IMG/VR virus record: IMGVR_UViG_2579778634_000021
Direction: 5' to 3' (one strand)
From: a virus
Lineage: Duplodnaviria; Heunggongvirae; Uroviricota; Caudoviricetes
Length of the DNA stretch: 51,177 bases
How positions within the stretch are numbered: position 1 is the first letter of the stretch; the number at the start of each line of letters is the position of its first letter. The position numbers and the translations under genes were made by a program. Under the pieces are notes generated by a model. It ran no database searches and was not told the origin of the DNA. It saw only the letters and a list, made by a program, of their open reading frames with translations. Shown one piece after another: positions 1 through 51,177 of this stretch.

Positions 1-171
1 TCAATAAATCCCATCATTGCGATCAACCTCATCCTTAACCATTGATGCGAGCAGTTCTTCCAGTTTCTGCGCTGATAGCTTTACCTGGTGATCTTCAGCA
101 TCTTCCCGGGCTATTGTGGTTCGCGCAGTGGCTGATTTTGCTGACATCACCATAGGGGGCAGACGGACCAT
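1..171 (-). CDS. hypothetical protein, partial (runs off the left edge of the window)
   Basis: Open frame continuing past position 1 on the minus strand, with candidate starts at 171, 153 or 147. No recognisable family. Confidence 0.2.
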   Translation of the reverse strand: MVRLPPMVMSAKSATARTTIAREDAEDHQVKLSAQKLEELLASMVKDEVDRNDGIY

Positions 172-234
172 TGAACCATGGCCTCCGGAACAAATAAGGG
201 CAAAAATAACAACCACTATCGAAAGCTCACAAAC

Positions 235-450
235 TAACCGCAGCACGTTCCTGCATACGACGTGTCTGCGGCATAATCCCAATGATTACTCCCTGACAGG
301 ATTTGCAGGCCACTCAATATCAGGTGCAGTTGATGTATCAACACGATTCAACAATACCCGATATTTATTCCATGCCTCCAGCAACGATCTTTCTTCCTCC
401 GTTGCGATTTCCAGATCTACAGCATCCTGCAGTGGCGCAATATACTCACT
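235..450. repeat. direct repeat copy A (about 215 bp, tfa 3' end plus downstream hairpin)
   Basis: Roughly 88% identical by eye to 1286..1495. Includes the inverted repeat ccgcagcacg...cgtg.ctgcgg. Confidence 0.7.
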
Positions 451-555
451 GAATTCCTGGATGTAGAACTGTGTGGTGACGGTCTTCCAGCCATTCGGCT
501 CCTGCTGTATCGAAGCATACCAGGCTATTTCAATATCGCTATGCTGCGGCAGCAT
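286..555 (-). CDS. Tfa-like C-terminal domain protein (truncated paralog or remnant)
   Basis: 89-aa ORF whose C-terminal 55 residues ([27 protein letters not shown]) closely match the C-terminus of the full Tfa at 1335..1919. The N-terminal part is unrelated. Confidence 0.5.
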
Positions 556-611
556 TTAACCCCTTGTAATTCATCGCCATAATTGATTTAATTCACAAAT
601 AAAACTATAAC

Positions 612-1280
612 ATGGTGAAATCAATGAAAAAAAACACAGATGATGGGGCTAAAATTTACACACCACTTACCCTAAAGCTTTATGACTGGTGGGTTTTGGG
701 AGTATCAAATCGGCTTGCATGGGGATGTCCTACAAAGGAACACCTTCTTCCACACTTTCTGGAACATGTAGGTAACAACCATCTGGATATTGGTGTTGGA
801 ACTGGGTTTTACCTTACTCACGTACCTGAGAGTAGTCTGATATCTTTAATGGATTTGAACGAAGCTAGCCTGAACGCGGCATCTACAAGGGCTGGGGAAT
901 CAAAAATTAAACATAAAATTAGCCATGATGTTTTTGAACCTTATCCCGCGGCGTTACATGGTCAATTTGATTCCATTTCCATGTTTTACCTTCTTCACTG
1001 CCTGCCTGGAAATATATCTACAAAAAGCTGTGTAATACGCAATGCGGCGCAGGCCTTAACTGACGATGGAACTCTATACGGAGCCACAATTCTTGGCGAT
1101 GGAGTTGTGCACAATAGCTTCGGTCAAAAACTGATGCGCATTTACAATCAGAAAGGCATCTTTTCAAACACAAAAGATTCCGAAGAAGGCTTAACACATA
1201 TACTCTCAGAGCATTTCGAGAATGTTAAAACCAAGGTTCAAGGTACTGTAGTAATGTTTTCCGCTTCAGGGAAAAAATAG
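612..1280 (+). CDS. class I SAM-dependent methyltransferase (cargo gene)
   Basis: 222-aa ORF with the Rossmann motif I DIGVGTGFY and an acidic post-I motif LMDLNE. AT-rich compared with its flanks and the only plus-strand gene in a minus-strand tail operon. Confidence 0.65.
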   Translation: MVKSMKKNTDDGAKIYTPLTLKLYDWWVLGVSNRLAWGCPTKEHLLPHFLEHVGNNHLDIGVGTGFYLTHVPESSLISLMDLNEASLNAASTRAGESKIKHKISHDVFEPYPAALHGQFDSISMFYLLHCLPGNISTKSCVIRNAAQALTDDGTLYGATILGDGVVHNSFGQKLMRIYNQKGIFSNTKDSEEGLTHILSEHFENVKTKVQGTVVMFSASGKK

Positions 1281-1285
1281 CATCC

Positions 1286-1495
1286 AACCGCAGCACGTTC
1301 TTGCTTAAGACGTGCTGCGGCATAATCCCAATGATTACTCCCTGACAGGGTTCGTAGGCCACTCAATATCAGGTGCAGTTGATGTATCAACACGGTTCAG
1401 CAACACCCGATACTTTTTCCAGGCTTCCAGCAACGAGATTTCTTCCTCTGTTGCAATTTCCAGATCTGCAGCATCCTGAAGCGGCGCAATATGCT
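1286..1495. repeat. direct repeat copy B (tfa 3' end plus terminator hairpin)
   Basis: Partner of 235..450. Contains the 11-bp-stem hairpin ccgcagcacgt/acgtgctgcgg immediately after the tfa stop. Confidence 0.7.
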
Positions 1496-1919
1496 CGCTG
1501 GCTACCTGCATCAGGCTGTTTTTTGTTTCTTCCGCCTCCCGGATCCGGAACAGTTTTTCTGCTTCCGTATCCTTCACCCAGGCTGTGCCGTTCCACTTCT
1601 GAAACTCCCCTTCCGGCGATAACCAGGTAACATTTTCCGGTAACGGACCGAGTTCAGAAATAAATAACTCGTCCCCTGACGCTACGTCATAAACCGTTTT
1701 ACCCCGATGGTCTTCAACGAGATGCCACGATGCCTCATCACTGTTGAAAACAGCCACAAAGCCAGCAGGAATATCTGGTGGTGCAATATCGGTACTGTTT
1801 GCTGGCAGACCTGTATGAGGCGGAATATATGCGTCACCTTCACCAATAAATTCATTAGTTCCGGCCAGCAGATTATAAATTTTTATGGTCCGTGCTTGTT
1901 CACTCATTCTGAATGCCAT
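1335..1919 (-). CDS. tfa: tail fibre assembly protein Tfa
   Basis: 194-aa ORF directly downstream of the side tail fibre gene, with the start overlapping the stf stop. Conserved Tfa C-terminal domain. Confidence 0.85.
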
Positions 1920-4900
1920 TATGCAAGCCTCACAATATAGTTAAATGCGATGTTTTTGACGGTGTTTTCCGCGTTACCCGCAGCGTTAACGGTGATGGTG
2001 TGTCCATGTGAACCAATCGCAACGGAGTGCGTATGCGCACCAATACCTACAGTATGTGCATGTGCGCCAGAACTTGCTGCAGTACCAGACAGCGAGTGGG
2101 TATGAGCACCTGCTGACTGTGTCTGAATACGTTGATAATACGATCTATAGGAAGAAGTCTCCGGCCTTACTTGATACTGTGAATCCTGGACATAAGTGAA
2201 CCCACCGCCATCATAAAATGCTAACGCAGAACCGCCGCCTCCTGGCCAACGAATACCATTACCATGAGTATGATCACCGGCAGACCCCGTAGAGCCACTC
2301 AGACTGTGCGTATGCGCCCCGGTGTTATTCGTGGATTTAGTGCCGTAATCAAACGACGATGTGGTTTTCGTCCCCAAATCCGTACTGGATGCGCTGGCGC
2401 TGTGGGTGTGCGATTTAATGCCGTCCTGTTCCTGAGACAATACGGCTCGATCACTGGCGGGCTTGCCCTTAATCGTCCAGCCACGCATATCAGGAATAAC
2501 GCCTGACGGATAAGCCACTGCAAGTTTCGGGTAAGCAGATTTGTCAAAAGTCTGCCCCTGCATCAGGGCATAACCAGACGGAACGGTATCTGATGGCCAC
2601 GGGATTGGTGCACCGACTGGGTAGCTTTCTGGTGGAAGATTTTTCGAGGTATAAACTTCTGCCCAGTCTTCCTCAAAACCATAACCGTCTCTTGAAGAAC
2701 GGTAGAACAGACCACCATTTCTGTAATGCGCCTTCATCTGCAGGGTCCGGCAACTTCCGACTCCGGTATAGAAGTTAACCAGAATATAGCTGTCGCCAGA
2801 GCGGGTGACATTGTAAGCGCCTGATTCGGCATTCCAGGGAACGGCTCCATCCGAATCCGCATAAGCCCCCGTCGAACGTCGGGCAAATGCACCAATATTT
2901 TCCGGCGTGAGGTTAATATCCGCCGAGCCATCAAACTTAACACCGTTAATTTTTGGGTCTGCCGCAAGTTTCGTCGCGGTATCGGCGTTCCCCTTCAGTG
3001 CCCCGGTGATCCCATCAGTAACAGACAACGGACCTGAAATAGTCCCTCCAGTTGTTGACAGCGCTCCAATATCTGATGGTGTAGGTTTCTGATGTGAGCT
3101 ATACATCGTATAAACAACACCATCGGTAACGCTGGAAGGCTTACTCGCTGAATATGTTAGCGAGGTATAAATAGAAACTGACGCATTTGTAGTACAATCC
3201 CAATGGATATTTACACTCGTCGCATAATTGCCAATCTCAACGTAAATATCATATATATCGCCGGATGTGTTGATCCAGGCGAAATTCGTTAATCCGACGG
3301 CTGTACGCTTCCACAAAGCTCCGGTAATCCCTTTGGGGTTTCCATTGCCTGCTCGTAGAACCAGTTCAGATATACCTGCCTGTTGAGGTGCCCCCACGTT
3401 AAATCCAGCGCCACCAATCAATGCGATGTAAACGATGGAACTCGCTTGTGGCATGGTAACCGTTGCCAGTTTGAACCACCCTGCCCCGCCAGAGAAAGAG
3501 ATCGTTACTGAATTTAAAGTGCCAATATCTTTCGGTGTTAATGTTATATCCGCAGTCAGTGCTTTCCCGTTAACTTTTCGGTTAGATGGTACCCTGCCAT
3601 TCGCATTGTCATTCGCTGCTTTAACTGCCTTCGGTGTCGCGGCAAGCGTTTCAGATGTGCTGTTGGTTGCACTGCTGAGCTGTACTATCCCCTTTTTCGT
3701 CGTGCTCGCATCCTCAAGCGCCACGGCGGATGCAATATCCTCTGCCCGTTTTGCCGCTGTCTCGGCGCGCGTTGCCGCGGATTCCGCCGTACTTTTGCTC
3801 TGAGCTGCCGCCGTCGCACTGCCAGCTGCCTCTGTCGCCTTCGTGGATGCCGTCGTGGCGCTGCCCTTTGCTGCTGACGCCTGTCTGGTCGCCTCATCTT
3901 TTGAAGCAGACGCAGATGATGCCGATGACGCCGCTGAACTGGCTGACGATGCGGCTGCCGCCTTAGAGGAAGCAGCATTGTCTGCTGAAGTCTTTGCATT
4001 TGTTTCAGAGGTTTTTGCTGCAGAAGCAGACCTCGCTGCTGCAGTGGCTTGCTCAGTGGCTTTGCCAGCCTTCGTTGTGGCTGTTGAAGCGGATGATGCG
4101 GCGCTTTCTGCCGATTTTCCGGCGGCGGTGGCACTGGCTGAGGCCTGCCCGGCACTTGTTGACGCGGCACTGGCAGATAATGCAGCCGCTGTTTTTGAAC
4201 CTGCCGCAGTTGAGGCGCTCTGTCCCGCTGCTGTTTCAGAAGACTTAGCGTTCGTCTCGGACGTTTTTGCCGCCTTCGCGGAATTTCCTGCCGCCGTTGC
4301 CGAGGAAGCTGCACTACTGGCACTTGATGATGCATTCGTTTCTGAAGATTTCGCTGCCTCTTTTGAGGCCGCCGCACCCCGTGCCGAGGTGGCAGCTTCT
4401 GACGCCTTCGTGGTCGCTGTGGATGCAGAAGTGGCTGCCGATTTTTGTGATGCTGCGGCATTCGTTTCTGACGTTTTCGCGGCACTGGCGCTGGTAGCTG
4501 CCGCGCTTTTTGATGACTCTGCAGCAGCAGCACTTTTTGATGCCTCAGAGGCTTTTGCTGATGCCGTTCCTGCGCTGGAAAAAGCCTCCTGAGCCGACGT
4601 CGCGGCCTGTCCGGCTGACGTGCTGGCTGCACGTGCTGAGCCTGCAGCATCAGTCGCATGGGTTGCCGCCTCACGGGCTGATGTGCTGGCATCGCCGGCT
4701 GACTTCTTCGCGGCTGCCGTGTTCTGTGCCACTGCGGACGCGTTACGCGCCACCTCTTCCACCATCTGCTCAAAGCGGCGCAGTGCCTCCGGTCGGACAT
4801 CATCCTCCGTCATGGCACCGAGAAAATCATTCAGCGTACCTGGTCTGGAACCTTCATAGACGGTAATGGTCCCGGCATGTGAAGGCGGAAAACCTTCAAC

Positions 4901-5089
4901 CAGCAGGGTGACGCTGTACTGACCATGCTCAACATCCATGCTGTAACGTCCGGCTTCATCCGGATTTTCAGAGGCCACCGTGTTCACCACCACCGTGCTG
5001 CTGGTTCGTCTGGCCTTCAGCACAATGGTGCAGTTCTGTACTGGTTTTCCTGTGCCATCTTTAAGCACGCCAGAAATTTTTACTGTCAT
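1919..5089 (-). CDS. stf: side tail fibre protein Stf
   Basis: 1056-aa ORF with a lambda Stf-like N-terminus ([17 protein letters not shown]...), a long Ala/Ser/Thr-rich low-complexity shaft, and a C-terminal region with repeated GAHTHS/HxH motifs. Confidence 0.9.
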
Positions 5090-5102
5090 ACTTTTCCACC
5101 AA

Positions 5103-5134
5103 TAAAAAAAGCCCGCAGCAGTGACGCCACGGGC
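5103..5134 (-). terminator. rho-independent terminator after lom
   Basis: GC stem gcccg...cgggc followed by a 7-nt U tract on the minus strand. Confidence 0.45.
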
Positions 5135-5240
5135 TTCAGGACAGTGTAACTTTACGTTTCCTCAAACGCAGTTCACCCCATAAGGTGGATGAACCTGCGT
5201 ATCATAACAATATTTACAGAAGATAAATCGGCGTCTGTTG

Positions 5241-5840
5241 TCAGAAACGGTATCCGATACCAACAATAAATGCATCCGTTCGCCAGTCGCCACTACCGGA
5301 ACCTTCATAAGCAAGGTCAATGGTCACGGATTCGGTCGGGTTAAACTGCACGCCAGCCCCCCACGCCAGAGACGTGTTGCTGTGGCGACCGTCATCACTT
5401 CCGGTCAGCACATCGTGCGTTTTCCCCTTGTTGTCAGTTACGCGGAGATAATCCCCGGAGAAAGTCGACACACGGCTGTAAGCCACACCCGCCATCGCAT
5501 ACGCGCTGAACCATTCATTCACGCGTACAGACGGCCCCGCCATCACGCTGAACCAGCGGTTACGCACGGAATCTTCATGCCAGCGGGTATCGCTGTAGCG
5601 CGTTTTTTGCTCATCCTCAGCATTGGCATAACTGAAGGACGTAATCAGCCCCAGCGCGTCCGTAAACTCATAACGGTATTTCACGTTAATCCCGTTCAGA
5701 TCATCACTACCGGGAACGTTCGTCGAGGCATGGAGATACCCCGCGCTCAGCGTGGACTGATGTTCTGCTGCACTCGCTGGCGTAGCAGCGGCGACCTGCC
5801 AGACTACTGCGGACAAAATAACAGCACATAATTTACGCAT
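5241..5840 (-). CDS. lom: Lom/Ail family outer membrane protein
   Basis: 199-aa ORF with a signal peptide and a beta-barrel ending in the aromatic residues GIGYRF. Sits between J and stf as in lambda. Confidence 0.9.
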   Translation of the reverse strand: MRKLCAVILSAVVWQVAAATPASAAEHQSTLSAGYLHASTNVPGSDDLNGINVKYRYEFTDALGLITSFSYANAEDEQKTRYSDTRWHEDSVRNRWFSVMAGPSVRVNEWFSAYAMAGVAYSRVSTFSGDYLRVTDNKGKTHDVLTGSDDGRHSNTSLAWGAGVQFNPTESVTIDLAYEGSGSGDWRTDAFIVGIGYRF

Positions 5841-5864
5841 AATTACCTCTCGCTTTTCTGCAAT

Positions 5865-5888
5865 AAAAAAGGCGCCATTTCTGGCGCC
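5865..5888 (-). terminator. rho-independent terminator after J
   Basis: Hairpin ggcgcc-agaaat-ggcgcc followed by a U tract on the minus strand. Confidence 0.5.
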
Positions 5889-5907
5889 CGTATCTGGGTT
5901 ATAAAAT

Positions 5908-8900
5908 TCAGCTAATCGTGATGCCTGCAGTGGCTTTCTTCATCACCACAACCAGCAAATCGCTGATACTTGCTGTGGGATACCAGTTATTTACCAGCCA
6001 TGCTGACACCGAAAACTCCAGTGTCATGTGACCGTGACCGGCAGGCATATCAATAACACCACTGTAAATCAGCGTATTATCCAGCGCGGTACGGTTATAA
6101 ATTTCAGCACCGTTTTTCCGCACTATCAGACGGCATGAGGAGTAAATATCAGTATGCTCTTTCTCATGTTTAGCGCCGCTGAATGCCACCGCCGGAATAA
6201 CAATCTGCCGGTCAAACGGCTGATCGTCATAAACCCTGACGGTAATGGTTCCTGATGGCCACCGCTCCGGTGCACGGGAGTCCCGGGGGAAAGCTTTGCC
6301 CACTGTTTTAACGAGATCGCCTTCAATCTGGTTCGCGGACAATTTTCCCAGAACCCGACAGTTCTCGTTAATCGTGACGTTGTTGAGCGTCCCGGAGTTC
6401 GCATTCACGTTACCGCTGATATCGGCATTTTTCGCCGTCAGCCGCCCGTCCGGTGTCAGGGAAAATGCCGGAGGATTACCGCCGCTGGTAATGGTGGGAG
6501 CCGTCAGATATTTCAGGAACACTTCATTCATAAATATCTGATCGCCCTGACCAACAAACATCGGCTTTGTGTTGCCATTCGCAGGATTAATCATCGCAAT
6601 CCTGTCTGCCGCCAGCAGCACCTGACTCTGCATTCCTGCTGGCGTATTCTCAATACCGGCACCGATACCCGCAATATAAAGGCGTCCGTCCTGCATCTGC
6701 TGCAGTTTCACGGCCCACATGCTGTTCAGGTTATTATTTGTATCAACCTGAACTTTCTGTATCTGCTGGATTGCCGCACTCTGATTTTCCAGTTTTTTAT
6801 TGACGGTCTGCGTGATTTCATTGCTGACATTCGTAATGGACGTCCTGATTTCAGCCAGGTCCGGCGCAAGCTGACCGTTATCAATCTGCGTCCACAGCTC
6901 CTGGGCCAGATGTGTTTTCCCGATTTCTCCTTTGAAAAAATCCAGGTAACCTTCCGCATCATCGCTCGCCCGACCGACAGCCTCCACGAATGCCGATTTG
7001 CCAACAGTATTCACACTGCGGATATAAAAATAATAATCATGGCCCGGTTTGATATTGATACTGGCAGCTATCCAGTACAGCGCCGAGCCAAGATAGCGGG
7101 CTGCGGTTTCAACCTGCCTGATATCCGCAATCCGCTTTTCCGAGAACCAGAACTCAAACTGTACCGTCGGGTCATAAACGGCAAGATGTGGCGTTGCGGT
7201 TATCTGAAAATAGCCCGGCGTCAGCTCAATCCGCGACGGTGCTGCCGGTGCGGCAATCCGGAAGGTGGTGGTGGCAGGTTCACCCTGCTGGCCATAGCTG
7301 TTTATCGCCCGCACCGTCAGGGTGTATTCCCCGAGCGGCAGGCCGCTGAAACGGTGCTCCGTGTCTGCGGTGATGGCGGTGGTCACCAGTCTGGCATCCG
7401 TTCCCTTACCACTGGTCAGGCGCAGACTGAAGCGCACACCCTTCACCACCCGCGGCGTGTCCCATTTCGCCTGCGCCAGATACTGGCCGTCAGCTGCGCT
7501 CACCTCCACCGTCAGGTGCTGCACTGCCGGTGGGATGACGCTGTTCAGGGAACCTGACTGCGGCTCAAAGCGGGCACCGTTATCCACGATGGCTTCTTTT
7601 TCCGGTACGTGCTGCACCGCCGTGATGGCAAAGGTGCCGTCCGTGTTTTCCCGGATGGAGACACAGCGGAACAGGCGACGGCGCAGTGACGGCAGGGAGA
7701 GTCCCCACACCCCGTATGTCTCCACACCATCAGGCAGGGTACTGACCTGTATCCGGTCCGGCGCGGGGTGTGCGGTGATGTCCACACTCACCGGCTTACC
7801 GCTGCCGTTAATCAGGTTCACCGTCGATGCACCTGTCCCCGGAAGTGTCACTTCACGGTCCAGCGTCAGGGTGCGGGTGGCAGCATCAATGGACAGGACA
7901 CGTCCGCCGGTCAGGGTCCCGGCATAGTCGTTATCACAGATTTCAATGATGTCACCGGGTGTGTGCCGCAGCCCCTGAGACCCGAGTGTGAAATCCACCG
8001 TCTGCGTTTCCAGCAGTTCGGTCTTTATCACCCACAGTCCGGCACGGTGGGCCTGACCGCGGCTGGTACAGCCGAACGCGTCCATCTTCAGCAGGTTGCG
8101 TCCGTAGCGCAGTATGGCTTCCGGGTCTTCCACCAGTTCCGTGGAGGTCTGCCAGCCGTTCTGCGGGTCGGTGTAATTCACCTCCACCGCCGTGTGCCGG
8201 TCCTTCAGGGCACTGAAGCTGTAGCGGAACCCCACGCCGTTATCATCCACCACCACATCGCTGTTCGTGTACGGCCACACCACATCCGACGGGCGGTCCT
8301 GAACGAACGTCAGCGTCTGGCCGTTCCATACCGGCATACAGCGCATCGCCGAGCAGAAATCACTGAGAACGTCCCACGCCTTACGCTGTTGTGCCAGGTA
8401 CGCATTAAAGGTCATCCGCGGCTCGGTCCCCCCGAAACCATCCGGGACCGTCTGGTCGCAGTACTGCCCGATGGCATACAGCGCCCACTTGTCCACATCC
8501 GCCGCCCCCAGACGTTTTCCCATGCCGTAGCGCGGGTGAGTCAGCATGTCCCACAGGCACCAGGCCGGGTTGTTGCTGTATGCCGGTTTCAGACTGCCGT
8601 CCCAGATACCACTGTACGTGCGTTTTTCCGGGTCATAGTTTGACGGCACCTGGATGATGCGACCGCGGATATGGTAGTTCACCGTCATCTGCTGGCCGCC
8701 GAACTGCTCCGCATCCACCTGCAGCCCCACAATGGCCGTGTTCGGGTAGCACTGTTTCACATCGATGATTTCGGTGTATGACGACCACAGCGTCTTATTC
8801 TGCAGCTGGTCCGTGGTGCTGTCCGCCGTCTCCCTGACCATCCGGATGTTAAAGGGCCGGGGAGGCAGATTATCCAGAATCACCGAGGCCAGGAACTGTG

Positions 8901-9381
8901 AGGTGGTCTTGCCGTTAATGGTGACGTCCTTTTCCGTCACCCAGCGGCCATTACGCTGTAACTGAATCAGAATCCGGACAGAGGAAGGATTACGGTCGCC
9001 CTTTGACGTGGTCTGCACCAGTGACTGCACCCCGAAGGTAACCCGCAGGCGGTCAATGTTCGCGGACGTAATGGTACGCGTCACCGGTTTTGCCTTCGTC
9101 ACTTCCACGCCTGGTCCGGTTTCAGCTCCGGAGGACTCAAAGCCTTCCGGTGGTGTCTGCTCCTGCTCCCCGGCGCGCCAGACCGCCGTCACACCGTGTA
9201 TCACGGGATTGCCGTCCGTGTCCGTCAGTGGGGTTTTGTTCACCAGAATACTCTGCAGTCCCTTCACCGGACCTTCTATCGGTCCCTCACCAATCGCATC
9301 AATCACACTCATCATCTGCGTGGATTTGAGATTATCCTTCGCCTCACGAGGCGTGTGTGCCTTACCGCCACCTTTTCCCAT
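5908..9381 (-). CDS. J: host specificity / central tail fibre protein J
   Basis: 1157-aa ORF. N-terminus and overall length match lambda J. Confidence 0.95.
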
Positions 9382-9487
9382 ACAGCCTTCCCCTGAATAA
9401 ATTAACCGCCACTTGCCATTCCGTACAGAAGTCGGATATCCTTCGCCCGAAAAGCATGAAACACATTTCTGCCATGCTAAAGAGAAA

Positions 9488-9520
9488 CCCCGGTATCAGC
9501 AGATACCGGGGTTTTCTTTC
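9488..9520. terminator. intrinsic-terminator-like hairpin (possibly bidirectional) in the I-J gap
   Basis: 10-bp stem ccccggtatc/gataccgggg with a 4-nt loop, followed by ttttctttc on the plus strand and a U-rich run on the minus strand. Confidence 0.4.
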
Positions 9521-9586
9521 ATGCCCACCGATAATCCTGTTGGTTAAAACCGGTAATGGCATAAAAATTCTGAATATCTTCACATT

Positions 9587-9614
9587 TTCACACACTGACT
9601 GTGGCGCTTATAAT
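9587..9614 (+). promoter_or_regulatory. candidate sigma70 promoter (TTCACA, 16-nt spacer, TATAAT)
   Basis: Perfect -10 hexamer and a 4/6 -35 match with 16-nt spacing, on the plus strand, antisense to the tail operon. Confidence 0.3.
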
Positions 9615-9693
9615 TTCGCTGCGTTAGTGTTTTTTTGCCCGAGTAACAAAAACAACTCCTTAACATTGATCTTCATTTGTCTGTCCCCACAGC

Positions 9694-9719
9694 TCCGCGA
9701 TCACTGCGGGATTTTTTTA
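9694..9719 (+). terminator. weak intrinsic terminator (plus strand)
   Basis: Stem ccgcg/tgcgg followed by a T7 run. Confidence 0.35.
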
Positions 9720-9723
9720 TGTT

Positions 9724-10404
9724 TTATCCCTGTCGCCCGATAACCACGACCGTTCCGCCCCCGCCTTCATCACGGGTGCTGATGTCCTGGGATATACGGC
9801 GGGAGCCAACCAGCATTTCCCCGTAAGGCACCGGCATCGGGTTCCCCTGGGCAATCATGTTATCCAGCGAGGAAAAGTACGTGTTCTGTTTACCGTTATC
9901 CGTGCTTTTGTACTCCGGTGTTTTTGCCTTCGGGGCCAGCATCTGGGCCACACCGCCCAGTATCATGCTGGCCCCCAGTGAAAACAGCATCGTGGTGGCA
10001 GAAAAACCGCCGGCTGCCAGGGCTGTACCCCATAACGCCATCGAGCCTCCGGCAGTGAAGAAAGAGCCCACGATGGCTGCCGCCCCCAGCACAATCTGCA
10101 GTCCACCCTTTCCGGCCCCGGCCAGTCGCGGCACAATGTGGATGACCGTTCCCTCACCCAGCTGTTCGTGAAGACGGGCGTACACCGCCTCCGGTGCCGT
10201 GTCATCACCGGCAATACGTATCTGGTACCAGCCTTCGTTCATCTGACGGCGAAAGCCCGGCATCTGCATCGACAGGGCGCGGATGGCTTCCGCTGCCGTG
10301 TTCACATACAGGCTGAGGCGGCGGCCAAATCGTTGCAAATCCCCGTGAAGGCAGATGCGTGCCAGTGGCGGTGACGCCAGACAGAATGCGTTCGTCGTTG
10401 CCAT
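9724..10404 (-). CDS. I: tail assembly protein I
   Basis: 226-aa ORF with a lambda I-like N-terminus (MATTNAFCLASPPLARICLHGDLQRF). Located between K and J. Confidence 0.9.
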   Translation of the reverse strand: MATTNAFCLASPPLARICLHGDLQRFGRRLSLYVNTAAEAIRALSMQMPGFRRQMNEGWYQIRIAGDDTAPEAVYARLHEQLGEGTVIHIVPRLAGAGKGGLQIVLGAAAIVGSFFTAGGSMALWGTALAAGGFSATTMLFSLGASMILGGVAQMLAPKAKTPEYKSTDNGKQNTYFSSLDNMIAQGNPMPVPYGEMLVGSRRISQDISTRDEGGGGTVVVIGRQG

Positions 10405-11045
10405 TTTTCGGAATACCTCTCCCGTTTACTCAGTTGTTCAGGCAGATGGTGAAGCAGCTCACCGTTGCCGCAGTAAATGGCGGCATGGTTCGGTACCGAA
10501 GCACCAAAGCAGCACAGCAGAATATCGCCCGCCTGTGCAGAGGACAGGGGCACCCGGTAAAAGCCCGTTCCCTCCATATTGTCCAGGTACAGGTTCTGGC
10601 CGTTGCGCCACCAGTCATCCTCGCGATGAAAATCCGGCATTTCAGTCCCCGCCAGATGATAAGCATCCCGGAACAGCGTGTAACAGTCCGTCACCCCGTG
10701 CTCAAAGCGCCGTCCTGTCAGATGTGGCACACAGCGGAATTTGTGAATGTCACCCCGGCAGACCAGCCACCAGGGCAGTGCGCTTTTTATCTGCAGCCGC
10801 CGGTCAGCCTCGCTCAGCCAGGGCAGCCCACCGGGATGACTGTGGACCAGTGCCACAATCTCCCCCTGCATCTCTGCCCGCAGCCAGTCTTCCGGTGCGA
10901 TACGAAAATACGCCTCCGGCTCTGCGGAAATATTCACACAAGGGATATACCGCTCCTCCTCCGGCGTGCTTATCACGAAGCCGCACGACTCCGCAGGCGC
11001 ACACCGCCGGGCATGTGCCAGAATCGCTGATTCAGTCTGTGTCAT
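10302..11045 (-). CDS. K: tail assembly protein K (NlpC/P60-MPN type)
   Basis: Start taken at the internal Met (MTQTESAILAHARRCAPAESCGFV), which matches lambda K. Its 3' end overlaps the I start. Confidence 0.9.
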   Translation of the reverse strand: MTQTESAILAHARRCAPAESCGFVISTPEEERYIPCVNISAEPEAYFRIAPEDWLRAEMQGEIVALVHSHPGGLPWLSEADRRLQIKSALPWWLVCRGDIHKFRCVPHLTGRRFEHGVTDCYTLFRDAYHLAGTEMPDFHREDDWWRNGQNLYLDNMEGTGFYRVPLSSAQAGDILLCCFGASVPNHAAIYCGNGELLHHLPEQLSKRERYSEKWQRRTHSVWRHRHWHASAFTGICNDLAAASACM

Positions 11046-11055
11046 AAACCGGGAT

Positions 11056-11755
11056 TTACTGCGAAAGTTTATTAATGGAAAGGAAACCGCCAAAATTGCC
11101 GACATTCCTGCGCAGTTCACACCCGCGCATGCACTTGCTGCATCTGTCCTTACGGATATCCGTGGTGGGGTTGTCGAACTCATCCGCCACAGCCCCGACC
11201 GTTATACCCGCATTCATCTCCCCGGTAATCCCACATACAGGTGTTCGCCAGCATGATGCGACCGGGAAACAGCGCCCCGTCCGTCTCGGTCGGTGTGGCC
11301 AGCACAAACGAGGCCGTCATGGCTGTCAGCTGCGACATCTGCTCCACCACCCAGCGGTCACTCAGCTCCTGCTCCGGGTCCGCTTCCGGATTGCCCGCAA
11401 CGAAATTCACCGCATCCAGAAAACGGGCATACACCCGGCGGCGGACCACCGTGGCCCCCACCAGGCTCTGCAAATCCTCCGCCATTCCGGTGACAAGACC
11501 AAACAGATTGGACACCGTCAGCAACGGTCTGGCACTGCTGCCCTTTCCGTTCATCTCAAAGCCGCTGCCCTCAATCGGGTACGCCTGATATTGCCGCCCC
11601 TGCCAGGTGACCGGCTCCCCTTTTTCATTCAGCTCATTGCAGAAAAAATACCGCTCACCGCCCTGTACCGTCAGGTCGATTTCCCAGAGCACCACCCGCG
11701 GTGACTGCTCTGATTTAACCGACTCGTTCAGACTTTCTTCGTGAATATCCTGCAT
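11056..11755 (-). pseudogene. L: minor tail protein L, apparently frameshifted
   Basis: The first 191 codons (11180..11755) match lambda L up to DECGYNG. The lambda-like C-terminus (AVADEFDNPTTDIRKDRCSKC...FLSINKLSQ) continues in another frame to 11056. The shift falls in a G/C homopolymer near 11193..11200. Confidence 0.7.
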
Positions 11756-12084
11756 CAGTTCACCACCTGCTTAAACTCCGCGCTGAACTCAACGCGCAAC
11801 ATCCCGACCCGCGCAGACCACCCGGCACAGGTCACCTTTATCTGCCGGTATGCATAGGGTGGCTTCCACAAAAATGCCTTCCAGCCACCGTGCTCTGCCA
11901 GGAACGCTTCCAGATGACGGGCCTCCTCCCGGGTCACGGAAAGCATCACCCGGTATGTTTTCAGGTCAGCATTCAGCCCTGCCGCCATACGCTGTGAGTA
12001 CCCGTCACCAAAACGCACTTCACGCACCGATGGCTGCGAGTTCACCTCCATATCCGGCTTCACTTTCCAGCGAAATGTTTTCAT
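11755..12084 (-). CDS. M: minor tail protein M
   Basis: 109-aa ORF, the same length as lambda M and similar in sequence. Confidence 0.9.
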   Translation of the reverse strand: MKTFRWKVKPDMEVNSQPSVREVRFGDGYSQRMAAGLNADLKTYRVMLSVTREEARHLEAFLAEHGGWKAFLWKPPYAYRQIKVTCAGWSARVGMLRVEFSAEFKQVVN

Positions 12085-14654
12085 CGCCCGCTCCCTGATA
12101 ACATACCGCCATCACGCAACTGCAGCCGGAGTTCATCCTGTGCCCCCTTGCGGGCCATGTCATACACCGCCTTCATCAGCTGCGGCCCCGCCTGTCCGTT
12201 GATACCGTCGTTCTGAATCACCACGTGATTGTTCTGATTAAAATTAATACCTTCCGCCCGCCGCATCTGCGCCGGACTTCCGGCAGCACCCACATACCCC
12301 CCTTCCGCATAGCCCCGCATCAGGCGGTACAGGTTCCCGACACCAATCCGGCTGGTTGCCTCCTTCGTGAAGACAAACTCCCCGCGGTGAACTATCCCCG
12401 CTGGCTCATATTTGCCACCGGTTCCCGTAAATCCCCCGGTCGCGAAATGGAAGTTCGCCGCCGCAGCCTGAATGGCCGTCCCCGTGGAAGCGGATGCGCC
12501 ACCACCGAAAGCACCACCAATGGCGCTGCCGATACGCCCGACAATCCCCACCATCGCCTGCTTCAGAAAAATCTCTGTCAGCATGGAGAGCACGGAACGG
12601 GTGAAACCACGCCAGTTCTGTTCGCTGCCGGTCAGCATCGCTGCCATATTCTGTGCAATACCGTCAAAGGTCTGCGTGGCCGCGCTTTTAACCTGCGAAA
12701 AACTGTCCGTCGCACTTTCCGCCCACTCGCCCCAGCCGGACTTCAGACCCGCCATCCAGCTTCCACGAAGCTGCTCCTCCGCAGACCAGGTGTTCTTCAG
12801 TGCAGATGTGGTCTTCGCCAGCGCATCCGGATTATCACCGTACACGTCACGAAGGCGCTGCTCTTCCGACTCCCGCTGCGCCTGACGGTCGGTGAGGCCG
12901 CGGGCTTTTGCGCTGATGGCGGCCTGCTTCGCGCTCTGCTGCTGTTCAAACCGCGCCGCCTGCTGTGCCAGCTCATTCAGCCGTTTCTGGTGTTCAACCT
13001 TGTCGCCCAGGTCAGCCAGCTGGCGTTTGTACTCCAGCGTCTCTTTCTCATGGGCCAGCAGGGATTTTTCCTGCTCAGATAACTGCCGTTTCGTGGCGGC
13101 CTCTTTCAGGACCACATACTGATTTTCCGCTTTCCATAAATCCCGGCGCTGCTGGCTGATTTTCTCATTCGCACCGGCATGCTTTTCCAGCGTCAGGAGC
13201 TCGGTTTCAAGCGCCAGCATGGCTGCATGCGCCCGGTCTTCCTGGCGCTCACCGGCAGACACCTTCACACCGGACGGCTTTTTCTGCGTCGACTCATAAT
13301 CCTTTTTTGCCGACGCCATCAGCGTGTTGTAATCCGCCTGCAGGATTTTCCCGTCTTTCAGGGCCTTATTCAGCTCTTCCTGCCGGGCGGTATATTTCTC
13401 CAGTGGTGTCAGCAGGCGCTCATACGCCTTCTGCGCCTCTCCGGTATACTTCAGCTGTGACGACTCACGCTCAGCCCTGTCCCTTGCCGCCAGTTCACCG
13501 GCTTTTTCCATATCCGACTGCAGCGTTGCCGCTGCCAGACCCAGACGGGCATTTTCCCGGTCATCCCATGCGCCCTGAAGGTTGGCCCGGAAAGAGGAGG
13601 TTTTACCGCGGCGCTGGCTCCGGCTCTGGTACCACTGCCATTTTTTATCCGCCTCATCAAATGCCTTCTGCGCACTGGCGAGCATATCCGCTGAGGATTC
13701 CGGACGACCGATATCCAGAATGGCATCCCACATCGATTTGAATGCCTTCCCTGTTTTATCCGCCCAGGTCTCCAGTGTTCCCATGTTTTCTTTCAGGCGA
13801 CGGGTCTGCTCATCAAAGCCTTTCGTGGCGATATCGTTCGCCGCCTGTAAGGCCCCGGCCTCGTCTCCGGAACGCTGCAGTTGTGCAACATACGCAATCT
13901 GCTCTGCCGTCACGTTACGGAACTGGCGCGCCATCGCCATCAGTCCCGACGTCGGGTCGGTGGTCAGTTTTCCGAAAGCCTCTGCAACCTTGTCCACTTC
14001 AACACCGGAGGCAGACGCAAAACGTGCCACACTCTGGTTAATGGCATCAAACTGTTCACCACCACGCACACCGGCACTGACCAGGGCTGCCAGTGACTCT
14101 CCCGCCTGGTTAAACGTCAGCCCTGCTGCCTGCCCGGCTCTTGAGAGCGTCAGCATACGATCGGCAGTCAGTCCGGCCTGATTGCCGGAAAGGACCAGCG
14201 TTTTATTAAATTCTGAAAGCGTGGCGTCGCCCTGATACCAGGCGTACGCCAGCGCACCTGTCGCCACCGCCAGCGAGGTGACCCCGACCATCGGCAGGGT
14301 GATCGCACCGGCAAGCCCCCGGAACATGGGGAGCATCCCGCCGAAGGAGTCCTTCACCTGACCGCCCTGTTGCAGCAGGATGAGCCAGGGATTCTGACCA
14401 CCGGCAAGCTGCGTGGCGATATCCGTAAACTGTGCGGGCAGGGTTCGCATGGCCGCTTTATACTGCCCGACGGAAATCCCGGCTTTTTGTGCAGCCAGCG
14501 CCTGGCGGCTCAGGCCCTGTTCAACAGCACTGGCGGTTTTTCTGGCGTCGGTATCCAGACCTGAAAAATGACGCCTTACCCGGCTCATCTGCTCATCGAA
14601 ACGGACAGCATCCAGACTAAGGTCAATAACAAGATCACCAACCGGCTGGGACAT
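12081..14654 (-). CDS. H: tail tape measure protein H
   Basis: 857-aa ORF. Lambda H-like sequence and position downstream of G/T. Confidence 0.95.
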   Translation of the reverse strand: MSQPVGDLVIDLSLDAVRFDEQMSRVRRHFSGLDTDARKTASAVEQGLSRQALAAQKAGISVGQYKAAMRTLPAQFTDIATQLAGGQNPWLILLQQGGQVKDSFGGMLPMFRGLAGAITLPMVGVTSLAVATGALAYAWYQGDATLSEFNKTLVLSGNQAGLTADRMLTLSRAGQAAGLTFNQAGESLAALVSAGVRGGEQFDAINQSVARFASASGVEVDKVAEAFGKLTTDPTSGLMAMARQFRNVTAEQIAYVAQLQRSGDEAGALQAANDIATKGFDEQTRRLKENMGTLETWADKTGKAFKSMWDAILDIGRPESSADMLASAQKAFDEADKKWQWYQSRSQRRGKTSSFRANLQGAWDDRENARLGLAAATLQSDMEKAGELAARDRAERESSQLKYTGEAQKAYERLLTPLEKYTARQEELNKALKDGKILQADYNTLMASAKKDYESTQKKPSGVKVSAGERQEDRAHAAMLALETELLTLEKHAGANEKISQQRRDLWKAENQYVVLKEAATKRQLSEQEKSLLAHEKETLEYKRQLADLGDKVEHQKRLNELAQQAARFEQQQSAKQAAISAKARGLTDRQAQRESEEQRLRDVYGDNPDALAKTTSALKNTWSAEEQLRGSWMAGLKSGWGEWAESATDSFSQVKSAATQTFDGIAQNMAAMLTGSEQNWRGFTRSVLSMLTEIFLKQAMVGIVGRIGSAIGGAFGGGASASTGTAIQAAAANFHFATGGFTGTGGKYEPAGIVHRGEFVFTKEATSRIGVGNLYRLMRGYAEGGYVGAAGSPAQMRRAEGINFNQNNHVVIQNDGINGQAGPQLMKAVYDMARKGAQDELRLQLRDGGMLSGSGR

Positions 14655-15048
14655 ATCTCACACCTCCCGGAATCCCCGCTGAAGCCATCATTAATGCGGC
14701 ATCATCCACCATGACATCCGCCACATCCGCAGACGATAAAATATCGCGCCCTCCGTCCCCACCGAACCGGACGCCTCCGGCAAGTCCTGCCGCTTTCTGC
14801 ATCAGCATTTTGTCCTCATCCGGCCTCTCCACCTGCTCTTCCTCATGCCGGGGGACAAGCAGACTGAAATCCGAGGGATGCATATCCGGATCGCAAAAAA
14901 ACAGGCTGAGTACAGCGTACGTCAGCCCGGAAAAATGCATATCCAGCTGGGTATCCTGAAAATAATGCGTGCGGTAAAAACGGTGCCAGTCGGCATATTC
15001 GGTGGATGTCATCCCGGCAAGCATGGCGCGCCAGTCGGGTCTCCCCAT
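14635..15048 (-). CDS. T: tail assembly chaperone T segment (expressed as the G-T fusion by -1 frameshift)
   Basis: Open frame in the -1 frame relative to G, with no convincing independent start. It continues from the slippery site. Confidence 0.8.
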   Translation of the reverse strand: MGRPDWRAMLAGMTSTEYADWHRFYRTHYFQDTQLDMHFSGLTYAVLSLFFCDPDMHPSDFSLLVPRHEEEQVERPDEDKMLMQKAAGLAGGVRFGGDGGRDILSSADVADVMVDDAALMMASAGIPGGVRYVPAGW

Positions 15049-15074
15049 CTCACGCGCCAGTCTGAGGGCAAAGT

Positions 15075-15506
15075 TCAGCTCGCCGTCGAAGACTTTCCCG
15101 CAGAAAAATCATCATCAGTCAGCGTGTTATTTTTCGCCACTTCAGTAATATCAGTATCCGGACGAACAACTTCGATCATCCCGGACAGGCACAACACCAC
15201 GTCTTCCGCCCGGGCAATGGCATCGGCAGGCCAGGTGGTGAGCACTTCCTGCTCTATCTTCATCACGGCCTCATTCATTGACGGTGACCCCGTTTTCTGC
15301 GGATGGTTATGCCACAGGGACATCGCCACCAGAAACGCGCCGGTTCTGACGAGATCTTCCACGCTTACCTGCAGGTTGCCGCTGGATTCTGCCTGTTCTG
15401 CACGCCGTTTCAGGAGGGCAAGATGCTCGATACGCTGCAGCGCAGACAATTCGGAAAGCGTGACAGACACACCGTTATATTCAAATTGTTCTGTTTTCAG
15501 AAACAT
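15075..15506 (-). CDS. G: tail assembly chaperone G
   Basis: 143-aa ORF, lambda G-like, ending 6 codons after the slippery heptamer. Confidence 0.9.
   Translation of the reverse strand: MFLKTEQFEYNGVSVTLSELSALQRIEHLALLKRRAEQAESSGNLQVSVEDLVRTGAFLVAMSLWHNHPQKTGSPSMNEAVMKIEQEVLTTWPADAIARAEDVVLCLSGMIEVVRPDTDITEVAKNNTLTDDDFSAGKSSTAS
15093..15099 (-). promoter_or_regulatory. programmed -1 ribosomal frameshift site G GGA AAG
   Basis: The heptamer GGGAAAG lies in the G zero frame as G-GGA-AAG. The -1 frame reads into the T ORF. Confidence 0.85.
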
Positions 15507-15519
15507 GTATTACCTCCGT

Positions 15520-16272
15520 TTACCCTGCAGCGCCCGCTTCAGTAACGGTGACTTCAGCCACTGCGGCGAACTGACCATTTCCGCTCACCACAGGGATCTG
15601 CACCTTACCTGTCGCCACGCCGTTTACCGTAATTGTCATATCTTTCACACTAATGGTGGCTTTCGACGGATCGGCGGAAACCGCTCTGAACGTCTTGTCG
15701 GTTGCACTTTCCGGCTCAAAAGAAACCGTCAGGGTGGTTATTTTCCCTTTTGCCACCGTACCGGATGTAGGCGTCACCTTAATCGCACTGACCGGCGTAA
15801 TTTTGCTGCGTTCTTCCGCTACAGAAGGTTTACCCACGTTAGTGACTTTCACCGTGCGGGTGATCACTTCTTTCGCCGTCACGGCCTTACCGATACTGCT
15901 GACCCAGCCACGAAACACATCCACCGTGCCATTCGGAAAACGGATTTTATAGGCCCGGACATCCCCGCTTTCAAACCAGCCTATAAGCCCTTTCTGACCT
16001 TCTTCTCCCGGTTTCCAGGCCAGCGTAAAACTGGTATCTCCTGCAGACTTCTGCCCCTGCCCGGTCGCGCTCCAGTCCGCGTCTTCATCATCCAGGTAGT
16101 TATCATCGTAGGGTTCTGCCGTCATCTCGCCCGGCGTCAGATCCTTCACCTTAGCCAGTCGCTGCCAGTCATCGTCTGACAACGGGTTTGCATAGGCGTC
16201 ACCCTGACCGTTATAAACCCACAGGGTGGTACCGGCACCTTTTACCGGCTCAAGGGGATTTGGTGTTGACAT
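15520..16272 (-). CDS. V: major tail protein V
   Basis: 250-aa ORF, lambda V-like, with a C-terminal Ig-like region. Confidence 0.9.
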
Positions 16273-16279
16273 ATCGTCC

Positions 16280-16675
16280 TCACATCTCGTATGTAATGGA
16301 ATAAGTCAGATCCGCAGAACTCCATAACGCCATATCGTCATCACGACGATACTCATAGCCCTGCGTAACCATCGTGGTAATCAGTCCTGCCAGTGCAGGG
16401 ATCGCAGTCATCGCCGGATAAATCCGGCTTTCCATCCACTGATCGAGCTCCGAATCAGGTACCTGTGCCGGTAAAAACACCTCAATATGCAGTGTGGCCC
16501 GCCAGGTATCTGCATCCAGCTCTTCACCGGTATACTCTGCATCCGTCAGATAAACCGCGATCGCAGGAAAATCCTCTTCGTCAAAAACAACGGGGCGACC
16601 ATCAAACAGCGTCGCCCCGTGTTCATGCTGCTCGAGTGCATCCAGCACTGCGGCACGAATGTCAGTGTGTTTCAT
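16280..16675 (-). CDS. U: tail terminator protein U
   Basis: 131-aa ORF matching lambda U in length and sequence. Confidence 0.9.
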
Positions 16676-17247
16676 CGTTTTATCGCAATCCTCAGTTGTT
16701 GTTTCAGCGCGTATGCCAGTTCTTTAGGCAGGCGTTCACGCCGGATACGGTCAACATTCTCATCAAATGCCTGTTTCAGTGGGGCCGCCATCGGGATTTT
16801 CACCACCTGAATGGGAAGGCGATTACGCTTTTTCCTTCCCTTGTCGTCATTGCCCTCCTCATATCTGGCCTGGGGAAGACGTTGCATGACATGCCAGCGA
16901 CCATTTTTTAATCGCTGAATAAATGCCCGCTGATACCGATGCTGACCGGCTTTAAGTATGCTGTTCGGGCGACGCCCCAGCATCCTGATCCCCAGCTTAA
17001 TCACAGGGAGATCACCGCGGTTAACGATAATTCTGGCATTCGGATTTCTGACCGTCGCCCGTTTCAGTCTGGACCGTTCCTTAACCAGTTTCCGTCTCAC
17101 CCTGGTTTCCCGGGCAACCTGTGACGAAGACTGATTAATCGCCGTTGTGGCCACGCGGTTAATCGTCATTGCTGAAGCCGCCGGAATGGCGTTTTTACGA
17201 ACCCGGCTCAGATTATCAATCGCCTGATCAAGCCCTTTTATCGCCAT
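16672..17247 (-). CDS. Z: tail completion protein Z
   Basis: 191-aa ORF, lambda Z-like. Confidence 0.9.
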   Translation of the reverse strand: MAIKGLDQAIDNLSRVRKNAIPAASAMTINRVATTAINQSSSQVARETRVRRKLVKERSRLKRATVRNPNARIIVNRGDLPVIKLGIRMLGRRPNSILKAGQHRYQRAFIQRLKNGRWHVMQRLPQARYEEGNDDKGRKKRNRLPIQVVKIPMAAPLKQAFDENVDRIRRERLPKELAYALKQQLRIAIKR

Positions 17248-17262
17248 AATTTCACCCTGCGT

Positions 17263-17616
17263 TTATCGTCGCCGGTTAACAGCGGGTGGTTGCCCACGGT
17301 TGAGCCAGAGATAACAGCTTCCCCCGTCATCCGGAGAAACACGATCCACCCAGAACATCTCGCCGTTAATGGTCAGCGTGTCACCACGCCGCACGGCACG
17401 CACCGTATCCGTCCGCACAAATAATGACGGGCTGCTTCCTTCAATACGGACCCCGCCACCGGCAAAACCCAGCGACTCCGGATCGTCAAAAACCCCCTGA
17501 ACTTCGCCGCCACGTTGTGCTCCGGAGGTGAACTGCGCACGGATCCCCATCACTTCAACGATCGTACTGTCCACCCCGGCGAGGGCAGCATCAAAGGCAT
17601 TCTGAAAATCACGCAT
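17263..17616 (-). CDS. FII: head-tail connector protein FII
   Basis: 117-aa ORF, the same length as lambda FII and similar in sequence. Confidence 0.9.
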   Translation of the reverse strand: MRDFQNAFDAALAGVDSTIVEVMGIRAQFTSGAQRGGEVQGVFDDPESLGFAGGGVRIEGSSPSLFVRTDTVRAVRRGDTLTINGEMFWVDRVSPDDGGSCYLWLNRGQPPAVNRRR

Positions 17617-17992
17617 ATTCAGCCGTTCCGTGCTGTATCATGGCCGTTGCCAGTGATGATGGCACCAGAACACGCATACCCCGTAACGCCAGCTCAACGG
17701 GACGACCTGTCTCCGGGCAATACCCCATTACTTGCAGGCACTTCCGTACCCGGACGGCTTTAACATCATCCGGAGCATCCGTGTTGTTCAACTGCTCACC
17801 ATCGTCTGTGTGATTTTGATCAGCCCCGCTCTCATCAGAGTGCATAATGCCCTCCGGGGAAACAGCAAGCTCCTCTTCCCACTCAGACACACGTTGAGCA
17901 ATATCCGCAGCACTCCCCGACATATCCGCCTCGCGCCCCAGCAGGCCAGCCAGTTGACGAAGACGATTCAGATTTTCTTCTTTTGTTGCCAT
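17609..17992 (-). CDS. FI: DNA packaging / head assembly protein FI-like
   Basis: Start taken at MATKEENL, which follows an AGGAGG ribosome-binding site. Acidic central region. Position matches lambda FI but the sequence has diverged. Confidence 0.7.
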   Translation of the reverse strand: MATKEENLNRLRQLAGLLGREADMSGSAADIAQRVSEWEEELAVSPEGIMHSDESGADQNHTDDGEQLNNTDAPDDVKAVRVRKCLQVMGYCPETGRPVELALRGMRVLVPSSLATAMIQHGTAEYA

Positions 17993-18004
17993 CTCAGCCT
18001 CCTG

Positions 18005-18034
18005 TGAAAAAAGACACGGGGGCATTTCGCCCCC
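18005..18034 (-). terminator. intrinsic terminator or attenuator between E and FI
   Basis: Hairpin gggggc-gaaat-gccccc followed by gtgtctttttt on the minus strand. Confidence 0.5.
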
Positions 18035-18043
18035 GCTCACGGA

Positions 18044-19072
18044 TTATTTCACCTGTACCACCACAAACTCATCCGGATCCGGCAGCACCATCAGCGGAGC
18101 GGACTGCGTCATGGTGAATTCACGGGCCGGATCGCCCACGGTCATCCAGTGTTTCGGATAACGGGAAGAGGCCACCACACCTTCGGACAACGCCTGCGCA
18201 TCCTGAATGGCACCATAGCAACGAATGCCCTCTGCTGCCGTATTCCCCAGGACCAGCGTGCCCTCCGGCAGATAACGTTTTTCGGTACCGTCCTCTGCCA
18301 CATAAGACGTTTTCGCCACCACAATGGCCAGATCGCCGTAATACCCCTTGAAGGACACCACCGCCCCCAGGTCTTTCACTGCCGTTTCGAGTTGTGAATT
18401 TGAGCCGCGACGGGTATCCAGTTTTTCGCGGAACAGCTTAAAGCCATTCAGCAGACGCCAGACCGTACCGTCCATAATGGCGATATTCACAAGGCCGCTG
18501 GCCTGATCGCAGTAGAGGTCAATATCATGCGTCGGATCAAACGTATCACGGTCCTGCTCAGACCATTTTTTACCGTCAGCCTGCTCAATGTTATTTCCTT
18601 CAGAGCGCCCGAAATCCACCTCGACAGTATCAAACTGATCCCCTTCCATGGTGTATTTGCCATACAGCACGGCATTCACCGCCTGCATTTCTTCCACCTG
18701 GACAATGGCGTGCTCTTCCTGTTTGAGGTTATCGGTAATGATACGCAGACGACGGTAGGCCGGGTCGTTCAGCTGAGCCGGATCTTCACCAGGAAGGCGC
18801 TCAACCGCCTGCTGGTAATTAAATTCGTGTTTGGGCTTGACGTAGCCCGGACGTAACACGCGGGTTTCACCACCGCGATGGCGAAGCACTTTTCCTTCAA
18901 CGATCGGGGAGACATAGGCCGCCACCGGCGTTTTTCCGGTAATTTTGTCCAGCATCACCTCTTCGGTGTGGAAATTCACCGTACGGCGGAAAAACAGCTC
19001 CAGAAACAGCGCACGGAATTTCACTTTTTGTTCGGTATAACCGAGTAACTGGCGGGTCGTAAACAATCCCAT
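18044..19072 (-). CDS. E: major capsid protein E
   Basis: 342-aa ORF, lambda E-like throughout. Confidence 0.95.
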   Translation of the reverse strand: MGLFTTRQLLGYTEQKVKFRALFLELFFRRTVNFHTEEVMLDKITGKTPVAAYVSPIVEGKVLRHRGGETRVLRPGYVKPKHEFNYQQAVERLPGEDPAQLNDPAYRRLRIITDNLKQEEHAIVQVEEMQAVNAVLYGKYTMEGDQFDTVEVDFGRSEGNNIEQADGKKWSEQDRDTFDPTHDIDLYCDQASGLVNIAIMDGTVWRLLNGFKLFREKLDTRRGSNSQLETAVKDLGAVVSFKGYYGDLAIVVAKTSYVAEDGTEKRYLPEGTLVLGNTAAEGIRCYGAIQDAQALSEGVVASSRYPKHWMTVGDPAREFTMTQSAPLMVLPDPDEFVVVQVK

Positions 19073-19129
19073 AAATCAGTTCCTTTCATTCAGAAATCAG
19101 TCAGGCCACCATGGTGGCCTGATAACGTG

Positions 19130-19477
19130 TTACGGCAGCGCCGCGTGACTCAGGGCTGTGCCGACAAAGGCGTTGGCCTTTTTGTGTTCATCCACACTGT
19201 CAGGCCAGCGGATTGCCTCCGTCGCAAAGGTCCCCGACTTGTAATACGTCAGCACCGTCTCTGTGCCTTCAAGCGGCAGTACCAGTATGCCAGCCGCACT
19301 ACCGGCTTTCTGTCCATCCCAGACCACCAGTTTCCCGGTGGCTTCATCCAGCATCAGGGGCGTCAGAGCCGGTGTTGCAGAAGAAATCCCGCTGCTGCCT
19401 GTGGCGGTATGAGCCGGATCATTACCAGCAAAAATACGTACTTCCGCACGCTGTTCAGTGATGGTTTTCGTCACCAT
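19130..19477 (-). CDS. D: head decoration protein D
   Basis: 115-aa ORF, lambda D-like, upstream of E. Confidence 0.9.
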   Translation of the reverse strand: MVTKTITEQRAEVRIFAGNDPAHTATGSSGISSATPALTPLMLDEATGKLVVWDGQKAGSAAGILVLPLEGTETVLTYYKSGTFATEAIRWPDSVDEHKKANAFVGTALSHAALP

Positions 19478-19513
19478 TTTGTTAAAACCTCATATTGATG
19501 GTCAGCACTGACT

Positions 19514-21019
19514 TCATGGCATGGCCATGAGCATTTTCACGTCCGCATCACCGTCTGCTGACGTCTGTGACACGCCACCCCGCACCGCTGCCGGTGAATG
19601 ATTCGCCATGAAATGTTCAAACAGGGCGGTTGTGGATGCAGAGACCGGTTCGGCCTTACCTGATCCCGCAGCCAGCACAGCCCGGGCGTTCTCCACGGTC
19701 ATTCCCGGGCAGGCCGCCAGTTTTTCAGCCTGCGCCTCAGCCCCTTTTGCCTCATCCAGGGCCATGATCTGATCACGAAGTGAGGGCCCGGCATCCGCCA
19801 GTGGTGCAGCCGCCAGGATCGGGCGGGCTTTTTCCACCGTCATCTCCGGCATCGCCGCCAGCGTTGCCGCCAGTTGTTCACGACCGTTCGCTTCTTCACA
19901 CGCCATAATGCGATCGGCTTCACTCTGCGCGGATGCCACCGGCTGCTGCGGTGCCGCCGCGGCCAGAATCGCCCGGGCCTGTTCAACGCTCATGCCCTGT
20001 TGTCCTGCCAGCATCGTGGCAAGCTGTTCACGTCCCTTCGCTTCCTGACACGTCAGGATCCCCATCACTCGCTGGTTCTCCTGCGCGGCAGCTTCCGTTG
20101 CAGTTAATTGCGGCATAGTGCCTCCTGTATCATGAGTGTTCAGCGCCGCAGCCATCACACTGATGGCATCCGACGCATTGATTAATTCATCCGCCAGCCC
20201 GGCCTCAATGCCGGACTGACCTTCAAAAACGGCGGCCTCTGTTCCCGTGACTGCATCAACAGACAGACCGGTATACATCGCCACTTTTTCGGCAAACATC
20301 CGGCGCGCCGCATCAATCCGCTGCTGCATGTCCTGGCGAACCTCTTCCGGCAACGCTTCAAACTGATTGCCATCCACCTTGTGCGCCCCTGAGTAAATCA
20401 GCGTGATATCCACACCGGCCTGCGCCAGATGACCGGCATAGCTGACATGGCTCATCATCACGCCAATGGAGCCGATACGGGATGTCTGGGTAACCAGCTG
20501 TCGGGAGCAGGCCGACGCCAGCAGCATGGCTGCAGAACAGGCCGTGTGATTGCACAGTGCCCAGACCGGCTTCTGCTGACGGAGGCGGTAAATCATGTCA
20601 GCACAGTCAAACGCACCGGCGGCCTGCCCGCCCGGACTGTCAATGTCCAGCAGTACACCCCGCACCTGGCTATCCGCCATTGCCTGCTGAAGACAGGCGA
20701 CAATGCCGTCATAGCCTGTCATTCCGGAAAATGGCCGCATACCCCCCAGCCGGTGCACCAGCGTGCCTGTCACCGGCAGTACAGCAATACCGTTCACCAC
20801 CCGGTAAACACGGGCCGGTCGTTTACCTCCGGCCATGTACTCGTCCGTTTCAGCCAGCATTCCGGGTGCATCAAGCTGTACCTGCTGTTGTGGTACCGAA
20901 AGACTTGCTGCCCCCATCTCGCGCCCGAGCGCGCAAAAGAAAACCCGCGCATAGGCGGGCTCCAGAAGCAGCGGTTCATTGAATGCTGCTGCAATAATGT
21001 GTGAAAGATTACGTCTCAC
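19514..21019 (-). CDS. C: head maturation protease C (S49 family) with a C-terminal Nu3-type scaffold region
   Basis: 501-aa ORF. N-terminal S49/ClpP-like peptidase region, and a C-terminal part with three tandem repeats of about 45 aa. Confidence 0.85.
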   Translation of the reverse strand: MRRNLSHIIAAAFNEPLLLEPAYARVFFCALGREMGAASLSVPQQQVQLDAPGMLAETDEYMAGGKRPARVYRVVNGIAVLPVTGTLVHRLGGMRPFSGMTGYDGIVACLQQAMADSQVRGVLLDIDSPGGQAAGAFDCADMIYRLRQQKPVWALCNHTACSAAMLLASACSRQLVTQTSRIGSIGVMMSHVSYAGHLAQAGVDITLIYSGAHKVDGNQFEALPEEVRQDMQQRIDAARRMFAEKVAMYTGLSVDAVTGTEAAVFEGQSGIEAGLADELINASDAISVMAAALNTHDTGGTMPQLTATEAAAQENQRVMGILTCQEAKGREQLATMLAGQQGMSVEQARAILAAAAPQQPVASAQSEADRIMACEEANGREQLAATLAAMPEMTVEKARPILAAAPLADAGPSLRDQIMALDEAKGAEAQAEKLAACPGMTVENARAVLAAGSGKAEPVSASTTALFEHFMANHSPAAVRGGVSQTSADGDADVKMLMAMP

Positions 21020-22601
21020 GTGGTGTTGTCTCCTCTTCCGGCCTGCGACTCTCCGCTATCTGCTGCTGATACGCCTGCGCTATCCACACCGGACGTGAGA
21101 GTCCGGCTTTTTCCCGCTCTGCAGATTCCCTGACCTGCTGGCGGAAAATGTCCTGATAATCCTCGCCCATCAGCGCCAGCTCTTTCTCATACGTGCTCAG
21201 TCCGGCCTCAATGCGCATCACTGATTCCTGAACCTCCTTGAGCCCGTCAATGGCCATTCTTCCGGCTCCAATCCACTCAGCCCGTGACCAGGCTGATCGC
21301 GCCTGATAAAAATCAAAACGTGCCCGTGGCGGACGAATAATCCCCCGAAGAAGTGCCTCTTCCAGCCAGCAGGAAAACATCTGCGTGGCCAGCCGGGACG
21401 CAATAAATTTTCGCCGCCCCATAAAATAGCGCCACGACTCATTGGCGGATGCGCGGGCACTTGAATAACTGACCTTCGAGTAATCACGGGACAACTGTTC
21501 GTAGGAAACGCCAAGACCGGCGGCGATATACCGCAGCAGCGCCTGTTCAAGCGCCGAAAATCCATTGTCTGAATCCTGCGCGGTCTGAAGTTTCAGATCA
21601 TCACCGGGGAAAAGGTGCGGAATTTTGACACCGCCCAGCGTCACGCTATTCGTGTCATACCAGGTGGAGAACTTATCCAGAATATTAATAAGCGGATTAT
21701 CCTTCTGCCCCTGCGGCGCACCGGCGATATATTCAAAGGCCTTTTCGGTATCAAGTTCACTTTCAATCGTCGCTGCATACATGGCTTTAACAATGGCCGA
21801 CTGAAGCTGTGTTGCCTGCAGGGAATCGAGCATCTTCAGCCGTTCCATGACGCTGTAAAACTGATTGGCCCCACGGGTCTGCCCGTCCTCCACCGGCTCG
21901 AAAATATGCAGCATGGCCGGACGCCCGGTGGGAAGTTCACGCGGGATCCGTTCCCATCGTCCACTCCCGGAGCGAGGAAAATCATCCTCACAGATATGGT
22001 ACGCAACGGCACGGCCATATCGATCAACCTCCACACCGGCCCGCAGAAAACGGTTCCCGATACCGTGTCCTGGCGTGTCCACCCGTTTCGGACTCACGGC
22101 TTTAAAACGCGTACGAAACAGTTGCGTGCTCTCCGTATCCCAGACCGGCTGCACAAAGATTTCGCCGTTAAACGCATGAACGCCCACACCTTCACGGATA
22201 AATTCCGTAAACGTGCGTTTCCCTTCCACGTCGATCTCACCAAACATCCCTTCTGCGTATTCTGACCAGGCCGCCTCCACCTCATCGACAAAACTTTTTG
22301 CCGCGGTCTCCCGCATCCCCAGCCAGCGCCAGTTCGGACGGTAGCTAATCAGAAACATATGCCCGACAATGTGATCCTTATGCAGGGCCACCGCATTGGC
22401 CGCTATTCCGTTATTGCGCACCAGATCATCTGCACGGGCATTCCCCAGACGCAACGCGGGCAGCAGGGCCGCATCGGCACTCTGCGAGGGTGGCAACCAC
22501 TCTGCCATTTGCCCGCCAAATCCTGCGCCGCCCCCGTTGTAGCTTAGGCTCTCCCGAAGCGGAACGCCGTTCACATCAATCAGGACAGGCGTTCGTTTCA
22601 T
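21009..22601 (-). CDS. B: portal protein B
   Basis: 530-aa ORF, lambda B-like. Confidence 0.95.
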   Translation of the reverse strand: MKRTPVLIDVNGVPLRESLSYNGGGAGFGGQMAEWLPPSQSADAALLPALRLGNARADDLVRNNGIAANAVALHKDHIVGHMFLISYRPNWRWLGMRETAAKSFVDEVEAAWSEYAEGMFGEIDVEGKRTFTEFIREGVGVHAFNGEIFVQPVWDTESTQLFRTRFKAVSPKRVDTPGHGIGNRFLRAGVEVDRYGRAVAYHICEDDFPRSGSGRWERIPRELPTGRPAMLHIFEPVEDGQTRGANQFYSVMERLKMLDSLQATQLQSAIVKAMYAATIESELDTEKAFEYIAGAPQGQKDNPLINILDKFSTWYDTNSVTLGGVKIPHLFPGDDLKLQTAQDSDNGFSALEQALLRYIAAGLGVSYEQLSRDYSKVSYSSARASANESWRYFMGRRKFIASRLATQMFSCWLEEALLRGIIRPPRARFDFYQARSAWSRAEWIGAGRMAIDGLKEVQESVMRIEAGLSTYEKELALMGEDYQDIFRQQVRESAEREKAGLSRPVWIAQAYQQQIAESRRPEEETTPRET

Positions 22602-22804
22602 AACCTCACTCCCAGCGGACGACGGCGACGGCGGGTTGTCCCCAGTACCGACTCCGCATCATTGATCGCCCGGTTAAGCTCATCCAGAGAAGCTGCCGTA
22701 TATTCAATTCTGCGACCATCTTTCTGGACAGACACCACCCGTTTACCGGTTAATAAATCAAGGCGCGCCTGACGCAGCGCCTGCAGTTCAGCGACTGTAA
22801 CCAT
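22598..22804 (-). CDS. W: head-tail joining protein W
   Basis: 68-aa ORF, the same size as lambda W, between A and B. Confidence 0.85.
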   Translation of the reverse strand: MVTVAELQALRQARLDLLTGKRVVSVQKDGRRIEYTAASLDELNRAINDAESVLGTTRRRRRPLGVRL

Positions 22805-24716
22805 TCACTCCTCCGGACAGCTTCGCTGCCAGTTCTTTAAGGGTTGGCCGGGTCGTCTCTTCTTCCCGGGATTTTGCCAGTACAGCCAGATCAAGCTGCC
22901 AGCGTTGCACGGACACACGTAATGCCGCGTAGGCATACACCAGGCAGTCCAGCGCTTCGTTACGCCGCTTTTTGTTATCCCACAGCAGACGCATCTTTCC
23001 TTTTTCCCACTTCTCCACAAGCTCTTCCGCGACCAGTTGCTGCGCCTCTGTCTGCGAAAAAATCTCCGGATCATCAGGAAAACGGATGGCATACGACGTG
23101 GCTTCATCCGCAGGCGTGGGCTCGGCTTTCATACGGGCATAGAGAATTTCTTTTGCGGTGTCCGTCCCCACTTCACACAGATAAACGCCCCGCTGATTGC
23201 GGGTTTTTGGCATGGTGATCACCGGCTTGCCATAAACAGATGCACCTTTTACCGGCAGCACCCGGAAAACACCGTGTTTTTTTGACCTCTGATAGACAAT
23301 TTCGCCATCGATCCCCCCGGTGTCCCAGCAGACACGGGAAATGGTCATTTCGGTTCCGTCTGCATGGCGGTATTTTTTGTTGATCGCCACATCCACACGT
23401 AACAGCGTCTCTTCCTCATCGGGACGCCCCATAATGATGATTTTATCCACCAGAAAGGCTTCCTCTCCCGGAGCCCATCCCCAGACATACATCTCAAAAC
23501 GGTTTCGCTGCGAGTCAATGCCCGCCGTCAGATAAACCACCCGGGAAGGCACCGCAGCCGTGTAACGCACAACCTTATCCATCAGCACCTGGTGATCGAG
23601 TTTTTCACCCACGGCCTCTTCCCAGGTCTCGCCCAGCGTGGTGTTCACAAAGGTTTTCAGCCCGTTGGGATCTTTCAGTGCATCCAGCCAGTCATAGACA
23701 ATCTGTACCCAGGTGGTGAACGGACTGTACGCCGTCCAGATATGGAATGTGATGGAGCGCGGCGGCGGAATTTCATTATCCGCGGCGCTGAAAAACGTCA
23801 GGCCGTCACGGGTCCACATGCCCGTGTTTTCACAGATCCACCGCCCGTTGCTCTGGTCAAGCTCAGACTGATGGATCACGCAGCCATGATGTTCACAGAG
23901 GTAGAAAACGCTTTCGGGGCTGTCCTTCTCCCATTTAAGGCCAAAAGGCGTGGACTCATCGCCAAATTTCAGATACTGCGCCTCCCCACAGTGCGGGCAG
24001 GGCACATAAAAACGCATGAAATGCGCCGACTCGTTGGCCGCTTTTTCGATCTGGCAGGAGCCTTTTATTTTAGGCGTCGAGCCGCGAATGGATTTTGGCC
24101 ATACCGAGCCCTCAATACGCTTATCCCCCAGCAGGGTTGGCGAGCCCTCTTTTTCGACATCCGGCTCGAACGAGGAAAGTTCGTCATAGCAGACCACGTC
24201 CACGGATTTTTCACGGTAGTTTTTGGCGGCAGCGCCGCCCAGGCACCAGAAGCCCACACCCGATGAAAAGCGTTTCAGCGTGATGGTATTATCACGATGT
24301 TTACGTCCCAGCCAGGGAGAAAGTTTTTTCAGGCAGGGAACATCGCGAATCGTCGCCTCCACGTGAGACTTCATAAAATCTTCAGCGGCAGAATCCGTGG
24401 GCTGAAAAAGCAGACTGTTTCGGGATTTATGCTCAATAAAATACCCGGCGACTCCCAGCAACATCTTTGTATAGCCAACACGGGCAGATTTAATCAGATT
24501 AACAGTCCGGATCTGATCATTCCCCATGCTGTTCATGATGGCGATCTGGAACGGCAGCGTTTTCCATTCTCCCTCACCATATGAAGATTCTTTAGGCAGA
24601 TAATAATTTTGATCAGCCCATTCAACTGGCGTCACCGGCAATGCCCTTATCAGGGGCTGTAATGCTGTTGTGACAGCACTCATCATATTATTCAGTTGTT
24701 GCTCTGATATATTCAT
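22788..24716 (-). CDS. A: terminase large subunit A
   Basis: Start taken at MNISEQQ. Strong lambda gpA-like similarity along the whole length. Confidence 0.95.
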   Translation of the reverse strand: MNISEQQLNNMMSAVTTALQPLIRALPVTPVEWADQNYYLPKESSYGEGEWKTLPFQIAIMNSMGNDQIRTVNLIKSARVGYTKMLLGVAGYFIEHKSRNSLLFQPTDSAAEDFMKSHVEATIRDVPCLKKLSPWLGRKHRDNTITLKRFSSGVGFWCLGGAAAKNYREKSVDVVCYDELSSFEPDVEKEGSPTLLGDKRIEGSVWPKSIRGSTPKIKGSCQIEKAANESAHFMRFYVPCPHCGEAQYLKFGDESTPFGLKWEKDSPESVFYLCEHHGCVIHQSELDQSNGRWICENTGMWTRDGLTFFSAADNEIPPPRSITFHIWTAYSPFTTWVQIVYDWLDALKDPNGLKTFVNTTLGETWEEAVGEKLDHQVLMDKVVRYTAAVPSRVVYLTAGIDSQRNRFEMYVWGWAPGEEAFLVDKIIIMGRPDEEETLLRVDVAINKKYRHADGTEMTISRVCWDTGGIDGEIVYQRSKKHGVFRVLPVKGASVYGKPVITMPKTRNQRGVYLCEVGTDTAKEILYARMKAEPTPADEATSYAIRFPDDPEIFSQTEAQQLVAEELVEKWEKGKMRLLWDNKKRRNEALDCLVYAYAALRVSVQRWQLDLAVLAKSREEETTRPTLKELAAKLSGGVNGYSR

Positions 24717-25197
24717 CGAGTAAATCCGGTAATTTATCCCCCGCCCGCGCACACTGATTTGCCCCCTTCGCAATAAGGGTTTTCAGATGGTCAAGATGGC
24801 GCGGTGTTAAATCAGGAAACTGTCGCTGCATGGATAAAGGGATGGAATCAAGCGTACTGGATAACGCCATTGCCAGCTTGCTGAGGGCAAAAATACAGAA
24901 CCCGGTGTCAATAAGTTTTCCTTTTGACACCTCATTTTTTAACTGCTGTGTAACAGCCTGTTCTGCTGTCAGTTCCCATCTGGCAATAAGCAATTTCTCC
25001 TCATAGTCGTCTTCGCTATCGCCATCAGGCACATCGTTTTTACTTCTTCTCAGATACGATATGTAAAAATCGCGCCAGGCATCCAGATCCAGTTGCCCTC
25101 GCTTATTCGATATCGGGGCACCCGGCAATTTCTGCAATCTGCGAAGCTGGCGATCGGTCAGACTTAAATGCCTGGCAACTTCAGTCTGCGTAGCCAC
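24688..25197 (-). CDS. Nu1: terminase small subunit Nu1-like
   Basis: 169-aa ORF. The N-terminal region is compatible with a helix-turn-helix. The C-terminal half matches lambda Nu1. Overlaps the A start as in lambda. Confidence 0.85.
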   Translation of the reverse strand: MATQTEVARHLSLTDRQLRRLQKLPGAPISNKRGQLDLDAWRDFYISYLRRSKNDVPDGDSEDDYEEKLLIARWELTAEQAVTQQLKNEVSKGKLIDTGFCIFALSKLAMALSSTLDSIPLSMQRQFPDLTPRHLDHLKTLIAKGANQCARAGDKLPDLLDEYIRATTE

Positions 25198-25339
25198 TCC
25201 TCACCTCGCAAAAACTCTCACCTCACAATCACAACAAAACCGGTCATGTCCGGTTTTAGTGTCTATTTTTTGCGCATGTCCGGTTCATGGAAAGCATGTT
25301 TTTATATTTTTCATATGGTTAACTTGCAGAGAAACCGGA

Positions 25340-25392
25340 CATGGATCCCGGAAAATTTTCATAAATAGTGAAAATCCGCGAGGTCGCCGCCC
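25340..25392 (-). other. cos site (cosN cohesive end GGGCGGCGACCT at 25381..25392 on the minus strand)
   Basis: Plus strand reads cccggaaaattttcataaatagtgaaaatccgcgaggtcgccgccc, a near match to the reverse complement of the lambda left end. It lies 184 bp upstream of the Nu1 start. Confidence 0.9.
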
Positions 25393-25651
25393 CGTAACGG
25401 CCCGGATCGCCGGAAAGGACCCGGCAAAATGATAATGATTGTCAGTTGCAACAAAATCCAGTTTCTTCCACCATCGCACCGGACCAGCGACCATGAGGGG
25501 ACAACGCCGCGCTCCGTTAACGCGGTAAACCCCGGTGTGTATCGTTTTTGATTATCCCCGCACACTCTCGCAGAGGAGTCTCCCTGTCGGGCTGCGGTCT
25601 CTGTTAATGCAGGAATACGGCGACAATACCGCGCATGGATAATAAGGTCGC

Positions 25652-25876
25652 TCAACACACTGGCTGTAATGCAGCGGATACCATGCGGCATTTAGCGGCA
25701 TTCATCGTACACTCAACGGTTAGCTCTTCATTCGTGGCATTCACCTGAAAGGTCCGGGAGTGTAATTGCGTACATTTACCACTGAACGAACCTTCAACAA
25801 GAACACGACCACGCTGCAAAATACGGAACGGAATTGTTCCCTGAAAAGGCTTTACGGTTACCAGTAATTTCTTCAT
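25652..25876 (-). CDS. hypothetical small protein between Rz and cos
   Basis: 74-aa ORF with MKK start; no family recognised. Confidence 0.4.
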   Translation of the reverse strand: MKKLLVTVKPFQGTIPFRILQRGRVLVEGSFSGKCTQLHSRTFQVNATNEELTVECTMNAAKCRMVSAALQPVC

Positions 25877-25899
25877 ACATCCTCCGGATAATAAAAAGA

Positions 25900-26373
25900 C
25901 TACTTAATGCACTGAGTACGGATATATTCCTGCGCCCCTTCCAGTTGCTTCTGCATCGTCATCAGCCGCTCTCTGAGGGTGAAATAATCCCGTGTAACGG
26001 TGTCTGCCAGTCGGGGGCCGGTTGCATTATCCACGCGGGCGGTGCCGGTGGCTTCACGCACGGGACCTGGACAGGTGGCGTTGATACGCAGGCGCTTACG
26101 ACCAGCGGCAACGTCAGCGCGAAAAGTTTCATTTTCAGCTCTCGCATCAGCTAATTCCCTCGAGTATTTTGCATCGAGCGCAGCAACATCGCGCTGGCGC
26201 ACCTGCATATCAGTAATGGTTGCGTTCGCCAGCTTCAGTTCACTGGCTTTGTTATCGCGCTGCGCTTTGTAGGTAATCGCGTTATCACGGTAATGGTCTG
26301 TTGCCATCCACAGCGCTCCACAGGCCACCAGCAGAATAACGATAAACGCGGAAAGCATTCGGTTTATGTTCAC
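25900..26373 (-). CDS. Rz: i-spanin Rz
   Basis: 157 aa. N-terminal transmembrane segment and a coiled coil that matches lambda Rz ([14 protein letters not shown]...). Uses a GTG start overlapping the upstream stop. Confidence 0.9.
25962..26147 (-). CDS. Rz1: o-spanin Rz1 (embedded in Rz, +1 frame)
   Basis: 61-aa ORF with a lipobox (VVSAC) and the proline-rich motif [21 protein letters not shown], as in lambda Rz1. Confidence 0.85.
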
Positions 26374-26501
26374 CCCAGCAGCCCCGACGAAGACAACATC
26401 ATCCAGGCCATGGAAAGAAAAAGAGCAACCAGCATTAGTGAAAATGAAATGCCGACAATTACACAGAGGATCTTCGCCAGCGTTATGAGTTTGTCTGACA
26501 T
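26370..26501 (-). CDS. small single-pass membrane protein (lysis-cassette ORF)
   Basis: 43-aa ORF ([29 protein letters not shown]...) after a GGGAGG ribosome-binding site. Its TGA stop overlaps the Rz GTG start. Confidence 0.45.
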
Positions 26502-26515
26502 GCTTAATCCTCCCT

Positions 26516-26698
26516 TCACGATTTCAACGCAATGACCAGTTTTGCCAGCCCATACAGCATCGGGGACACAGCAACACCGACCGCCACCCACTTAATGGCA
26601 AAAGCCAGTGCTCTGCTGATGTCATCAGTTACAGGCGCTTTCAGTTCAAGGCCGTTTTTCATAGTCAACCTCAACAGAATTCGTTTATACTTTTCCAT
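26516..26698 (-). CDS. small membrane protein (lysis-cassette ORF)
   Basis: 60-aa ORF ([11 protein letters not shown]...) after an AAGGGAG ribosome-binding site, with a hydrophobic C-terminal helix. Confidence 0.45.
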
Positions 26699-26736
26699 GT
26701 TCTCCCTTGCCTTATCCAAGGTCAGAAACACAAAAC

Positions 26737-26766
26737 CCCGCTTGCAGCCAACAAACGGGGTTTTTA
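26737..26766. terminator. intrinsic terminator hairpin downstream of the endolysin gene
   Basis: Stem ccccg/cgggg flanked by U-rich runs on both strands. Confidence 0.5.
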
Positions 26767-26854
26767 CTTTTATTCACTTAGTTTTTGTCAGTTCGCAGGA
26801 TTTCGTGTTATCCGCCCGTGTGAGCAAACCGCATTTTTCAGCAAAATATTCTGC

Positions 26855-27388
26855 TTATCTGTCAATTCCCCAGCACGCCAGCGCACTCTCCTGGTCACGA
26901 CGGGATACCTGACCGTAACAGTTATTTGAGCGAATACGGCAGTCTCTGCCACCGTCCTTAATCCACCAGCGAATTTCAGCACATGCACCTTTCCGGTCTC
27001 CGGCGTTCAGTTTCCGGTAAAACGTTGAGGTGAAGCATTTCGAAGGCCCGATGTTGTACGGACAGAATGACGCGATGCCCGCTTTCTGCGGTTCAGTCAG
27101 TGGCAATTTGATGTTTTTCTCCACCCATGCCAGCGCCTTATCACGTTCAATGGCATTAACCTGAGCGCATTTTTCCTTCGACAACTTCATGCCCGGGACG
27201 ACAGGTTTGCCATCCACCATGATGGCACCACGGCAGATGGTCCAGATCCCCGCACCATCACGGTATGCCGTGGTGTGGTTACCTTCTTTTTCGTCAAGAA
27301 ACTGGTCGAGGATTTCAGGCGCAGAAGCACCTGTGGCAATCATCGCCAGAACGGCTACCGATAAACCATAGTGGAGTTTCCTGCTCAT
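26855..27388 (-). CDS. R: endolysin, lysozyme type with an N-terminal signal-anchor-release (SAR) domain
   Basis: 177 aa. Weakly hydrophobic N-terminal segment followed by a lysozyme-like catalytic region (EGNHTTAYRDGAGIWTICRG). Confidence 0.85.
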   Translation of the reverse strand: MSRKLHYGLSVAVLAMIATGASAPEILDQFLDEKEGNHTTAYRDGAGIWTICRGAIMVDGKPVVPGMKLSKEKCAQVNAIERDKALAWVEKNIKLPLTEPQKAGIASFCPYNIGPSKCFTSTFYRKLNAGDRKGACAEIRWWIKDGGRDCRIRSNNCYGQVSRRDQESALACWGIDR

Positions 27389-27392
27389 CAGC

Positions 27393-27608
27393 TTACTCTC
27401 CCCGCGCAGCTTTGCGCCGGTCTTCTTTAATCTTGAAATACAGATTCGTCAGGTATGTCAGGAACCCCAGACACAGGCTCCCCAAAACCCCGATAGCAGC
27501 CCACTGTGACGGAGTAACCTGATCCAACCACTGTAGAAACCAGTAACCCGCACTGCCCGCAGAAGTACCATAGGCTATGCCCGTTGATATTTTTTCCATC
27601 TGATACAT
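27393..27608 (-). CDS. S: class II pinholin (phage 21 S-like)
   Basis: 71 aa, near-identical by recall to S21, with the dual-start motif MYQMEK and two transmembrane helices. Confidence 0.9.
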
Positions 27609-27684
27609 ATCCCCGCCCCGACAGACCTGTGCTACCGGAAATAAAAAAGGCCATCAGTGTTTTACTGATGGCCCTGCCCCGCCG

Positions 27685-27975
27685 TTACAGCATTGTGCCC
27701 GGTTCGGGTTGTGTGTCTGTCATATCCGTCACCGGTGACTCCGGCTGAATATCACCATTTTCCGTGGTGACATCTTCCGCCTGTGGTTCCGGAAGCAGTT
27801 CCGGGGATGGTTCCGGCTGTGCACCAAGCAATTCATCCAGAATTGAATCCACTTCTGCATCAAGACGCTCTTCCAGATTCTGGCGGAGTTTTTGTTTCAG
27901 GACGCTTCTGACTTCTTCAGAGCGAATGACTTCCTTCACTGCCTCAGCAGTGACCAGTTGTTTTATATCTGTCAT
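27685..27975 (-). CDS. hypothetical acidic protein
   Basis: 96-aa ORF from MTDIKQLV, with a Glu/Pro-rich C-terminus. Confidence 0.4.
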   Translation of the reverse strand: MTDIKQLVTAEAVKEVIRSEEVRSVLKQKLRQNLEERLDAEVDSILDELLGAQPEPSPELLPEPQAEDVTTENGDIQPESPVTDMTDTQPEPGTML

Positions 27976-28000
27976 GAGATTTTCTCGTTGAAAGGGGTTA

Positions 28001-28195
28001 TTAAGAAGGTTGTTCCGGAATGAGTGGGGCTTCTGTTTTTGCTCCGGCTGACTGAGTGGCGCTGATTTTCTCAGCGGCCCTTTTGTCAATCTGTCTGCGC
28101 CAGAAGTCGCGTACTGCCCTGTATCCACCTGAAAGAAGATACAACACACAGACCACCGTACAGAAGTACAGCATTAACTGGTTGATGAATGTCAT
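28001..28195 (-). CDS. hypothetical small membrane protein
   Basis: 64-aa ORF with one N-terminal transmembrane helix. Confidence 0.4.
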   Translation of the reverse strand: MTFINQLMLYFCTVVCVLYLLSGGYRAVRDFWRRQIDKRAAEKISATQSAGAKTEAPLIPEQPS

Positions 28196-28336
28196 GGTTT
28201 ATTACCGTTACTGTTGACAATGAGAACTGTTTTCATTTAGAAATGATTGATGTCGAAAGCATCCTTTCGTTAGATTCTCCATTGGGATTACCTCCGCCAG
28301 TCTCCATTCCTGTTGCTGGCGGTTTTTTTTCGTCTG

Positions 28337-30310
28337 TTATGCTGCTACGGCATTCACACCAACAGTAAGACTTTCAATCAGCACAGGGTAAGTTGCCGCA
28401 TTTCCGGTAATATCCGTAATTGCCAGCGCGTTGGCCTCAAAGGCTGCATTCGTCCATCTGGTCAGCGTAAACGGTTTTCCTGCTGCATTATCAAGCACCG
28501 GCGTGACGTTCAGCGAGCCACCACCCGGGAAGCGGAAAGTCAGCGTGTGCCAGTCGTGATCGAACGGACCATAACTACCAAGCCGCTGTGATGTGGTGTT
28601 TGCATGATACATCACATTGATGTTTGTTTTATCAGTCTGCAGATAGAAGGCCGCAATATAACCCTCCTCTGATTCCGCTCCCGGCCATCCACTACCGCGC
28701 CAGTAAATACCCGCAGAATATTGATTTGCAGAAGCATTGAGAGATACATCATCGGGGATTTTAAAGCGCAGCGTGATTTCACCGCCGTTATCGAACAGCT
28801 CCTTCCCCTTACCGGCATCAATTGCGTGCGATACTTTCCAGGTCTTTTTCTGTGCAAGACCATTTTCTGGTTTTTCAAGACGAAGGGCTTTTTTACCTGA
28901 ACCACTGTCACTGACCAGCGTGTTTTTGACATCTGTCAGCGTCCAGCCCTGCGAAGCCAGAGCGGCATTTTCCGCATTCACATCATAAGCCAGCACTGAC
29001 TGTATCTTTGTCGGGACAACGGCTTCAGGCTGAGTATCGCCACTCTCCTGTGCTGGTTGCGATACGCCTCCGCCTGAAGAAACCGCGGCTTTTGTCACTT
29101 TCCCGGAAACAAAATCTGCCACTCTGCCCACATGCAGAAGAATGGCTGTTGCCAGACGGTCGGAAATAATTCCGCGACGCGCCCATGAACCAAAGTGGGT
29201 TTTACGATCGGATGTTGTCCAGCTCTTCGCATCCGTTCGTCCACCGGAACCATAATACCCGATAGCCGGAATATCCGGGTCTTCTGACGGTTCATTGGTC
29301 CCGACTTTCTGACCATTGTCATCCATCATAAACGGCACAAAGAAGATATTTTTACCGGCTTTGGTTTTGTATGCGCCATAGACGGCATCGTATTGCGCTG
29401 AATACGTCTCCTTCCAGTAGTACGTCGTGTCACCACAAATCCAGGGCACCAGAGAAGGAGAAGCACCAGCGCACTGACCGGATACTCCCGCCAGGTCAGA
29501 ACGGTATTTTTCCACCATGGCATCAAACATGGCGGGCTGACTGGCGTACGCTCCCTGTTTTAAATCAAACTCGCCCTGCATCCAGACAACACAAAGCAGT
29601 ATGTTTTTGGGGTTTGCCTTCAGCGCGGCCTGAGTGCGTGTCAGCAGGTCTTTATACAACGGCTTATCAACGCCCCATCGTTCAGATTTATCCGACGCTC
29701 CTGAACTTTCACTGAACGTTCCGTCAGCACCGGCTGTAAACGCAGAGCCACCACGACAGCACGGCACTAACAAAATACCCGCATTTTCCGGCATAAAGGG
29801 CAACAGCTTTTTGGCAATATGCAATCCCTGTCCGACACACCCATACTGCTCTGCGCTGGCTTTCGGATGAGAAAAACGGCTCAAATCCTGCACATCATGC
29901 AGGCAGTGGTCCGCCGGAATGATGTCGTTATATGCACAGGCCGCACCACCCGGTGTCACCGTACTGCGACGCGCCAGCTGTTTAATACGCGGGTCCGGAC
30001 GGTCATATGTCTCCGGCAGCGGCAGGCCTTCACCATACGCCATGCCGTTTGACTGTCCGGCCAGCGCAATGACAAAGTAATATTCTGGTTCAACAACAAC
30101 AGTCCGGGTACCATCTCCCCCCGGTGAAACTACCGGAGAGGTCATATCCCCTTCAGCGACTATAGCCTGGATAAATTCAGCACCATAACCCGCGTTTGAG
30201 ATAATCGGACTACCATAGGGTTGCCAGCCTTCCTTCAGTTTTTGCGTCAGTTTTCCTGCGAGGTCTGACGGCGATGATGCCCTGACCACGTCATAGTGTT
30301 TAAATGCCAT
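28337..30310 (-). CDS. nanS: prophage sialate O-acetylesterase-like protein (NanS-p type)
   Basis: About 657 aa from MAFKHYDVV. N-terminal domain typical of prophage NanS-p, a GQSN esterase motif, and the usual position between the Q region and the lysis cassette. Confidence 0.75.
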   Translation of the reverse strand: MAFKHYDVVRASSPSDLAGKLTQKLKEGWQPYGSPIISNAGYGAEFIQAIVAEGDMTSPVVSPGGDGTRTVVVEPEYYFVIALAGQSNGMAYGEGLPLPETYDRPDPRIKQLARRSTVTPGGAACAYNDIIPADHCLHDVQDLSRFSHPKASAEQYGCVGQGLHIAKKLLPFMPENAGILLVPCCRGGSAFTAGADGTFSESSGASDKSERWGVDKPLYKDLLTRTQAALKANPKNILLCVVWMQGEFDLKQGAYASQPAMFDAMVEKYRSDLAGVSGQCAGASPSLVPWICGDTTYYWKETYSAQYDAVYGAYKTKAGKNIFFVPFMMDDNGQKVGTNEPSEDPDIPAIGYYGSGGRTDAKSWTTSDRKTHFGSWARRGIISDRLATAILLHVGRVADFVSGKVTKAAVSSGGGVSQPAQESGDTQPEAVVPTKIQSVLAYDVNAENAALASQGWTLTDVKNTLVSDSGSGKKALRLEKPENGLAQKKTWKVSHAIDAGKGKELFDNGGEITLRFKIPDDVSLNASANQYSAGIYWRGSGWPGAESEEGYIAAFYLQTDKTNINVMYHANTTSQRLGSYGPFDHDWHTLTFRFPGGGSLNVTPVLDNAAGKPFTLTRWTNAAFEANALAITDITGNAATYPVLIESLTVGVNAVAA

Positions 30311-30513
30311 TATTCCTCCCGGCAGGGATAGTGTATGCAATCAAGATAAGGTGCGGGCTGACGTCAGTCATGGACAAGGGTTCAGAAACAGGAGGATGAC
30401 TACAGCCCGCAATACGAAAAAGACCATACAGTTGCGCAGAGTGATTACTGTCGGGTATTATTCGCCAGCTGAAAATTGATCACTTCACGTTTTGTTGTTT
30501 ATTCCTTGCCACC

Positions 30514-30570
30514 CGCGCTTCCCGGCGCGGGCTTTTTTTTATCCAACAAGAAAGCCCCTCCGGAGAGGGG
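30514..30570. terminator. two back-to-back terminator hairpins
   Basis: cccgcgc..gcgcggg followed by T8 (plus strand), then gcccctccggagaggggc with a U-rich run on the minus strand. Confidence 0.5.
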
Positions 30571-30800
30571 CTGGAGAGTAGCGCTATGTACCGTTCATGC
30601 ATGGTGCAGGGTGCCTCCCGGTGAGTTCAGTATCAGCACCTGAACCCGCACCAGAAAGGATAAGGGGTGTGACCAAACACCTGTCGCTGATATGCCCCTC
30701 CGCACAGGGGGATTCACCATGCCATATTTTTTTAACAAACTTCCCGCTGGCCAGACAATAATCGCCAGCCTGAATTGTGAGTAACGTGGCATTTTACGGG
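30545..30800 (-). repeat. repeat unit 1 (about 250 bp, begins with the hairpin aaagcccctccggagaggggct)
   Basis: Shares several long blocks with 31025..31285, for example catggtgc.gggtgcctcccggt and gggggattcacc...tttttaacaaa...gccagacaat. Confidence 0.6.
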
Positions 30801-31024
30801 AAAACTGTTTTCTGCAGTAAAAAGGCCCGCCGGAGCGAGCCTGGAAGGATAGCGGTCATGTGATGCCGGTTTCCCGGTAACTCAGCATCGGTATCTGAGT
30901 CAACGTTTTCTCTACTGGGTCATTTCCGATACGTTCCGCCTTCCGGCAGACTTTCATCACGTCAGAAAATATAGCACCCTGAGTAACAGGACAGTACTCA
31001 GAATTCAGGAAACTGTGACACATC

Positions 31025-31285
31025 CTGCACAGAAAAGCCCCTCCGGAGAGGGGCTGAAGTATAGCCTAATTTCTGTCTGTCGCATGGTGCCAGGTGCCTC
31101 CCGGTAAATTCAGCCTGGCTACTGAATTTGCATGTTCGCTGGATCATACACTTTGCCAGATGCCCCGCCGCTGAGGGGGATTCACCACGCGATGCAATTT
31201 TTAACAAATTCTCCGGCAGCCAGACAATCATCAAGCTGTGGAATTGTGAGGTATTTAAAAATTTCGCAGCCTCTTGCCACCCGCT
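31025..31285 (-). repeat. repeat unit 2
   Basis: Same block order as unit 1. A degenerate third copy lies between them at about 30821..30960. Confidence 0.6.
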
Positions 31286-31369
31286 TTTCACAAAAATCGT
31301 ATGTAGAAGGCCGCAGCGTAACTATCACTGATGAATTCAGGACACCCAGAGGCTACGGCTCAGTTTGGA

Positions 31370-31441
31370 TTGTGGCGGCCGGAATCGAACCAGCTCCCAT
31401 CGGTGCGCTGCCGATTACAATACGCGCGGCGATCCGCTACA
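31370..31441 (-). other. tRNA-like element (degenerate; possible tRNA remnant)
   Basis: Canonical T arm (GCUGG-UUCGAUU-CCGGC), a 5-bp anticodon stem and a 6/7-bp acceptor stem. There is no recognisable D arm, the anticodon loop is atypical (cagcgca), and no CCA is encoded. Confidence 0.3.
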
Positions 31442-31760
31442 TGACTAGTATTTTCACAGTCGCCTGTCTGCTAGCTCGCCATTGAGCTTCACCACAACGA
31501 TAAGAGCACTGCGCACACCTTTCACCAATTCCACGAGGTCTGCGGGTTCAATGCTCTTACCTGTTGTGCAAACAAAAAGCCCCGACATTTCTGCCGAGGC
31601 CTTTACCTAATCTAGCCAGTATGCCGATCCTAAATATTATCGACGACCGAGGTAAATCAGGATTTCTCTTTCGCTTCTCAGTGCGCTTTTGCTCCGAGCA
31701 TACACAAAACATACTACTTTCATTTCTCGAAAGCAACGCATTTACAAAAAATATTTTGCA

Positions 31761-32387
31761 TCATCTAGCAATCACTAGAAGTTCTTTCTCCAATTCTCGC
31801 TTCATTGCATAAAACATTTCTGAATCAAGGACCCTCTCGCACCACACGACCCGCCTCCGGCAATACTGAATATCAACTCCTGTTATCTGAGAAATCATCC
31901 TGGCGATATCTTGCGTGCTGTCGCGATTGCAATATCGCCTAATAGCTACATCACGGACAGGGCTTTCACGATGAAAGGTCTCAACCATCACACGTTCAAC
32001 GAAAGCAGCATCATCGGATTCTTTGGCGAGAGCAATGATATTACCTGCCGATGACTGAGGGATGACCAGTTCTCGGGCTTTCTGATGGAGTTCATCTCCA
32101 CGTAGTCCGTCTTCTTCATACAGACGCATGACAACAGACTCAATCTGCTTAGCTTTGTCATCGCTCCACTGACTGCGAATCATCAGTCGCCCAATAACGT
32201 TAATTGCACCACAAGGAGAATCATCACCAGCGTTAACATTTCCCCATACCTGTAGCATGTAGTGAACCCATGCTTTCTGACGAGAGTTAATGATTTTCTT
32301 CGGATGCCTCCATATGCGGCGGAAATGAGCATCATTAATAAAGTTAACCATGCCGAATACTGGGGTTAGCCGCATCACAGCCCCCAT
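31761..32387 (-). CDS. putative late-gene regulator in the Q position (Q-like by position only)
   Basis: 208-aa ORF immediately upstream of the terminator-rich region and the late genes. I could not match it to lambda Q. Confidence 0.4.
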   Translation of the reverse strand: MGAVMRLTPVFGMVNFINDAHFRRIWRHPKKIINSRQKAWVHYMLQVWGNVNAGDDSPCGAINVIGRLMIRSQWSDDKAKQIESVVMRLYEEDGLRGDELHQKARELVIPQSSAGNIIALAKESDDAAFVERVMVETFHRESPVRDVAIRRYCNRDSTQDIARMISQITGVDIQYCRRRVVWCERVLDSEMFYAMKRELEKELLVIAR

Positions 32388-32518
32388 CCTTTACAATGAC
32401 ACCACACTTCAAACATTCGTTTCACAACTTCACGGCAGTAGAAACCGTCAGCATCACATGTCAGGTCATAGCGATCTCCGTGCTTCAGTCTCATATAGCA
32501 TTCGAATAATCTGTTCAT
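32375..32518 (-). CDS. small Cys-containing protein (paralog of 49447..49584)
   Basis: 47-aa ORF MNRLFECYMRLKHGDRYDLTCDADGFYCREVVKRMFEVWCHCKGWGL, about 65% identical to the small ORF near xis. Confidence 0.45.
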   Translation of the reverse strand: MNRLFECYMRLKHGDRYDLTCDADGFYCREVVKRMFEVWCHCKGWGL

Positions 32519-32609
32519 ATACTCTTCGCCATGAACTCCGCTATTACGCTGCTCATGCGCTTTTCCAGACGACCTGAATAAAGCCATGCGTTCAGGCACC
32601 TGCTGAATA

Positions 32610-32810
32610 TCACGCATCAGTAGCTTTCCCCTTATCCCATCCACGATGAACCATAAGGACACCGTTGACGACGGCGTGCCGTTTGCCTTCTTTATCACCG
32701 ACATATTTTCTGACCGTAGCACGATTACAGTTCAGTTTTCGTGAAACTTCAGTCATATTGCCTCGTGCCTGGATAAGCAATTCCGGTATTGTTTGAATTG
32801 TGGCGTTCAT
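32610..32810 (-). CDS. ninH: NinH
   Basis: 66 aa, close to lambda NinH (TIPELLIQARGNMTEVSRKLNCNRATVRKYV). Confidence 0.85.
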   Translation of the reverse strand: MNATIQTIPELLIQARGNMTEVSRKLNCNRATVRKYVGDKEGKRHAVVNGVLMVHRGWDKGKATDA

Positions 32811-33169
32811 ATGTTCTCCAGTTCGGTGATTTTTATCCCCACTCTACCGCCAGGCACTTTCACGCCGCGAATTACGCGAATGTCATCGAATTGCTCGTCG
32901 TCTTCCGCAAATCCGGCGTGGATAAGAGAGTCGAGTAAACCTTTCAGGATGTTATCGAGGTCGCGACGGCGGGAATCTGGTGGTTCAGCAATAATTGTGA
33001 TGCGAAGTCGTGATTTAGTGAAAATGTCTAATCTGAGTTGCCGGATGATTTGCTGTACGTCTTTTCGGTATTTCTGGCCTTTATCGCTGATGTAGTACTG
33101 GCTTCCCCGTCTTCGCCAGTAGGTATTCACCGTCGGCGGCCAGGGAAGCACAAACTCATATTCATTCAT
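32807..33169 (-). CDS. rusA: Holliday junction resolvase RusA
   Basis: 120 aa with the RusA signature LPWPP...DxDN. Confidence 0.9.
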   Translation of the reverse strand: MNEYEFVLPWPPTVNTYWRRRGSQYYISDKGQKYRKDVQQIIRQLRLDIFTKSRLRITIIAEPPDSRRRDLDNILKGLLDSLIHAGFAEDDEQFDDIRVIRGVKVPGGRVGIKITELENI

Positions 33170-33459
33170 GACTTAATCTTCCCCTCCTTCAGCAATATCG
33201 CCAGCGTCCTGATCACGCCTTCCAGGTGGTAAAGTCTGGCGTCGTTGTTGTCGAGAATGCGAGTACGGCGATCGATTTCATTATGGCAGTCACTACAGGC
33301 CCATGCAGCCAACAGATCATCTGGCTTTGTTCCCGTTCCGCAAATTCCAGCCATTCGGTAATGCGCCAGAACTGTAGTTTCAGGGTTGCCATTGCATACG
33401 CCATAAATCCGTACCTGGCATTCTCTGCCGCGCGCTTCTTTGCGTAGGTTTGTCATCAT
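33166..33459 (-). CDS. YbcO-like phage protein (putative zinc-binding nuclease family)
   Basis: Matches my recollection of DLP12 YbcO (RKEARGRECQVRIYGVCNGNPETTVLAHYR...CSDCHNEIDRR). Start chosen at the internal Met. Confidence 0.7.
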   Translation of the reverse strand: MMTNLRKEARGRECQVRIYGVCNGNPETTVLAHYRMAGICGTGTKPDDLLAAWACSDCHNEIDRRTRILDNNDARLYHLEGVIRTLAILLKEGKIKS

Positions 33460-33479
33460 CTTATTCCTCATGCAGTAGG

Positions 33480-33671
33480 CTATCCGGAGTGACAATTAAA
33501 TCTTGCTCGACGCCTTAGCCACCGGATATCCCACAGGTGAGCCGTATAGTTGAAGGTTTTAACATCAGATTCTTTGGGGACTGGCCTGGGTTTATTTCGG
33601 GAGCGTTTGGTTGGAAGGTAATTGCAGTTTTCACAGACGATATCGGTGATGCTTCGTCGCTGTCGTCTCAT
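33480..33671 (-). CDS. ninE: NinE (copy 1)
   Basis: 63 aa, [30 protein letters not shown]..., near-identical to lambda NinE. Confidence 0.85.
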
Positions 33672-34078
33672 TCGTACCTCCTGTCGGTAAATCTGACACC
33701 CTGATCCACGGCCCAGGATGTTGTGTACTCAATCAGGCTTGCCATACGCTTCACGCTCATTTGCGCACTGCTTTCGCGGATATTGACGTATTCACCTTCA
33801 AGACCTGGCAAAACATCAGCTTCCTGTTTTGTCGCCACGGCATGACCGCTGATTAACAAAACTTTCCACTGTTCTGGTTTTAGCCACCTGCCGCACCACT
33901 TAACCTGGCGGGATATATCAGCGACCATCGCGTGAAATTTTGCATTTTGAGCGAGATTACGCTTGTAATCGGTGATACGGATCGTAACGGGTTTGTCTTT
34001 ATCGAGAGTTGTTGCAAGGATGGCGTTAATGGCGAATTGTTGCTGCTGCTTACTTCGGAGGAAGATAGTCTGGTTCAT
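33668..34078 (-). CDS. ninB: NinB recombination protein (copy 1)
   Basis: 136 aa, NinB/Orf family. Confidence 0.8.
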
Positions 34079-34132
34079 TATTCCCTCTCACTGGATTTTC
34101 CCAACAAAAAAGGAGCCGAAGCTCCTTTAGTT

Positions 34133-34834
34133 TCAGAATTCAAATTGTCTTGCCCGCAGGCTTTTCAGCATTGGCATGGCCCACTGGATAACGGAACTTG
34201 ACATGTCGAGACGTGTTACCTCCCTTAGTAGCGCGTCTCTGTTCTTCGTCACCATGTAGATAGTCTCAAACGCAATGTCATACAGCTTGTTCGTGTATGA
34301 GGAGTTCAGCTCTTTCATTATGGGGTACAGCTGCTTGCTAAGGTCCTGGGCTTTTTCCATCCAGAGTTGCATGTAGCAAAGGAGGATGATTTCCTCGGCT
34401 GTGAATTGTGGCTGAATCTGCGGCTGCTGTTCGGTTGGTGCTGTTTTTCCCTGGCTGAAATAGCAGTCTTCCAGTTTTTCGAACACTTCCCACGCCTGAT
34501 CGGTTTCGAGCATTTTTGCGTGACGGGCTGCGCCGCGTTCTGTCCAGAGGATGAGGGAGCGAACATTGCGGGCGATTTTCACAGAGTAACTTTCTGTTAC
34601 CTCGCGGCTAACAGACTCGCTTAAAGATAGTCTGTGCTTGAACTCACGTAGTTCATTCCCTTCCAACTTAAAGAAATGTTTTCCCTGTACAAATCGCGCA
34701 GAGTTACGGGAAAAATTCATTTTTATATTGACTGTTTCAGTGCCATACAATTGCGCCAATAATTCTGTAGTAATTACGGGGATCTGGTTGTAGGCAATTG
34801 GGGAAAGAGTTTCAACGGAAATTTGAGTCGCCAT
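34133..34834 (-). CDS. ORF6N-domain protein (antirepressor-like, putative DNA-binding)
   Basis: 233 aa. The N-terminal block VITTELLAQLYGTETVNIKMNFSRNSARFVQGKHFFKLEG fits the ORF6N pattern. Inserted between the two ninB-ninE copies. Confidence 0.6.
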   Translation of the reverse strand: MATQISVETLSPIAYNQIPVITTELLAQLYGTETVNIKMNFSRNSARFVQGKHFFKLEGNELREFKHRLSLSESVSREVTESYSVKIARNVRSLILWTERGAARHAKMLETDQAWEVFEKLEDCYFSQGKTAPTEQQPQIQPQFTAEEIILLCYMQLWMEKAQDLSKQLYPIMKELNSSYTNKLYDIAFETIYMVTKNRDALLREVTRLDMSSSVIQWAMPMLKSLRARQFEF

Positions 34835-35112
34835 GACAACGCCCTCTGGTTGATGAATTTAACTATCACCACCGTCAGGTGCAAATCTTTGGGTGGTGAG
34901 ACGTACAGGGTTTGCACTACCGGATCAACCAACCGGCGAGCCTTTCGGCTCCCCCATACGCCCCACCATAATTCAGATGTGCGTGTGCTTACGACAACAA
35001 AAAACACGCTCGCGGCGTGTGTCTGTCGCGGTTGAATATCCGGGGTGCAAATCCCGACGCCAGATTTTGCTGGCGCGTGAGGAATATAGCCCCGAATAAA
35101 TCATCACGTCAA

Positions 35113-35295
35113 TCACCTTGTTTTCCTCGCACGATGTCTTAGCCACCGGATATCCCACAGGTGAGCCGTGTAATTGAAGGTTTTAACGTCAGATTCTTTT
35201 GGGATTGGCCTGGGTTTATTTCTGGAGCGTTTCGTTGGAAGGTATTTGCAGTTTTCGCAGATGATGTCGGTGATACTTCGTCGCTGTCGCCTCAT
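35113..35295 (-). CDS. ninE: NinE (copy 2)
   Basis: 60 aa, [64 protein letters not shown] overlap with the upstream methylase stop. Confidence 0.85.
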
Positions 35296-35819
35296 GCCGC
35301 CCTCCTGACGCCCTGCCCGATCGCCATCAATGCCGCTTTGGATACGGTAGTAAACATCCGTCGAGGACTGATGAACGGTCGCCAAATCAGCAGCATGGAA
35401 CCTTTGCTGTTTCCCTTCTTCTCCAGCCCTGTCGATGGTTCGATAAAATTAATCCGTCCATCAGTGATGATGCGAACTTCGTCAACACTCTCCAGAGCCT
35501 TACTGAACCATCCGACAGACATATCCTCTGGCACAAGCATCACTACCGTCTGTCGTTGTTGTATGCACTGCTCAGCGGCTTTTTCCACCCACGGCCTGAT
35601 ATTGCTGTACGGTGGGTTATTCCAGATTGCACCGTGGCTTACCCACTCAGAATTGAGCGCGTCGTCGGCCTCAGTTAGCCAGTGAGCACACAGAGCATTT
35701 TTGTCGCTCGCTGCCGAATCCAGCCAGAATCCAAACTCAATATCCAGTGCATCAAAAAGCCAAAGCGGCGTTTGCCAGCAGTCCTTGTCGTGTGCTGGCG
35801 TATTTGATTTGATAGTCAT
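35292..35819 (-). CDS. phage DNA N6-adenine methyltransferase (Dam type)
   Basis: 175 aa with the NPPY catalytic motif (IWNNPPYSN) and an N-terminal CWQTP motif. ATGA-coupled to ninB copy 2. Confidence 0.8.
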
Positions 35820-36262
35820 GCAGCCTTCCCTTTTCGTTGTGACCATTCATACTCTCGCCAGGAGTCATCACTCCACCGCACGTTGCGCTCTGAGCCGAAC
35901 CAGAACATGATTTCGATAAGCTCAGTCATGTTGGCCTTTCGCATTTTGCTGGTACGCACACCAAGCATGACAACGCCACCGTCGATACCAGGCACACTTC
36001 GTTGCTCCAGTTTTTTGGTCTTAAGCCACAGGGCAGTGAACAGGTCTTTCCAGTCTTCCGGCGCCAGCCGTTGACCATGCCATAGCACCTGACGCGAAAC
36101 ATCGTTCAGCATCGGCCACATACGGTCATTCTGCGCTTTGCTGCGCTTGGGTTCTTTAACGTGGACTTCGTGGGGTGACTTGTCGTCGATGGGTAGTGAG
36201 AGAATGGCGTCTATGGCGTTATTTCTGATTGCTTCGTTGCGAAGCAGAAAGGTTTGCTTCAT
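35816..36262 (-). CDS. ninB: NinB recombination protein (copy 2)
   Basis: Start taken at MKQTFLLRNEAIRNNAIDAIL. Paralog of 33668..34078. Confidence 0.8.
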   Translation of the reverse strand: MKQTFLLRNEAIRNNAIDAILSLPIDDKSPHEVHVKEPKRSKAQNDRMWPMLNDVSRQVLWHGQRLAPEDWKDLFTALWLKTKKLEQRSVPGIDGGVVMLGVRTSKMRKANMTELIEIMFWFGSERNVRWSDDSWREYEWSQRKGKAA

Positions 36263-36461
36263 CTCCTGCTCTCCGGTTCCATTTTTCAGCCGCCGCAGCA
36301 ACTGATGGTGCCCATGCCCCCCTGGCTTCACAGAGGTCACATTCTGCATAGCCCCACACATCAATATTTATTCCGGCCTCAACCCACAGACGAGCATTAC
36401 CGCCGCAAAACGGACATTCTTTTAGCTTTGGCTGGGTTAATGATAGGTCGCTCATGCTCAC
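36219..36461 (-). CDS. Lar-family restriction alleviation protein (zinc ribbon)
   Basis: 80 aa with CPFCGG ... CDLC ... WNRRA, the pattern of the Lar family. Its 3' end overlaps the ninB copy 2 start. Confidence 0.55.
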   Translation of the reverse strand: MSMSDLSLTQPKLKECPFCGGNARLWVEAGINIDVWGYAECDLCEARGAWAPSVAAAAEKWNRRAGDEANLSASQRSNQK

Positions 36462-36465
36462 TCCT

Positions 36466-36681
36466 TCACTTTAAATCCAGACTCCGGATAATTCTGTTGC
36501 GCTGAAACTCATTGTTGAGTTTGAACAACCGTCGAAGAACACGGTCACGCGGATAGCGTCGTGCGGCAGGTGAATGCTCATACAACTCATCAAGCGGCAA
36601 ACTGGACGATGAACGATACCGATACCAACGCACCAACTCTTCACGAAAATTAGCCCTGACAAGCTCAGCTATCGTACTCAT
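36466..36681 (-). CDS. hypothetical protein
   Basis: 71-aa basic ORF between ren and the Lar-like gene. Confidence 0.4.
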   Translation of the reverse strand: MSTIAELVRANFREELVRWYRYRSSSSLPLDELYEHSPAARRYPRDRVLRRLFKLNNEFQRNRIIRSLDLK

Positions 36682-36766
36682 TTCTTAAAGCCTCCAATTA
36701 CTCTTCCCCAAATAAAAAGGCCTGCGATTACCAGCAGGCCTGTTACAAGCTCAGTGATGTAGATGG

Positions 36767-37057
36767 TCATCTTTTAACTCCATATACCGCCAATACCCGT
36801 TTCATCACTGCACTCTGGCGACACTCCTTAAAAATCAGGTTCGTGCTCACCTTTCCTTCCCGTTCTTCCCTGGTAGCAAACCGGTAATACACCGTTCGCC
36901 AGACCTTACCATCAATGACAAGGATTCCTGCCCGCGCCATTTTAGCCGCAGCCTGATTTATACTGGTTACGGTTGCGCCTGTTACCGCGGAAACGTCCTG
37001 TGCACAGAAGTTCTTATGCGCCCCGAGGTAATGAATAATTGCCTCTTTGCCCGTCAT
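36767..37057 (-). CDS. ren: Ren (Rex-exclusion escape protein)
   Basis: 96 aa, near-identical to lambda Ren (MTGKEAIIHYLG...VLAVYGVKR). Confidence 0.9.
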   Translation of the reverse strand: MTGKEAIIHYLGAHKNFCAQDVSAVTGATVTSINQAAAKMARAGILVIDGKVWRTVYYRFATREEREGKVSTNLIFKECRQSAVMKRVLAVYGVKR

Positions 37058-37755
37058 ATACTTGCTCCTTTCAGTCCGAACTTAGCTTTAATTTCTGCGA
37101 TCTTCGCCAGAGCCTGTGCTCGATTTAGAGGTCTGCCGCCCATGACAGGAAGTTGTTTTACTGGTTCAGGTATCGTCTCACCACGGTTAATTCTCGCAGT
37201 CATATGGACAAGCTCATCTGCGGCCTTACGGCGTAATTCCGCATCAGTAAGCGCATTGGCCCGCATGTTCTGATACAGGTTGGTAACCAGCCAGTAGTGC
37301 GCGTTTGATTTCCACGGATAAGACTCTGCATCCGGATACAGGCCTCGCTTCCGGCAATACTCGTAAACCATATCAACCAGCTCGCTGACGTTTGGCAGTC
37401 CGGCGATAACGGATGCTTCTTCCCGGCACCATGCAACAAACTGCCCGGGTGATGGAAGAAATGGTCGATTCTGCCGACGGGCTACGCGCATTCCTGCGTT
37501 AACCTGTTCCATCGAGGTGATCCCGTTTTCCCGGAAAGCCAGAACCCACTGGCGGCGGATTTCATTCAGTTCGTTCTGGTCCCGGTTAGCCAGACTCGCC
37601 GGGAAAGTTGCCAGTAACTGGCTGAACACACCGTTGATGATCTGCGCTACCTGTTGTACCTGCGGCTTTTCGTCGTACTGTTCCGGCATGTTGTTGGCGA
37701 TCCGACGCATCTGCTCACGGTCAAAGTTAACCATCTGTGCGGCGATGTTTTTCAT
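37054..37755 (-). CDS. P: replication protein P (DnaB helicase loader)
   Basis: 233 aa, near-identical to lambda P. Confidence 0.95.
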   Translation of the reverse strand: MKNIAAQMVNFDREQMRRIANNMPEQYDEKPQVQQVAQIINGVFSQLLATFPASLANRDQNELNEIRRQWVLAFRENGITSMEQVNAGMRVARRQNRPFLPSPGQFVAWCREEASVIAGLPNVSELVDMVYEYCRKRGLYPDAESYPWKSNAHYWLVTNLYQNMRANALTDAELRRKAADELVHMTARINRGETIPEPVKQLPVMGGRPLNRAQALAKIAEIKAKFGLKGASI

Positions 37756-38690
37756 AAATCCACCCCGTAAATCCAGTCAGTGTTTGTCAGGTCGAGTTTT
37801 GGTTTGCTGGCTGTCACGCCTGCCTGTTGCTTGTTACGGTTGATTTCGAGCTGGGTCCACTTGTCGCGGAGTTTGGCCGGACTTAGCACGTTACCGGACC
37901 AGAAGTTGTCCTGGCATGCCCAGCGGAACAGCACGCACATGTCGCGGTGGTTACGTCCGTCACGTTCACGCATCAGGCGGATATCGTTAGCCCACCCTGC
38001 AAAATTCGGTTTTCTGGCTGATGGTGCGATGGTCTTCACCATGTCAAACATCCACTCTGCGGCGGTCAGGTCTTCTGCTGTTCCCCACTTGCTGCCGCTC
38101 TGAATTGCAGCATCCGGTTTAACCACAGAAAGATCGTTTTCTGGCTGGTCAGAGGATTCGCCAGAATTCTCGGACGAATAATCTTTTCTTTTTTCTTTTG
38201 TAATAGTGTCTTTTGTGTCCCCCTGTTTTGAGGGATAGCAATCCCCTAATTTGAGGGATGTTTTATCCCTCGTTTTAGGGGGGGTTCCCTCGTTTTGAGG
38301 GATGTCCCTCATTTTAGGGGAACCTCCCTCGTTTTGAGGGATGCACCATTCTGAGATGTTTTTATTTGGTCCAAACATGCCGCCTTGCTGCTTGATAATA
38401 TTCATTCTGACGAGTTCTAACTTGGCTTCATTGCACCGTTTGACAGGTAACTTTGTAATCTCGCTAAGTTGAGAATCGGTGATTCTGTCCATTGGTTTAT
38501 TCCACCCATAGGTTTTACGCAGAATGGCAAGCAGCACTTTAAACTGTCGCTTGGTCAGATCTGCGCCTGAATAAGCCTCAATCAGCATATTTGATAGTCT
38601 GGCGTAACCATCATCGAGATCTGCCACATTACGCTCCTGTCCGGCAAAGTTACTTCTGCCGAAGTTGAGTATTTTTGCTGTATTTGTCAT
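37752..38690 (-). CDS. O: replication initiator O
   Basis: 312 aa with a lambda O-like N-terminus. The origin iterons lie inside the gene. Confidence 0.9.
   Translation of the reverse strand: MTNTAKILNFGRSNFAGQERNVADLDDGYARLSNMLIEAYSGADLTKRQFKVLLAILRKTYGWNKPMDRITDSQLSEITKLPVKRCNEAKLELVRMNIIKQQGGMFGPNKNISEWCIPQNEGGSPKMRDIPQNEGTPPKTRDKTSLKLGDCYPSKQGDTKDTITKEKRKDYSSENSGESSDQPENDLSVVKPDAAIQSGSKWGTAEDLTAAEWMFDMVKTIAPSARKPNFAGWANDIRLMRERDGRNHRDMCVLFRWACQDNFWSGNVLSPAKLRDKWTQLEINRNKQQAGVTASKPKLDLTNTDWIYGVDL
38160..38345. repeat. replication origin: five to six iterons (ccctcgttttgagggat-like) plus an adjacent AT-rich region
   Basis: Iterons at 38218..38340, followed by the AT-rich run ttttcttttttcttttgtaatag. 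Confidence 0.85.
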
Positions 38691-38722
38691 AATGACTCCT
38701 GTTGATAGATCCAGTAATGACC

Positions 38723-39022
38723 TCAGAATTCCATCTGGATTTGTTCAGAACGCTCGGTCTTGCACACCGGGCGTTTTTTATTGGTGAGTTCATCAAGCGC
38801 ATACTTAAAAGCCCTGCTAATCGGACTGATGTCTGATGCCATTCCGAAAGCACACAAGACCGAAGCAATAAATCTCCAGTCCGTTCTGCTTATCTTCGAT
38901 TCATGACAGCCAATCATCTTTGCCAGACCGCGCTGGGTAAGCGTTGACAGGTTGATAAGTAAATCTGTTTCTGCGCGATCAACGTCGCGCTGTGATAGTT
39001 TGCTGTAACTTGTTTGTTCCAT
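38723..39022 (-). CDS. cII: transcriptional activator cII
   Basis: 99 aa. The C-terminus TNKKRPVCKTERSEQIQMEF matches lambda cII. Confidence 0.85.
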   Translation of the reverse strand: MEQTSYSKLSQRDVDRAETDLLINLSTLTQRGLAKMIGCHESKISRTDWRFIASVLCAFGMASDISPISRAFKYALDELTNKKRPVCKTERSEQIQMEF

Positions 39023-39125
39023 TTCTTAAGATTTCCAATAGTGAATAGTTAGTTGAAAGGTATGCGTGGAAACGCATATGGCCTTAGTTGGTCAGATATC
39101 TTGGGACTCGCTTTTCAGCGACGTA

Positions 39126-39153
39126 GGACGAATGTCCGTTGTTACAAAGAGCG
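39126..39153 (-). promoter_or_regulatory. nutR-like site (boxA cgctctttgtaacaa plus a boxB-like hairpin)
   Basis: The minus strand reads CGCTCTTTGTAACAA followed by ggacattcgtcc, between cro and cII. Confidence 0.5.
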
Positions 39154-39161
39154 GGTACTGC

Positions 39162-39380
39162 TTAGGCGGCTTTGTTACTGGATGGAGGGAAAACATCATC
39201 CAAAGAACATTGGCACCCTAACTTCCTGAGGCCTTCTACGATCTTTCGGCAATCGTTAAGTCTAGGAGTACGGATATTCAGCTCATAGTTGGCGATGCGG
39301 GATTGCCCCCAACCAATTGCCGAAGCCAGTACAGCTTGCGAAACTCCGATTTTTTTTCGCTGCTGGGCAATTTTGTTCAT
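39162..39380 (-). CDS. cro: Cro-like repressor (XRE-type helix-turn-helix)
   Basis: 72 aa from MNKIAQQRKKIGVSQAVLASAIGWGQSRIANYE. Divergent from cI. Confidence 0.75.
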   Translation of the reverse strand: MNKIAQQRKKIGVSQAVLASAIGWGQSRIANYELNIRTPRLNDCRKIVEGLRKLGCQCSLDDVFPPSSNKAA

Positions 39381-39488
39381 TGCGGTCTCCCTAGTATTAA
39401 TCACACACCCATTACACACAATTTGTGATTAACAGTCAACCTCAATTCGTGTACAGAGTTCAATCACGTTGCGTGTTACATTTAAAGG
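39381..39488. promoter_or_regulatory. OR region with the divergent pR and pRM promoters
   Basis: Intergenic region with AATCACA / TGTGATT half-site-like repeats. Confidence 0.6.
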
Positions 39489-40136
39489 ATGAAAACGATG
39501 CATGAAATTATCGGGGAAAGGATCAAGTCCCTTAGAGAAGCTAAAGGACTTAGCCAGGCTCAATTGGCCAAGCTTTGCGGCTGGGCTGCGCCTTCACGCC
39601 TGGGGAACTACGAGTTAGGAACAAGAAAGGTTAGCGCGGATGACGCGCTGGTTCTTGGGGCGGCACTCGGCGTATCTCCGGCAAAAATAATGTTTGGCGA
39701 GGATTCAGACGCTGTATTTCGCCAATATGAGTACCCGTTATTTTCTTCAGTGCAGGCCGGGCCGTTTTCGGAGGTTGGAAGCTACACAGCAAGCGATGCA
39801 AAGGCATGGGTCCCAACGACCACAAAAGCCAGCGAAAAAGCTTTCTGGCTTGAGGTGAAAGGCCATTCTATGACTGCGCCACAGGGCGTAAGGCCGAGTT
39901 TTCCTGAGGGTATGCTGATACTCGTTGATCCGGCCGAGCCGGTAGAGTCTGGGGATTTCTGCGTGGCTTCTGCAAATGGTGATTCAGAGGCAACGTTCAA
40001 GAAGTATGAGAAGGATGCAGGGGTTAGTTACTTGGTTCCATTGAATCCGGCATACAGAACCCTGGACTGCGATCACACATGCCGCATCATAGGCAAGGTA
40101 GTTAAGGCTCAGTGGCCTGAAGAGACGTTTGGATGA
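39489..40136 (+). CDS. cI: CI repressor (helix-turn-helix plus S24 LexA-like autopeptidase domain)
   Basis: 215 aa. N-terminal helix-turn-helix and a C-terminal S24 region (GHSM ... K). Confidence 0.9.
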
Positions 40137-40186
40137 TGGATGGTCGCAGAGATGCTCGTAGAGCATACAGCGATGCAGGAGAATTT

Positions 40187-40621
40187 ATGGCACTTAATTT
40201 AGAAAGAATATCTTTTATAACCCCATTTGATAGCAGCGAAGAACCCAACCAACCGACGCTTAATTTTACATGCAATGAATTTCCTGCGCGGCTATCGATT
40301 GATTTCAGGGTTGGTATGATCGGGTTGAAACCAAATTCAAGATATAATTTGGGTATTATGGTAATCCCCGCGCACCTAATTATAAAAAAAGGTGAGGAAA
40401 TTCAATTCCCTGACGGCTCTTCGGAATCAGTTTCACTTTTCATCGATACGAAAGATAGCCATTTTGAAACAGGGGTTGGCGGACAGGTAATAGTAACATT
40501 GAAAGAAATTAGGGTCCCAGCTAAAGGGCTGTATAGTGTTATAGGGATATTGCAAGATAATGAAGACCCTAAAAATGAACTTCATAAAAATGAATCATTT
40601 TTCACCGTAGAGCTATTATGA
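40187..40621 (+). CDS. hypothetical protein A of the cI-linked cassette (rexA position)
   Basis: 144 aa from MALNLERISF, after an AGGAG ribosome-binding site. A frame-compatible ATGA start at 40133 is also possible. AT-rich; no recognisable domain. Confidence 0.5.
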   Translation: MALNLERISFITPFDSSEEPNQPTLNFTCNEFPARLSIDFRVGMIGLKPNSRYNLGIMVIPAHLIIKKGEEIQFPDGSSESVSLFIDTKDSHFETGVGGQVIVTLKEIRVPAKGLYSVIGILQDNEDPKNELHKNESFFTVELL

Positions 40622-41238
40622 GTGACGACAGTAATTTAAATAATCATGGAAAGCAAGACACCAACATATCTGAAAGCCGGAGGTTGAAGGTTGTTGGCGG
40701 TTCCGATTTTGAGGCTGAATTTGATAATTCTCCCACCAAGGTGCAAAATAATTACATAAAACCGCCACAAACGGAGGAAGAAGTGGGAACGATCAGCAGA
40801 GAGGAACTTGATGCTCGCTTAGCTGCTAATAAAGCAGAGATGGAGTCTATTGCTTCTTCCATTAGGACTGACATGGCTCTATCTCGTGAAAGCGTTAATG
40901 TCCAATTTGCATCACTTAATGCAGCCATAAGCTCTCTATCGTCCAAGATCGATGGAAAGATGGATAGCGCTGCTGGCGATATAAAAGCAATTAATGGGAG
41001 ATTCGAAGGAATTCAAGGACAAATAACAGGGGTTAATACCGCAATTAGTGGTGTTCAGTCGGGTATTTCTATACGATTAGCCATTTTTAGTGTCATTATC
41101 GCTGTAATAGTTGCGATTCCCGGGCTGGTATCAGCTTTAAAGTCAGACCACGCACCTTTGCAACAGCCTTCCACTTTGCAAGCGCCGCCACAAAATACCC
41201 AGCCAACAGACAACAAAAAAATCACTCCCCAGCATTAA
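40618..41238 (+). CDS. hypothetical coiled-coil membrane protein B of the cI-linked cassette (rexB position)
   Basis: 206 aa. ATGA-coupled to protein A. Ser/Ala-rich coiled-coil-like middle, one C-terminal transmembrane helix (LAIFSVIIAVIVAIPGLVSAL), and a Pro/Gln-rich tail. Confidence 0.5.
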   Translation: MSDDSNLNNHGKQDTNISESRRLKVVGGSDFEAEFDNSPTKVQNNYIKPPQTEEEVGTISREELDARLAANKAEMESIASSIRTDMALSRESVNVQFASLNAAISSLSSKIDGKMDSAAGDIKAINGRFEGIQGQITGVNTAISGVQSGISIRLAIFSVIIAVIVAIPGLVSALKSDHAPLQQPSTLQAPPQNTQPTDNKKITPQH

Positions 41239-41246
41239 CGCATTAA

Positions 41247-41272
41247 CCCGGCCTCAGCGCCGGGTTTTTTGT
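41247..41272 (+). terminator. intrinsic terminator closing the immunity operon (t-imm-like)
   Basis: cccggc-ctcagc-gccggg followed by TTTTTT. Confidence 0.7.
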
Positions 41273-41518
41273 TGCCTGCACATAACTATCAGGACAGCAC
41301 CTGCCAGCCAGCCCAAGCCTCTGATTAAATTACTATAATTCTTAATACAACTCCCATATCCCGCCATCTCGTCACCACCTACTTCGCTCGTTTTTCGAAC
41401 TTTTCAGCACACCATCCTGCTGTTTCCCCCGCCTTAAGTAAGCAAACCCATCGCGGGGAAAACTATTTACACAAAAAAATCATACACATAACGTGTCACA
41501 CCCTTATTTTACACATTT

Positions 41519-41552
41519 TGTGATTGACCATTAAATCACAATATGTGACTAT
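41519..41552 (+). promoter_or_regulatory. OL operator and pL promoter region
   Basis: Palindrome TGTGATT-N8-AATCACA overlapping TTGACC, 17 nt, GACTAT. Confidence 0.55.
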
Positions 41553-41597
41553 TATTTCCATCAGCAGGACGCTGGTAGCCAAACGGAAAAGATTGGC

Positions 41598-41626
41598 AGG
41601 CTCTTTAAACAACGTCGAACACTCGA
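41598..41626 (+). promoter_or_regulatory. nutL-like site (boxA ggctctttaaacaa plus boxB hairpin gtcgaacactcgac)
   Basis: BoxA consensus-like sequence followed by a short stem-loop, upstream of N. Confidence 0.55.
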
Positions 41627-41743
41627 CTACGTGGCTGAAAAGCCAGATCACCCAACCACATAAGCTGTGGGATGCAATGCCGAAGCAACCGTCTCAGGAG
41701 GAGCTTCGAGATTGCATCGCCAAAGTTTATTCGGGAGGAATCT

Positions 41744-42016
41744 ATGTCCAGAAAAACAGAATTTAAAGGCACCGCAGCTTCTCGCCGTAGAGCTCGTCGC
41801 GCAAACCTGCAAAGTCAGGAGTCGATTAGCTCCGACAAGCTACACAGGCCAACCCCTTCACGAGTGGTCTTGCAATGCAAGCGCAAACCAGCAATGAGAG
41901 CAGAAGTTATAACTCTGACAACGTTGACCAGAAAATATGAAGGTTCAACTTGTCTTCCAAACGTAGCCATTTACGCTGCAGGCTACCGTAAATCCAAACA
42001 ACTGACAGCAAGATGA
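41744..42016 (+). CDS. N: N-like antitermination protein
   Basis: 90 aa with an N-terminal arginine-rich motif (SRRRARRANLQ). GGAGG ribosome-binding site. First gene after pL and nutL. Confidence 0.7.
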   Translation: MSRKTEFKGTAASRRRARRANLQSQESISSDKLHRPTPSRVVLQCKRKPAMRAEVITLTTLTRKYEGSTCLPNVAIYAAGYRKSKQLTAR

Positions 42017-42077
42017 CTTGTGTTGGTCGCCAGAAAATGAAATTAGGCAGCAAACCACTTATTTGAGAGGAATTAAT

Positions 42078-42701
42078 ATGTCATCAATCCGCTTAACTAC
42101 GAGAATGAAAGAGGAAATCGCTCGTAACGCTTTAATTAAGTCCGGGGTGTTCACTGAACTTGAAGAAGTAACAAAGTTAAAGAACCAGCTTGCACTTGAC
42201 GCCAGAGTTATTGCGTTTGGCGGGAAAAAGAAAACCGAAGAAGTGGACCAGCTGGCATCAAAGTTAATGGCTGCAAGTGAGGAACTTCAAAAGCTGGGAT
42301 GTTCATTTTACTCATGCGATGTCAGTTCATGTTCGATTTATCTGACTGTATCTGGAAGAAGGGTTGGCTGGCATTCATACGGAAAAGACGGCAACGGTGA
42401 AGATATATTGCTCCCTACCCCCGACAAAGATAAATGCATGTTTGACGCAGAACACAAAATAACAAAAAGGTTTGATGAAATCTGCGCATTGCAACAAAAA
42501 CTTGAAGCCAGGAAAAAGGATATAGAATCAAACGTATGGGCTGCTTTGAACTCAGTCACAACAGTTAAGCGACTTATTGAAGTTTGGCCTGAAAGCAAAG
42601 AGTTGCTACCAAAAGAAGCAGATAAAGCAAGTGCAGCACTTCCTGCTTTACGGGTAGAAGATTTGAATAAGATGATTGGACTTCCTTCCGAGGCCGCATA
42701 A
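42078..42701 (+). CDS. hypothetical protein (early-left operon, ral/sieB slot)
   Basis: 207 aa from MSSIRLTT with a GAGAGG ribosome-binding site. AT-rich; no known domain recognised. Confidence 0.5.
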   Translation: MSSIRLTTRMKEEIARNALIKSGVFTELEEVTKLKNQLALDARVIAFGGKKKTEEVDQLASKLMAASEELQKLGCSFYSCDVSSCSIYLTVSGRRVGWHSYGKDGNGEDILLPTPDKDKCMFDAEHKITKRFDEICALQQKLEARKKDIESNVWAALNSVTTVKRLIEVWPESKELLPKEADKASAALPALRVEDLNKMIGLPSEAA

Positions 42702-42835
42702 TCGGCCTTTATTTTTGGCATAAACAACAGAATAAACACTGCACTGTGTATTCATTCCAACGAGTGAATACACGGAGCAATGTCGCTCGTAACTAAACAG
42801 GAGCCGACTTGTTCTGATTATTGGAAATCTTCTTT

Positions 42836-42861
42836 GCCCTCCAATGTGAGGGCTTTTTTAT
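42836..42861 (+). terminator. intrinsic terminator (tL-like)
   Basis: gccctc-caatgt-gagggc followed by TTTTTT. Confidence 0.65.
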
Positions 42862-42925
42862 ATGCATACCAATAACGCTTCACTAGAGGCGTTTTCGTTA
42901 TGTGTAAATAAATAAGGAGCACACC

Positions 42926-43066
42926 ATGCAATATGCCATTGCAGGGTGGCCTGTTGCTGGCTGCCCTTCCGAATCTTTACTTGAACGAATCACCCGTAAA
43001 TTACGTGACGGATGGAAACGCCTTATCGACATACTTAATCAGCCAGGAGTTCCCAAAAATGGATAA
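42926..43066 (+). CDS. cIII: cIII (FtsH inhibitor)
   Basis: 46-aa [49 protein letters not shown], which matches lambda cIII. Not in the supplied ORF track because it is under 60 aa. Confidence 0.85.
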   Translation: MQYAIAGWPVAGCPSESLLERITRKLRDGWKRLIDILNQPGVPKNG

Positions 43067-43202
43067 AACACTTATGGCTATCCAGACTAAATTCACTATC
43101 GCCACTTTTATTGGTGATGAAAAGATGTTTCGTGAAGCCGTCGACGCTTATAAAAAATGGATATTAATACTGAAACTGAGATCAAGCAAAAGCATTCACT
43201 AA
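43059..43202 (+). CDS. kil: Kil (host division inhibitor)
   Basis: 47-aa [50 protein letters not shown] overlapping the cIII 3' end, as in lambda. Confidence 0.8.
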
Positions 43203-43275
43203 CCCCTTTCCTGTTTTCCTAATCAGCCCGGCATTTCGCGGGCGATATTTTCACAGCTATTTCAGGAGTTCAGCC

Positions 43276-43572
43276 ATGAACGCTTATTACATTCAGGATC
43301 GTCTTGAGGCTCAGAGCTGGGCGCGTCACTACCAGCAGATCGCCCGTGAAGAGAAAGAGGCAGAACTGGCAGACGACATGGAAAAAGGCCTGCCCCAGCA
43401 CCTGTTTGAATCGCTATGCATCGATCATTTGCAACGCCACGGGGCCAGCAAAAAAGCCATTATCCGTGCGTTTGATGACGATGTTGAGTTTCAGGAGCGC
43501 ATGGCAGAACACATCCGGTACATGGTTGAAACCATTGCTCACCATCAGGTTGATATTGATTCAGAGGTATAA
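43276..43572 (+). CDS. gam: Gam (RecBCD inhibitor), short form
   Basis: 98 aa, near-identical to lambda GamS. Confidence 0.9.
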
Positions 43573-43577
43573 AACGG

Positions 43578-44363
43578 ATGAGTACAGCACTCGCAACGCT
43601 GGCAGGGAAGCTGGCTGAACGTGTCGGCATGGATTCTGTCGACCCACAGGAACTGATCACCACTCTTCGCCAGACGGCATTTAAAGGCGATGCCAGCGAT
43701 GCGCAGTTCATCGCATTGTTGATCGTCGCCAACCAGTACGGCCTTAATCCGTGGACGAAAGAAATTTACGCCTTCCCTGATAAGCAGAACGGCATCGTTC
43801 CGGTGGTGGGCGTTGATGGCTGGTCCCGCATCATCAATGAAAACCAGCAGTTTGATGGCATGGACTTTGAGCAGGACAATGAATCCTGTACATGCCGGAT
43901 TTACCGCAAGGACCGTAATCATCCGATCTGCGTTACCGAATGGATGGATGAATGCCGCCGCGAACCATTCAAAACCCGCGAAGGCAGAGAAATCACCGGA
44001 CCGTGGCAGTCGCATCCCAAACGGATGTTACGGCATAAAGCCATGATTCAGTGTGCCCGTCTGGCCTTCGGATTTGCTGGTATCTATGACAAGGATGAAG
44101 CCGAGCGCATTGTCGAAAATACTGCATACACTGCAGAACGTCAGCCAGAACGCGACATCACTCCGGTTAACGATGAAACCATGCAGGAGATTAACACTCT
44201 GCTGATCGCCCTGGATAAAACATGGGATGACGACTTATTGCCGCTCTGTTCCCAGATATTTCGCCGCGACATTCGCGCATCGTCAGAACTGACACAGGCC
44301 GAAGCAGTGAAAGCTCTTGGATTCCTGAAACAGAAAGCCACTGAGCAGAAGGTGGCAGCATGA
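43578..44363 (+). CDS. bet: Bet single-strand annealing protein
   Basis: 261 aa, near-identical to lambda Bet. Confidence 0.95.
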
Positions 44364-45040
44364 CACCGGACATTATCCTGCAGCGTACCGGGATCGACGT
44401 GAGAGCTGTCGAACAGGGGGATGATGCATGGCACAAATTACGGCTCGGCGTCATCACCGCTTCAGAAGTTCACAACGTGATAGCAAAGCCCCGCTCAGGA
44501 AAGAAGTGGCCTGACATGAAAATGTCCTACTTCCACACCCTGCTGGCTGAGGTTTGCACCGGTGTGGCTCCGGAAGTTAATGCTAAGGCGCTGGCCTGGG
44601 GAAAACAGTACGAGAACGACGCCAGAACCCTGTTTGAATTCACTTCCGGCGTGAATGTTACTGAATCCCCGATCATCTATCGCGACGAAAGTATGCGCAC
44701 AGCCTGCTCTCCCGATGGTTTATGCAGTGACGGCAATGGCCTTGAGCTGAAATGCCCGTTTACCTCCAGGGATTTCATGAAGTTCCGGCTCGGTGGTTTC
44801 GAGGCCATAAAGTCGGCTTACATGGCCCAGGTGCAGTACAGCATGTGGGTGACGCGAAAAGATGCCTGGTACTTTGCCAACTATGACCCGCGTATGAAGC
44901 GTGAAGGCCTGCATTATGTCGTGATTGAGCGGAATGAAAAGTACATGGCGAATTTTGACGAGATGGTGCCGGAGTTCATCGAAAAAATGGACGAGGCACT
45001 GGCTGAAATTGGTTTTGTATATGGGGAGCAATGGCAATGA
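44360..45040 (+). CDS. exo: lambda-type 5'-3' exonuclease Exo
   Basis: 226 aa, near-identical to lambda Exo. Confidence 0.95.
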
Positions 45041-45195
45041 AGCATCCTCACGATAATATCCGGGTAGGCGCGATCACTTTCGTCTACTCCGTTACAAAGC
45101 GAGGCTGGGTATTTCCCGGCCTTTCTGTTATCCGAAATCCGCTGAAAGCACAGCGGCTGGCTGAGGAGATAAATAATAAACGGGAGAGTGTATGA
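45037..45195 (+). CDS. small hypothetical protein, translationally coupled
   Basis: 52-aa ORF ([19 protein letters not shown]...) with ATGA overlaps at both ends. Confidence 0.35.
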
Positions 45196-45944
45196 TTCAT
45201 TTTCACGGTGGTCCAATAACTCCCGATACCTGTGCGTTGAAAGCCTGGAAAGGCAGACACGCATTCATCAGTTTTGCTAATCCAGCTCAGATTGATCTGG
45301 CTTCCGAAGTCACCCAATCATTTGCTCTTGATAATGGTGCATTCACATTCTGGACAAAAAACAAGGCCATAGACTGGAATGAATATTACAGATTTGTTGA
45401 ACGCTGGGGTAATCACCCTCGTTTCTCATTCGCGGTTATCCCGGATGTTATCGGCGGAACCAGTGAAGAGAATGACGCCCTGATTGCGGCATGGCCTCAC
45501 GGTAAATTTATTGGTGCTCCGGTGTGGCACATGAACGAACCAGATGAGCGATTTATTCGTCTGTGCCATGAGTTTCCCCGCGTCTGCATCGGCTCGATGG
45601 GGGAATACGATGCAAAACGACCGAGAGCGTGTCGGGCTAAACTACGCGATCTTATACGTCATGTTGTAGATCAGTACGGCTACCCAATCACCAAGATTCA
45701 TGGGTTACGGATGTTAAATAAAGACATTTTTACTCATGTACCGCTTTCGTCTGCAGACAGCACGAACGTCGCAAGAAATATAGGCATCGACAAATCCTGG
45801 GTAGGTTCGCCATATGCTCCCGCAAGTAAAGAAACCCGTACGCAAGTTCTTGTGGAACGCATTGAATCATTCAACAGTGCCAGTTCACTTAATTACAACG
45901 CTGAACGGGACGTCTTTACCCCTCAACTGGCATTCGAAGTGTGA
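45192..45944 (+). CDS. hypothetical protein; candidate TGT-fold (DpdA-like) DNA-modifying enzyme
   Basis: 250 aa. Motifs LDNGAFTFW (compare TGT DSGGFQ), VIPDVIGG and HGLRM...LSSADSTN (compare the TGT MGVG...FDCV region). Assignment is tentative. Confidence 0.35.
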   Translation: MIHFHGGPITPDTCALKAWKGRHAFISFANPAQIDLASEVTQSFALDNGAFTFWTKNKAIDWNEYYRFVERWGNHPRFSFAVIPDVIGGTSEENDALIAAWPHGKFIGAPVWHMNEPDERFIRLCHEFPRVCIGSMGEYDAKRPRACRAKLRDLIRHVVDQYGYPITKIHGLRMLNKDIFTHVPLSSADSTNVARNIGIDKSWVGSPYAPASKETRTQVLVERIESFNSASSLNYNAERDVFTPQLAFEV

Positions 45945-45951
45945 GGCCAAT

Positions 45952-46167
45952 ATGACAATAGAACATAATAACGCCCTTCGCAGCATTGCCCGTCAGGCTA
46001 ATTCTGAAATCAAAAAAGCCAGACAGCAGTTTCCGGATAAAAACGTCGATGACATTTGCCGTAGCGTACTGAAGAAGCACCGCGAAACGGTAACGCTGAT
46101 GGGATTCACACCGACTCACTTAAGTCTGGCAATCGGTATGTTAAACGGCGTCTTTAAGGAACGGTGA
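45952..46167 (+). CDS. hypothetical protein
   Basis: 71 aa from MTIEHNNALRS. Confidence 0.4.
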   Translation: MTIEHNNALRSIARQANSEIKKARQQFPDKNVDDICRSVLKKHRETVTLMGFTPTHLSLAIGMLNGVFKER

Positions 46168-46265
46168 ACATGAAAAGCAAAATCATCAGGGAGCTACAGG
46201 CTCCTTTTTTATTATTCGCATTCACCCTCAAGCGTATTAACCAACAATTCAGGGATTAATGGAAG

Positions 46266-46487
46266 ATGGCAGACCTCATTGATTCAGCATCAGAAATTGA
46301 AGAATTACAGCGCAACACAGCAATAAAAATGCGCCGCCTGAACCACCAGGCTATATCTGCCACTCATTGTTGTGAGTGTGGCGATCCCATAGATGAGCGA
46401 AGACGCCTGGCCGTTCAGGGTTGTCGGACTTGTGCAAGTTGCCAGGAGGATCTGGAGCTTATCAGTAAACAGAGAGGTTCGAAGTGA
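46266..46487 (+). CDS. TraR/DksA-family C4 zinc-finger protein (lambda Orf73-like)
   Basis: 73 aa with CCECG...(17)...CRTCASC, the pattern of TraR-type RNA polymerase-binding zinc fingers. Confidence 0.7.
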   Translation: MADLIDSASEIEELQRNTAIKMRRLNHQAISATHCCECGDPIDERRRLAVQGCRTCASCQEDLELISKQRGSK

Positions 46488-47098
46488 GCGAAATTAACTA
46501 TCAGGAACTGCGTGAAAAGGCAGAGAAAGCAACTAAAGGAAGCTACATCGTAGGGCATACATCTGTTAACCAGCACGGCAATTTAACAGGAGTTTTTGTT
46601 TGTCAAAAATGGAAAGGAGAACCCGGTGGCGTGATTGCCGAATGTCATGTTAACTGCCTGATTGAATCAGATGCTCAGGCTTATGCAAACGCTGAATTTA
46701 TAGCAGATGCTAACCCAGCTACCGTACTGGCGCTACTGGATGAACGGGAAAGAAACCAGCAATACATCAAACGCCGCGACCAGGAGAACGAGGATATTGC
46801 GCTTACGGTTGGGAAGCTGAGAGTTGAGCTTGAGGAGACAAAATCAAAACTCAACGAGCAGCGTGAGTATTACGAAGGTGTTATCTCGGATGGGAGTAAG
46901 CGCATAGCAGAGTTAGAAAGTGATTCTCAGGCACAAAAGTTAGTTGAAGCAATCATTGTTGCGATAGAAAACGAACAGGAACGTCTTTTTGATGAAGATT
47001 ACCTAATGGATTCGAAAGAATGCATTGACGTAATTCGTGAAGAAGTAAAGCGATGGAATGATTCCCGCGCCGCTGGCATTCGCATCAAAGGAGAGTGA
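46484..47098 (+). CDS. ea22: Ea22-like protein
   Basis: 204 aa. The central block [63 protein letters not shown] and the C-terminus GIRIKGE match lambda Ea22. Confidence 0.7.
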
Positions 47099-47099
47099 G

Positions 47100-47423
47100 A
47101 TGACCACATCGCATTCTGCAATTACCCAGAAAAAAGCCTTCCACATACTCGAACGATTAGAGGCGCTTGCTACGGAGGAGGAGATATCCCCGGAGAAACT
47201 GGTTGAGTTCAGCCGTGTGATATTGCGTCGCAAGAACGATATGGAGCGGCTGACATCTGGCGCTCCATCCTTATCAGTCAGGCGAACACTTTGTTGCAGC
47301 TTCTGCAACAAATCCCAGTACGCCGTCAAAAAGTTAATTGCTGGGGACGCCGTTTTCATCTGCGACGAGTGTGTGGATGTGTGCAACAGAATTATCCGGG
47401 GAGAGAAAGAGGGATCAGCATGA
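47100..47423 (+). CDS. ClpX N-terminal zinc-binding-domain-like protein
   Basis: 107 aa. The C-terminal half [35 protein letters not shown] closely resembles the ClpX C4 zinc-binding domain. Confidence 0.6.
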
Positions 47424-47941
47424 AATTTTCCAAATTTTCTGAGTTGGTGAATCGTATTTTGTCCAACAACCACAGCCATCGTCGCGATATGGATGTAACG
47501 ATCGTTGTTCATTCGCCTGGTCGCATCGGTTCAACACCATCAGTTGAGGTTCAGTCAATTAAGGCGGGTTTTGATTGGGATGCCGGGCAAGTGATGATTT
47601 TTCCAGCACAGCCACTGACCACGCTAACACCGGAGCAGGTTGCTGATATCACTGATAGTGTGCGCAAAGGTCAGTCTTGGCACGCGTATCAGGAATACAA
47701 GAAGCATAAAGAGCAGTTGGAAAAATTGTCGATGGAGTTGGAAGCCGCTAAACAGCGGGAAAAAGATCTGTTTATGGAAAATGTTCGACTTAAGTCAGGC
47801 ATAGCCGGTCTGATACACCTCGGTATTCGATATGCAGATGTTGAGGTCATGAAAATTGCTGGAGATGCCCAGCTTTCTACCCCATGCACTGACAGCATCA
47901 TAAACAGCATTGCAACAGGCATTCGCATCAAAGGAGAGTGA
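47420..47941 (+). CDS. hypothetical protein with an Ea22-type C-terminal tail
   Basis: 173 aa ending in TGIRIKGE like the Ea22-like protein, with a coiled-coil segment. Confidence 0.45.
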
Positions 47942-47942
47942 T

Positions 47943-48206
47943 ATGGCAACTTTAACAAAAAAAGAACGGGCATGGTTGAACGAATTACAGGACGTTCTTG
48001 ATCGCTGTCCATCACCGAAAAAAATTGGTTTTTACACCATTGGCGATAAAAGCATTTACCTTTATGACCTGCGCCGCATGGATGAAATCATGGAGGCTCT
48101 TGATAATCGTTCGTCGATGGATTGGTGTGTTGCTGTTCATGATATGAATGCAGGGTTTGATGAAAAGATTTTGTTCCCCTCGTCAGTTGAAAGCACAGCG
48201 GGTTAA
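47943..48206 (+). CDS. hypothetical protein
   Basis: 87 aa from MATLTKKERAWLNELQ. Confidence 0.4.
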   Translation: MATLTKKERAWLNELQDVLDRCPSPKKIGFYTIGDKSIYLYDLRRMDEIMEALDNRSSMDWCVAVHDMNAGFDEKILFPSSVESTAG

Positions 48207-48216
48207 GGAGTAACAC

Positions 48217-49119
48217 ATGACCACTATTACCAAAGAACGTATCGAATTATTCATTAAAAATCCGCTTGATAACGGGCTTACCCGTGGCGAACAAATGGAA
48301 GTGGCACGGATTGCGCTGGCATCGCTGGAAGCAGATCCAGTTAAACGAGTTAACTCAGATCAGATGCGCCGAGTCTGCTTAGAAGCTAATCGCCATTTAG
48401 ATAAATATGACGCGATGGCGAAAGAGGTAAATAAGTTGCTTGGACGCATCGCCCCGCCAGCACCGGTAGTGCCTGAAGAAGCAACTCCGGAAAACGTAGA
48501 AATGCTCTCTGGCTATGTTTCAACGTACAAATTAACCGATAGCGAGCGCGATATTGCTGCCGAAATATGGAACGCCTGCCGCGCCGCCATGCTTCAGTCC
48601 GGAAACTTTCGGGAAAACAAGAATTCGTCAACCAATAATTTTCGGGAAATCGCGGAAACGTCAACCAACTATCCGGCAATTCCTAGTGAGGTGTTGTCCG
48701 CAATCCTGAAGGTTGCCAGGATTCGTGCCGATTTCGATGATTTTGACGGTGACAGGCGAGGTATCGGTGATTGTCTGGATGAGGCTGAGCAAGAGCTTAT
48801 CGTTACCATTAACAAATATGCCAGTCAGTTGGCAGCAGAACCTATAGCGCCTAATGACGTTCGAGAGCAGACAGCCATTCCACAAGTTCCGGTAACTCCG
48901 GATGGTTGGATAAGCTGTAGTGAGCGAATGCCGAACGATAAACAGTATGTTTGGTGTTGGGGTAAGTCTTACGGCTGGACTGAGTGCGATACCTTCGAAG
49001 GGTATTACGATTGTTCGAGAAACAAATGGTGGGCAGTTACTGACAATGGGGAAGAACCGGCATCGAAAGTAACCCACTGGATGCCGCTACCGGAGCCGCC
49101 GCAGGAGGTGAATCAATGA
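48217..49119 (+). CDS. DUF551-domain phage protein
   Basis: 300 aa. The C-terminal motif WISCSERMPNDKQYVWCWG...THWMPLPEPP is typical of the DUF551 family. Confidence 0.55.
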   Translation: MTTITKERIELFIKNPLDNGLTRGEQMEVARIALASLEADPVKRVNSDQMRRVCLEANRHLDKYDAMAKEVNKLLGRIAPPAPVVPEEATPENVEMLSGYVSTYKLTDSERDIAAEIWNACRAAMLQSGNFRENKNSSTNNFREIAETSTNYPAIPSEVLSAILKVARIRADFDDFDGDRRGIGDCLDEAEQELIVTINKYASQLAAEPIAPNDVREQTAIPQVPVTPDGWISCSERMPNDKQYVWCWGKSYGWTECDTFEGYYDCSRNKWWAVTDNGEEPASKVTHWMPLPEPPQEVNQ

Positions 49120-49199
49120 GCTGGCCTGATGCAATCGTAACTCTGGGGATGGTATTCGCAGCAGCGTTTGTTGTGTACTCGATTTGTCGATGGGGATAA
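49116..49199 (+). CDS. small hydrophobic peptide (27 aa)
   Basis: MSWPDAIVTLGMVFAAAFVVYSICRWG. ATGA overlap with the upstream stop; one predicted transmembrane helix. Confidence 0.3.
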   Translation: MSWPDAIVTLGMVFAAAFVVYSICRWG

Positions 49200-49203
49200 C
49201 CAC

Positions 49204-49446
49204 ATGTTCGCTTTGATTCAACGCGGGCAGATATACACGGACAGAGCCGGATACCCCGTGGTGATTACTCGCATCACTGAGCACTCAGTGTTCTTTCGAC
49301 GGATGGACGGACGATCCGGGCGGGTACGCATCACTGAGTTCAACAGCCTGTTCGAACATATTGACCACCAGGAGTACCGCAAAATTCTCGCGGACACTGA
49401 GCAGGAAAAGCACCTGAAAAAATTACGAGCCATAAAAAGGAAGTAA
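49204..49446 (+). CDS. hypothetical protein
   Basis: 80 aa from MFALIQRGQIY. Confidence 0.4.
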   Translation: MFALIQRGQIYTDRAGYPVVITRITEHSVFFRRMDGRSGRVRITEFNSLFEHIDHQEYRKILADTEQEKHLKKLRAIKRK

Positions 49447-49584
49447 AGAATGAATAAAGCATTTGAACGATGGGTCCACCAGCGTTACGGCAATCGCTAT
49501 GACCTGACGCGAGATGTTGACGGCTTCTACTGTCGTGAAGTTGTGAAGCGAATGTTTGACGTGTGGTGCCACTGCCGTGGATGA
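49447..49584 (+). CDS. small Cys-containing protein (paralog of 32375..32518)
   Basis: 45 aa, MNKAFERWVHQRYGNRYDLTRDVDGFYCREVVKRMFDVWCHCRG. Confidence 0.45.
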   Translation, partial: RMNKAFERWVHQRYGNRYDLTRDVDGFYCREVVKRMFDVWCHCRG

Positions 49585-49602
49585 AAGTTTTATGAGGTTG
49601 GC

Positions 49603-49857
49603 ATGCAGACAATCATCTATCAGATAACCCCCAGCAAATGGTGTACGGAGAGAGTCCTTATTGCATCAACAGGGCTAAAGCCCGGCACCATCGAGCGGGC
49701 CAGAAGAAAGTCATGGATGCAGGGAAAAGAATACCGCCATTACGCTGTAGAAGGTGATCCTGGGCATTACAGTGAATGCCTGTACAACATCGAAGAAATT
49801 ATGCGATGGATCGAAAACCAGAAACAACCAGGTGCCAAAAATGCAAGTTCCGGTTAA
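49603..49857 (+). CDS. xis: putative excisionase
   Basis: 84-aa basic protein immediately upstream of int. Confidence 0.5.
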   Translation: MQTIIYQITPSKWCTERVLIASTGLKPGTIERARRKSWMQGKEYRHYAVEGDPGHYSECLYNIEEIMRWIENQKQPGAKNASSG

Positions 49858-49890
49858 CCTGTTAATGCTCCTGGACGTCTGGGAGGTTTA

Positions 49891-51177
49891 ATGAGTAACG
49901 TATCATACCCGACAGGCGTTGAAAACCATGGAGGATCACTCCGTATATGGTTTCACTATAATGGCAAACGTGTCAGAGAAAACCTCGGTGTTCCTGACAC
50001 CGCCAAAAACCGGAAGATCGCAGGTGAACTTCGCACTTCCGTTTGTTTTGCAATCAGAATGGGGAGTTTCGACTACGCTACACAGTTCCCTAATTCCCCT
50101 AACCTGAAACACTTTGGTCTGGGAAAAAGAGAGATAACCGTTAAGGCACTTTCGGAAAAATGGTTGGACCTTAAGAAAATTGAGATTTGTGCGAATGCAC
50201 TTAATCGTTACCAGTCAGTAATTAAAAACATGTTGCCTATGTTGGGTGAGAAAAAACTGGTTTCATCCATAACAAAAGAGGATTTACTTTTCGCAAGGAG
50301 AGATTTGTTGACCGGTTACCAAAAGCTTTCTAATGGAAAGATTTCTTCCATAAAAGGGCGCTCAGTGGTCACAGTAAACTACTATATGACAACCATAGCT
50401 GGAATGTTTCAATTTGCAACAGATAATGGTTATACCTCAGGAAACCCATTTAACGGTCTGGCCCCCTTAAAAAAGTCCAAGGTAAAACCAGATCCTCTCA
50501 CCCGTGACGAATTTATTCGTTTTATTGAGGCTTGCCGTCATCAACAAACAAAAAACCTGTGGATTCTCGCTGTATACACGGGTATTCGTCACGGGGAGCT
50601 GGTATCGCTGGCATGGGAAGATATAGATCTTAAAGCAAGGACTATAACCATCCGTAGGAATTATACAAAACTTGGCGAATTCACTCCACCAAAAACCGAT
50701 GCTGGCACCGGAAGGACAATTCATCTGGTTCAACCAGCTATTGATGCTCTTAAAAGTCAGGCGGAAATGACCATGCTTGGAAAGCAACATTCTGTAGAGG
50801 TAAAGCAGAGGGAATATGGGAGAAGTACTGTGCATAAATGCACTTTTGTTTTTAGTCCTCAGGTAATAAAACAGCGGCAGTTTTCCGGACCGCACTATAA
50901 GGTTGACTCCATCAGGGAGTCATGGACAAGTATCTTAAAACGCGCAGGTCTGAGACACAGAAAATCGTACCAATCCAGGCATACTTATGCATGCTGGTCA
51001 CTTGCCGCTGGAGCTAATCCTAGTTTTATCGCAAGCCAGATGGGCCACACAAACGCACAAATGGTATTCAATGTTTACGGAGCATGGATGAAAGACAACA
51101 ATCACGAACAGATAGAACTCCTTAACAAAAGACTATCTGAAAGTGTCCCATGTATGCCCCATAAGAAAGCTGGGTAA
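49891..51177 (+). CDS. int: tyrosine-type site-specific integrase
   Basis: 428 aa. The C-terminal catalytic region (RHTYACWSLAAGANPSFIASQMGHTNAQMVFNVYGAW) has the R..H.R..Y arrangement. Last gene of the prophage at the window edge. Confidence 0.9.
   Translation: MSNVSYPTGVENHGGSLRIWFHYNGKRVRENLGVPDTAKNRKIAGELRTSVCFAIRMGSFDYATQFPNSPNLKHFGLGKREITVKALSEKWLDLKKIEICANALNRYQSVIKNMLPMLGEKKLVSSITKEDLLFARRDLLTGYQKLSNGKISSIKGRSVVTVNYYMTTIAGMFQFATDNGYTSGNPFNGLAPLKKSKVKPDPLTRDEFIRFIEACRHQQTKNLWILAVYTGIRHGELVSLAWEDIDLKARTITIRRNYTKLGEFTPPKTDAGTGRTIHLVQPAIDALKSQAEMTMLGKQHSVEVKQREYGRSTVHKCTFVFSPQVIKQRQFSGPHYKVDSIRESWTSILKRAGLRHRKSYQSRHTYACWSLAAGANPSFIASQMGHTNAQMVFNVYGAWMKDNNHEQIELLNKRLSESVPCMPHKKAG

Follow-up and report, generated by a model that had tools for sequence, protein, structure and literature searches.

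A 133-nt element on the minus strand of the window (the whole stretch of DNA analysed here, 51,177 nt long) is best read, with a probability of roughly 0.6 by our own estimate, as a non-decoding, tRNA-derived RNA module that spans positions 31498 to 31366, is probably excised and is possibly dimeric. Its anatomy is that of a tRNA-Arg-like cloverleaf plus a 55-nt structured extra arm, and comparison among homologues supports the conclusion that in many phages compensatory changes have preserved both the tRNA-type helices and the extra arm. Selection at the RNA level acts on the fold, and the element is modular. The family is found widely among enterobacterial phages; Rfam 15 has no entry for it, no description of such an RNA was found in the literature searched, and it appears to be a phage RNA family not described before.

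The element lies 3' of a Q-like gene, within the late, Q-dependent leader of a lambdoid prophage. RusA, YbcO and NinH-like genes are located upstream of the Q-like gene. The features of the locus are as follows.

31761 to 32387, minus strand: Q-like antiterminator gene, upstream of the element (phrog_753, anti-termination protein Q-like, E = 3.5e-68)
31572 to 31600, minus strand: terminator-like hairpin plus U run at the tR' position (seen in the sequence; weak terminator-type match)
31499 to 31567, minus strand: upstream module 1, a predicted hairpin (comparison of 100 unique upstream sequences)
31366 to 31498, minus strand: the whole tRNA-shaped element, from the acceptor 5' end to the encoded CCA, 133 nt (R1 match, covariation, RNAalifold)
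31302 to 31365, minus strand: conserved block 3' of the element, corresponding to the CUS-3 "boundary sequence bsq3"
31027 to 31220 and 30542 to 30751: matches to the STnc100 model (RF02076), which has none at 31366 to 31498

The terminator-like hairpin is absent from the output of the consensus scan, and the same scan found no minus-strand promoter between Q and this hairpin, so that pR' is unmapped in the window. In phage HK75, the annotated pR' and tR' end exactly at the start of the block homologous to the element region. Module 1 combines a conserved long closing stem (ACAAC..AAGAGCAUUG / CAGUGCUCUU..GUUGU) with a hypervariable interior, and its outer 3' strand overlaps the acceptor 5' strand of the element. 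Both STnc100 copies belong to this leader and are found 150 and 620 nt 3' of the element. A conserved ORF across the element was considered and rejected, as the 44-aa ORF at 31454–31588 loses reading-frame conservation in GGGA-type variants.

Within the element we distinguish the following parts, in 5' to 3' order.

31490 to 31498, minus strand: acceptor 5' strand GUUGUGGUG, paired with 31369–31377
31474 to 31487, minus strand: D arm GCUC-AAUGGC-GAGC, aligned to the D arm of the Rfam tRNA model RF00005
31417 to 31471, minus strand: extra arm at the D/anticodon junction, 55 nt, closed by helix P2 (31471–31468 / 31420–31417)
31464–31457 / 31436–31428, minus strand: helix P3 of the extra arm, with a 20-nt loop; junction GCGCGUA at 31427–31421
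31444 to 31449, minus strand: hexamer ACUAGU in the P3 loop, self-complementary, a candidate kissing-loop dimerisation site
31399 to 31415, minus strand: equivalent of the anticodon arm, AUCGG-CAGCGCA-CCGAU, with A33 and C37
31378 to 31394, minus strand: T arm GCUGG-UUCGAUU-CCGGC, 98.9% paired
31369 to 31377, minus strand: acceptor 3' strand CGCCACAAU, its outermost pair G.U in the window and G-C in most relatives
31366 to 31368, minus strand: encoded CCA, following U31369 (seen in the sequence; R1 alignment)

An earlier note had singled out positions 31441 to 31370 as a degenerate 72-nt tRNA-like element. Its T arm, its 5-bp anticodon stem, its atypical cagcgca loop lacking U33 and the tRNA-like spacing of its 3' strand (CGCCACA is found there) were all seen again; its acceptor stem, its boundaries and its statements on the D arm and CCA did not hold. 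The flagged segment is the 3' part of the 133-nt RNA, with the 55-nt insertion between D and anticodon arms missed. A D arm, reported as unrecognisable, is present at 31487–31474, and the CCA said to be missing lies just beyond the end of the segment. The acceptor proposed there (31441–31434 with 31378–31371) is a coincidence: counted over 36 distinct homologues, 44.1% of its cells are paired, against a mean of 44.2% for shuffled controls and inside the range of slid controls, with no covariation. The true 5' acceptor strand lies 57 nt further upstream.

The acceptor measures 8–9 bp in the family (9 bp in the window), the D loop carries the tRNA-type GG, and the variable loop is 4 nt long. The window copy ends in U-CCA after a G.U pair, without a clean discriminator plus CCA. 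The anticodon-arm loop, with A33 and C37, is not a decoding loop. Acceptor and T stem together come to 13–14 bp, whereas standard RNase P substrates have 12 bp, a feature that counts against the main reading.

The main evidence comes from covariation. A covariance model built from 36 homologues (R1) matches the window at 31500 to 31365 with 137.6 bits. In the set of 36 distinct homologues and 39 pairs, 95.0% of pair cells are paired, compared with 31–46% when partners are slid, and two-sided changes are seen in 17 of the 39 pairs. At 0.326, the covariation score exceeds all slid controls (≤0.103), and none of 500 shuffles reaches it. The acceptor (31498–31490 / 31377–31369) is paired in 96.6% of cells, with two-sided changes in 4 of its 9 pairs; the T arm shows them in 3 of 5 pairs, the extra arm has two covarying pairs in P2 and six in P3, and the D arm is 100% paired with one-sided variation in two pairs. 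A separate scan keyed on the D arm found that the stem of the anticodon arm covaries as well (AUCAG/CUGAU, AUUGG/CCAAU, AUAGG/CCUAU). The homologues represent few lineages (cmbuild effective sequence number 1.03), so these counts of covarying cells overstate the number of independent events. The D-loop GG and the T-loop UUCGAYU are invariant among the collected homologues, an invariance biased by the exact-match patterns with which they were gathered. Across the family the anticodon-arm loop reads C(A/U)(G/U)CGCA, with A33 and C37 in almost all members and U33 in one variant only. Of 89 unique members of the family, 53 have a CCA no more than 5 nt from the closing stem (background 5%), and many members of the pL type end in a clean ACCA.

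It is this covariation and not folding energy that marks the element as more than chance. The acceptor, D, P2/P3, P4 and T helices all reappear in the RNAalifold consensus. Folding of single sequences of 135 and 221 nt gave z scores of −0.84 and −1.58 and did not recover the cloverleaf, the minimum-energy fold having −46.9 kcal/mol versus −34.2 for the proposed structure. The 72-nt segment of the earlier note, folded alone, is no more stable than shuffles (z = +0.76).

The hexamer of the extra arm is self-complementary in all 36 aligned sequences, with two of its three pairs covarying, and in a wider collection each of 66 unique variants (132 loci) carries a self-complementary hexamer in one of seven versions (ACUAGU, UCGCGA, UCUAGA, UCUGGA, GCUAGC, UCCGGA and ACCGGU). 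UCUGGA is self-complementary through G.U pairs only, which points to the RNA level. Judging from these sequences, the RNA may dimerise through the hexamer. A palindromic hexamer could alternatively be a site for a protein at the DNA level.

The earlier note had named an empty result from the tRNA finders as a refutation. ARAGORN called no gene in the window, and none of the 36 full-length homologues in default or -ps mode; its combined tRNA and tmRNA search of the window and 122 loci returned no tmRNA and no call at the element. The Rfam tRNA model RF00005 matches below its gathering score (26.5 bits versus 29; E = 0.002 on 451 nt), and the match spans 31496 to 31370 with acceptor, D and T arms aligned end to end around a 74-nt insert. 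Once the extra arm has been removed in silico, a tRNA-Arg(GCG) is called by ARAGORN in 26 of the 36 homologues at default settings and in all 36 at the loosest (-ps80 -i). The end-to-end alignment and these calls together indicate tRNA ancestry. The D and T arms have loops of the G18G19 and T54-Psi55-C56 types expected of a canonical decoding tRNA; the element lacks finder recognition and a gathering-score match, a 7-nt loop with U33 and a purine at 37 (CAGCGCA is found instead), a 7-bp acceptor, a single-nucleotide connector between D and anticodon arms, and a clean discriminator ahead of its CCA.

Other classes fared no better. Even at E ≤ 10, Rfam gave nothing but tRNA and tRNA-Sec for the element or a pL-type member. 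For the latter (L216), the best match was tRNA-Sec (RF01852) with 20.4 bits against a threshold of 47, and the triplet at the anticodon position is GCG or UCG where tRNA-Sec would need UCA. The acceptor is without the G3.U70 of tmRNA. STnc100 (RF02076, threshold 47 bits) does not match at the element and has the chassis layout alone in common with it. For YrlA and bacterial Y RNA-like RNAs there is no Rfam match, and the context is a phage leader. A search for the closest tRNA relative found none above 67% identity, the ceiling for any flanking tRNA. A second R1 match in the window, at 36494–36638 on the plus strand (E = 0.034), is antisense to a nin-region ORF and was judged to be chance.

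Full-length copies are present in 163 of 5426 complete E. coli genomes (RefSeq), where no feature is annotated. A 501-nt query (31300–31800) matched 180 phage records, mostly in the conserved block that holds the element, and 88–100% identity is retained in unrelated genomic contexts. The element recurs in the leaders of antiterminated operons and inside tRNA arrays: the settings include late leaders 3' of Q and tR', pL leaders just 5' of N-like genes, and positions beside genuine tRNAs. At three loci (L128, L138 and L161) it stands 3' of a promoter or nutL-type leader and 20–40 nt 5' of phrog_271 N-like genes, and phi80 has a relative of the chassis between nutL and N. The earlier note's remark that related phages carry tRNA genes at this position is borne out, with genuine same-strand tRNAs abutting homologous modules in 17 of 122 related loci; the order at one of them (L085) is Asn-Tyr-Thr, module 1, module 2, Ser. 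In the phage L paper (PMC8022706), P22-like late operons are described as having tRNAs at their 5' end. Skatevirus genomes place the element between genes on the opposite strand, so a position in the leader of an antiterminated operon is not universal. Exact-pattern matches in Acidobacteriota, Verrucomicrobiota, Actinomycetes and other phyla were set aside as chance (about 4 expected; R1 ≤ 21.5 bits), while those in Klebsiella, Enterobacter and one probably mis-binned contig were judged real. Where existing records annotate the element, they misname it as "hypothetical protein", "polyubiquitin-A" or a 58-nt tRNA-Ser.

These results lead us to propose the following mechanism. The acceptor/T-arm stack, the elbow and the CCA, all of them RNase P recognition elements present in the predicted structure, would be presented to RNase P and other tRNA-maturation enzymes, and with such features on display the element is probably cut from the long leader transcript in the manner of a tRNA. 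The cut would sever the leader that bears nut or tR' from the downstream message, at a position that would equal that of the RNase III site which the lambda N leader carries. It would also free a stable, CCA-ended RNA, two copies of which may pair through the extra-arm hexamer. Excision, the CCA end and the stability of the RNA are what we infer from the predicted fold.

A possible though unlikely alternative holds that the RNA acts in trans, the excised and possibly dimeric CCA-ended molecule mimicking tRNA to titrate a host tRNA-binding factor such as a tRNA-targeting defence nuclease, a synthetase or a modification enzyme, while the position in leaders would only ensure early and late expression. 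The anticodon-like loop, the extra arm and the hexamer are indeed conserved beyond the needs of a processing signal, and the element occurs in early (pL) as well as late leaders and, in the lytic-type Skatevirus, outside any leader. Against it, no partner protein co-occurs consistently, and the argument is inferential throughout. We hold with similar diffidence a broader version, in which lambdoid and related enterobacterial phages have a natural tRNA-scaffold system and the window's element is a dimeric tRNA-Arg look-alike acting in trans on a host tRNA-binding factor. Antiterminated leaders would then carry a constant chassis of acceptor stem, elbow and CCA, each with a different cargo arm; host tRNA enzymes would excise and stabilise the modules; and the cargo arm in the window would join two tRNA mimics through its palindromic kissing loop, perhaps as a decoy for a tRNA-targeting defence nuclease or as a substrate charged by a synthetase.

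It is very improbable that the locus matters at the DNA level only, with the flanks serving as patches of boundary-sequence homology for lambdoid mosaic recombination and the RNA fold incidental. CUS-3 does annotate the flanks as boundary sequences bsq3 and bsq4, the same closing stem surrounds interiors of 54–214 nt, and Q allele and block assort independently; such patches, however, do not predict compensatory helix changes, G.U-tolerant self-complementarity, CCA enrichment or tRNA loop motifs, and the two levels are compatible, as a conserved RNA module can double as a crossover point. We consider it very improbable that the element is a true tRNA-Arg of unusual build, able to decode or to be aminoacylated, with its arm tolerated or removed. 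Deletion of the arm yields a tRNA-Arg(GCG) call, CCA is encoded, C35-G36 is retained with G or U at position 34 (both Arg anticodons), and one variant has U33; on the other side stand A33 and C37 in almost all members, the 8–9-bp acceptor and the 13–14-bp acceptor/T stack, which does not match EF-Tu-type tRNAs. Bacteria are not known to have a mechanism that would remove an insert at position 26, and E. coli is not known to need a GCG anticodon. The poorest account is the decayed one of the two options in the earlier note, a late-leader tRNA of the argN/argO type broken by an insertion and now drifting and hitch-hiking: the null result of ARAGORN, the sub-threshold Rfam score, the loop without U33 and R37 and the real tRNAs at this place in related phages would fit, but drift would break helices and not compensate, and 95% pairing in helices that are not eroding, 17 two-sided pairs of which some lie inside the inserted arm, invariant D and T loops and 88–100% identity across unrelated contexts leave it strongly disfavoured and the note's other option, a tRNA-like structural element, in place.

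Few genetic systems have been studied as closely as the lambdoid phages, and even so a conserved structured RNA has gone unannotated in them, both in the stretch from Q/tR' to the lysis genes and in that from nutL-type leaders to N. Should excision occur as we propose, the classic antitermination operons would gain a step of tRNA-type punctuation and tRNA-scaffolded RNAs a natural precedent, and the element would be one of the few candidates for a homodimeric RNA of bacteria or phages. The K-12 laboratory phage HK75 carries a copy that is 94% identical, which makes these questions directly testable.

The element family belongs within a wider set of leader modules that have a common acceptor-plus-elbow "chassis" and differ in their interior "cargo". 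In 42 other members, the D and T loops are replaced by hairpins with covarying stems, and in 37 of these the loops show complementarity to each other over 5 nt or more. The same chassis appears in the Rfam consensus of STnc100, as NNNUGGUG-AA-hairpin ... hairpin stacked directly on CACCANNN, and R1 has a weak full-length match inside one STnc100 copy (17.3 bits). STnc100 and PasD were detected as Hfq-associated prophage sRNAs near Q and esterase genes, and the comparison suggests a structural logic common to them and the element; STnc100, unlike the element, is without tRNA D and T loops and CCA and has its own terminator. None of the Pas sRNAs is the element itself: PasB is located among structural genes, PasA and PasC between esterase and holin genes, and PasD is allied to STnc100.

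Closest in setting are the late-leader tRNA genes (Asn/Leu of phages L and ST64T, Asn/Thr of Sf6, ileZ-argN-argO of Stx phages), which occupy the same place and strand between Q/pR'/tR' and the lysis genes, often directly adjacent to the element, and have the layout of acceptor, D, anticodon and T arms and the encoded CCA in common with it. The element differs from them by its 55-nt extra arm, 8–9-bp acceptor, A33/C37 loop and absence of an ARAGORN call. T4 species 1 and 2 (rnaC, 139 nt; rnaD, 119 nt), whose processing is linked to RNase P, are small stable RNAs with a similar tRNA-like size plus insert, annotated immediately after tRNA-Arg in the tRNA cluster with no function given. Towards its 3' end T4 rnaC has a true T arm (CCGGG-UUCGAAU-CCCGG) and, after it, a 3' strand; with R1 it scores 14.1 bits, like ordinary T4 tRNAs, so that there is no sequence relationship, and a comparable acceptor stem or hexamer was not found by eye. 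T4 is not lambdoid, and the analogy is positional and architectural only.

An acceptor longer than 7 bp together with an additional arm is also seen in tRNA-Sec, class II tRNAs and allo-tRNAs, but the extra arm here lies 5' of the anticodon arm and not in the variable-arm position, since a normal 4-nt variable loop follows P4. The RNase III site of the lambda N leader occupies the same operon position as pL-type members, between nutL and the N start codon; sequence and structure are unrelated and RNase P is implied instead, so the analogy is functional only. The M3 RNA of phi80, a classic non-tRNA RNase P substrate, is not the leader relative found in that phage, as the phi80 record places M3 at 36229–36288 as an oop homologue. 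A further, purely functional analogy is the engineered "tRNA scaffold" used for recombinant RNA expression, a tRNA chassis that bears a foreign arm and is processed and stabilised by host enzymes; the element differs in being natural and in carrying its cargo at the D/anticodon junction or, in other members, in place of the whole anticodon domain.

Homologues of the tRNA-shaped element were collected from annotated phages and, by three separate searches with patterns in the upstream flank, the anticodon-arm hairpin and the D arm, from IMG/VR, and 36 distinct sequences were aligned. The proposed fold is paired in 95.0% of the cells of this alignment, compared with 31–46% when the 3' partners are slid by 1–3 columns. 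Both-sided changes occur in 17 of 39 pairs, and the covariation score of 0.326, from homologues that fall into few lineages, was reached by 0 of 500 shuffles (≤0.103 in the slid controls). RNAalifold returned the acceptor, D, P2/P3, P4 and T helices independently, P2/P3 being an extra arm at the D/anticodon junction and P4 the equivalent of the anticodon arm. The aligned homologues show that selection acts on the RNA fold; the window sequence folded alone does not give the cloverleaf as its minimum-energy structure.

Parts of the element (helices from pairing in the alignment, hexamer and CCA from the sequence)
31498–31490 with 31377–31369, minus strand: acceptor, 9 bp
31487–31484 with 31477–31474, minus strand: D arm
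31471–31468 with 31420–31417, minus strand: P2
31464–31457 with 31436–31428, minus strand: P3
31449–31444, minus strand: hexamer ACUAGU in the 20-nt P3 loop
31415–31411 with 31403–31399, minus strand: P4
31394–31390 with 31382–31378, minus strand: T arm
31368–31366, minus strand: encoded CCA

An earlier note, which had outlined 72 nt of this element, was partly right. The T arm (GCUGG-UUCGAUU-CCGGC, 31394..31378) and the 5-bp anticodon-type hairpin (AUCGG-CAGCGCA-CCGAU, 31415..31399) it described on the minus strand are present, and its placement at a site of tRNA genes holds, genuine same-strand tRNAs abutting the modules in 17 of 122 related loci. The 3' strand of its acceptor, CGCCACA, is there, but the proposed pairing (31441–31434 with 31378–31371, minus strand) is paired in 44.1% of alignment cells, the same as shuffles, and the 72 nt fold no better than shuffles. 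Its boundaries were too narrow: the Rfam tRNA match covers 31496..31370, and R1, a covariance model built from the alignment, puts the copy at 31500..31365 (137.6 bits). Both the D arm and the encoded CCA had been thought missing. CCA lies among the first bases 3' of the closing stem in 53 of 89 unique family members, compared with 5% of random 5-mers; many members have a clean 9-bp stem with ACCA at their end.

ARAGORN found no tRNA or tmRNA in the whole window, and Rfam at gathering thresholds gave no match at the element. When the thresholds were relaxed for a search of 451 nt, the tRNA model of Rfam gave a match just short of its gathering score (26.5 bits against 29, E = 0.002). This match reads UGUGGUG as the 5' strand of the acceptor, assigns GCUC-AAUGG-CGAGC to the D arm, jumps 74 nt, and resumes with the T arm and CGCCACA. 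When P2-P3 was deleted in silico (the 55-nt arm and flanking unpaired bases, alignment columns 30/31 to 86/87), ARAGORN called tRNA-Arg(GCG) in 26 of 36 homologues by default and in all 36 at its loosest setting; full-length homologues gave 0 of 36 calls at default or -ps. The element is therefore a cloverleaf like that of tRNA-Arg, and its D/anticodon junction carries an inserted structured arm. A 4-nt variable loop of normal kind follows P4, whose stem covaries in a D-arm-keyed scan (AUCGG/CCGAU, AUCAG/CUGAU, AUUGG/CCAAU, AUAGG/CCUAU).

Across the family the P4 loop reads C(A/U)(G/U)CGCA, with A33 nearly always and C37 always, and the element is non-decoding by the usual tRNA criteria. The membership tests that could be run placed it in none of tRNA, tRNA-Sec, tmRNA, STnc100 or Y-RNA-like RNAs. 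Rfam 15 returned only tRNA and tRNA-Sec even at E ≤ 10, the top match of a pL-type member (a copy in an early N-operon leader) being tRNA-Sec (20.4 bits; threshold 47). Identity between the element and flanking phage tRNAs does not exceed 67%. Decay of a tRNA, an option in the earlier note, is not supported, the helices being kept by paired changes; the tRNA-model match and the deletion test show the element to be tRNA-derived.

All 36 aligned sequences have a self-complementary P3-loop hexamer, in which two of the three positions covary (U-A 20, A-U 14, G-C 2; and U-A 23, G-C 10, U.G 2, C-G 1). Its versions across 132 loci (66 unique sequences) are ACUAGU, UCGCGA, UCUAGA, UCUGGA, GCUAGC, UCCGGA and ACCGGU. 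UCUGGA depends on tandem G.U pairs for its self-complementarity, which favours a putative intermolecular kissing loop, acting at the RNA level, over a DNA palindrome.

The element stands among further structured segments.

Surroundings of the element, and other Rfam sites in the window
31600–31572, minus strand: terminator-like hairpin and U run (sequence)
31567–31499, minus strand: module 1, conserved long closing stem (~17 bp), directly upstream of the element
31302–31365, minus strand: conserved block after CCA (CUS-3 'bsq3'), from comparison with CUS-3
31027–31220 and 30542–30751, minus strand: STnc100 (RF02076) copies, from Rfam
28337–30340, minus strand: 667-aa ORF with DUF1737, SASA esterase and DUF6645 (NanS-p type)
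34889–35076 (minus), 42913–42971 (plus), 1378–1576 (minus): C4 antisense RNA and isrK side by side, cIII thermoregulator and IS009, listed jointly

On the 5' side, genes for RusA, YbcO and a NinH-like protein precede the Q-like gene (phrog_753, E = 3.5e-68); on the 3' side come the bsq3 block, the two STnc100 copies and the NanS-p-type esterase gene, the first long ORF listed past a ~1.4-kb structured leader. In HK75 the annotated pR' and tR' stop exactly at the start of the homologous block, and the holin gene lies 450 nt further. The interior of module 1 (45–100 nt) is wholly different between phages and sometimes carries the T-arm motif GGUUCGAnUCC. Its outer 3' strand GUUGU doubles as the 5' end of the element's acceptor stem and the acceptor 3' strand CCACAA(C/U) recurs in its 5' strand CACAAC, which gives two alternative pairings that exclude each other. 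The bsq3 block, with a possible 8-bp long-range stem GCCGUAGC ... GCUGCGGC around further complementary segments, may be a third structured module. The remaining Rfam matches were isrK and C4, which adjoin as in a P1/P7-type immunity-like region, and IS009 and the lambda cIII thermoregulator, which fit a mosaic lambdoid prophage.

One tRNA array has the order Asn-Tyr-Thr, module 1, module 2 (the element), Ser; at another locus Arg(UCU) and Met/Ile(CAU) tRNAs of Stx-phage type lie directly 3' of module 2. According to the phage L paper (PMC8022706), tRNA genes stand at the start of P22-like late operons, and whether they are cut out of the late mRNA was not known. In the related locus L185, ARAGORN calls a 71-nt 'tRNA-Ser(tga)' about 217–147 nt upstream of the element with the same acceptor as the latter (GGUGUGG/CCACACC and ACCA), which suggests tandem units with a common acceptor stem.

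In the early leaders of L128, L138 and L161 a promoter and a small hairpin are followed by the element, ending in ACCA, and 20–40 nt on by an ORF matching phrog_271, 'anti-termination protein N-like'. In pL-type loci the 5' strand of the small hairpin recurs as the 7 nt past the stem (CCAAAGC). An unannotated relative in phi80 (JX871397; 1743–1867 of the locus L224), with the annotated nutL core on one side and the start codon of N on the other, reads GAUGUGGUG ... UACCACAUC-GCCA and has the common closing stem with a different interior. In Skatevirus genomes the element sits between opposite-strand genes. The element is modular and recurs in antiterminated-operon leaders and tRNA arrays.

In a scan keyed on the upstream flank, the closing stem UGUGGUG...C(A/G)CCACA encloses interiors that range from 54 to 214 nt. 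Of the 65 members of non-tRNA type, 42 have a 5-bp hairpin instead of the D arm and a 5-bp hairpin with a 9-nt loop instead of the T arm. The stems of both hairpins covary, and in 37 of the 42 a stretch of at least 5 nt is complementary between the loops (GCUGAU/AUCAGC), which would mimic the tRNA elbow. This layout is also that of the STnc100 consensus in Rfam (GcaUGGUG-AA-hairpin ... CCGGG-AGGCA-CCCGG directly stacked on CACCAugC): an 8-bp closing stem NNNUGGUG/CACCANNN, then an AA linker and a 5' hairpin, and a 3' hairpin stacked on that stem. R1 gave a weak full-length match inside one STnc100 copy. Both STnc100 and PasD are sRNAs of prophages, located near Q and esterase genes and detected with Hfq (bioRxiv 10.64898/2026.05.13.724894), and the shared layout suggests that they are structurally related to the tRNA-shaped modules. 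What the modules keep constant is thus the tRNA portion read by processing enzymes, and what varies is the interior.

A 141-nt query around the element matched full-length in 163 of 5426 complete E. coli genomes (92–100% identity), always in the chromosome and with no feature annotated beneath. A wider 501-nt query matched 674 genomes, only 18 of which share the Q allele, and therefore the block assorts independently; it also matched 180 phage records, mostly of Salmonella and Escherichia, with Pantoea, Cronobacter and Shigella, and a pL-type query matched an Erwinia phage. Among one-per-species genomes the element was confined to Klebsiella pneumoniae, Enterobacter intestinihominis and one contig that is probably mis-binned. 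Exact-pattern matches in other phyla are chance. Labels on the element include 'hypothetical protein' (RefSeq E. coli, PhiR5_2), 'polyubiquitin-A' and, for 58 nt in one Skatevirus record, 'tRNA-Ser'; the records behind them are window 31454–31588 (minus strand), ON470589/ON470594 and PQ186186. The 44-aa ORF over the element (31454–31588, minus strand) was rejected as a conserved ORF, its frame not being kept in other variants.

The coaxial acceptor/T stack, the elbow and CCA serve as determinants for RNase P and for the enzymes that mature and repair tRNA 3' ends. Because the element has such a stack, a conserved elbow and CCA, the module is probably excised from the leader transcript as a tRNA would be, and its biogenesis can reasonably be inferred. 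Caveats to this reading are the length of the stack, 13–14 bp rather than 12, and the U-CCA tail of the window copy. The cut would lie, in pL-type phages, between nutL and the ribosome-binding site of N; in lambda an RNase III site occupies the corresponding place in the N leader, an analogy only. In the late leader it would part the late message from the tR' region. Once released, the RNA would be stable and might form dimers via the hexamer.

The element is a conserved structured RNA of tRNA origin, of the tRNA-like kind, and apparently undescribed in the literature open to full-text search. The phi80 M3 RNA was rejected as a lead, M3 being the oop homologue. Late-leader tRNAs share site and build with the element, which differs by its extra arm and non-decoding loop. 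STnc100/PasD have the chassis (acceptor and elbow) in common with it, but the family is different. The species 1 and 2 RNAs of T4 are annotated directly after tRNA-Arg in the T4 tRNA cluster (rnaC and rnaD region, 4909–5172 of the T4 locus L256, minus strand), and R1 detected no homology in them. At its 3' end rnaC has a canonical T arm, CCGGG-UUCGAAU-CCCGG, with a short 3' strand after it, and the end of rnaD reads ...GCGCACC(A); the two may be worth re-examination as tRNA-plus-insert RNAs.

Follow-up and report, generated by a model that had tools for sequence, protein, structure and literature searches.

The small proteins encoded between exo and xis in phage lambda are non-essential and expressed early, and they modulate lysogenization or induction (PMC3824215, PMC8614690). 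They include orf55, Ea8.5, Orf63, Orf61, Orf60a, and Orf73. Ea8.5 is a zinc-finger protein encoded next to xis, and within the N-dependent pL operon orf55 is the final small ORF ahead of xis. Other short ORFs, such as P22 NinZ, NinH, and NinY, reside in the nin region next to the late antiterminator gene Q. The 51,177-nt stretch of lambda-like prophage DNA analyzed here (the window; Caudoviricetes, IMG/VR record IMGVR_UViG_2579778634_000021) carries a small ORF in each of these two settings. Copy B (49450..49584, + strand) occupies a position like that of lambda orf55, and copy A (32375..32518, − strand) is, like the nin ORFs, short, located in the pR operon, and placed directly upstream of a late antiterminator gene, with overlapping stop and start codons that resemble those of its nin-region neighbors.

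Both copies are direct members of PHROG 3871/17609, which comprises proteins known in RefSeq as "hypothetical protein" or "bacteriophage protein", such as BP-4795 ORF3 (YP_001449240.1), Fels-1 STM0895.1n, and WP_032144054.1. The gene orders of the window recur elsewhere: DUF4222–small ORF–xis–int is found in BP-4795 and PhiR5_1, and ninH–small ORF–Q-like in PhiR5_2 and E. coli G1/2. PHROG 17609 models an 80-aa chimeric form, the first 33 residues of which are junction sequence, and shows otherwise no difference in kind. Unlike the lambda exo-xis proteins, the family also has a dedicated nin-region lineage, and its predicted helix–hairpin–helix fold differs from the β-β-β-α fold of orf55 and from the homeodomain/zinc-finger hybrid of Ea8.5. 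Despite its equivalent position, orf55 was rejected as a relative (hhalign probability 0.20), as was Ea8.5 (0.22). Copy A was also distinguished from P22 NinZ, the homolog of which is a separate 58-aa gene between ninH and the small ORF at two other loci (L004 and L007) and matches PHROG 1402, not 3871/17609; neither P22 nor lambda is among the 44 phage records matched by tblastn with the family. The small ORF can be overlaid on the wing of DUF1233 Xis by MAFFT, but its candidacy as a truncated paralog was rejected at an hhalign probability of 0.25 and with no PF06806 match.

The two ORFs as coding genes

Copy A encodes 47 amino acids followed by a stop codon (MNRLFECYMRLKHGDRYDLTCDADGFYCREVVKRMFEVWCHCKGWGL), and copy B encodes 44 followed by a stop codon (MNKAFERWVHQRYGNRYDLTRDVDGFYCREVVKRMFDVWCHCRG). 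The initial annotation had described a related pair of 45–47-aa ORFs at these distant sites, and the pairing is borne out by a gap-free protein alignment with 30 of 44 residues identical (68%; BLASTP E 2e-23). Its boundaries for copy A and the length of 47 aa stand, whereas the start given for copy B (49447) has to be moved to the ATG 3 nt later, at 49450, yielding 44 rather than 45 aa. At the DNA level, the copies form an inverted repeat with arms at 32385-32481 and 49487-49583 (97 nt, 84% complementary), the single inverted repeat of 40 nt or more that a repeat search of the 51-kb window detected. The likeness ends at the ORF boundaries, and the 60-nt flanks are unrelated (15/60 positions identical upstream). 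Within the core (residues 14–44), third codon positions hold 11 of the 16 nucleotide differences and dN/dS is 0.115, compared with 0.23 for the entire ORF, with a dS between the copies of ~1. The alignment contains neither indels nor frame-disrupting differences, and its pattern is that of coding sequence rather than of a similarity confined to DNA.

In 22 homologous DNAs, pN/pS is 0.19–0.28 while pS is near saturation (0.64–0.82), and the nin-type lineage has a pN/pS of 0.25, indicating purifying selection. The resemblance of the antisense frames (32396..32509, + strand, at copy A; 49423..49572, − strand, at copy B), which had also been pointed out, is real but is a by-product of DNA conservation: these frames are open in 15 of the 22 homologs, and the sense frame, open in 22/22, is the only one that is always open. 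Profile searches place both copies in the PHROG pair, copy B with a full-length HMM match to 3871 (E 3e-32) and copy A with matches to 17609 (E 2e-33) and 3871 (E 1.5e-25); each copy also matches the other PHROG of the pair, and both PHROGs lack an assigned function. The exact 47-aa ORF is annotated by PGAP in E. coli G1/2 as WP_032144054.1. Because of the purifying selection, the invariably open frame, the PGAP call, the PHROG membership, and the confidently predicted folds, the earlier interpretation is upheld in part, as regards a real, conserved coding gene at both loci, and the sequence comparisons identify the two ORFs as genuine protein-coding genes of one narrow family, ~44–50 residues in length, in lambdoid prophages of Enterobacterales.

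This family is an already catalogued, uncharacterized "hypothetical protein" family, with 30 representatives at 50% identity among 1.84 billion proteins, and its hosts include Escherichia, Salmonella, Citrobacter, Klebsiella, Pantoea, Serratia, and Xenorhabdus. Searches of Pfam, NCBIfam, and PADLOC gave no match for either copy, including defense-system HMMs in PADLOC at E up to 1, and 26 alignment members searched against Pfam at E up to 10 returned noise alone. When PDB sequences were searched with the family profile, the best hit had an E of 0.9, and no fold relative of the predicted structure was found in the PDB. Foldseek against BFVD matched one family member and otherwise gave weak matches (probability 0.85–0.97) to uncharacterized phage proteins of 57–266 aa that offer no functional lead. 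In the literature, the motif REVVKRMF, the Fels-1 locus tag, and the RefSeq accession were found in no paper, the exo-xis literature does not describe the family, and the PhiR phage names returned irrelevant matches alone.

Two genomic slots and two lineages

Copy B is the final gene of the exo-xis region, lying between exo (44360-45040) and xis on the same strand, after Ea22, DUF551, and DUF4222 genes, and thus in the position of an exo-xis accessory gene. The DUF4222 gene immediately 5′ of it (49168..49446, + strand; Pfam PF13973, E 3e-15), ending with a TAA at 49444-49446, is the usual but not the constant upstream neighbor; other genes occupy this place in Pantoea, Trabulsiella, and Fels-1. 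A Shine–Dalgarno sequence, AGGAAG, is located at 49438-49443. The excisionase gene of the DUF1233 type (49603..49857, + strand; Pfam PF06806, E 2e-29), which related phages annotate as such and which is preceded by its own ribosome-binding site (GAGG), begins 18 nt 3′ of copy B and is followed by int (49891..51177, + strand). The exact copy B protein is present on 726 contigs, and copy-B-like DNA, annotated as "hypothetical protein", is found in 861 of 5426 complete E. coli genomes (~16%).

Copy A is the final gene of the nin region, and its TGA stop codon shares nucleotides with the ATG of the Q-like gene that follows (cTGATGc). The Q-like gene (31761..32375, − strand; 204 aa from the ATG at 32375) matches PHROG 753, "anti-termination protein Q-like" (E 3e-68), has no Pfam match, and is 86% identical to the gene that follows the small ORF at two other loci (L004 and L020); two STnc100 RNAs and strong terminators lie 3′ of it. 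The Q-like gene is predicted to be translationally coupled to copy A. Upstream of copy A lies ninH (32610..32810, − strand; Pfam PF06322, E 3e-29), and between the two genes is a 65-nt leftover internal fragment of a PF06530-type Q gene (32526..32590, − strand). Many E. coli genomes carry genes annotated "antiterminator Q family protein" that match the fragment at 95–97% identity, and the fragment aligns with the Q genes of HK75 and STB20-1. Its own frame, AWLYSGRLEKRMSSVIAEFM, which differs from the frame of the small ORF, is identical at 18 of 21 positions to residues 24–44 of HK75 Q, a PF06530 protein; a description of the fragment as "P22 gp23-like" was rejected, since P22 gp23 is lambda-Q-like. 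The homology of the copy A region to two independent loci (L004 and L005) runs from the ATG at 32518 into the Q-like gene. As judged from these alignments, the nin copy came as a two-gene cassette of small ORF and Q-like gene that replaced a resident PF06530-type Q, leaving the 65-nt fragment behind.

An alternative 80-aa reading of copy A (32375..32617, − strand; P0145/P0146), annotated in PhiR5_2 and by some pipelines, begins at an ATG that overlaps the ninH stop codon, and its first 33 residues are translated from junction sequence and the out-of-frame Q fragment. The extension is confined to one E. coli arrangement, and all family alignments start at Met34 of the 80-aa form. These comparisons correct the start of copy A to that of the 47-aa protein and indicate that the 80-aa annotation carries a junk N-terminus derived from the Q-gene fragment.

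The family as a whole is divided in the same way. Among 218 instances, a redundant set, 191 are xis-side (~90%), 20 are nin-side (~10%), and 7 are unclassified, and the sequence clusters follow the genomic slot. The xis-type, with the signature ...W-V-x-Q-R-Y...CHC-R-G, is the final exo-xis gene of the pL operon, with the excisionase gene immediately after it, and the nin-type, with the signature ...Y-M-R-L/Q-K/R-H/Y...CHC-K-G, is the final nin gene of the pR operon, with a stop codon that overlaps the Q start. The neighbors are diverse, comprising three unrelated excisionase types (DUF1233, AlpA-like, and lambda-Xis-like) on the xis side and three unrelated Q families (PHROG 753, PF03589, and PF06530) on the nin side. 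The start of the downstream gene lies −22 to +18 nt from the small ORF in nearly all distinct contexts, and the nin-type always overlaps it. In the window, the + strand carries cI, N, a cIII element, bet, exo, and Ea22 through xis and int, the − strand carries cII, O, P, nin, and the Q-like gene, and no strong terminator or promoter separates the small ORFs from their neighbors.

Each copy is 89–95% identical to same-slot genes of other genomes. None of the 44 phage records carries the family at two places, the G1/2 prophage has the nin copy alone, and in the IMG/VR sample the two copies occur together on no contig among the 120 stretches listed, which is weak evidence given the fragmentary contigs. 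The family comprises two long-separated sequence types, each bound to one slot. Because the slots carry distinct sequence types, and because the 68% identity, the dS of ~1, and the closer identity to same-slot genes elsewhere do not fit recent duplicates, the phage holds two old, diverged paralogs joined by mosaic recombination, with no recent internal duplication. The suggestion that the ORF marks a recombination linker is not supported, the similarity being codon-structured and limited to the ORF, and each of the two types keeping its own slot. Mosaic junctions do, however, lie at the ORF edges.

Predicted fold and the question of zinc

AlphaFold2 (AF2) predicts the same helix–hairpin–helix topology for both proteins, with pLDDT values of 90.4 (copy A) and 88.5 (copy B), and places the copy A helices at residues 3–13 and 30–43. 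Twelve residues are invariant in the family (F5, E6, G14, R16, Y17, D18, D22, Y27, E30, V32, R34, and M35), with no Cys or His among them. The positions that differ systematically between the two types map to a variable exposed face made up of helix-1 positions 7–12, the hairpin tip at 23–24, and the C-terminal tail.

The initial annotation had proposed a small zinc-binding regulator, in which Cys28, Cys40, His41, and Cys42, or a subset of them possibly shared across a dimer, would hold Zn as a mini zinc finger. Both copies in the window have all four residues, as do most E. coli members; the frequencies among 136 distinct family cores are 92% (Cys28), 85% (Cys40), 76% (His41), and 88% (Cys42). 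However, all four vary within the family, in contrast to the twelve invariant positions. Abundant natural variants lack ligand residues, including VWRYLRG (43 member sequences), VWRYCHG (476 contigs), VWCHRRG (244 contigs), and VWRHCRG, and in distant members position 28 is Ala and the CHC motif is missing (WCAAKG, YCKLEG, and WCLAKG). In the single-chain AF2 models, Cys28 lies just ahead of, and Cys40 and Cys42 at the end of, one continuous 14-residue helix (30–43), and, because the ligands flank the same helix, one chain would not present Cys28, Cys40, and Cys42 to one metal ion. No zinc-finger Pfam family or PDB fold was matched by either copy. As the Cys and His residues are only 76–92% conserved and poorly placed for a single metal site, the zinc-finger proposal is not sustained and is quite unlikely, although members of the E. 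coli clade may still bind metal, for instance between the two chains of a dimer.

Proposed roles and bearing on prophage induction

The best explanation, to which we assign a probability of about 0.6, is that both ORFs are genuine genes of two slot-tied lineages brought together by mosaicism, and that they encode metal-independent binding proteins made from delayed-early transcripts. As no strong promoter or terminator divides the small ORFs from their neighbors, both copies would be transcribed solely on N-antiterminated delayed-early transcripts, and their translation would be tightly coupled with that of xis or Q. The protein is predicted to fold without metal into a helix/β-hairpin/helix mini-domain held by an aromatic core and the conserved salt-bridging residues E6, R16, D18, D22, E30, and R34. 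It would bind a partner, protein or nucleic acid, that is common to many hosts or phages, and any difference in partner or specificity between the types would sit on the variable exposed face. The small proteins would then be non-essential modulators of excision or of a late-gene step in lytic development, like other exo-xis and nin proteins. With no structural or sequence relative of known function, this binding mechanism is suggested by size, fold, and genomic position, and a role resting more on translation of the ORF than on its product would likewise agree with tight coupling to xis or Q.

Taken further, such an emphasis on translation would make the small ORF a leader only, with ribosome transit tuning xis or Q translation and the peptide itself having no function. 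The ORF is always packed on the next gene, overlapping Q starts (TGATG or ATGA) or lying 1–18 nt from xis starts, and one natural variant reads through directly into xis. Yet a device for coupling alone would not hold 12 positions invariant or maintain a confidently predicted fold from Xenorhabdus to Escherichia, a pN/pS of ~0.2 at saturated pS is unexpected for such a device, and the downstream partners are unrelated and have their own ribosome-binding sites, like the GAGG before xis in the window, which makes a leader function improbable to much the same degree as zinc binding. The shared 97 nt might instead serve module exchange as a noncoding repeat or recombination linker, the ORFs being incidental; the pair is the sole long inverted repeat in the window, and mosaic junctions coincide with the ORF ends. 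Against this, the similarity starts and stops with the ORF and shows third-position bias, no indels, and a dN/dS of about 0.12–0.28, the protein is kept although synonymous sites are near saturation across homologs, the sense frame but not the others is open in 22/22, and no Rfam family overlaps the shared segment. An identity of 84% over 97 nt without an exact run of 28 nt or more is moreover a poor substrate for homologous recombination, and this explanation is extremely improbable.

That the small ORF lies strictly next to xis or Q in many genera could also reflect a dedicated helper that binds Xis (xis-type) or Q (nin-type), or shields it from host proteases, as a cofactor of excision or antitermination, and the difference in exposed face between the types, together with 2 contigs on which the small ORF is naturally fused in frame to a DUF1233 excisionase, would agree with it. 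But the fusion represents a single cluster, in some Pantoea loci the small ORF is separated from xis by a LexA-like gene, and profile comparison with DUF1233 Xis shows no relation. A co-evolving direct partner is argued against because the small protein barely changes while its neighbors belong to unrelated families, at least three of Xis and three of Q, and a dedicated helper is thus very doubtful. A different doubt concerns the nin copy of this phage, which might be a passenger in decay, carried along with the Q-like gene, leaving the xis copy alone functional. Its Shine–Dalgarno sequence, made by the junction, is weak (GAAGAG, 3 nt ahead of the ATG), and it carries R21C at a residue that is conserved in 91% of the cores (124/136) and occupies a β-bridge position in the AF2 model, so that this allele might be impaired. 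R21C was not confirmed as private to the window: exact-sequence look-up identifies it as a minority allele (30+90 contigs versus 287 and at least 1000 for the R allele), found also in E. coli ED1a. A rare allele elsewhere has the ATG changed to CTG, and the E. coli genomes with this arrangement form an almost clonal lineage (99.7% identity), so that selection within it is not measurable. Nevertheless, the ORF is intact in 18/18 complete genomes and in well over 1000 contigs, and the nin-type lineage is under purifying selection and has been kept ahead of three different Q families in several genera; decay of the nin copy here is unlikely, although it retains an appreciable chance.

The two lineages could also be specialized "switch helpers", made together with Xis or Q and acting on a common host machine, such as RNA polymerase or a protease (FtsH or Lon), so as to time the accumulation or the action of the trigger protein. 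The conserved placement next to Xis and Q genes of three unrelated families each, and the Xis fusion, are compatible with this suggestion, which is nonetheless highly speculative and has a slim chance of being correct.

The analysis identifies the ORFs as real genes, corrects the start of the nin copy, removes the zinc-finger and linker readings, and defines two slot-specific lineages; otherwise, this is an ordinary small accessory phage gene shuffled by mosaic recombination. The family is common, as seen from the ~16% of complete E. coli genomes with copy-B-like DNA, and its carriers include the Shiga-toxin prophages BP-4795, VT1-Sakai, and Stx1a and Stx2a phages. Both genes that the small ORF directly precedes are points of commitment for a prophage, one to excision and the other to late expression of toxin and lysis functions, and if the protein modulates either step, it would have a bearing on Stx-phage induction. 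If the switch-helper suggestion were true, the family would represent a previously unrecognized layer of control common to the two irreversible steps of prophage induction.

Two small genes that close the exo-xis and nin regions

The window represents a lambda-like prophage in reverse orientation. Encoded on its plus strand are cI, N, the cIII thermoregulator RNA, bet, exo, Ea22, DUF551, DUF4222, copy B of a small ORF, xis (DUF1233), and int; on the minus strand lie cII, O, P, a long nin region, NinH, copy A of the same ORF, and a 204-aa Q-like protein. Given this gene order, copy B (49450..49584, plus strand, 44 aa) comes last in the exo-xis region, within the pL operon, and copy A (32375..32518, minus strand, 47 aa) comes last in the nin region, within the pR operon. 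The initial annotation had recognized this pair but started copy B one codon early, at 49447; the DUF4222 gene ends at 49446, and the true ATG, at 49450, is preceded by an AGGAAG Shine–Dalgarno sequence. The stop codon of copy A and the start codon of the Q-like gene overlap in the sequence cTGATGc, 18 nt separate the end of copy B from xis, and no predicted promoter or strong terminator was found between either copy and its neighbors.

The two proteins share 30 of 44 residues without a gap (68% identity; BLASTP E 2e-23), and their DNA forms an inverted repeat (arms 32385-32481 and 49487-49583; 97 nt, 84%), with no second one of 40 nt or longer anywhere in the window and no relatedness of the flanks beyond the ORFs. 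Pairwise alignment places 11 of the 16 differences in the conserved core at third codon positions, with a dN/dS of 0.115, and because of this pattern a repeat broken by frame-disrupting differences, of which there are none, does not account for the similarity; the proposed coding nature of the conserved ORF is upheld. All 22 homologous DNAs compared, which come from independent loci, keep the sense frame open, against 15 for the best antisense frame; synonymous sites are near saturation (pS 0.64-0.82) at a pN of 0.12-0.23, and pN/pS is 0.19 among xis-side genes, 0.25 among nin-side genes, and 0.28 from one side to the other. Such substitution patterns show a real protein under selection, and the conservation is that of the protein product and not of the DNA. 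The further idea that the copies mark a recombination linker between modules was rejected.

The Q-like gene (31761-32375, minus strand) has no Pfam match and is recognized by PHROG 753 alone (‘anti-termination protein Q-like’; E 3e-68). Unrelated Q families that follow the small ORF number at least three, and this is one of them. Downstream of it lie two STnc100 RNAs in tandem (30542-30751 and 31027-31220, minus strand; 130 and 139 bits), which share a 52-nt repeat (30692-30743 and 31160-31211) and each end at a strong terminator (31055-31036 and 30842-30823); the tandem is probably a duplicated pR'-tR' leader, that is, two Q target sites in series. Between this region and the lysis genes resides a gene for a 667-aa protein with DUF1737, SASA (sialate O-acetylesterase-like), and DUF6645 domains (28337-30340, minus strand), at the site where Stx phages carry stx. 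A 197-nt direct repeat (266-462 and 1315-1511, 88% identical) lies near the tail-fibre end, and is overlapped by an Rfam ‘IS009’ match (1378-1576, minus strand; 223 bits).

Family range and slot-specific lineages

Profile searches, which the initial annotation had proposed, did recover a family: both copies match PHROG 3871 and PHROG 17609, neither of which has an assigned function, while Pfam, NCBIfam, and PADLOC gave no match for either. An exhaustive profile search of 1.84 billion representatives yielded 30 family representatives at E <=0.001, essentially all 40-60-aa proteins, plus fragments and fusions, with named sources in Escherichia, Shigella, Salmonella, Citrobacter, Klebsiella, Enterobacter, Pantoea, Serratia, Xenorhabdus, and relatives. 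Members include BP-4795 ORF3, Fels-1 STM0895.1n, and genes of VT1-Sakai and many Stx phages. Such genes are common: 861 of 5426 complete E. coli genomes contain copy-B-like DNA, annotated as ‘hypothetical protein’, and the exact copy-B protein is carried by 726 contigs. The family is already catalogued (PHROGs, RefSeq hypotheticals) though uncharacterized, and a literature search found no paper mentioning it. Relatives 82% identical to the E. coli protein also occur in two Flavobacteriales-labelled records, CACSKA010000001.1 (Chryseobacterium sp.) and OM284015.1 (Elizabethkingia phage EKP1), which look like mislabelled or contaminated entries because the family is otherwise strictly confined to Enterobacterales.

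The small ORF has no constant neighbor family and is always packed against the following gene, whose start lies at -22 to +18 nt and, for nin-type ORFs, always overlaps. On the xis side, behind variable upstream genes, it is followed by an excisionase of one of three unrelated types: DUF1233, AlpA-like (Pantoea stewartii, Trabulsiella), and lambda-Xis-like (Pantoea sp.). On the nin side, behind NinH, NinZ, RusA, NinG, or NinB, it precedes three unrelated late antiterminator families, namely PHROG 753 (the window and homologous loci L004, L020, and L023), the lambda-Q type PF03589 (L007, L117, L177, and L223), and the HK75 type PF06530 (L128). Among 218 redundant instances in the fetched loci, 191 are xis-side, 20 nin-side, and 7 unclassified, and a type-neutral pattern scan placed 10 of the 120 IMG/VR stretches listed on the nin side. 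Clustering of 80 distinct proteins separates the slots, nin-side genes forming their own clusters with shared Y8-M9 and K43, and xis-side genes carrying W8-V9 and R43; two slot-specific lineages are shown.

Copy A is 84-89% identical to nin-side genes of unrelated contigs and copy B 86-95% identical to xis-side genes in other genomes, versus 68% between the two, and for this reason the pair is not a recent duplication but two old paralogues brought into one genome. Consistent with such an assembly, none of 44 phage records with the family holds two sites, the G1/2 prophage has the nin copy only, and the nin region of the window is nearest to phage PhiR5_2, its int end to PhiR5_1.

The nin region and the gene model of copy A

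Within the nin region, at 33480-36364 on the minus strand, NinB occurs twice (36364-35816 and 34078-33668) and so does NinE (35385-35113 and 33671-33480), so that genes other than the small ORF also have two copies in this mosaic phage. A direct repeat (33502-33686 and 35126-35310) is 88% identical, and the two NinB/NinE sets flank an inserted cassette. A Dam methylase gene is found at 35846-35292. The isrK Hfq-binding RNA (35076-34999) and C4 antisense RNA (34973-34889), both Rfam matches, directly precede an ORF6N/P22_AR_C antirepressor gene (34834-34133); 34133-35076 is a P1/Gifsy-like antirepressor control cassette within the nin region, all on the minus strand.

Homology to L004 and L005 starts at the copy A ATG and extends into the Q-like gene at 80% identity, and since it spans both, the small ORF and the Q-like gene move as a unit. 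Bases 32526-32590, which lie past ninH and ahead of copy A, match an internal 5' segment of PF06530-type Q genes at 95-97% identity and read, in their own frame, AWLYSGRLEKRMSSVIAEFM, with 18 of 21 residues identical to HK75 Q residues 24-44. PhiR5_2 and many assemblies annotate an 80-aa ORF for copy A, with a candidate start at the ATG overlapping the ninH stop. Its 33 N-terminal residues are junction sequence, because the Q fragment lies outside the small-ORF frame; the Met equivalent to 32518 is the start in every other family member, and PGAP annotates the 47-aa form. Of 5426 complete E. coli genomes, 18 share the arrangement of the window, at 99.7% identity. R21C in copy A is a minority allele (30 and 90 contigs, E. 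coli ED1a among them, compared with 287 and at least 1000 for R); Arg occupies position 21, a β-bridge residue in the AlphaFold2 model, in 124 of 136 distinct cores.

Predicted fold and proposed role

The AlphaFold2 models of the two copies, built from family alignments, are alike and confident (pLDDT 88.5 and 90.4): helix 3-13 is followed by a hairpin-like loop (G-x-RYDLTRD-xx-G-x-Y), with a bridge at residues 21 and 27, and then by helix 30-43. No solved structure searched resembles this fold, and a BFVD search returned one family member plus weak matches to uncharacterized phage proteins. The invariant residues (F5, E6, G14, R16, Y17, D18, D22, Y27, E30, V32, R34, and M35) make up an aromatic/aliphatic core in the model, plus charged ones that could pair as salt bridges. 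The zinc-binding regulator suggested by the initial annotation fares poorly: the Cys/His residues are retained in just 76-92% of the 136 distinct cores, are substituted in abundant natural clusters, and are mostly missing from the most distant members, and in the model a single helix has Cys28 at one end and Cys40/42 at the other. A family-wide zinc site is therefore not supported; a site limited to one clade, or formed between subunits, could exist.

A divergent member in a Logan contig (DRR526068; L030, 2960-3336) runs on in the same frame, without a stop, into a DUF1233 excisionase (~119 aa from an upstream ATG; 2 contigs), a weak hint of a link to excision. A co-evolving direct Xis or Q partner is argued against by the diversity of the Xis and Q neighbors, and a role purely as a ‘leader ORF’ is unlikely because the residues are conserved. 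The protein would most likely be a metal-independent binding module, with a partner common to many hosts or phages, expressed solely from N-antiterminated delayed-early transcripts alongside xis or Q. Any functional difference between the lineages would most obviously reside in the exposed face by which the types differ (positions 7-12 and 23-24, plus the tail). Copy B occupies a position equivalent to lambda orf55, and copy A one equivalent to the P22 NinZ neighborhood, with no homology to orf55, NinZ, or Ea8.5. Small exo-xis and nin proteins affect lysogenization and induction (PMC3824215, PMC8614690), and this protein, like them, would be non-essential. The modest new elements are the two slot-specific lineages, the corrected gene model of the nin copy, and the rejection of the zinc-finger and linker ideas, for what is a small accessory gene of lambdoid early operons.

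Follow-up and report, generated by a model that had tools for sequence, protein, structure and literature searches.

A comparison over 9.2 kb shows 100% identity between the window, the whole 51,177-nt stretch of DNA in the IMG/VR virus record IMGVR_UViG_2579778634_000021, and draft contig JJLL01000134.1 of NCBI. In minus-strand order, the locus considered here carries a gene for a Lar-like protein, ninB, dam, ninE, a 278-nt spacer, an ORF6N/P22AR_C gene, and a further ninB and ninE (Table 1). The genes listed in the initial annotation of this DNA were all recovered on the minus strand, with boundaries agreeing to within a few bases, and the families it named for Lar, Dam, ORF6N, NinB and NinE were borne out by profile searches. 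Below, A-type denotes phages of the VT2-Sakai, Stx1 and PhiR12 kind, and B-type those of the O104:H4-Stx2a, ED1a and PhiR5_2 kind.

Table 1. Features of the nin region in the window, in minus-strand order
Feature	Position	Strand	Match or description
DUF7301 gene, first of the A-type (VT2-Sakai/PhiR12-like) nin block	36466..36681	-	PF23975 E 3.8e-26
Lar-family zinc-ribbon protein	36219..36455	-	PF14354 E 1.9e-10, 41.2 bits, cutoff 28.6
ninB copy 2 (Orf-family recombination mediator, A-type allele)	35816..36262	-	PF05772 E 7e-49, full model
Phage Dam (N6-adenine methyltransferase)	35292..35819	-	PF05869 E 8e-65, 218 bits
ninE copy 2	35113..35295	-	PF05322 E 2.7e-43
Promoter-like site	35083..35112	-	TTGACG, 18 nt, TATATT; consensus match 10/12
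Spacer between ninE copy 2 and ant	34835-35112	-	278 nt; Rfam isrK and C4 antisense RNA
IsrK-like small RNA	34999..35076	-	RF01394 76.3 bits, gathering score 50
C4-type antisense RNA	34889..34973	-	RF01695 74.4 bits, gathering score 45
ant leader with C4 target sites b2 and a2	34835..34888	-	Perfect complementarity to own C4 a'/b'
Predicted crossover interval	34536..35075	.	540 nt identical to PhiR12_1 (A-type parent) and L010 (B-type parent)
Antirepressor Ant/AnrP-like, ORF6N N-terminal and P22 antirepressor C-terminal	34133..34834	-	PF10543, PF10548
Terminator-like hairpin between ant and ninB copy 1	34109..34128	-	8-bp stem, UUCG loop, T run
ninB copy 1 (B-type allele)	33668..34078	-	PF05772 E 8e-53
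ninE copy 1	33480..33671	-	PF05322 E 6e-41
ybcO/DUF1364 nuclease gene	33166..33456	-	PF07102
rusA	32807-33169	-	B-type block continuation; gene calls in L009
ninH	32610-32810	-	B-type block continuation; gene calls in L009
Q-like gene	31761-32387	-	phrog_753 Q-like

The left-hand block begins with the DUF7301 gene, which occupies the same position in the related loci L001-L003, L007 and L012. Judged by gene order, the Lar-ninB-dam-ninE block is canonical, and the four genes are contiguous in 624 of 5426 complete Escherichia coli genomes and in 119 phage records (counts requiring at least 80% query cover). The Lar-like protein, 100% identical to orf30 of VT2-Sakai, also matches TIGR03655 (62.3 bits, cutoff 39.6) and phrog_599, and its CPFC and CDLC motifs form the CxxC...CxxC pattern of a zinc ribbon. 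In common with Lar/RalR of the Rac prophage, it is recognized by the PF14354 and TIGR03655 models and has a four-cysteine ribbon; unlike the Rac protein, it fails the RalR equivalog model NF007260 (27.6 bits, cutoff 113), so that equivalence to Lar/RalR is not supported by that model. The Rac protein alone is known to relieve restriction and to act as a DNase toxin. The better start of the Lar-like gene is the ATG at 36455, giving 78 aa and preceded 7 nt upstream by an AAGGAG Shine-Dalgarno sequence, rather than the GTG at 36461 (80 aa) chosen earlier. The last 44 nt of the gene are shared with ninB copy 2, and it had been suggested that the overlap might leave the ORF untranslated. This overlap is the standard annotated layout in RefSeq and phage records, and the suggestion is countered by the strong Shine-Dalgarno sequence and by the 100% nucleotide conservation of the ORF in five loci where neighbouring genes differ by 1-5%.

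The Dam protein is identified at equivalog level by TIGR01712 (265.9 bits, cutoff 97.05), carries the NPPY motif as NNPPYS at residues 67-72 and is 100% identical to VT2-Sakai orf32 (M.EcoVT2Dam). When compared with four homologues, its gene differs by 8-12 synonymous and 0-1 non-synonymous codon changes. The target of M.EcoVT2Dam is given as GATC in a passage of PMC6602927 that cites Radlinska and Bujnicki 2001, and the identity of the two proteins suggests the same specificity for the window enzyme. As originally described, dam is ATGA-coupled to ninB copy 2 at its start and to ninE copy 2 at its end. In PhiR12_1 (L007), ninB is followed directly by ninE, without dam, and the junction motifs match; by this alignment, dam is a small translationally coupled cassette that forms an indel between ninB and ninE relative to PhiR12_1. 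Of the genes proposed as insertions between nin modules, dam alone behaves as an indel. The view of Lar and Dam as inserted cargo is contradicted by their contiguity in the canonical block of VT2-Sakai, 933W and Stx1-type phages, and both would be resident genes of an A-type parent.

Both NinB proteins match PF05772 over profile positions 1-131 of 131 (165.4 bits for copy 2 and 178.1 bits for copy 1, cutoff 23.8), as well as phrog_72, and the NinE proteins score 146.1 and 138.6 bits against PF05322 (cutoff 25). The ninB copy 2 gene is 98-99% identical in nucleotide sequence to Stx-phage ninB. The exact NinB1 protein occurs in 2936 collection blocks and, among the contexts listed, ten of ten are B-type. 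The two NinB proteins are only 35% identical in amino-acid sequence, and no DNA similarity between their genes was detected by DNA repeat and alignment comparison. In contrast, the ninE genes form a direct repeat of 185 nt with 88% DNA identity (33502-33686 versus 35126-35310), the sole DNA repeat of the window region, and the NinE proteins are 93% identical. Alignment of the two ninB-ninE copies thus upholds a repeat of ninE and not of ninB; the likeness across the whole unit expected of a tandem duplication is absent, and NinB1 and NinB2 are heterologous alleles rather than duplicates. The selective value that two 35%-identical NinB/Orf mediators may have in one phage is a side question.

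By gene content, the spacer, ORF6N gene, ninB, ninE, ybcO and rusA of the right-hand side make up the distal nin block that is usual in prophages of the O104:H4-Stx2a/ED1a type. The stretch of ybcO, rusA, ninH and the Q-like gene is 96-99% identical to loci L004, L008 and L010, and the hairpin between ant and ninB copy 1 (fold z -4.0) is a putative terminator. The ORF6N protein, previously grouped with anti-restriction functions, matches PF10543 (E 1.8e-20, 73.4 bits), PF10548 (E 1.7e-7, 31.7 bits) and, over its full length, phrog_377 ‘anti-repressor Ant’ (E 4e-82). Its domain architecture is that of annotated phage antirepressors, it shares 48% identity with the Ant of VT2-Sakai, and an identical 233-aa Ant is found in the pure B-type prophage L010. 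This family membership, together with an IsrK/C4 control cassette upstream, indicates that the protein is most likely an antirepressor of the P1 immI/Gifsy-1 IsrK type and not an anti-restriction protein.

The spacer upstream of ant had been described as noncoding, yet Rfam matches place both isrK and a C4 antisense RNA within it; matches above the gathering score were obtained in the window and in all nine of the related loci scanned. The -35 element of the promoter-like site abuts the stop codon of ninE copy 2, and both hexamers are kept in six of six cassette alleles despite differing flanks, consistent with a promoter for an IsrK/C4/ant transcript. The IsrK-like RNA is the counterpart of the a1/b1 decoy sites of C4 systems, with RF03163 (c4-a1b1) scoring 45.8 bits at 35037-35089, just under its gathering score of 46.7, and it ends in an intrinsic terminator-like hairpin (35004-35020) followed by a U run. 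This hairpin, like the promoter-like site, is conserved in the six alleles. The predicted C4 fold (MFE -44.6 kcal/mol, z -4.9) leaves loop a' (UUGGUUGAU) and b' (GUGCAAA) unpaired, and 7 of its 27 stem pairs carry compensatory changes among seven alleles. In the ant leader, b2 (UUUGCAC) lies at 34879-34885 and a2 (AUCAACCA) at 34847-34854, directly 5' of the GAGGG Shine-Dalgarno sequence of ant (34842-34846). Across alleles, a2 ends 7-16 nt before the ant ATG. The a1/a'/a2 and b1/b'/b2 sites co-vary three ways between IsrK, C4 and leader in six alleles, with perfect own-allele matches of 6-9 nt (a) and 7-8 nt (b), against 0-5 nt between alleles with different sites.

Two characterized systems resemble this cassette. 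In P1, c4 RNA represses Ant synthesis (PMC8546580), and the immI region of P1/P7 (c4, icd, ant) has in common with the window an antirepressor gene preceded by a C4-family RNA (RF01695), accessible a'/b' segments complementary to sites by the downstream ribosome-binding site, upstream a1/b1 copies and allele-specific site sequences. Unlike immI, the window has no icd-like ORF coupled to ant; C4 and ant are separated only by a gene-free leader of 54 nt, and the targets abut the ant Shine-Dalgarno sequence. Its Ant is of the ORF6N/P22AR_C type, and its cassette is located within a lambdoid prophage, in the nin region. In the isrK-orf45-anrP region of Salmonella Gifsy-1, IsrK switches AnrP on (Hershko-Shalev et al. 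2016, PMC4825925). Here the likenesses are an IsrK RNA (RF01394) with its own promoter and leaky terminator (both predicted in the window), complementarity of IsrK to the downstream segment, and a conserved segment of about 130 nt followed by an antirepressor-like gene after IsrK. In contrast to Gifsy-1, the orf45 frame of the window is not intact, since translation from the paired AUGs would stop after 14 codons, and the ant start context, GUCAUGG, provides no AUGA overlap with this frame; the orf45 coupling step of Gifsy-1 therefore cannot apply unchanged. An isrJ after ant gave no Rfam match.

From these homologues and the sequence itself, a switch can be proposed. The promoter at the ninE2 stop codon would direct a transcript starting with IsrK, which carries the b1/a1 decoys and its own terminator, and read-through past that terminator would yield the C4-type antisense RNA, followed by ant. 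The a' loop of C4 and its single-stranded b' segment would pair with b2 and a2 of the leader, directly 5' of the Shine-Dalgarno sequence, thereby blocking Ant translation as in P1 immI. IsrK, having the same sites, may titrate C4 or remodel the leader and so turn Ant on, as for IsrK-AnrP of Gifsy-1; Ant would then inactivate a prophage repressor.

Each half of the region has close relatives among sequenced phages. The nin region of VT2-Sakai, and likewise of 933W and Stx1 phages such as AU5Stx1, runs orf30 (Lar-like), orf31 (ninB), orf32 (dam), orf33 (ninE), orf34 and ant; like the window it has the series DUF7301, Lar, ninB, dam, ninE, cassette, ant, and VT2-Sakai is 98.7% identical to it in nucleotide sequence over 35100-36470. 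It differs in having its own ant allele (48% identical), followed by roi, ninG and Q, and a single ninB-ninE pair. The distal nin block, in turn, matches that of the O104:H4 Stx2a and E. coli ED1a prophages, of the Shigella phages POCJ13 and 75/02 Stx and of Escherichia phage PhiR5_2, which share with the window an identical succession of cassette, ORF6N-ant, ninB, ninE, ybcO/DUF1364, rusA and ninH at 92-99% identity, and in which the exact NinB1 protein is present. Unlike the window, this group has DnaC/DUF1627/DUF977 replication and toxin-antitoxin genes upstream of the cassette and is without O-P-ren, Lar, ninB2, dam and ninE2.

The locus is thus probably the nin region of a lambdoid E. coli prophage in which A-type left and B-type right arms are joined by a crossover, the ant spacer being an IsrK/C4 switch of the predicted mechanism outlined above. 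By comparison with these relatives, the arrangement is an ordinary join of two familiar types of lambdoid prophage from E. coli, and its two ninB-ninE pairs are a by-product of mosaic exchange, neither a duplication nor a cargo insertion. The two common lineages taken as parents share the antirepressor cassette (putative promoter, IsrK, C4 RNA and the 5' half of ant), which has ninB-ninE to its left in one lineage and to its right in the other. In parent A, O-P-ren of the lambda type is followed by DUF7301, Lar, ninB, dam, ninE, cassette and ant; parent B runs from DnaC-type replication genes, HigBA and the cassette into ant(ORF6N), ninB, ninE, ybcO, rusA, ninH and Q. A single homologous crossover within the 540-nt block would join A-left to B-right, and such an exchange automatically leaves the product with two heterologous alleles of ninB and with ninE twice.

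Mismatch maps place the joint at 34536-35075, within the stretch formed by the cassette and the 5' portion of ant, and not in ninE. PhiR12_1, 99.2% identical to the window over 34451-35305 and 97.8% over 35816-38230, differs at 34487, 34508 and 34535 and next only at 35122. L010, 99.3% identical over 32588-35098, is identical without a break over 33762-35075, mismatches from 35076 and loses homology after 35098. Since the window is identical to both parent types over the shared interval, one crossover suffices to explain both ninB-ninE pairs. Locus L026 is an A-type parent with both dam and the same cassette allele as the window, and two genomes that are closed or nearly so, SCU-104 and GCA_054792675.1, each contain both A-type and B-type prophages. 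The initial proposal that the two pairs represent nin modules of two phage lineages united by recombination is sustained.

None of the complete E. coli genomes and phage records searched has the exact arrangement of the window, whose source is a draft assembly. An alternative is that A-type and B-type prophages lie at separate loci and were joined by the assembler through the 540-nt block, so that no phage with two pairs exists. In the sister draft GCA_000627155.1, whose assembly breaks within that block, a 306-kb A-side contig stops at approximately 34574 and a 5.1-kb B-side contig at 35001, 39 and 75 nt short of the A-type and B-type parent divergence points, respectively; this is the pattern expected for a two-copy repeat with four different flanks, and the co-residence of both prophage types would permit it. 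However, the pattern fits equally a real hybrid plus a second prophage, or a real inversion between prophages. The join also lies inside a 684-kb contig, whereas assemblers usually break rather than mis-join at unresolved repeats, and the same contig is recorded for two samples. Moreover, the closed genomes of OkiPb01678 and OkiPb01712 contain independent natural hybrids that combine dam-ninE, the cassette, ORF6N, ninB and ninE; among complete genomes, they alone have Lar, ninB, dam, ninE, cassette, ORF6N, ninB and ninE within a single prophage (86% query cover, 94% identity). An assembly artefact is accordingly considered unlikely.

The same OkiPb prophages bear on a second alternative, in which a B-type segment entered an A-type phage via ninE or short junctions and was later rearranged. 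Unlike the window, they carry after ninE1 a second cassette with other a/b sites, a P22AR-type (A-type) ant and KilAC before DUF1364, which sets their right joint at ninE, the only repeated DNA in the window region. In the window, by contrast, the genes downstream of ninE1 (ybcO, rusA, ninH, Q-like) are contiguous B-type sequence, and a joint at ninE is unneeded where a single crossover in the shared block is sufficient; such a two-step origin is improbable here. Least credible is a tandem ninB-ninE duplication in one phage with later insertion of Lar, Dam and ORF6N as anti-restriction genes: a span of 2.8 kb that holds ninB twice and ninE twice, all in one orientation, the similarity of the ninE copies and the insert-like absence of dam from a close relative would suit it, but the NinB copies are too dissimilar, each pair belongs to its own widespread canonical block in phages with one pair only, Lar lies upstream of both pairs rather than between them, and the ORF6N gene is a member of the right-hand block, an antirepressor under predicted RNA control.

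As first framed, the locus has little significance: a crossover in the cassette would be textbook modular exchange between lambdoid phages, and the component genes have already been sequenced in VT2-Sakai and O104:H4-type prophages. Its relevance lies in the cassette as the apparent joining point of two phage arms, both for the reassortment of immunity/replication arms with late-gene arms in Stx-type prophages and for how antirepressor cross-talk among co-resident prophages might be specified. Tentatively, IsrK-C4-ant could serve as a portable homology linker for arm swaps and as an RNA-coded specificity lock. If it acts as a linker, early (immunity/replication) and late (Q/lysis/virion) arms would be swapped, also by inversion between co-resident prophages; if it acts as a lock, the a/b site alleles would define which co-resident prophages come under common antirepressor control. 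The alleles a (AUCAACCA) and b (UUUGCAC) occur in A-type phages, in B-type phages and in the window hybrid, and therefore C4/IsrK of one prophage would cross-regulate the Ant of another. The OkiPb prophage, unlike the window, may have two orthogonal locks. Cassette-like DNA is present in 764 of 5426 complete E. coli genomes, and the spacers upstream of nin-region antirepressor genes, where many records annotate a 47-aa hypothetical protein, would be IsrK/C4 RNA switches.

The nin region of this lambdoid Escherichia coli prophage is most likely a mosaic in which two well-known nin modules were joined by recombination at a cassette common to both; the cassette comprises a promoter-like site, the small RNA IsrK, the C4 antisense RNA and the 5′ part of the antirepressor gene ant. 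All of the nin-region genes lie on the minus strand in the layout of a lambdoid early-right operon, and the window ends within an integrase gene at one side and past tail-fibre and cargo genes at the other. The genes and their arrangement as read in the initial annotation are confirmed, since every family assignment lies above curated thresholds and the ATGA couplings of ninB copy 2 to dam, and of dam to ninE copy 2, are real.

Features of the nin region and its surroundings (Rfam entries as score vs gathering threshold)
Feature	Position	Strand	Source
cI	39489-40136	+	gene map
cro, cII (placed between cI and O)			gene map
O	37752-38690	-	gene map
P	37054-37755	-	gene map
ren	36767-37057	-	gene map
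ninA-like ORF, 30 codons	36678-36770	-	gene map
DUF7301	36466-36681	-	gene map
Lar-like protein	36219-36455	-	gene map
ninB copy 2	35816-36262	-	gene map
dam	35292-35819	-	gene map
ninE copy 2	35113-35295	-	gene map
spacer, 278 nt	34835-35112	-	gene map
a1/b1 target model	35037-35089	-	Rfam, 45.8 vs 46.7
isrK	34999-35076	-	Rfam, 76.3 vs 50
C4 antisense RNA	34889-34973	-	Rfam, 74.4 vs 45
ORF6N + P22_AR_C protein	34133-34834	-	gene map
ninB copy 1	33668-34078	-	gene map
ninE copy 1	33480-33671	-	gene map
ybcO/DUF1364	33166-33456	-	gene map
rusA	32807-33169	-	gene map
ninH	32610-32810	-	gene map
Q-like gene	31761-32387	-	gene map

The left block, Lar-ninB-dam-ninE (35100-36470), is 98.7% identical to VT2-Sakai and belongs to the A-type lineage of VT2-Sakai, Stx1 and PhiR12-like phages; matches with at least 80% query cover come from 624 of the 5426 complete E. 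coli genomes and from 119 phage records. The annotated A-type order is ren, DUF7301, Lar, ninB, dam, ninE, a spacer of ~270 nt and ant, as in Stx1 phage AU5Stx1, E. coli HCP4S3_I4 and VT2-Sakai, each with one ninB-ninE pair. Both lar and dam belong to the standard gene set of Stx phages, their products here sharing 100% protein identity with VT2-Sakai orf30 and orf32, respectively; the latter is M.EcoVT2Dam, for which GATC methylation is reported (PMC6602927, citing Radlinska and Bujnicki 2001). Against four homologues, dam has 8-12 synonymous and 0-1 non-synonymous codon differences, a pattern that points to purifying selection. The Lar frame possesses an AAGGAG Shine-Dalgarno sequence and is nucleotide-identical across five loci whose adjoining genes differ by 1-5%. 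Its product passes the Lar family models and fails the equivalog model for RalR (the Rac Lar), leaving restriction alleviation a putative role drawn from a distant relative; PADLOC returned no matches to this protein.

Lar, Dam and the ORF6N protein had been proposed to form an inserted anti-restriction-like set. Only dam fits the insertion idea, being a clean indel relative to PhiR12_1 (A-type, without dam) with near-repeats of the coupling junction on either side (…GGAGGGCGGCATGA). These near-repeats (35816-35835 and 35292-35310) read AAGGGAAGGCTGCATGA at the 3′ end of ninB copy 2 and CAGGAGGGCGGCATGA at the 3′ end of dam, and PhiR12_1 carries CAGGGAGGGCGGCATGA at its ninB/ninE junction. This arrangement suggests that the dam cassette may have been gained or lost through recombination at the short coupling-junction motif. 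The ORF6N protein falls outside any such set, as it matches the Ant family (phrog_377, E 4e-82), combines an ORF6N with a P22 antirepressor C-terminal domain and is 48% identical to VT2-Sakai Ant; it is predicted to be an RNA-controlled antirepressor. A defence or anti-restriction role was rejected for it, PADLOC yielding only weak PDC-S05 matches to the ORF6N domain.

The spacer, the ORF6N gene, ninB copy 1, ninE copy 1, ybcO, rusA and ninH make up the distal nin region normally seen in a second, B-type lineage, found in the O104:H4 Stx2a, E. coli ED1a and G1/2 prophages, the Shigella phages POCJ13 and 75/02 Stx, and phage PhiR5_2, where toxin-antitoxin genes and DnaC/DUF1627/DUF977 replication genes precede it. 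In the assembly collection, 2936 blocks list the exact NinB1 protein, the surroundings being B-type in all ten contexts displayed, and a protein identical to the 233-aa ORF6N product is encoded by the pure B-type prophage L010. The initial annotation was thus right that the ninB-ninE pairs came from two nin modules that recombined, each half being canonical in a different lineage, and mistaken in regarding them as a duplication. NinB1 and NinB2 are only 35% identical, and neither repeat finding nor pairwise alignment detected DNA similarity between their genes. The sole repeat is ninE (33502-33686 vs 35126-35310; 185 nt, 88% identity, with an uninterrupted identical stretch of at most ~32 nt), whose two proteins are 93% identical, and DNA-level duplication beyond it was rejected.

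The position of the join follows from comparison with both parental types. PhiR12_1 is 99.2% identical to the window over 34451-35305 and 97.8% over 35816-38230, whilst L010 is 99.3% identical over 32588-35098. A-type mismatches fall at 34487, 34508 and 34535 and next only at 35122; the B-type is identical over 33762-35075, with differences at 35076-35095 and homology only as far as 35098. The window is therefore identical to both parents over 540 nt (34536-35075), spanning isrK, C4 and codons 1-100 of ant, and one homologous crossover within this interval would join A-left to B-right. Because ninB-ninE lies upstream of the shared block in the A lineage and downstream in the B lineage, the recombinant has both pairs, the second being a by-product of the crossover. 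An A-type parent with dam and the same cassette allele exists (locus L026), and A-type and B-type prophages reside together in single genomes (SCU-104 and GCA_054792675.1).

Over the 9.2 kb compared, the window matches the NCBI draft contig JJLL01000134.1 (GCA_000627235.1) at 100% identity, the region lying inside this 684-kb contig. The sister draft assembly GCA_000627155.1 does not bridge the junction, an A-side contig ending at ~34574 and a 5.1-kb B-side contig at 35001, both just short of the parental divergence points. This suggests that the shared block is present twice in the sister strain, with four different flanks; the join may thus be a genuine hybrid, which is the preferred reading, or may stem from inversion between two resident prophages or from a mis-join by the assembler. 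The mis-join is considered an unlikely source of the A-left/B-right linkage; look-ups of the exact ORF6N protein and the exact 47-aa spacer ORF, and a homologue search for the PhiR12-type Ant, showed the sister assembly to break within the shared block. The exact arrangement was found in none of the 5426 complete E. coli genomes or 50,697 phage records searched. Only the two closed OkiPb genomes come near it (86% cover, differing downstream); OkiPb01678/OkiPb01712 carry an independent double-ninB hybrid, whose right joint is instead at ninE. A literature search on the PhiR5/PhiR12 phages found nothing relevant. Known parts appear here in a rare combination; of most use beyond that are the new reading of the spacer and the covariation among three site copies in support of how it would work.

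The spacer, previously described as noncoding, holds isrK and C4, a pair found upstream of ant in all nine related loci scanned. A promoter-like TTGACG-18-TATATT (35112-35083), kept in six cassette alleles, abuts the ninE2 stop codon, and IsrK ends at a terminator-like hairpin. The C4 segment folds to the family structure (z -4.9), with loop a′ (UUGGUUGAU) and stretch b′ (GUGCAAA) unpaired in the predicted fold and compensatory changes in 7 of 27 stem pairs across seven alleles. The ant leader contains b2 (UUUGCAC) and a2 (AUCAACCA), of which a2 immediately precedes a GAGGG Shine-Dalgarno sequence, and IsrK carries b1 and a1. The three copies of each site co-vary in six alleles: own-allele complementarity extends over 6-9 nt at the a sites and 7-8 nt at the b sites, against 0-5 nt between alleles with different sites, as scored by a loop-restricted matrix (RNAduplex on whole RNAs unfolds the C4 stem). 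Judged from sequence, the spacer is probably an RNA switch controlling ant. A 47-codon ORF (34973-35116, minus strand), which both the source assembly and PhiR12_1 annotate as a hypothetical protein, overlaps IsrK as well as the promoter-like site and is probably a spurious call over non-coding RNA.

The cassette follows the logic of P1/P7 immI, where Ant synthesis is repressed by c4 RNA (PMC8546580), and that of Gifsy-1 isrK-orf45-anrP, where IsrK in trans turns on translation of an antirepressor-like protein (PMC4825925). However, an icd-like gene is absent here, unlike in immI, and orf45 is truncated to 14 codons and uncoupled from ant, so that the Gifsy-1 model was rejected in its unchanged form. 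These differences make it most likely that C4 directly occludes the ribosome-binding site of ant. No match to isrJ was found at the ant 3′ side, where Gifsy-1 has it; a strong terminator-like hairpin (34109-34128, minus strand; z -4.0) lies directly 3′ of ant. Within ant, a 111-nt segment encoding RSLILWTERGAARHAKMLETDQAWEVFEKLEDCYFSQ at the ORF6N/P22AR_C domain boundary (34451-34561) looks like an intragenic mosaic joint, as it is 94-98% identical between ant alleles otherwise diverged (L001, L003). The OkiPb01678 prophage (L001) carries two IsrK/C4/ant cassettes (2760-2958 and 4371-4572), with a = GUACGGA, b = UUAGCAC vs a = GAAACC, b = UUGGCGU, which would be two orthogonal antirepressor locks within one phage.

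Several further elements were observed in the window. A strong terminator-like hairpin in the ninA-like ORF (36718-36741, minus strand; z -4.3) occupies the lambda tR2 position. A SAM-dependent methyltransferase-like cargo gene (612-1280, plus strand; Methyltransf_12/23/25; phrog_2132, unknown function) is situated past the tail-fibre genes and opposite to them in strand, and a strong Rfam IS009 match (1378-1576, minus strand; 223 bits) falls within the tail-fibre-assembly gene (1335-1919). The STnc100 small-RNA family (RF02076) occurs in tandem at 30542-31220 (minus strand), as two full copies and one weak copy (138.7, 129.9 and 30 bits), between the Q-like gene and a SASA-esterase gene, a position shared with four related loci (L004, L005, L007 and L008). 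Directly 3′ of cI, at the lambda rexAB position, an overlapping gene pair (40133-40621 and 40618-41238, plus strand) has no Pfam or PADLOC match; its only matches are to phrog_5893 and phrog_5820, families of unknown function, and it is a candidate lysogen-expressed exclusion pair. Finally, a lambda cIII thermoregulator element (RF01804; 42913-42971, plus strand; 88.5 bits) is consistent with a lambda-like early-left operon.

Follow-up and report, generated by a model that had tools for sequence, protein, structure and literature searches.

Directly downstream of the cI repressor gene in the window, i.e., the whole 51,177-nt stretch of phage DNA analysed here, lie two open reading frames, called genes A and B in the following. 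Both are on the cI strand, they overlap each other by ATGA, and the cassette is closed by an intrinsic terminator ahead of the OL operators and pL (Table 1). This arrangement had been described in an earlier note on the sequence, and both the coordinates and a terminator scan agree with it. The upstream gene encodes a repressor with a Peptidase_S24 domain (Pfam PF00717, E 3.9e-26) and HTH_3/HTH_31 matches, its DNA shows 95% identity to the cI of VT1-Sakai and of mEpX1, and it is presumed to be the first gene of the pRM operon. Between cI and A no terminator-like site was detected by the scan of the + strand, and the only such site in the whole interval from cI to N is the stem-loop at 41245-41266 (8-bp stem, 6 GC), which is the same at every base as the lambda terminator after rexB and as that of HK542; the annotation of EF120458 names this terminator Timm. 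Genes A and B are most likely transcribed together with cI in lysogens, with transcription ending at Timm. An alternative 162-aa reading of A, from an ATG at 40133 that overlaps the cI stop, was rejected, as the extension is confined to near-identical E. coli copies; the downstream ATG was taken as the start because the A proteins of other genera begin at the equivalent position. The ATGA coupling is kept among homologous loci, and no rival frame longer than 64 aa is present on the minus strand at the cassette.

Table 1. Positions of the cassette, its flanks and neighbouring features in the window (OL and pL were placed from the sequence plus the offset from the annotation of VT1-Sakai, which has the same immunity type).
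Feature	Position	Strand	Description
ren	36767-37057	-	present in the window
cI repressor	39489-40136	+	215 aa; HTH and S24 autocleavage domain
Linker	40118-40155	+	TGAAGAGACGTTTGGATGATGGATGGTCGCAGAGATGC; 38 nt, of which 19 nt are the 3' end of cI with its stop and 19 nt lie beyond; left boundary of the slot
Shine-Dalgarno	40177-40181	+	AGGAG, 5 nt before the ATG of gene A; read off the sequence
Gene A	40187-40621	+	144 aa; ATG 40187, TGA 40619-40621
Gene B	40618-41238	+	206 aa; ATG 40618, TAA 41236-41238
Intrinsic terminator Timm	41245-41270	+	AACCCGGCCTCAGCGCCGGGTT, then a run of T; right edge of the slot
OL operators and pL	~41478-41555 (approximate)	+	-35 TTGACC at 41524-41529
N	41744-42016		PF25694; beyond pL/OL

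The cassette had been assigned to the place held by rexA and rexB in lambda, and its edges confirm this: the left one is formed by the conserved 3' end of cI with the 38-nt linker and the right one by the Timm of lambda. The linker is identical in 39 Stx-phage records; in 933W it sits between L0084 (PDC-S43) and L0083-stk, and in other E. coli prophages between a PDC-S43 gene and gene A. A cassette with 98.8% nucleotide identity is found at the same position in HK542 and HK244 (ABO40687/ABO40688; HK542_035). These two phages carry lambda's own cI, so that the cassette there replaces rexAB, whereas in the window it adjoins a cI of the VT1-Sakai type. As both frames have been in GenBank as hypothetical proteins of HK542 and HK244 since 2007, their novelty had been overstated. 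Of the complete E. coli genomes, about 1% have the cassette. Elsewhere the same slot holds rexAB (lambda) or hex (434). In mEpX1, after the 95%-identical cI allele, the cargo is PDC-M63A/B (E 1.8e-41 and 7.5e-45), and in 933W it consists of PDC-S43, L0083 and stk, the last of which has a match to PD-T4-6 kinase models (1e-37). In about ten prophages of E. coli a PDC-S43 gene separates cI from A-B. The slot, with its conserved flanks, is a site at which cassettes recombine, and what it carries elsewhere is defence or defence-candidate in nature, the PADLOC 'PDC' families being unvalidated candidates themselves.

The GC content is 0.377 in A and 0.432 in B, against 0.519 in cI and 0.514 in the window, and the cassette is the most GC-poor 1052-nt stretch of the window (stretches: mean 0.516, sd 0.049). 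These figures bear out the earlier statement that the cassette is more AT-rich than cI and the phage backbone. Its independent acquisition, also proposed in the earlier note, is supported by this deviant composition and by the fact that the cassette adjoins at least four different repressor alleles. Both genes are subject to purifying selection: in comparisons between genera pN was 0.11-0.43 and pS 0.69-0.84, i.e., synonymous sites were saturated, and in a close pair dN/dS was 0.18 for A and 0.05 for B.

Protein A is acidic and soluble, with no hydrophobic segment, and the Pfam scan gave no family match at all, in line with its first description as a soluble protein lacking a recognisable motif. 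It matches PHROG 5893, which is labelled unknown function (E 2.1e-50 over 1-136/140). A cytosolic seven-strand Ig-like beta-sandwich is predicted from a structure model of moderate confidence (pLDDT 70.7; three of the five models were poor). The only match of the A profile among the sequences of solved structures was TRPM7 (E 0.018), a chance match, and the Foldseek matches among viral structures were all uncharacterised phage proteins about as large as A. The wider A family has diverged too far for its profile to serve in a pattern search. Distant A homologues, too, are followed by a protein that combines a coiled coil with a transmembrane helix at its C-terminus, and the 110-aa partner of one of them scored weakly, below threshold, against XhlA (PF10779).

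The N-terminal part of protein B, residues 1-58, is variable and disordered and contains the motif LKVVGGSDFEAEFDNS. Residues 59-150 form, according to the heptad register, an unbroken coiled coil of 13 heptads (about 90 residues) with a conserved Gly-rich juxtamembrane motif, and the AF2 secondary structure places a helix at 61-142. The single transmembrane segment, 154-174, is purely hydrophobic (hydropathy maximum 2.71 at 154-172), and residues 175-206 make up a disordered Pro/Gln-rich tail. AF2, heptad and hydropathy analyses all agree with the layout read from the sequence at first, in which a coiled-coil middle is followed by one transmembrane helix near the C-terminus and by a Pro/Gln tail. 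B is predicted to be a tail-anchored inner-membrane protein whose probable orientation would leave about 150 of its 206 residues, as well as the entire partner, on the cytoplasmic side (AF2 secondary structure, hydropathy). Just outside the membrane a short motif with the consensus QPIIIQVP is conserved in the family; the B of the window has lost the IIIQVP consensus and reads QPSTLQAPP.

The full-length match of B is to PHROG 5820, again labelled unknown function (E 3.4e-76 over 1-199/200). Against PF07798 (CCDC90-like/DUF1640) it scored 12.7 bits (E 0.11), which, with a gathering threshold of 33.5 bits, does not make it a member; a distant B homologue in L072 reached 30.8 bits (E 3.2e-7), also under that threshold. 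No significant match to ClyA-type alpha-pore-forming toxins (SmhB, MakA/E) was obtained, the NCBIfam scores being 14-15 bits against cut-offs of 320-360. Very weak compositional matches of the juxtamembrane region to SmhB (E 0.014, PDB profile, 58 residues) and to MakE (E 0.007) were seen. Baculo_PEP_C, SlaB, MakA/E and SmhB were rejected as relatives, since these hits were low-complexity or coiled-coil noise far under the cut-offs. In the scans with Pfam, NCBIfam and PADLOC nothing rose above threshold for A or B; among the 5027 models of PADLOC-DB v2.0.0 no family was returned at E<=10 for either protein, and the three alternative partner types gave no PADLOC match either. No nuclease, NTPase, kinase or other effector or sensor domain was recognisable in A or B. 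Publications or experiments on the function of A-B were not found, and neither searches by accession number nor the DefensePredictor supplements mention the two proteins.

Homologues of B fall into 67 clusters, of which every named source belongs to Enterobacterales, and a scan of species-representative genomes gave a single locus. The B module usually lies directly after a repressor, and this may be an S24 repressor or a Rac-type (YdaS/YdaT-associated) short repressor, in many genera. It also occurs within myovirus tail or baseplate gene clusters, and in a P2-like Xenorhabdus element it is located between the tail fibre and sheath genes. Since it is found in such varied accessory-gene positions, the module behaves as a moron and not as a core phage gene. 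The partners of B belong to three unrelated families (Ig-like, ~97-aa and zinc-ribbon type), are always encoded immediately upstream and often overlap B. The N-terminus of B switches with the partner type while the coiled coil and the transmembrane helix stay conserved, and this partner-linked variable part is the end most distant from the membrane. The ~97-aa partners were rejected as relatives of A (hhalign probability 0.2%), as was L0083 of 933W despite the common upstream linker (0.1%). New in this analysis are the finding that a prophage module of Enterobacterales has B as its conserved core and one of three interchangeable types of partner, and the covariation of the N-terminus of B with that partner.

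The cassette resembles lambda rexAB in its slot from the cI stop to Timm, in its orientation and in the order of its two genes, a soluble protein being followed by a membrane protein. The proteins themselves are different, as the earlier note had stated: in BLASTP comparisons the best E value of A against lambda RexA was 7.7, and B could not be aligned with lambda RexB at E<=100. RexA, a DNA-binding dimer, has 279 aa, two domains and an RdgC-like fold, in contrast to the 144 aa and the predicted Ig-like sandwich of A. RexB is a polytopic membrane protein of 144 aa with four transmembrane helices; B, however, has 206 aa and combines a long coiled coil, probably in the cytoplasm, with just one transmembrane helix, at the C-terminus. 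As this lone helix is purely hydrophobic, there is no evident ion channel of the RexB kind in B. Moreover, A and B overlap by ATGA, but rexA and rexB do not. The presence of ren had been regarded as a further Rex-like hint, but the argument fails on co-occurrence: ren is absent from HK542, which has the cassette, and the reverse holds for VT1-Sakai and mEpX1. The gene moves together with the O/P replication module of the lambda type. PDC-M63 of mEpX1 and PDC-S43/DUF3024 (L0084 of 933W) share the slot with A-B and are unrelated to it in sequence. The L0083-Stk pair of 933W occupies the same pRM-operon slot after the identical 38-nt linker, and its stk gene is transcribed together with cI and makes infections by HK97 abortive (PMC3564112). 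However, the proteins are unrelated, and PADLOC models clearly match the enzyme Stk but neither A nor B.

Based on these results, A-B is interpreted as a mobile accessory ('moron') operon in the cargo slot of the repressor operon, the likeliest role of which is the exclusion of other phages, and we put the probability of this reading at about one half. It is favoured by the exact replacement of rexAB from the cI stop to Timm with no terminator before A, by the defence or defence-candidate genes that other phages carry in this slot, and by the modular design, the accessory positions, the purifying selection and the foreign composition. A role in defence is plausible from genomic position only, and the parts of sensor and membrane effector that the earlier note proposed for the pair would be putative ones. 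On the other hand, the lack of a PADLOC match, of a recognisable effector or sensor domain and of any publication found counts against defence. So does the fact that accessory genes on the pRM transcript are not all defensive: 434 Hex dampens RecA-mediated induction as well, and RexA has a second role in the lysis-lysogeny switch.

If A-B does exclude phages, B could act as a parallel coiled-coil oligomer oriented N-in/C-out, the stalk of which would pass into the transmembrane helix with its heptads uninterrupted. At the tip remote from the membrane, the ~55 variable residues of the N-terminus may dock the small upstream partner, which is A in this case. A would then bind a component of the superinfecting phage, and the change could be relayed along the stalk to the conserved Gly-rich juxtamembrane and transmembrane region. 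The outcome would be either a perturbed inner membrane, i.e., a Rex-like abortive infection, or a disturbed genome entry.

A different way of excluding phages would be that B acts at the inner membrane as a superinfection-exclusion protein, its anchor and periplasmic tail motif hindering injection or the injection channel and its partner serving as stabiliser or chaperone. Small proteins of the inner membrane are common among prophage exclusion proteins (HK97 gp15, T4 Imm, P22 SieA), and both the membrane anchor of B and the family-conserved motif just outside the membrane would suit such a role. We nevertheless consider it unlikely: the largely cytoplasmic disposition of B and its partner argues against a classical periplasm-facing protein of this type, the consensus motif is lost in the allele of the window, and the end of B that varies with the partner is the one farthest from the membrane.

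The tight coupling of the two genes and the covariation of the small partner with the docking end of B could also be expected from a toxin-antitoxin or addiction pair, or from a module of host physiology, in which B would be a membrane-active toxin or stress factor restrained by its partner, with prophage maintenance or envelope and stationary-phase fitness as the benefit. A coiled coil in the cytoplasm with one transmembrane helix after it, at the C-terminus, is a layout that B shares with CCDC90-like/DUF1640 proteins and XhlA, which are not defence proteins, have no upstream partner paired with them and are not known to be linked to phage exclusion, and the tail-anchored coiled-coil architecture is shared by ElaB/YqjD, likewise without a defence function. 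The very weak SmhB and MakE matches mentioned above point in the same direction. However, all the similarity scores are far under the family thresholds, and the module is confined to prophage accessory slots, which makes this explanation rather improbable. It overlaps with the preferred one, because a toxin-antitoxin pair in this slot would probably act by abortive infection too.

Another role could be in the lysogeny-lysis switch of the phage itself, A-B affecting induction through repressor cleavage, repressor stability or lytic commitment. For example, Hex of 434, encoded at the same operon position, lowers the RecA-stimulated cleavage of the 434 repressor, and RexA biases the switch to lytic growth. 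Such a role is very unlikely for A-B, as the module adjoins unrelated repressors, both S24-cleavable and short Rac-type non-S24 ones, and no DNA-binding or RecA-related domain was found in A or B. The copies in tail-gene clusters, far from any repressor, are especially hard to square with a repressor-specific regulator. That the cassette is inert hitch-hiking DNA with decaying or unexpressed frames is extremely improbable, since some copies are indeed damaged (an IS1 insertion, a partial copy and the truncated B clusters P0014 and P0077) but purifying selection acts on both genes across genera, the ATGA coupling is conserved, a good ribosome-binding site is present and both families are maintained across Enterobacterales.

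Beyond the exclusion of phages by this cassette, it may tentatively be suggested that the whole B family constitutes a modular class of prophage defence in Enterobacterales, with a tail-anchored, oligomeric coiled-coil stalk, a conserved Gly-rich switch next to the membrane and interchangeable adaptors, bound at the tip remote from the membrane, that set the phage specificity. Signalling could then run in two ways: a phage protein sensed by the adaptor would lead to membrane damage, or genome injection sensed at the membrane would lead to release of the adaptor. To our knowledge, no characterised system has stalk-adaptor signalling of this kind.

The lambdoid repressor operon is among the few places known to be expressed in every lysogen, and the mechanism of its classic cargo, RexAB, is not understood after 70 years. 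The cassette is a natural swap for rexAB between identical flanks and encodes members of two families without a characterised relative, and HK542, an isolated and culturable phage that carries it, offers a clean and cheap experimental handle. If A-B excludes phages, it would represent a new defence family, with three subtypes of adaptor and, as its membrane component, an unusual coiled-coil protein that crosses the membrane once, and the interval from cI to Timm would be a defined lambdoid defence hotspot comparable to those of P2 and P4. If it does not, the cassette would be an example of cargo shuffling at conserved junctions.

In the place of rexAB, between conserved flanks, stands A-B, an accessory operon that is mobile, AT-rich and under selection. 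The window itself is a lambda-like siphovirus prophage oriented opposite to the lambda map, with P, O, cII and cro on its minus strand. As the earlier note had described, A and B follow cI on the same strand, overlap at an ATGA and are closed by a terminator, which was the sole terminator-like site between cI and N in a plus-strand scan, none being found between cI and A; beyond it lie OL/pL and then N (PF25694). A longer A beginning at ATG 40133 was rejected, as it is present only in near-identical E. coli copies; A homologues of other genera start at the Met equivalent to 40187.

Coordinates of features in the window and in comparison loci
Feature	Coordinates	Strand	Remarks
cI	39489-40136	+	HTH and Peptidase_S24 domains
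38-nt linker	40118-40155		End of cI plus 19 nt; identity across records
AGGAG ahead of gene A	40177-40181	+	From sequence
Gene A	start 40187	+	50 nt past cI stop; TGA overlaps ATG of B
ATGA overlap of A and B	40618-40621	+	From sequence
Gene B	end 41238	+	From sequence
Terminator	41245-41270	+	GC-rich hairpin and T-run; terminator scan
Interval from Timm to OL	41275-41470		
ren	36767-37057	-	96 aa, directly after P
Nmad5 gene	42078-42701	+	PF18757
Lambda cIII thermoregulator element	42913-42971	+	Rfam, 88.5 bits; upstream of cIII-like ORF
C4 antisense RNA next to isrK	34889-35076	-	Rfam, above gathering score
Two tandem STnc100 sRNA copies	30542-31220	-	Rfam, above gathering score
IS009	1378-1576	-	Rfam, above gathering score
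PDC-S43/DUF3024 gene	L018 (IMG/VR locus) 3158-3499		
933W L0084, PDC-S43/DUF3024 gene	L084 (933W) 3174-3515	-	Ahead of L0083-stk
Distant A homologue and 110-aa protein	L076 (comparison locus) 2592-3757		Coiled coil, C-terminal TM helix, weak XhlA-like match
Cassette copy H53, E. coli	NZ_CP031134.1 103058-104887		
Cassette copy H60, E. coli	NZ_CP027445.1		
Cassette copy in comparison locus	L005 4432-5034		

The suggested rexA-rexB slot proved to be literal, with A-B lying between the end of cI and a lambda-identical Timm. HK542 and HK244 carry lambda's own cI and, in place of rexA-rexB, a "hypothetical protein" gene pair 98.8% identical to the cassette; the hairpin downstream of this pair is annotated as Timm by the depositors. 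In the downstream-flank alignment the hairpin AACCCGGCCTCAGCGCCGGG with its T-run matches the lambda terminator after rexB at every base, and Timm variants end the slot in VT1-Sakai, mEpX1 and one Rac-like Enterobacteriaceae prophage. At the left edge, every cI allele examined has the same terminal sequence, and the 38-nt linker is identical in the window, 933W and 38 other Stx-phage records (39 Stx-phage records in all) as well as in E. coli prophages with an extra gene stacked between cI and A. The linker has the look of a joint dedicated to recombination, through which repressor-operon cargo is exchanged and stacked. Judged from the shared hairpin and the common cI end and linker, the slot is a pair of conserved recombination flanks with exchangeable cargo: rexAB in lambda, PDC-S43 + L0083 + stk (the kinase) in 933W, PDC-M63A/B in mEpX1, a 183-aa orphan in VT1-Sakai and A-B in the window. 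VT1-Sakai and mEpX1, with cI 95% identical to that of the window, are of the same immunity type but hold different cargo. A 113-aa DUF3024 gene matching the PADLOC candidate PDC-S43 lies between cI and A-B in about 10 E. coli prophages, with the linker recurring after it, and precedes L0083-stk in 933W; thus the slot is able to hold stacked cassettes. The ~200 nt from Timm to OL contain no long ORF and may be a regulatory element adjoining OL; at least their first ~70 nt (to 41345, where the alignment ended) are found in VT1-Sakai and mEpX1 as well.

The cassette was found in 51 of 5426 complete E. coli genomes, always chromosomal, always annotated as hypothetical and adjoining at least four repressor alleles; of 50,697 phage records, HK542 and HK244 are the only two with it. 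Variant and decaying copies (H53, H60 and L005) include an IS1A interruption, a 73% partial copy and a B with a 6-residue deletion (200 aa), and the protein database has many truncated B clusters, 111-128 aa long. B homologues form 67 clusters at 90% identity, and all those with a named source are from Enterobacterales (Escherichia, Klebsiella, Enterobacter, Citrobacter, Cedecea, Leclercia, Salmonella, Yersinia, Pectobacterium, Pantoea, Xenorhabdus and Morganella). In most cases the module comes straight after the prophage repressor, whether of S24 or short Rac type. It is found too in a Morganella myovirus tail cluster and, in a P2-like Xenorhabdus element, between tail fibre and sheath genes; in P2 this interval holds the T5-blocking Z/fun gene.

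B starts with a variable and disordered segment (residues 1-58); a single long helix (61-142) follows, with one heptad register kept through 13 heptads (59-150), then a purely hydrophobic transmembrane helix (154-174) and a Pro/Gln-rich C-terminal tail. Asn occupies two 'a' positions and Gly is fixed at one outer position, while the strongly conserved small-residue motif G-I-N-T-A-I-S-G-I-Q-S-G-I-S runs directly into the transmembrane helix. Because there is no signal peptide and the first 150 residues are charged, we infer a tail-anchored N-in/C-out topology as the only plausible one. Directly upstream of B, and often overlapping it, each locus examined has a small gene, and these partners fall into three types unrelated to one another: A-type sandwich (141-153 aa), a ~92-101 aa type and a CxxC...CxxC type (112-130 aa). 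The coiled coil and transmembrane helix are conserved across all types and the N-terminal region of B changes with the partner; [RK]x[KR]V..GG[ST]DF..F[DE] occurs in B of every A-type pair, and the other pairs have different, longer N-termini. Docking of the partner on B's membrane-distal tip would be expected to leave such covariation. The module is a conserved membrane-anchored stalk protein with an interchangeable small partner. Behind distant A homologues, too, comes a tail-anchored coiled-coil protein: in one case a 191-aa PHROG 5820 member after an S24 repressor, in another the 110-aa protein in a baseplate gene cluster. The latter pair, which a 119-aa secreted or lipoprotein-like ORF precedes, may represent the module in minimal form.

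Sequence comparison bore out that neither A nor B resembles RexA or RexB. When scanned with PADLOC, as the earlier note had suggested, neither matched any model, and neither had an above-threshold family in Pfam or NCBIfam; A belongs to PHROG 5893 and B to PHROG 5820, both "unknown function". When 1.84 billion representatives were searched exhaustively by profile, only 23 relatives of A came up, ~15 of them single-domain proteins of 136-153 aa, with a few weak matches to He_PIG Ig-repeat giants. The predicted fold of A points to a binding module, without functional label.

A-B sits where prophages put lysogen-expressed cargo, much of it defence or candidate defence. In 933W the kinase shares a transcript with cI and aborts infection by HK97, and 434 Hex, in the same operon position, excludes P22 and damps RecA-mediated induction (PMC3564112). 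From this position, the rexAB slot and the mobile, selected nature of the operon, phage exclusion is the function we favour, with a probability of about one half. A Rex-like logic of soluble recogniser and membrane component is an attractive analogy; by itself, the single hydrophobic helix of B does not resemble an ion channel, and no recognisable effector domain was found in A or B. The earlier argument from ren fails, since ren without the cassette and the cassette without ren both occur; it is the lambda-type O/P module that ren accompanies, not A-B.

That A-B is an entry-blocking exclusion protein seems improbable to us, and a toxin-antitoxin or host-fitness module is likewise doubtful. 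Still less probable is a modulator of the prophage's own switch, like Hex or RexA. The cassette is AT-rich, as noted earlier, its GC of 0.41 (window mean 0.516, sd 0.049) being the lowest among 1052-nt stretches of the whole window, and GC3 is 0.32 in A, 0.37 in B and 0.52 in cI. Between genera, synonymous sites of A and B are saturated (pS 0.69-0.84) with pN of 0.11-0.43, and dN/dS for one close pair is 0.18 for A and 0.05 for B; by these measures both are real genes, and inert DNA is very unlikely because of this purifying selection.

Other features of the window were also recorded. Directly after N, where many lambdoid phages carry sieB, lies a 207-aa Nmad5 gene (nucleotide-modification-associated domain 5, PF18757, E 1e-68; PHROG 1965), and HK542 has a gene of equal length (207 aa) directly after N. 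The C4, isrK, STnc100 and IS009 RNAs are typical of late/accessory regions in lambdoid and Stx-type prophages.

The two ORFs and their position have been on record since 2007, and alternative exclusion genes in this slot are established knowledge (PMC3564112), so A-B is not categorically new. No functional study of it was found in the accessible literature, and the 2023 release of PADLOC does not list it. As far as we can tell, both the three-adaptor modular organisation and the slot flanks as defined here are new observations. A-B counts as an uncharacterised form of "repressor-operon exclusion cassette", from families with no characterised relative, and HK542 lets the system be tested directly.

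Follow-up and report, generated by a model that had tools for sequence, protein, structure and literature searches.

In phage lambda, the interval between N and cIII is occupied by ral and sieB, with the terminator tL1 directly after N and ral beyond tL1. The window analysed here, a 51,177-nt stretch of viral DNA (Caudoviricetes; IMG/VR record IMGVR_UViG_2579778634_000021), carries in the corresponding interval a gene for a protein of 207 amino acids, which raises the question of what is made from this position and what it may do for the phage. A preliminary description had placed the gene in the ral/sieB slot as possible host-takeover or exclusion cargo.

The gene downstream of N encodes a typical member of the Nmad5 family

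The protein had been described as lacking any recognisable domain. This does not hold: the Pfam profile Nmad5 (PF18757) matches it over its full length, residues 4-203 aligning with positions 1-206 of the 206-position profile (231.9 bits at a cut-off of 27; E=1.1e-68), and PHROG 1965 is matched with E=3e-81. According to tblastn, the protein is 100% identical to WP_000095078.1 of Escherichia coli SCU-104, which carries the RefSeq name 'Nmad5 family putative nucleotide modification protein'; that is, the family is already known and named, and the gene of the window is catalogued. Besides Nmad5, a Pfam search at E up to 1 returned just four chance-level matches, and the copy of NCBIfam that was searched held no meaningful model for the protein, though PGAP names Nmad5. 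Of the family positions with a conservation of 90% or more among 135 diverse members, all 18 are present. Judged from its sequence, the protein is a typical, already named family member and not an orphan. The ORF is a genuine gene, well beyond chance, as attested by the Pfam E-value and by the median dN/dS, which is 0.21 for 59 different alleles from E. coli prophages, one of them with an internal stop.

Nmad5 is a very large family (2,656 clusters at 50% identity, 1,072 at E<=1e-10), which spans phages of Escherichia, Salmonella, Klebsiella, Pseudomonas, Vibrio and Bordetella. Among the best 150 of the 2,656 clusters, nearly all proteins are 190-230 amino acids long and matched over essentially their whole length, a few are shorter and apparently partial, and no domain fusion hinting at a function was seen. 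Matches were found in 221 phage records as compared to 6 of 72,556 plasmids, and the family is almost confined to phages. With ORF056 of Pseudomonas phage M6 and the Nmad5 proteins of Dhillonvirus SM_A8 and SMS22, the protein of the window shares the full-length profile, the family signature and the stand-alone size; the Dhillonvirus proteins differ by a ~40-residue insertion in the beta subdomain and by the location of their genes in the head block on the opposite strand. The literature found on Nmad5 reports no activity for any of its members. By the preliminary description, clear assignment to a housekeeping function of phages would have spoken against its reading; since Nmad5 has no established function, the match obtained is not of this kind.

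Position of the gene in the early-left operon

As had been stated previously, N is immediately followed by nmad5 in the pL operon (Table 1): the identity of N is borne out by Pfam, and 61 nt separate the N stop codon from the start of nmad5. The ribosome-binding site described there was located as GAGAGG, 7 nt before the ATG. Its place, adjoining N in the pL operon of a lambdoid phage, distinguishes the gene from nmad5 of M6 and of Dhillonvirus. The promoter upstream of N, which we take to be pL from its likeness to lambda pL, was identified by eye and remained uncalled in an automated consensus promoter scan. Operator-like palindromes, likewise seen by eye, overlap and flank it, and the sequence ACACATTTTGTGAT (41511-41524) resembles ACACAATTTGTGAT (39416-39429) in the intergenic region of the cI- and cro-like genes. 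Further downstream lies what is presumably a nutL site, as judged by comparison with the boxA consensus and with the GAAAA loop of lambda boxB.

In the gap between N and nmad5, the hairpin scan found no terminator-like hairpin, and the intergenic RNA has no significant structure (z=+0.68 as compared to shuffled sequences). The + strand scan, which also missed pL, called no sigma-70-like promoter directly upstream of nmad5. Downstream of the gene, a single clean terminator ahead of cIII had been claimed. Hairpin 2 is confirmed as the cleanest intrinsic terminator and is the tL1-like end of the N-nmad5 unit, an equally good fold being found in 1 of 200 shuffled sequences; however, it is one of three terminator-like hairpins on the + strand. 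Beyond them, the Rfam Lambda_thermo match spans the full model and overlaps the start codon of cIII, which is followed by kil, gam, bet and exo in this order. That the gene is AT-rich is correct in so far as its GC content (0.421) is lower than that of the window (0.514) and of gam-bet-exo (0.519), but these values make it merely moderately so.

Table 1. Features of the early-left region and related loci; coordinates refer to the window unless stated otherwise.
Feature	Coordinates	Strand	Remarks
cro-like gene	39162..39419	-	faces the cI-like repressor gene
cI-like repressor gene	39489..40136	+	faces the cro-like gene
ORF, 162 aa	40133..40621	+	first of two overlapping ORFs after cI
ORF, 206 aa	40618..41238	+	second of two overlapping ORFs after cI
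Terminator	41245-41266	+	after the two ORFs following cI; hairpin scan
pL-like promoter	41524..41552	+	TTGACC, 17 nt, GACTAT; read by eye
nutL-like site	41600..41645	+	boxA-like sequence and boxB-like hairpin; by eye
boxA-like sequence	41600-41612	+	GCTCTTTAAACAA; likeness to boxA consensus
boxB-like hairpin	41632-41645	+	TGGCTGAAAAGCCA; GAAAA loop, as in lambda boxB
N antiterminator gene	41744..42016	+	Pfam N_peptide PF25694, E=1.6e-31, residues 1-90
Shine-Dalgarno sequence	42065..42070	+	GAGAGG, 7 nt 5' of the nmad5 ATG; read from the sequence
Nmad5-family gene	42078..42701	+	207 aa, ATG start
Hairpin 1	42690..42717	+	overlaps the nmad5 stop codon; stem 42690-42709, dG -11.0, then TATTTTT
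Hairpin 2	42836..42861	+	GCCCTC..GAGGGC (42836-42853) and T6; dG -11.1, z=-2.7
Hairpin 3	42874..42900	+	AACGCTTC..GAGGCGTT (42874-42893) and T-rich tail; dG -9.9, z=-2.4
cIII thermoregulator	42913..42971	+	Rfam Lambda_thermo RF01804, 88.5 bits
cIII ORF	42926..43066	+	downstream of the three hairpins
DpdA-like ORF, 250 aa	45192..45944	+	PHROG 887 'queuine tRNA-ribosyltransferase', E=2e-99
IS3-split nmad5 (L233)	10900-13300 of Stx2a phage LC616075.1		corresponds to window position ~42185

The gene as an exchangeable cassette

Homology between the window and 82 related loci starts at 42010-42019, i.e. at the stop codon of N, in 46 cases, and the homologous block ends at 42730-42749 in 15, at 42850-42869 in 26 and at 42900-42959 in 19 of these loci. 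The coincidence of the block edges with the N stop codon and with the hairpins indicates that nmad5 is an exchangeable module, which consists of ribosome-binding site, ORF and terminators and, as far as the promoter scan shows, lacks a promoter. It occurs behind various alleles of N and cI. Hairpin 1 accompanies the cassette in both loci examined (L007 and L002); L007 also keeps hairpin 2 with its stem GCCCTC..GAGGGC, and L002 keeps hairpin 3.

Among 5,426 complete genomes of E. coli, 201 cover the 901-bp nmad5 region to at least 80%, and most lambdoid prophages lack the gene. In 48 records of Stx2a-converting phages, it is split after approximately codon 37 by an IS3-family element encoding OrfA (108 aa) and OrfB (296 aa), which means that nmad5 is dispensable in the Stx2a lineage. 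Dhillonvirus also tolerates deletion of nmad5 (PMC11846954).

A helical bundle with a conserved signature is predicted

An AlphaFold model based on 135 diverse sequences reached a pLDDT of 90.2 and a pTM of 0.80, and two models agree with each other. Helices 8-22, 24-47, 50-72 and 127-158 are modelled as a long antiparallel bundle, residues 86-125 as a beta meander and residues 163-184 as three short helices; the tail (residues 181-207) is modelled at low confidence (pLDDT 56-63). According to this model, Nmad5 is a three-helix antiparallel bundle with a length of ~40 residues. As deduced from the order of the secondary-structure elements, the beta subdomain and the N-terminal strand should be located at one end of the bundle, and the short helices, which form a mini-domain carrying the family signature, at the other. 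The family has no relative among solved structures. A Foldseek search of BFVD, a check proposed in the preliminary description, yielded best matches with E down to 2.7e-13 and TM scores of 0.62-0.75; within the top 15, the named matches are all annotated as Nmad5 or as uncharacterised phage proteins, and several matches are nameless. The protein thus shares its predicted fold with known Nmad5 proteins (TM up to 0.75).

Residues conserved in at least 90% of the 135 members are R5, I14, A18, R43, G48, G93, T162, L166, W170, P171, E172, E175, L176, P178, L196, N197, G201 and L202, N197 being present in 100%. The mini-domain contains the signature T-x-K-[KR]-L-x-x-x-W-P-E-x-x-E-L-x-P; further family features, all of which are present in the protein of the window, are an N-terminal R-L-T, a G-G turn and L-N...G-L-P. 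No catalytic-looking motif is apparent in the conservation over these members. The conserved residues suggest a role in structure or binding more readily than in catalysis; the polar ones among them, R5, R43, E172, E175 and N197, could still form an active site. The tail is conserved as LPA...DLN..IGLP and reads LPALRVEDLNKMIGLP in the protein of the window. Conserved and poorly modelled as it is, it looks like a putative docking peptide. The sequence contains no membrane-spanning or long hydrophobic stretch, and the model is that of a soluble helical bundle. The isoelectric point is 6.8, with a family median of 7.6; an acidic DNA mimic of the Ocr/ArdA type was rejected on the basis of these values.

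Neighbours of nmad5 in other phages

The genomic context of nmad5 was sampled in 80 diverse IMG/VR loci and in isolates and prophages, in which ORFs were called and clustered, and the loci were grouped into 30 Nmad5 lineages at <=70% identity. Products that recur among the neighbours, given as raw counts of lineages, are a cI-type repressor (13 of the 30 lineages), DNA polymerase A (10), a DUF2800 nuclease of the PD-(D/E)XK type (8), the replication proteins O (8) and P (6), an SSB of the Enc34/T7 gp2.5 type (6), a DUF3799 nuclease together with RecT and SSB (6), an SF2 helicase (6), an SNF2 helicase (5) and a DnaG zinc-ribbon protein (5). Several lineages exhibit the tight order nuclease-SSB-Nmad5-PolA or Nmad5-x-nuclease-SSB-PolA; about one third of the 30 lineages lack an annotated replication gene out to a distance of seven ORFs from nmad5. 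When the 142 nearest neighbours on the same strand were assigned to Pfam families, the counts, likewise raw, were PDDEXK_1 (8), DUF2800 (6), Peptidase_S24 (6), SSB (5), PolA (5), AAA_24 (3), Thy1 (2) and DUF3799 (2). ThyX, with 2 members, is the sole family of nucleotide metabolism among the 25 commonest in this census. As early phage regions are full of replication and recombination genes, proximity to such genes is weak evidence for a shared role.

In the N4-like phage FSL SP-058, nmad5 is located between ThyX and an exonuclease gene, in a polymerase-primase-Sak4-SSB block, and in ZRG1 it has a moron-like position between terminase and portal. In Dhillonvirus SM_A8 (L232, 4646..5765), nmad5 and a 104-aa ORF form a two-gene unit that lies within the head-gene block but is oriented against the head genes around it. 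Homologues are present in N4-like, YuA-like and Dhillonvirus phages, all of which are virulent groups. Replication modules with an Enc34-type SSB are known to contain several conserved hypothetical proteins (PMC5686142).

Relation to base modification

In phage M6, gp56 sits inside a thymidine-hypermodification cassette (PMC9476957). When the window was searched by tblastn with M6 gp51-gp59 and with SP-058 ThyX, gp56 (Nmad5) alone produced a match (4e-12): gp51-gp55, the thymidylate-synthase-like gp58 and the HD-family gp59 are absent from the window, whose nmad5 stands, in contrast to that of M6, without thymidine-hypermodification genes.

A DpdA-like ORF is present in the same pL operon, 3 kb downstream of nmad5 and directly after exo and a DUF1317 gene. 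It is a 'hypothetical protein' in RefSeq (WP_000581108.1) and without a Pfam match; its product is a candidate DNA transglycosylase (7-deazaguanine) of the DpdA-like type. The ORF is 68% identical to gp54 of Salmonella phage SPN3UB, which has an Nmad5 homologue two genes past the DpdA-like gp54. Of 86 close lambdoid loci, 5 have a DpdA-like gene within 10 kb of nmad5, as compared to 0 of 80 diverse IMG/VR loci, and DpdA as an obligate partner of Nmad5 was rejected on these numbers. As neither the M6 enzymes nor ThyX nor a conserved DpdA partner are found, the gene's surroundings in this phage lend the family name little support, and the neighbour census suggests that the current name points the wrong way.

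Relation to exclusion, defence and Tmn

The placement of the gene in the ral/sieB slot stands in so far as nmad5 occupies the same interval of the pL operon between N and cIII and is, like ral and sieB, non-essential accessory cargo, here in the form of an exchangeable cassette. An exclusion function, however, is unlikely: as compared to ral and sieB, nmad5 is read from pL, the scan having called no separate promoter, and a search of PADLOC-DB 2.0 at E up to 1 yielded 0 matching families. The protein is larger than Ral, it lacks a membrane segment, unlike SieB, and it has no sequence relation to either of them, Pfam giving Nmad5 alone. The occurrence of homologues in the virulent N4-like, YuA-like and Dhillonvirus phages likewise makes a role in lysogen exclusion unlikely. 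A broad 'host takeover' role remains compatible with these observations. The validated 'NMAD' defence system of DefensePredictor turned out to be irrelevant, its domain being Nmad2 and not Nmad5, and the NMAD-1 demethylase is unrelated to Nmad5. An anti-defence gene of plasmid leading regions was rejected as well, given the matches in 6 of 72,556 plasmids.

The sole genetic handle on Nmad5 so far is a missense mutation by which Dhillonvirus escapes Tmn. Escape maps to a single substitution in Nmad5, which is K216E in SM_A8 and K296E in SMS22, and its reversion restores Tmn sensitivity, whereas deletion of nmad5 produces no escape and leaves sensitivity unchanged; the wild-type gene was apparently toxic and could not be cloned (PMC11846954). 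Since the deletion is without effect on Tmn, wild-type Nmad5 neither triggers Tmn nor counteracts it (PMC11846954). K216 of SM_A8 aligns with R165 in the protein of the window, i.e. with the second basic residue of T-x-K-[KR]-L (K164-R165 pair). The position of the escape substitution thus argues for the signature motif being a functional surface, which does not by itself reveal the wild-type role.

Possible function and alternatives

Starting from what the analysis showed for Nmad5, i.e. family membership, operon anatomy, fold class and neighbourhood statistics, we tentatively propose, with somewhat less than even confidence, that Nmad5 is made early and, as a binding or adaptor protein, serves or protects replication and recombination of phage DNA. 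The gene would be transcribed from pL together with N. As there is no terminator between N and nmad5 and the first hairpins follow nmad5, synthesis of its product is expected as soon as infection or induction begins; judged from the hairpin positions, it would occur before or independently of N antitermination. The protein would probably be non-catalytic and act in lytic growth, as an accessory of the replication and recombination machinery, which would be Gam, Bet and Exo in this phage and the DUF2800 nuclease, SSB and PolA elsewhere. Binding to DNA or to a partner protein may involve the basic signature motif and the tail. Nmad5 would be no exclusion function of the lysogen and, in this phage, no part of a base-hypermodification pathway. 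It would resemble lambda Gam, T7 gp5.9 and P22 Abc2, all being small, helical, early, non-enzymatic proteins encoded beside exonuclease, annealase or SSB genes, a likeness that is to be read as functional analogy alone. A wider proposal, which we regard as rather doubtful, is that Nmad5 may be misnamed altogether and be instead an early factor of wide distribution, specific to phages and without catalytic activity, whose fold is unseen in solved structures and which binds replicating or recombining DNA or the nuclease-SSB-polymerase machinery via K-[KR]-L..WPE and a flexible tail. The same surface would set the outcome of encounters with Tmn-type systems, and in lambdoid phages the factor would be immediate-early and co-transcribed with N.

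Alternatively, the early protein could neutralise a host nuclease or immune sensor, or hide the phage from it, and have no role in replication at all. Gam, T7 gp5.9 and Ocr bind and neutralise host nucleases or immune factors, and known inhibitors of host nucleases also adjoin recombination genes, so that the neighbourhood data fit this possibility too. It would further suit the place of nmad5 as first gene after N in the unit ahead of the terminators, its variable presence as a mosaic cassette, its dispensability, with disruption by an IS in Stx2a phages, and its moron-like positions in ZRG1 and Dhillonvirus, as well as the missense mutation in the signature motif that escapes Tmn and the apparent toxicity of the wild-type gene upon cloning (PMC11846954). 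However, the signature is strongly conserved in phages of Pseudomonas, Vibrio, Bordetella and enterobacteria, which argues for a very conserved target, and a Gam homologue is already encoded in the same operon. Moreover, Nmad5 is not an acidic DNA mimic, and it is nearly absent from plasmids, on which broad anti-restriction genes are common. Finally, Tmn sensitivity is the same when nmad5 is deleted (PMC11846954). We consider a pure counter-defence or host-takeover role less likely than the proposed one, yet the most serious alternative to it; by analogy with lambda Gam, it overlaps with the proposed service to replication and recombination.

It is improbable, in our estimation, that Nmad5 is an accessory of base modification that targets or scaffolds a modification enzyme on DNA, possibly in concert with the DpdA-like transglycosylase whose gene lies 3 kb further downstream. 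The position of M6 gp56 inside the hypermodification cassette (PMC9476957), the adjacency to ThyX in N4-like phages and the PHROG 887 homologue in the operon of the window, with a similar pairing in SPN3UB, are consistent with such a role, but the scarcity of DpdA-like genes near nmad5 in both lambdoid and diverse loci, the absence of the other M6 cassette genes and of ThyX from the window, the minor share of nucleotide metabolism in the neighbour census and a conservation pattern in which no catalytic-looking motif is apparent all speak against it. Far less probable still is a superinfection exclusion or defence cargo expressed in the lysogen, or restriction alleviation of the Ral type. The position does match that of lambda ral and sieB, and the AT-rich composition and the cassette with its own terminators would suit exchangeable cargo of this sort. 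Yet there is no PADLOC model for the protein and Pfam gives Nmad5 alone, the protein is predicted to be soluble without a membrane-spanning hydrophobic segment, homologues occur in virulent phages, and the gene pair downstream of cI offers better candidates for lysogen cargo. The lack of a promoter-like site upstream on the + strand points in the same direction, as weak evidence since the scan also missed pL.

For work on the role of Nmad5, an E. coli prophage of the lambdoid type with nmad5 right after N and near the well-understood Red genes represents a convenient genetic system.

A separate observation concerns the two overlapping ORFs that follow cI in the position of rexA and rexB (Table 1). 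They have a GC content of 0.413 and match the functionally unassigned PHROG 5893 and 5820 and no Pfam family above threshold, and the product of the second ORF has a C-terminal hydrophobic segment. For exclusion or defence functions of the lysogen, these two ORFs are better candidates than nmad5.

Follow-up and report, generated by a model that had tools for sequence, protein, structure and literature searches.

The window analysed here, the whole stretch of 51,177 nucleotides, is a lambda-like prophage, whose segment 43196–46843 matches Escherichia phage PhiR5_1 at 99.8% identity. The genes on which the following analysis bears are these:

41672..42016, plus strand: N (N_peptide, PF25694, E 1.2e-31)
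43276..43572, plus strand: gam (Pfam PF06064, E 2.1e-64)
43578..44363, plus strand: bet, RecT-family annealing protein (Pfam PF03837, E 2.7e-33; phrog_252)
44360..45040, plus strand: exo, YqaJ-type exonuclease (Pfam PF09588, E 5.5e-30)
45037..45195, plus strand: DUF1317 ORF of 52 aa, similar to lambda orf60a (Pfam PF07026, E 1.8e-33)
45192..45944, plus strand: dpdA-like gene of 250 aa, taken from the ORF list; predicted stand-alone phage DpdA-family enzyme with a TIM barrel of the TGT superfamily

The dpdA-like gene shares its strand with N, gam, bet and exo, and the presence of gam and N at the locus marks the operon as the pL operon. The exo, bet, gam and dpdA-like genes belong to one early-left transcription unit. 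Stop/start overlaps join the DUF1317 ORF to both of its neighbours: the ATGA at 45037–45040 combines the exo stop with the start of the DUF1317 ORF, and a second ATGA at 45192–45195 combines the stop of the latter with the first codon of the 250-aa ORF. A Shine-Dalgarno-like GGGAGAG lies 4 nt 5' of the ATG at 45192. A first-pass annotation had described the 250-aa ORF as linked to exo by such overlaps through a 52-aa ORF, and this is borne out by the ORF list and the sequence. The start that it gave for the candidate gene, 45037, is in fact that of the DUF1317 ORF, the 250-aa gene beginning at 45192. The DUF1317 ORF is 54 aa long with a start at 45031, versus 52 aa from the ATG at 45037. An orf61-like gene, a TraR-like gene and Ea22-like genes are the other neighbours of the dpdA-like gene.

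The coupling to exo–bet proposed in the same annotation is true of the present locus but is not conserved, since just 32 among 80 close relatives have a lambda-type exo upstream; it is thus common, not obligatory. Two other genes of the window were also considered as functional partners and set aside. In 37 of the 80 related viral contigs (homologues at least 84% identical), DUF1317 is the gene immediately before dpdA, and it is present after exo in many Stx phages devoid of dpdA. It is an operon neighbour and not a demonstrated dpdA partner. Neither SfI nor PhiR5_1 nor any of the 80 related loci has Nmad5 (42018..42701).

The dpdA-like gene is widespread and shows the imprint of selection. 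The resemblance within the family goes well beyond chance: a search at E<=1e-3 with its 250-aa product retrieves 6182 relatives from clusters at 90% identity, and 1700 come from representatives at 50% identity. Compared with relatives of 84–90% amino-acid identity, the codon changes comprise 114–131 synonymous and only 25–40 non-synonymous ones, which indicates purifying selection; dN is about 0.1 and dS is saturated, so that raw counts are given here and not a dN/dS ratio. An in-frame stop occurs in one of the 80 related loci (L019). The gene is carried by 100 of 5426 complete E. coli genomes (about 2%), always on the chromosome and labelled hypothetical by PGAP, and it is also found across Enterobacterales prophages.

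The identity of the 250-aa protein is already known, as a 2019 bioinformatic prediction made for a virtually identical protein. Shigella phage SfI YP_009147480, which is 99.6% identical to it and bears the RefSeq name “queuine tRNA-ribosyltransferase,” appears in Hutinet et al. (2019, Suppl. Data 1) as a DpdA with no other pathway gene, alongside those of HK106, SPN3UB, BTP1, SEN1, PEAT2 and 7-11 (PMC6884629). The homologues of BTP1 and SPN3UB are 68% identical to the 250-aa protein. BLASTP extends the similarity to the gp38 of Pantoea phage MED16 (39% identity, E 2e-47) and to the DpdA of Salmonella phage 7-11 (35% identity, E 1e-36).

Membership of the phage DpdA family can be traced up to a functionally validated enzyme. 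The PHROGs family phrog_887, “queuine tRNA-ribosyltransferase,” matches the 250-aa protein with an E value of 2e-99, and it also takes in the DpdA of phage CAjan (8e-96), that of 7-11 (7e-74) and MED16 gp38 (3e-70). When a family profile built from 58 relatives of 30–52% identity to the 250-aa protein (alignment A2) is compared by hhalign with CAjan DpdA, the match has a probability of 98.9% and an E value of 1.5e-17 over 173 columns. The motifs are paired as follows, family first: LDNGAF with LDSGAF, PVWH with PCFH, HGLRM with HAFGI and SADST with SCDSS.

General models and structural databases gave little more. Pfam (including the TGT model PF01702), NCBIfam and the PADLOC DpdA models do not match the 250-aa protein, and Pfam at E<=1 finds nothing either in this protein or in 57 diverse relatives. 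Sequence and profile searches of PDB chains yield spurious matches only (HipT, a designed repeat protein, GCN4), and E. coli Tgt, taken as a single sequence, gives no hhalign match to the family profile (0.4%). The model negatives do not count against membership, since the validated CAjan DpdA likewise escapes Pfam and has no CxCxxC motif. For the same reason, the missing zinc site was discarded as an argument against a DpdA assignment.

The AlphaFold2 model of the 250-aa protein, computed with 34 homologues, has a pLDDT of 78.7 and a pTM of 0.78. It shows eight β-strands alternating with helices, which is the (β/α)8 arrangement of the TGT superfamily. The first-pass annotation had proposed a structure search, and the outcome depends on the database: Foldseek against BFVD returns 24 matches at E<=1e-3, mostly phage “queuine tRNA-ribosyltransferase,” and against the PDB only generic TIM barrels with E > 1e-3. 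This last result, together with the silent Pfam TGT model, the empty PDB profile search and the lack of a match to E. coli Tgt, is what an unrelated TIM-barrel enzyme with coincidental TGT-like motifs would be expected to give. Such a coincidence appears extremely improbable. The phrog_887 match, the hhalign match to CAjan DpdA and the pattern of invariant residues detailed below give substance to the guess of a TGT-fold, DpdA-like protein, which had initially been made from short motifs. That the 250-aa protein belongs to the phage DpdA family can be held with high confidence.

The motifs in question are indeed present: LDNGAFTFW (residues 46–54), VIPDVIGG (82–89), HGLRM (170–174) and SSADSTN (186–192). 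The alignment check suggested together with them singles out their aspartates D47, D85 and D189, as well as H170, as the invariant residues. D47, H170, D189 and S190 do not vary among the 58 relatives of alignment A2, where conservation is 90% or more at H5, G6, A50, P84, D85, H113, E116, G134, L172 and R173. A second alignment gathers seven proteins, namely the 250-aa protein, those of CAjan, MED16, 7-11 and Caulobacter phage DMCA, and two fusion proteins. Its invariant positions are D47, G49, A50, F51, D85, P110, H113, G134, H170, P184, D189 and S190. An apparent loss of D85 in CAjan, which hhalign pairs with a Ser, was dismissed: MAFFT puts the Asp of CAjan VLDGIG in the column of D85 (IPDVIGG), which does not vary.

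Predicted strands 3, 4, 5, 6, 7 and 8 bear these residues at their C-terminal ends, and a putative active site can be drawn from D47/N48/F51, D85, H113, G134/S135, H170 and D189/S190. In the bacterial DpdA of S. Montevideo, D95 is the general acid/base and F99 stacks on the base, D130 and H181 read the base and D256 is the nucleophile (PMC10164549). The order of the active-site residues along the strands is the same as in TGT and in this bacterial enzyme, and the D-x3-F spacing equals that of D95 and F99. Roles analogous to those of the five S. Montevideo residues can therefore be proposed, on the basis of alignments and strand order. Among the positions of alignments A1 and A2 that vary little or not at all, none is a Cys, hence no zinc site of the CxCx2Cx22H type, and the chain ends about 60 residues past the β8 Asp.

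The supply of the base is the next question raised by such an enzyme. The window had been supposed to hold no preQ0-synthesis genes, and both searches agree with this: tblastn with FolE, QueD, QueE, QueC and YhhQ-like queries from CAjan finds none in the window (best E 0.06, over a 17-residue stretch), and Pfam detects no preQ0-pathway enzyme among 20 accessory ORFs. FolE, QueD, QueE, QueC and YhhQ are likewise absent within 10 kb of the homologue (at least 84% identical, retrieved with alignment A1) in the 80 viral contigs. The linkage to preQ0/G+ synthesis genes, a trait of the DpdA1/DpdA2 pathway phages, is thus not observed, which places the protein in the DpdA-only group. Dependence on host precursors, as conditionally proposed in the first-pass annotation, is the natural inference from this absence. 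Host supply of the base is also experimentally plausible, since the DpdA of 9g and the DpdA2 of nt-1 and VH7D, when expressed alone in E. coli, insert host-made preQ0/preQ1 into DNA.

More distant relatives, for which the genomic context was taken from phage records only, are tied to the 7-deazaguanine pathway by adjacency or fusion to QueD. A PTPS/QueD ORF of 98 aa runs over the start of the dpdA homologue in Caulobacter phage DMCA, and the metagenomic protein P0255 is a QueD–DpdA-like fusion. The Dam–DpdA “fusion” P0238, from a 186-like prophage, was considered as evidence of a DNA substrate and then downgraded, since it seems to have arisen by a deletion that joined adjacent genes: its methylase part stops right after DPPY and its DpdA part lacks the first ~37 residues.

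The chemistry of several relatives has been investigated. In CAjan DNA, where dPreQ0 takes the place of about 32% of G, this modification depends on dpdA (PMC6884629). In the same study, 76 DpdA-only phages form a third group, which “could rely on preQ0 synthesized by the host”; among DpdA-only phages, dADG was found in 7-11 virion DNA at 50 per 10^6 nt (0.02% of G), and no modification was found in Orion (PMC6884629). Its authors also note that singleton DpdAs from gamma-proteobacterial phages form separate clusters, and raise a possible functional divergence (PMC6884629). MED16 virion DNA contains dADG at 354 per 10^6 nt (0.13% of G), which had no visible effect on digestion by the restriction enzymes tried. 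Both 7-11 and MED16 are DpdA-only phages, and the base detected in both is dADG, not dPreQ0; neither phage is known to encode a DpdC-like hydratase. For the lambdoid clade itself (SfI, BTP1, SPN3UB, E. coli prophages), the literature search retrieved no reported assay. Given the sparse dADG of the tested relatives and the lack of protection of MED16, restriction evasion can only be regarded as a putative role.

The same data raise the question of a diverged function. The singletons of gamma-proteobacterial phages could have kept the fold and the chemistry without inserting preQ0 for restriction evasion, the base being another one (ADG, the amide formed on the way in QueC catalysis, is one example), or the target being tRNA or host DNA, for a purpose other than general anti-restriction. 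Such a divergence is a serious possibility, albeit rather unlikely, because every catalytic or base-binding position in common with CAjan DpdA is invariant and because relatives that have QueD next to the enzyme or fused with it connect the family to 7-deazaguanine supply. Moreover, the dADG of 7-11 and MED16 is still a 7-deazaguanine in DNA, and DNA remains the most likely target.

The dADG level of 7-11 and MED16 (0.02–0.13% of G) is of the same order as in bacterial Dpd systems. The latter, which certain strains of E. coli and Salmonella possess, reportedly modify about 1 in 10^3 nucleotides. The enterobacterial singleton DpdAs might accordingly be orphan enzymes that write a sparse, sequence-specific dADG and so mimic the “self” mark of the bacterial Dpd restriction–modification systems, an idea to which only a small probability is given. 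Such enzymes may use a host-made precursor, possibly ADG directly, and they could be likened to the phage orphan Dam methylases that imitate host methylation.

The reading that we favour, with moderate confidence, remains the insertion of a host-fed 7-deazaguanine into phage DNA by the 250-aa protein. Presumably transcribed from pL, the gene would be silent in the lysogen and expressed in the early phase that follows induction or infection. If the chemistry is that of TGT and S. [quoted passage not shown] Guanine would then be replaced by a free 7-deazaguanine base. As the phage has no FolE, QueD, QueE or QueC, the incoming base would have to come from the E. coli queuosine pathway, as preQ0, its amide form ADG, or preQ1. 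Judging from 7-11 and MED16, the expected product would be sparse dADG, around 0.02–0.13% of G, and not a bulk replacement. Any protection would thus probably be site-specific or directed against one defence system, and not against restriction enzymes in general.

If the enzyme is active, a lambda-like temperate phage would mark its own DNA with a 7-deazaguanine from the host queuosine pathway without carrying the biosynthetic genes, and host tRNA-modification metabolism would be linked to phage DNA chemistry. Restriction, CRISPR or glycosylase-based defences could be affected, as well as the nanopore base-calling of such phages. A tractable lambdoid prophage in E. coli also offers a convenient system to ask what DpdA-only enzymes do, and with which base.

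Comparison with known systems helps to situate the protein. E. coli Tgt (PF01702) shows no detectable match in sequence, and the 250-aa protein has neither its zinc subdomain nor its N-terminal β-sheet lid; the substrate of Tgt is tRNA, whereas DNA is presumed here. The bacterial DpdA of S. Montevideo (PDB 7UI4) is 413 residues long versus 250, and contains an Ins8 insertion of about 128 residues and a CxCx2Cx22H zinc site (PMC10164549), two features conserved among bacterial DpdAs and both lacking in the phage protein, which none of the PADLOC Dpd models matches. The companions of the bacterial enzyme (the ATPase dpdB, dpdC and dpdD–K) are not evident among the neighbours of the 250-aa gene.

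Cap10, a TGT-like accessory of type IV CBASS (PDB 9NTN), deserves a separate mention. The H170–D189 pair, 19 residues apart, resembles its H226–D248 pair, which is separated by 22 residues (Cap10 preprint). A Cap10-like protein would act on protein-linked 7-deazaguanine, or would interfere, as a decoy or inhibitor, with type IV CBASS or another defence that uses 7-deazaguanine, and would not modify DNA. This is considered very improbable. The two proteins share only 9% identity and the phage gene lies in an early operon, not in a defence island. Cap10 works with a QueC-like Cap9 and with a CD-NTase bearing an N-terminal M(G/S)G(G/S)GG tail; in the window there is no QueC-like sequence and no CD-NTase Pfam match on the accessory ORFs, and the 250-aa protein has no PADLOC match.

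The DpdA1 enzymes of Queuovirinae (CAjan gp35, 9g) share with the 250-aa protein D-x-G-A-F, P-x-x-H, the His of β7 and the D-S of β8, as well as the lack of a CxCxxC zinc motif. The identity with CAjan DpdA is only 19%, and the protein is about 56 residues shorter at its C-terminus (250 versus 306 aa). Beside dpdA, CAjan and 9g have folE, queD, queE and queC, with about 25–32% of G replaced, unlike the present phage, which is devoid of these genes.

The closest counterparts are the singleton DpdAs of SfI, HK106, SPN3UB, BTP1, SEN1, PEAT2, 7-11 and MED16 (gp38); in the last two, the core residues of the 250-aa protein are all conserved. These phages likewise have no preQ0 genes, and the host has the full queuosine pathway. 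In comparison with the virulent phages 7-11 and MED16, the gene is here part of the pL operon of a temperate phage. Apart from this, there is no difference of substance, the protein of the SfI entry being carried here by another lambdoid prophage.

The pL operon of this prophage, in which dpdA lies, also contains an Nmad5 gene, flanked by N and gam. Its predicted start codon is TTG, an ATG further in being also possible, and the PF18757 family to which it belongs is named for the "nucleotide modification associated domain 5".

42018..42701 (+), Nmad5 ORF, 227 aa (Pfam PF18757, E 1.5e-68; phrog_1965)

No Nmad5 gene was found in Shigella phage SfI, in Escherichia phage PhiR5_1 or in any of the dpdA-related loci (0/80), which therefore rules it out as a fixed partner of dpdA. 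In Dhillonvirus, escape from the Tmn defence has been tied to nmad5 point mutations (2025; PMC11846954).

Two methyltransferase genes were located elsewhere in the prophage.

35292..35846 (-), phage Dam-type DNA N6-adenine methyltransferase (PF05869, E 7.6e-65)
612..1280 (+), class I SAM-dependent methyltransferase-domain protein, 222 aa (Methyltransf_12/23/25; phrog_2132, E 4e-157)

The Dam-type gene, which adjoins NinB in the nin region, thus provides the prophage with a second, better-understood DNA-modification gene besides dpdA. The other methyltransferase-domain gene is placed like a moron, on the far side of the gene for tail-fibre assembly.

Fusions and adjacent genes were observed among the distant DpdA relatives, at the following loci.

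2840..3847, locus L085
5705..6726, locus L002
8001..9266, locus L086

One such distant relative (P0255) is a QueD(PTPS)–DpdA-like fusion, another (P0238) is a Dam–DpdA-like chimera from a 186/P2-like prophage, and in Caulobacter phage DMCA the start of the DpdA-like gene is overlapped by a QueD ORF. Where QueD is joined to or adjoins a DpdA-like gene in this way, it stands alone, without QueE, QueC or FolE. Among the closer homologues, one of the 80 viral contigs (L019, 522..1271) shows an in-frame TAG within the 250 codons of a near-identical dpdA gene, which may reflect either decay to a pseudogene or a mistake in sequencing.

The immediate surroundings of dpdA include an ORF overlapping its 3' end and two terminator-like hairpins.

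45814..46167 (+), 117-aa ORF (gp33 in the SfI annotation)
46188..46206 (+), hairpin of 8 pairs with a T-rich tail, just 3' of the orf61-like gene downstream of dpdA
45101..45123 (+), hairpin of 9 pairs (6 GC) with a poor T tract, within the DUF1317 ORF

The 117-aa ORF is probably over-extended at its start: phrog_303 conservation begins only at ATG 45952, which leaves a lambda orf61-like product of 71 aa. Read-through of both hairpins would be expected if the pL transcript is N-antiterminated.

Two further regions carry accessory genes.

28337..30340 (-), 667-aa protein (DUF1737, SASA (sialate O-acetylesterase) domain and DUF6645)
40133..40621 (+), ORF, 162 aa (phrog_5893)
40618..41238 (+), ORF, 206 aa (phrog_5820)

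The 667-aa protein has the domain architecture of NanS-p esterases, which are encoded by lambdoid prophages of the Stx type. The two overlapping ORFs, directly 3' of the cI-like repressor gene (39489..40136), gave no match in Pfam or PADLOC. Their location, which is that of rexAB in lambda and of HipA-like genes in PhiR5_1, makes the two ORFs candidates for an exclusion or defence pair carried by the prophage.
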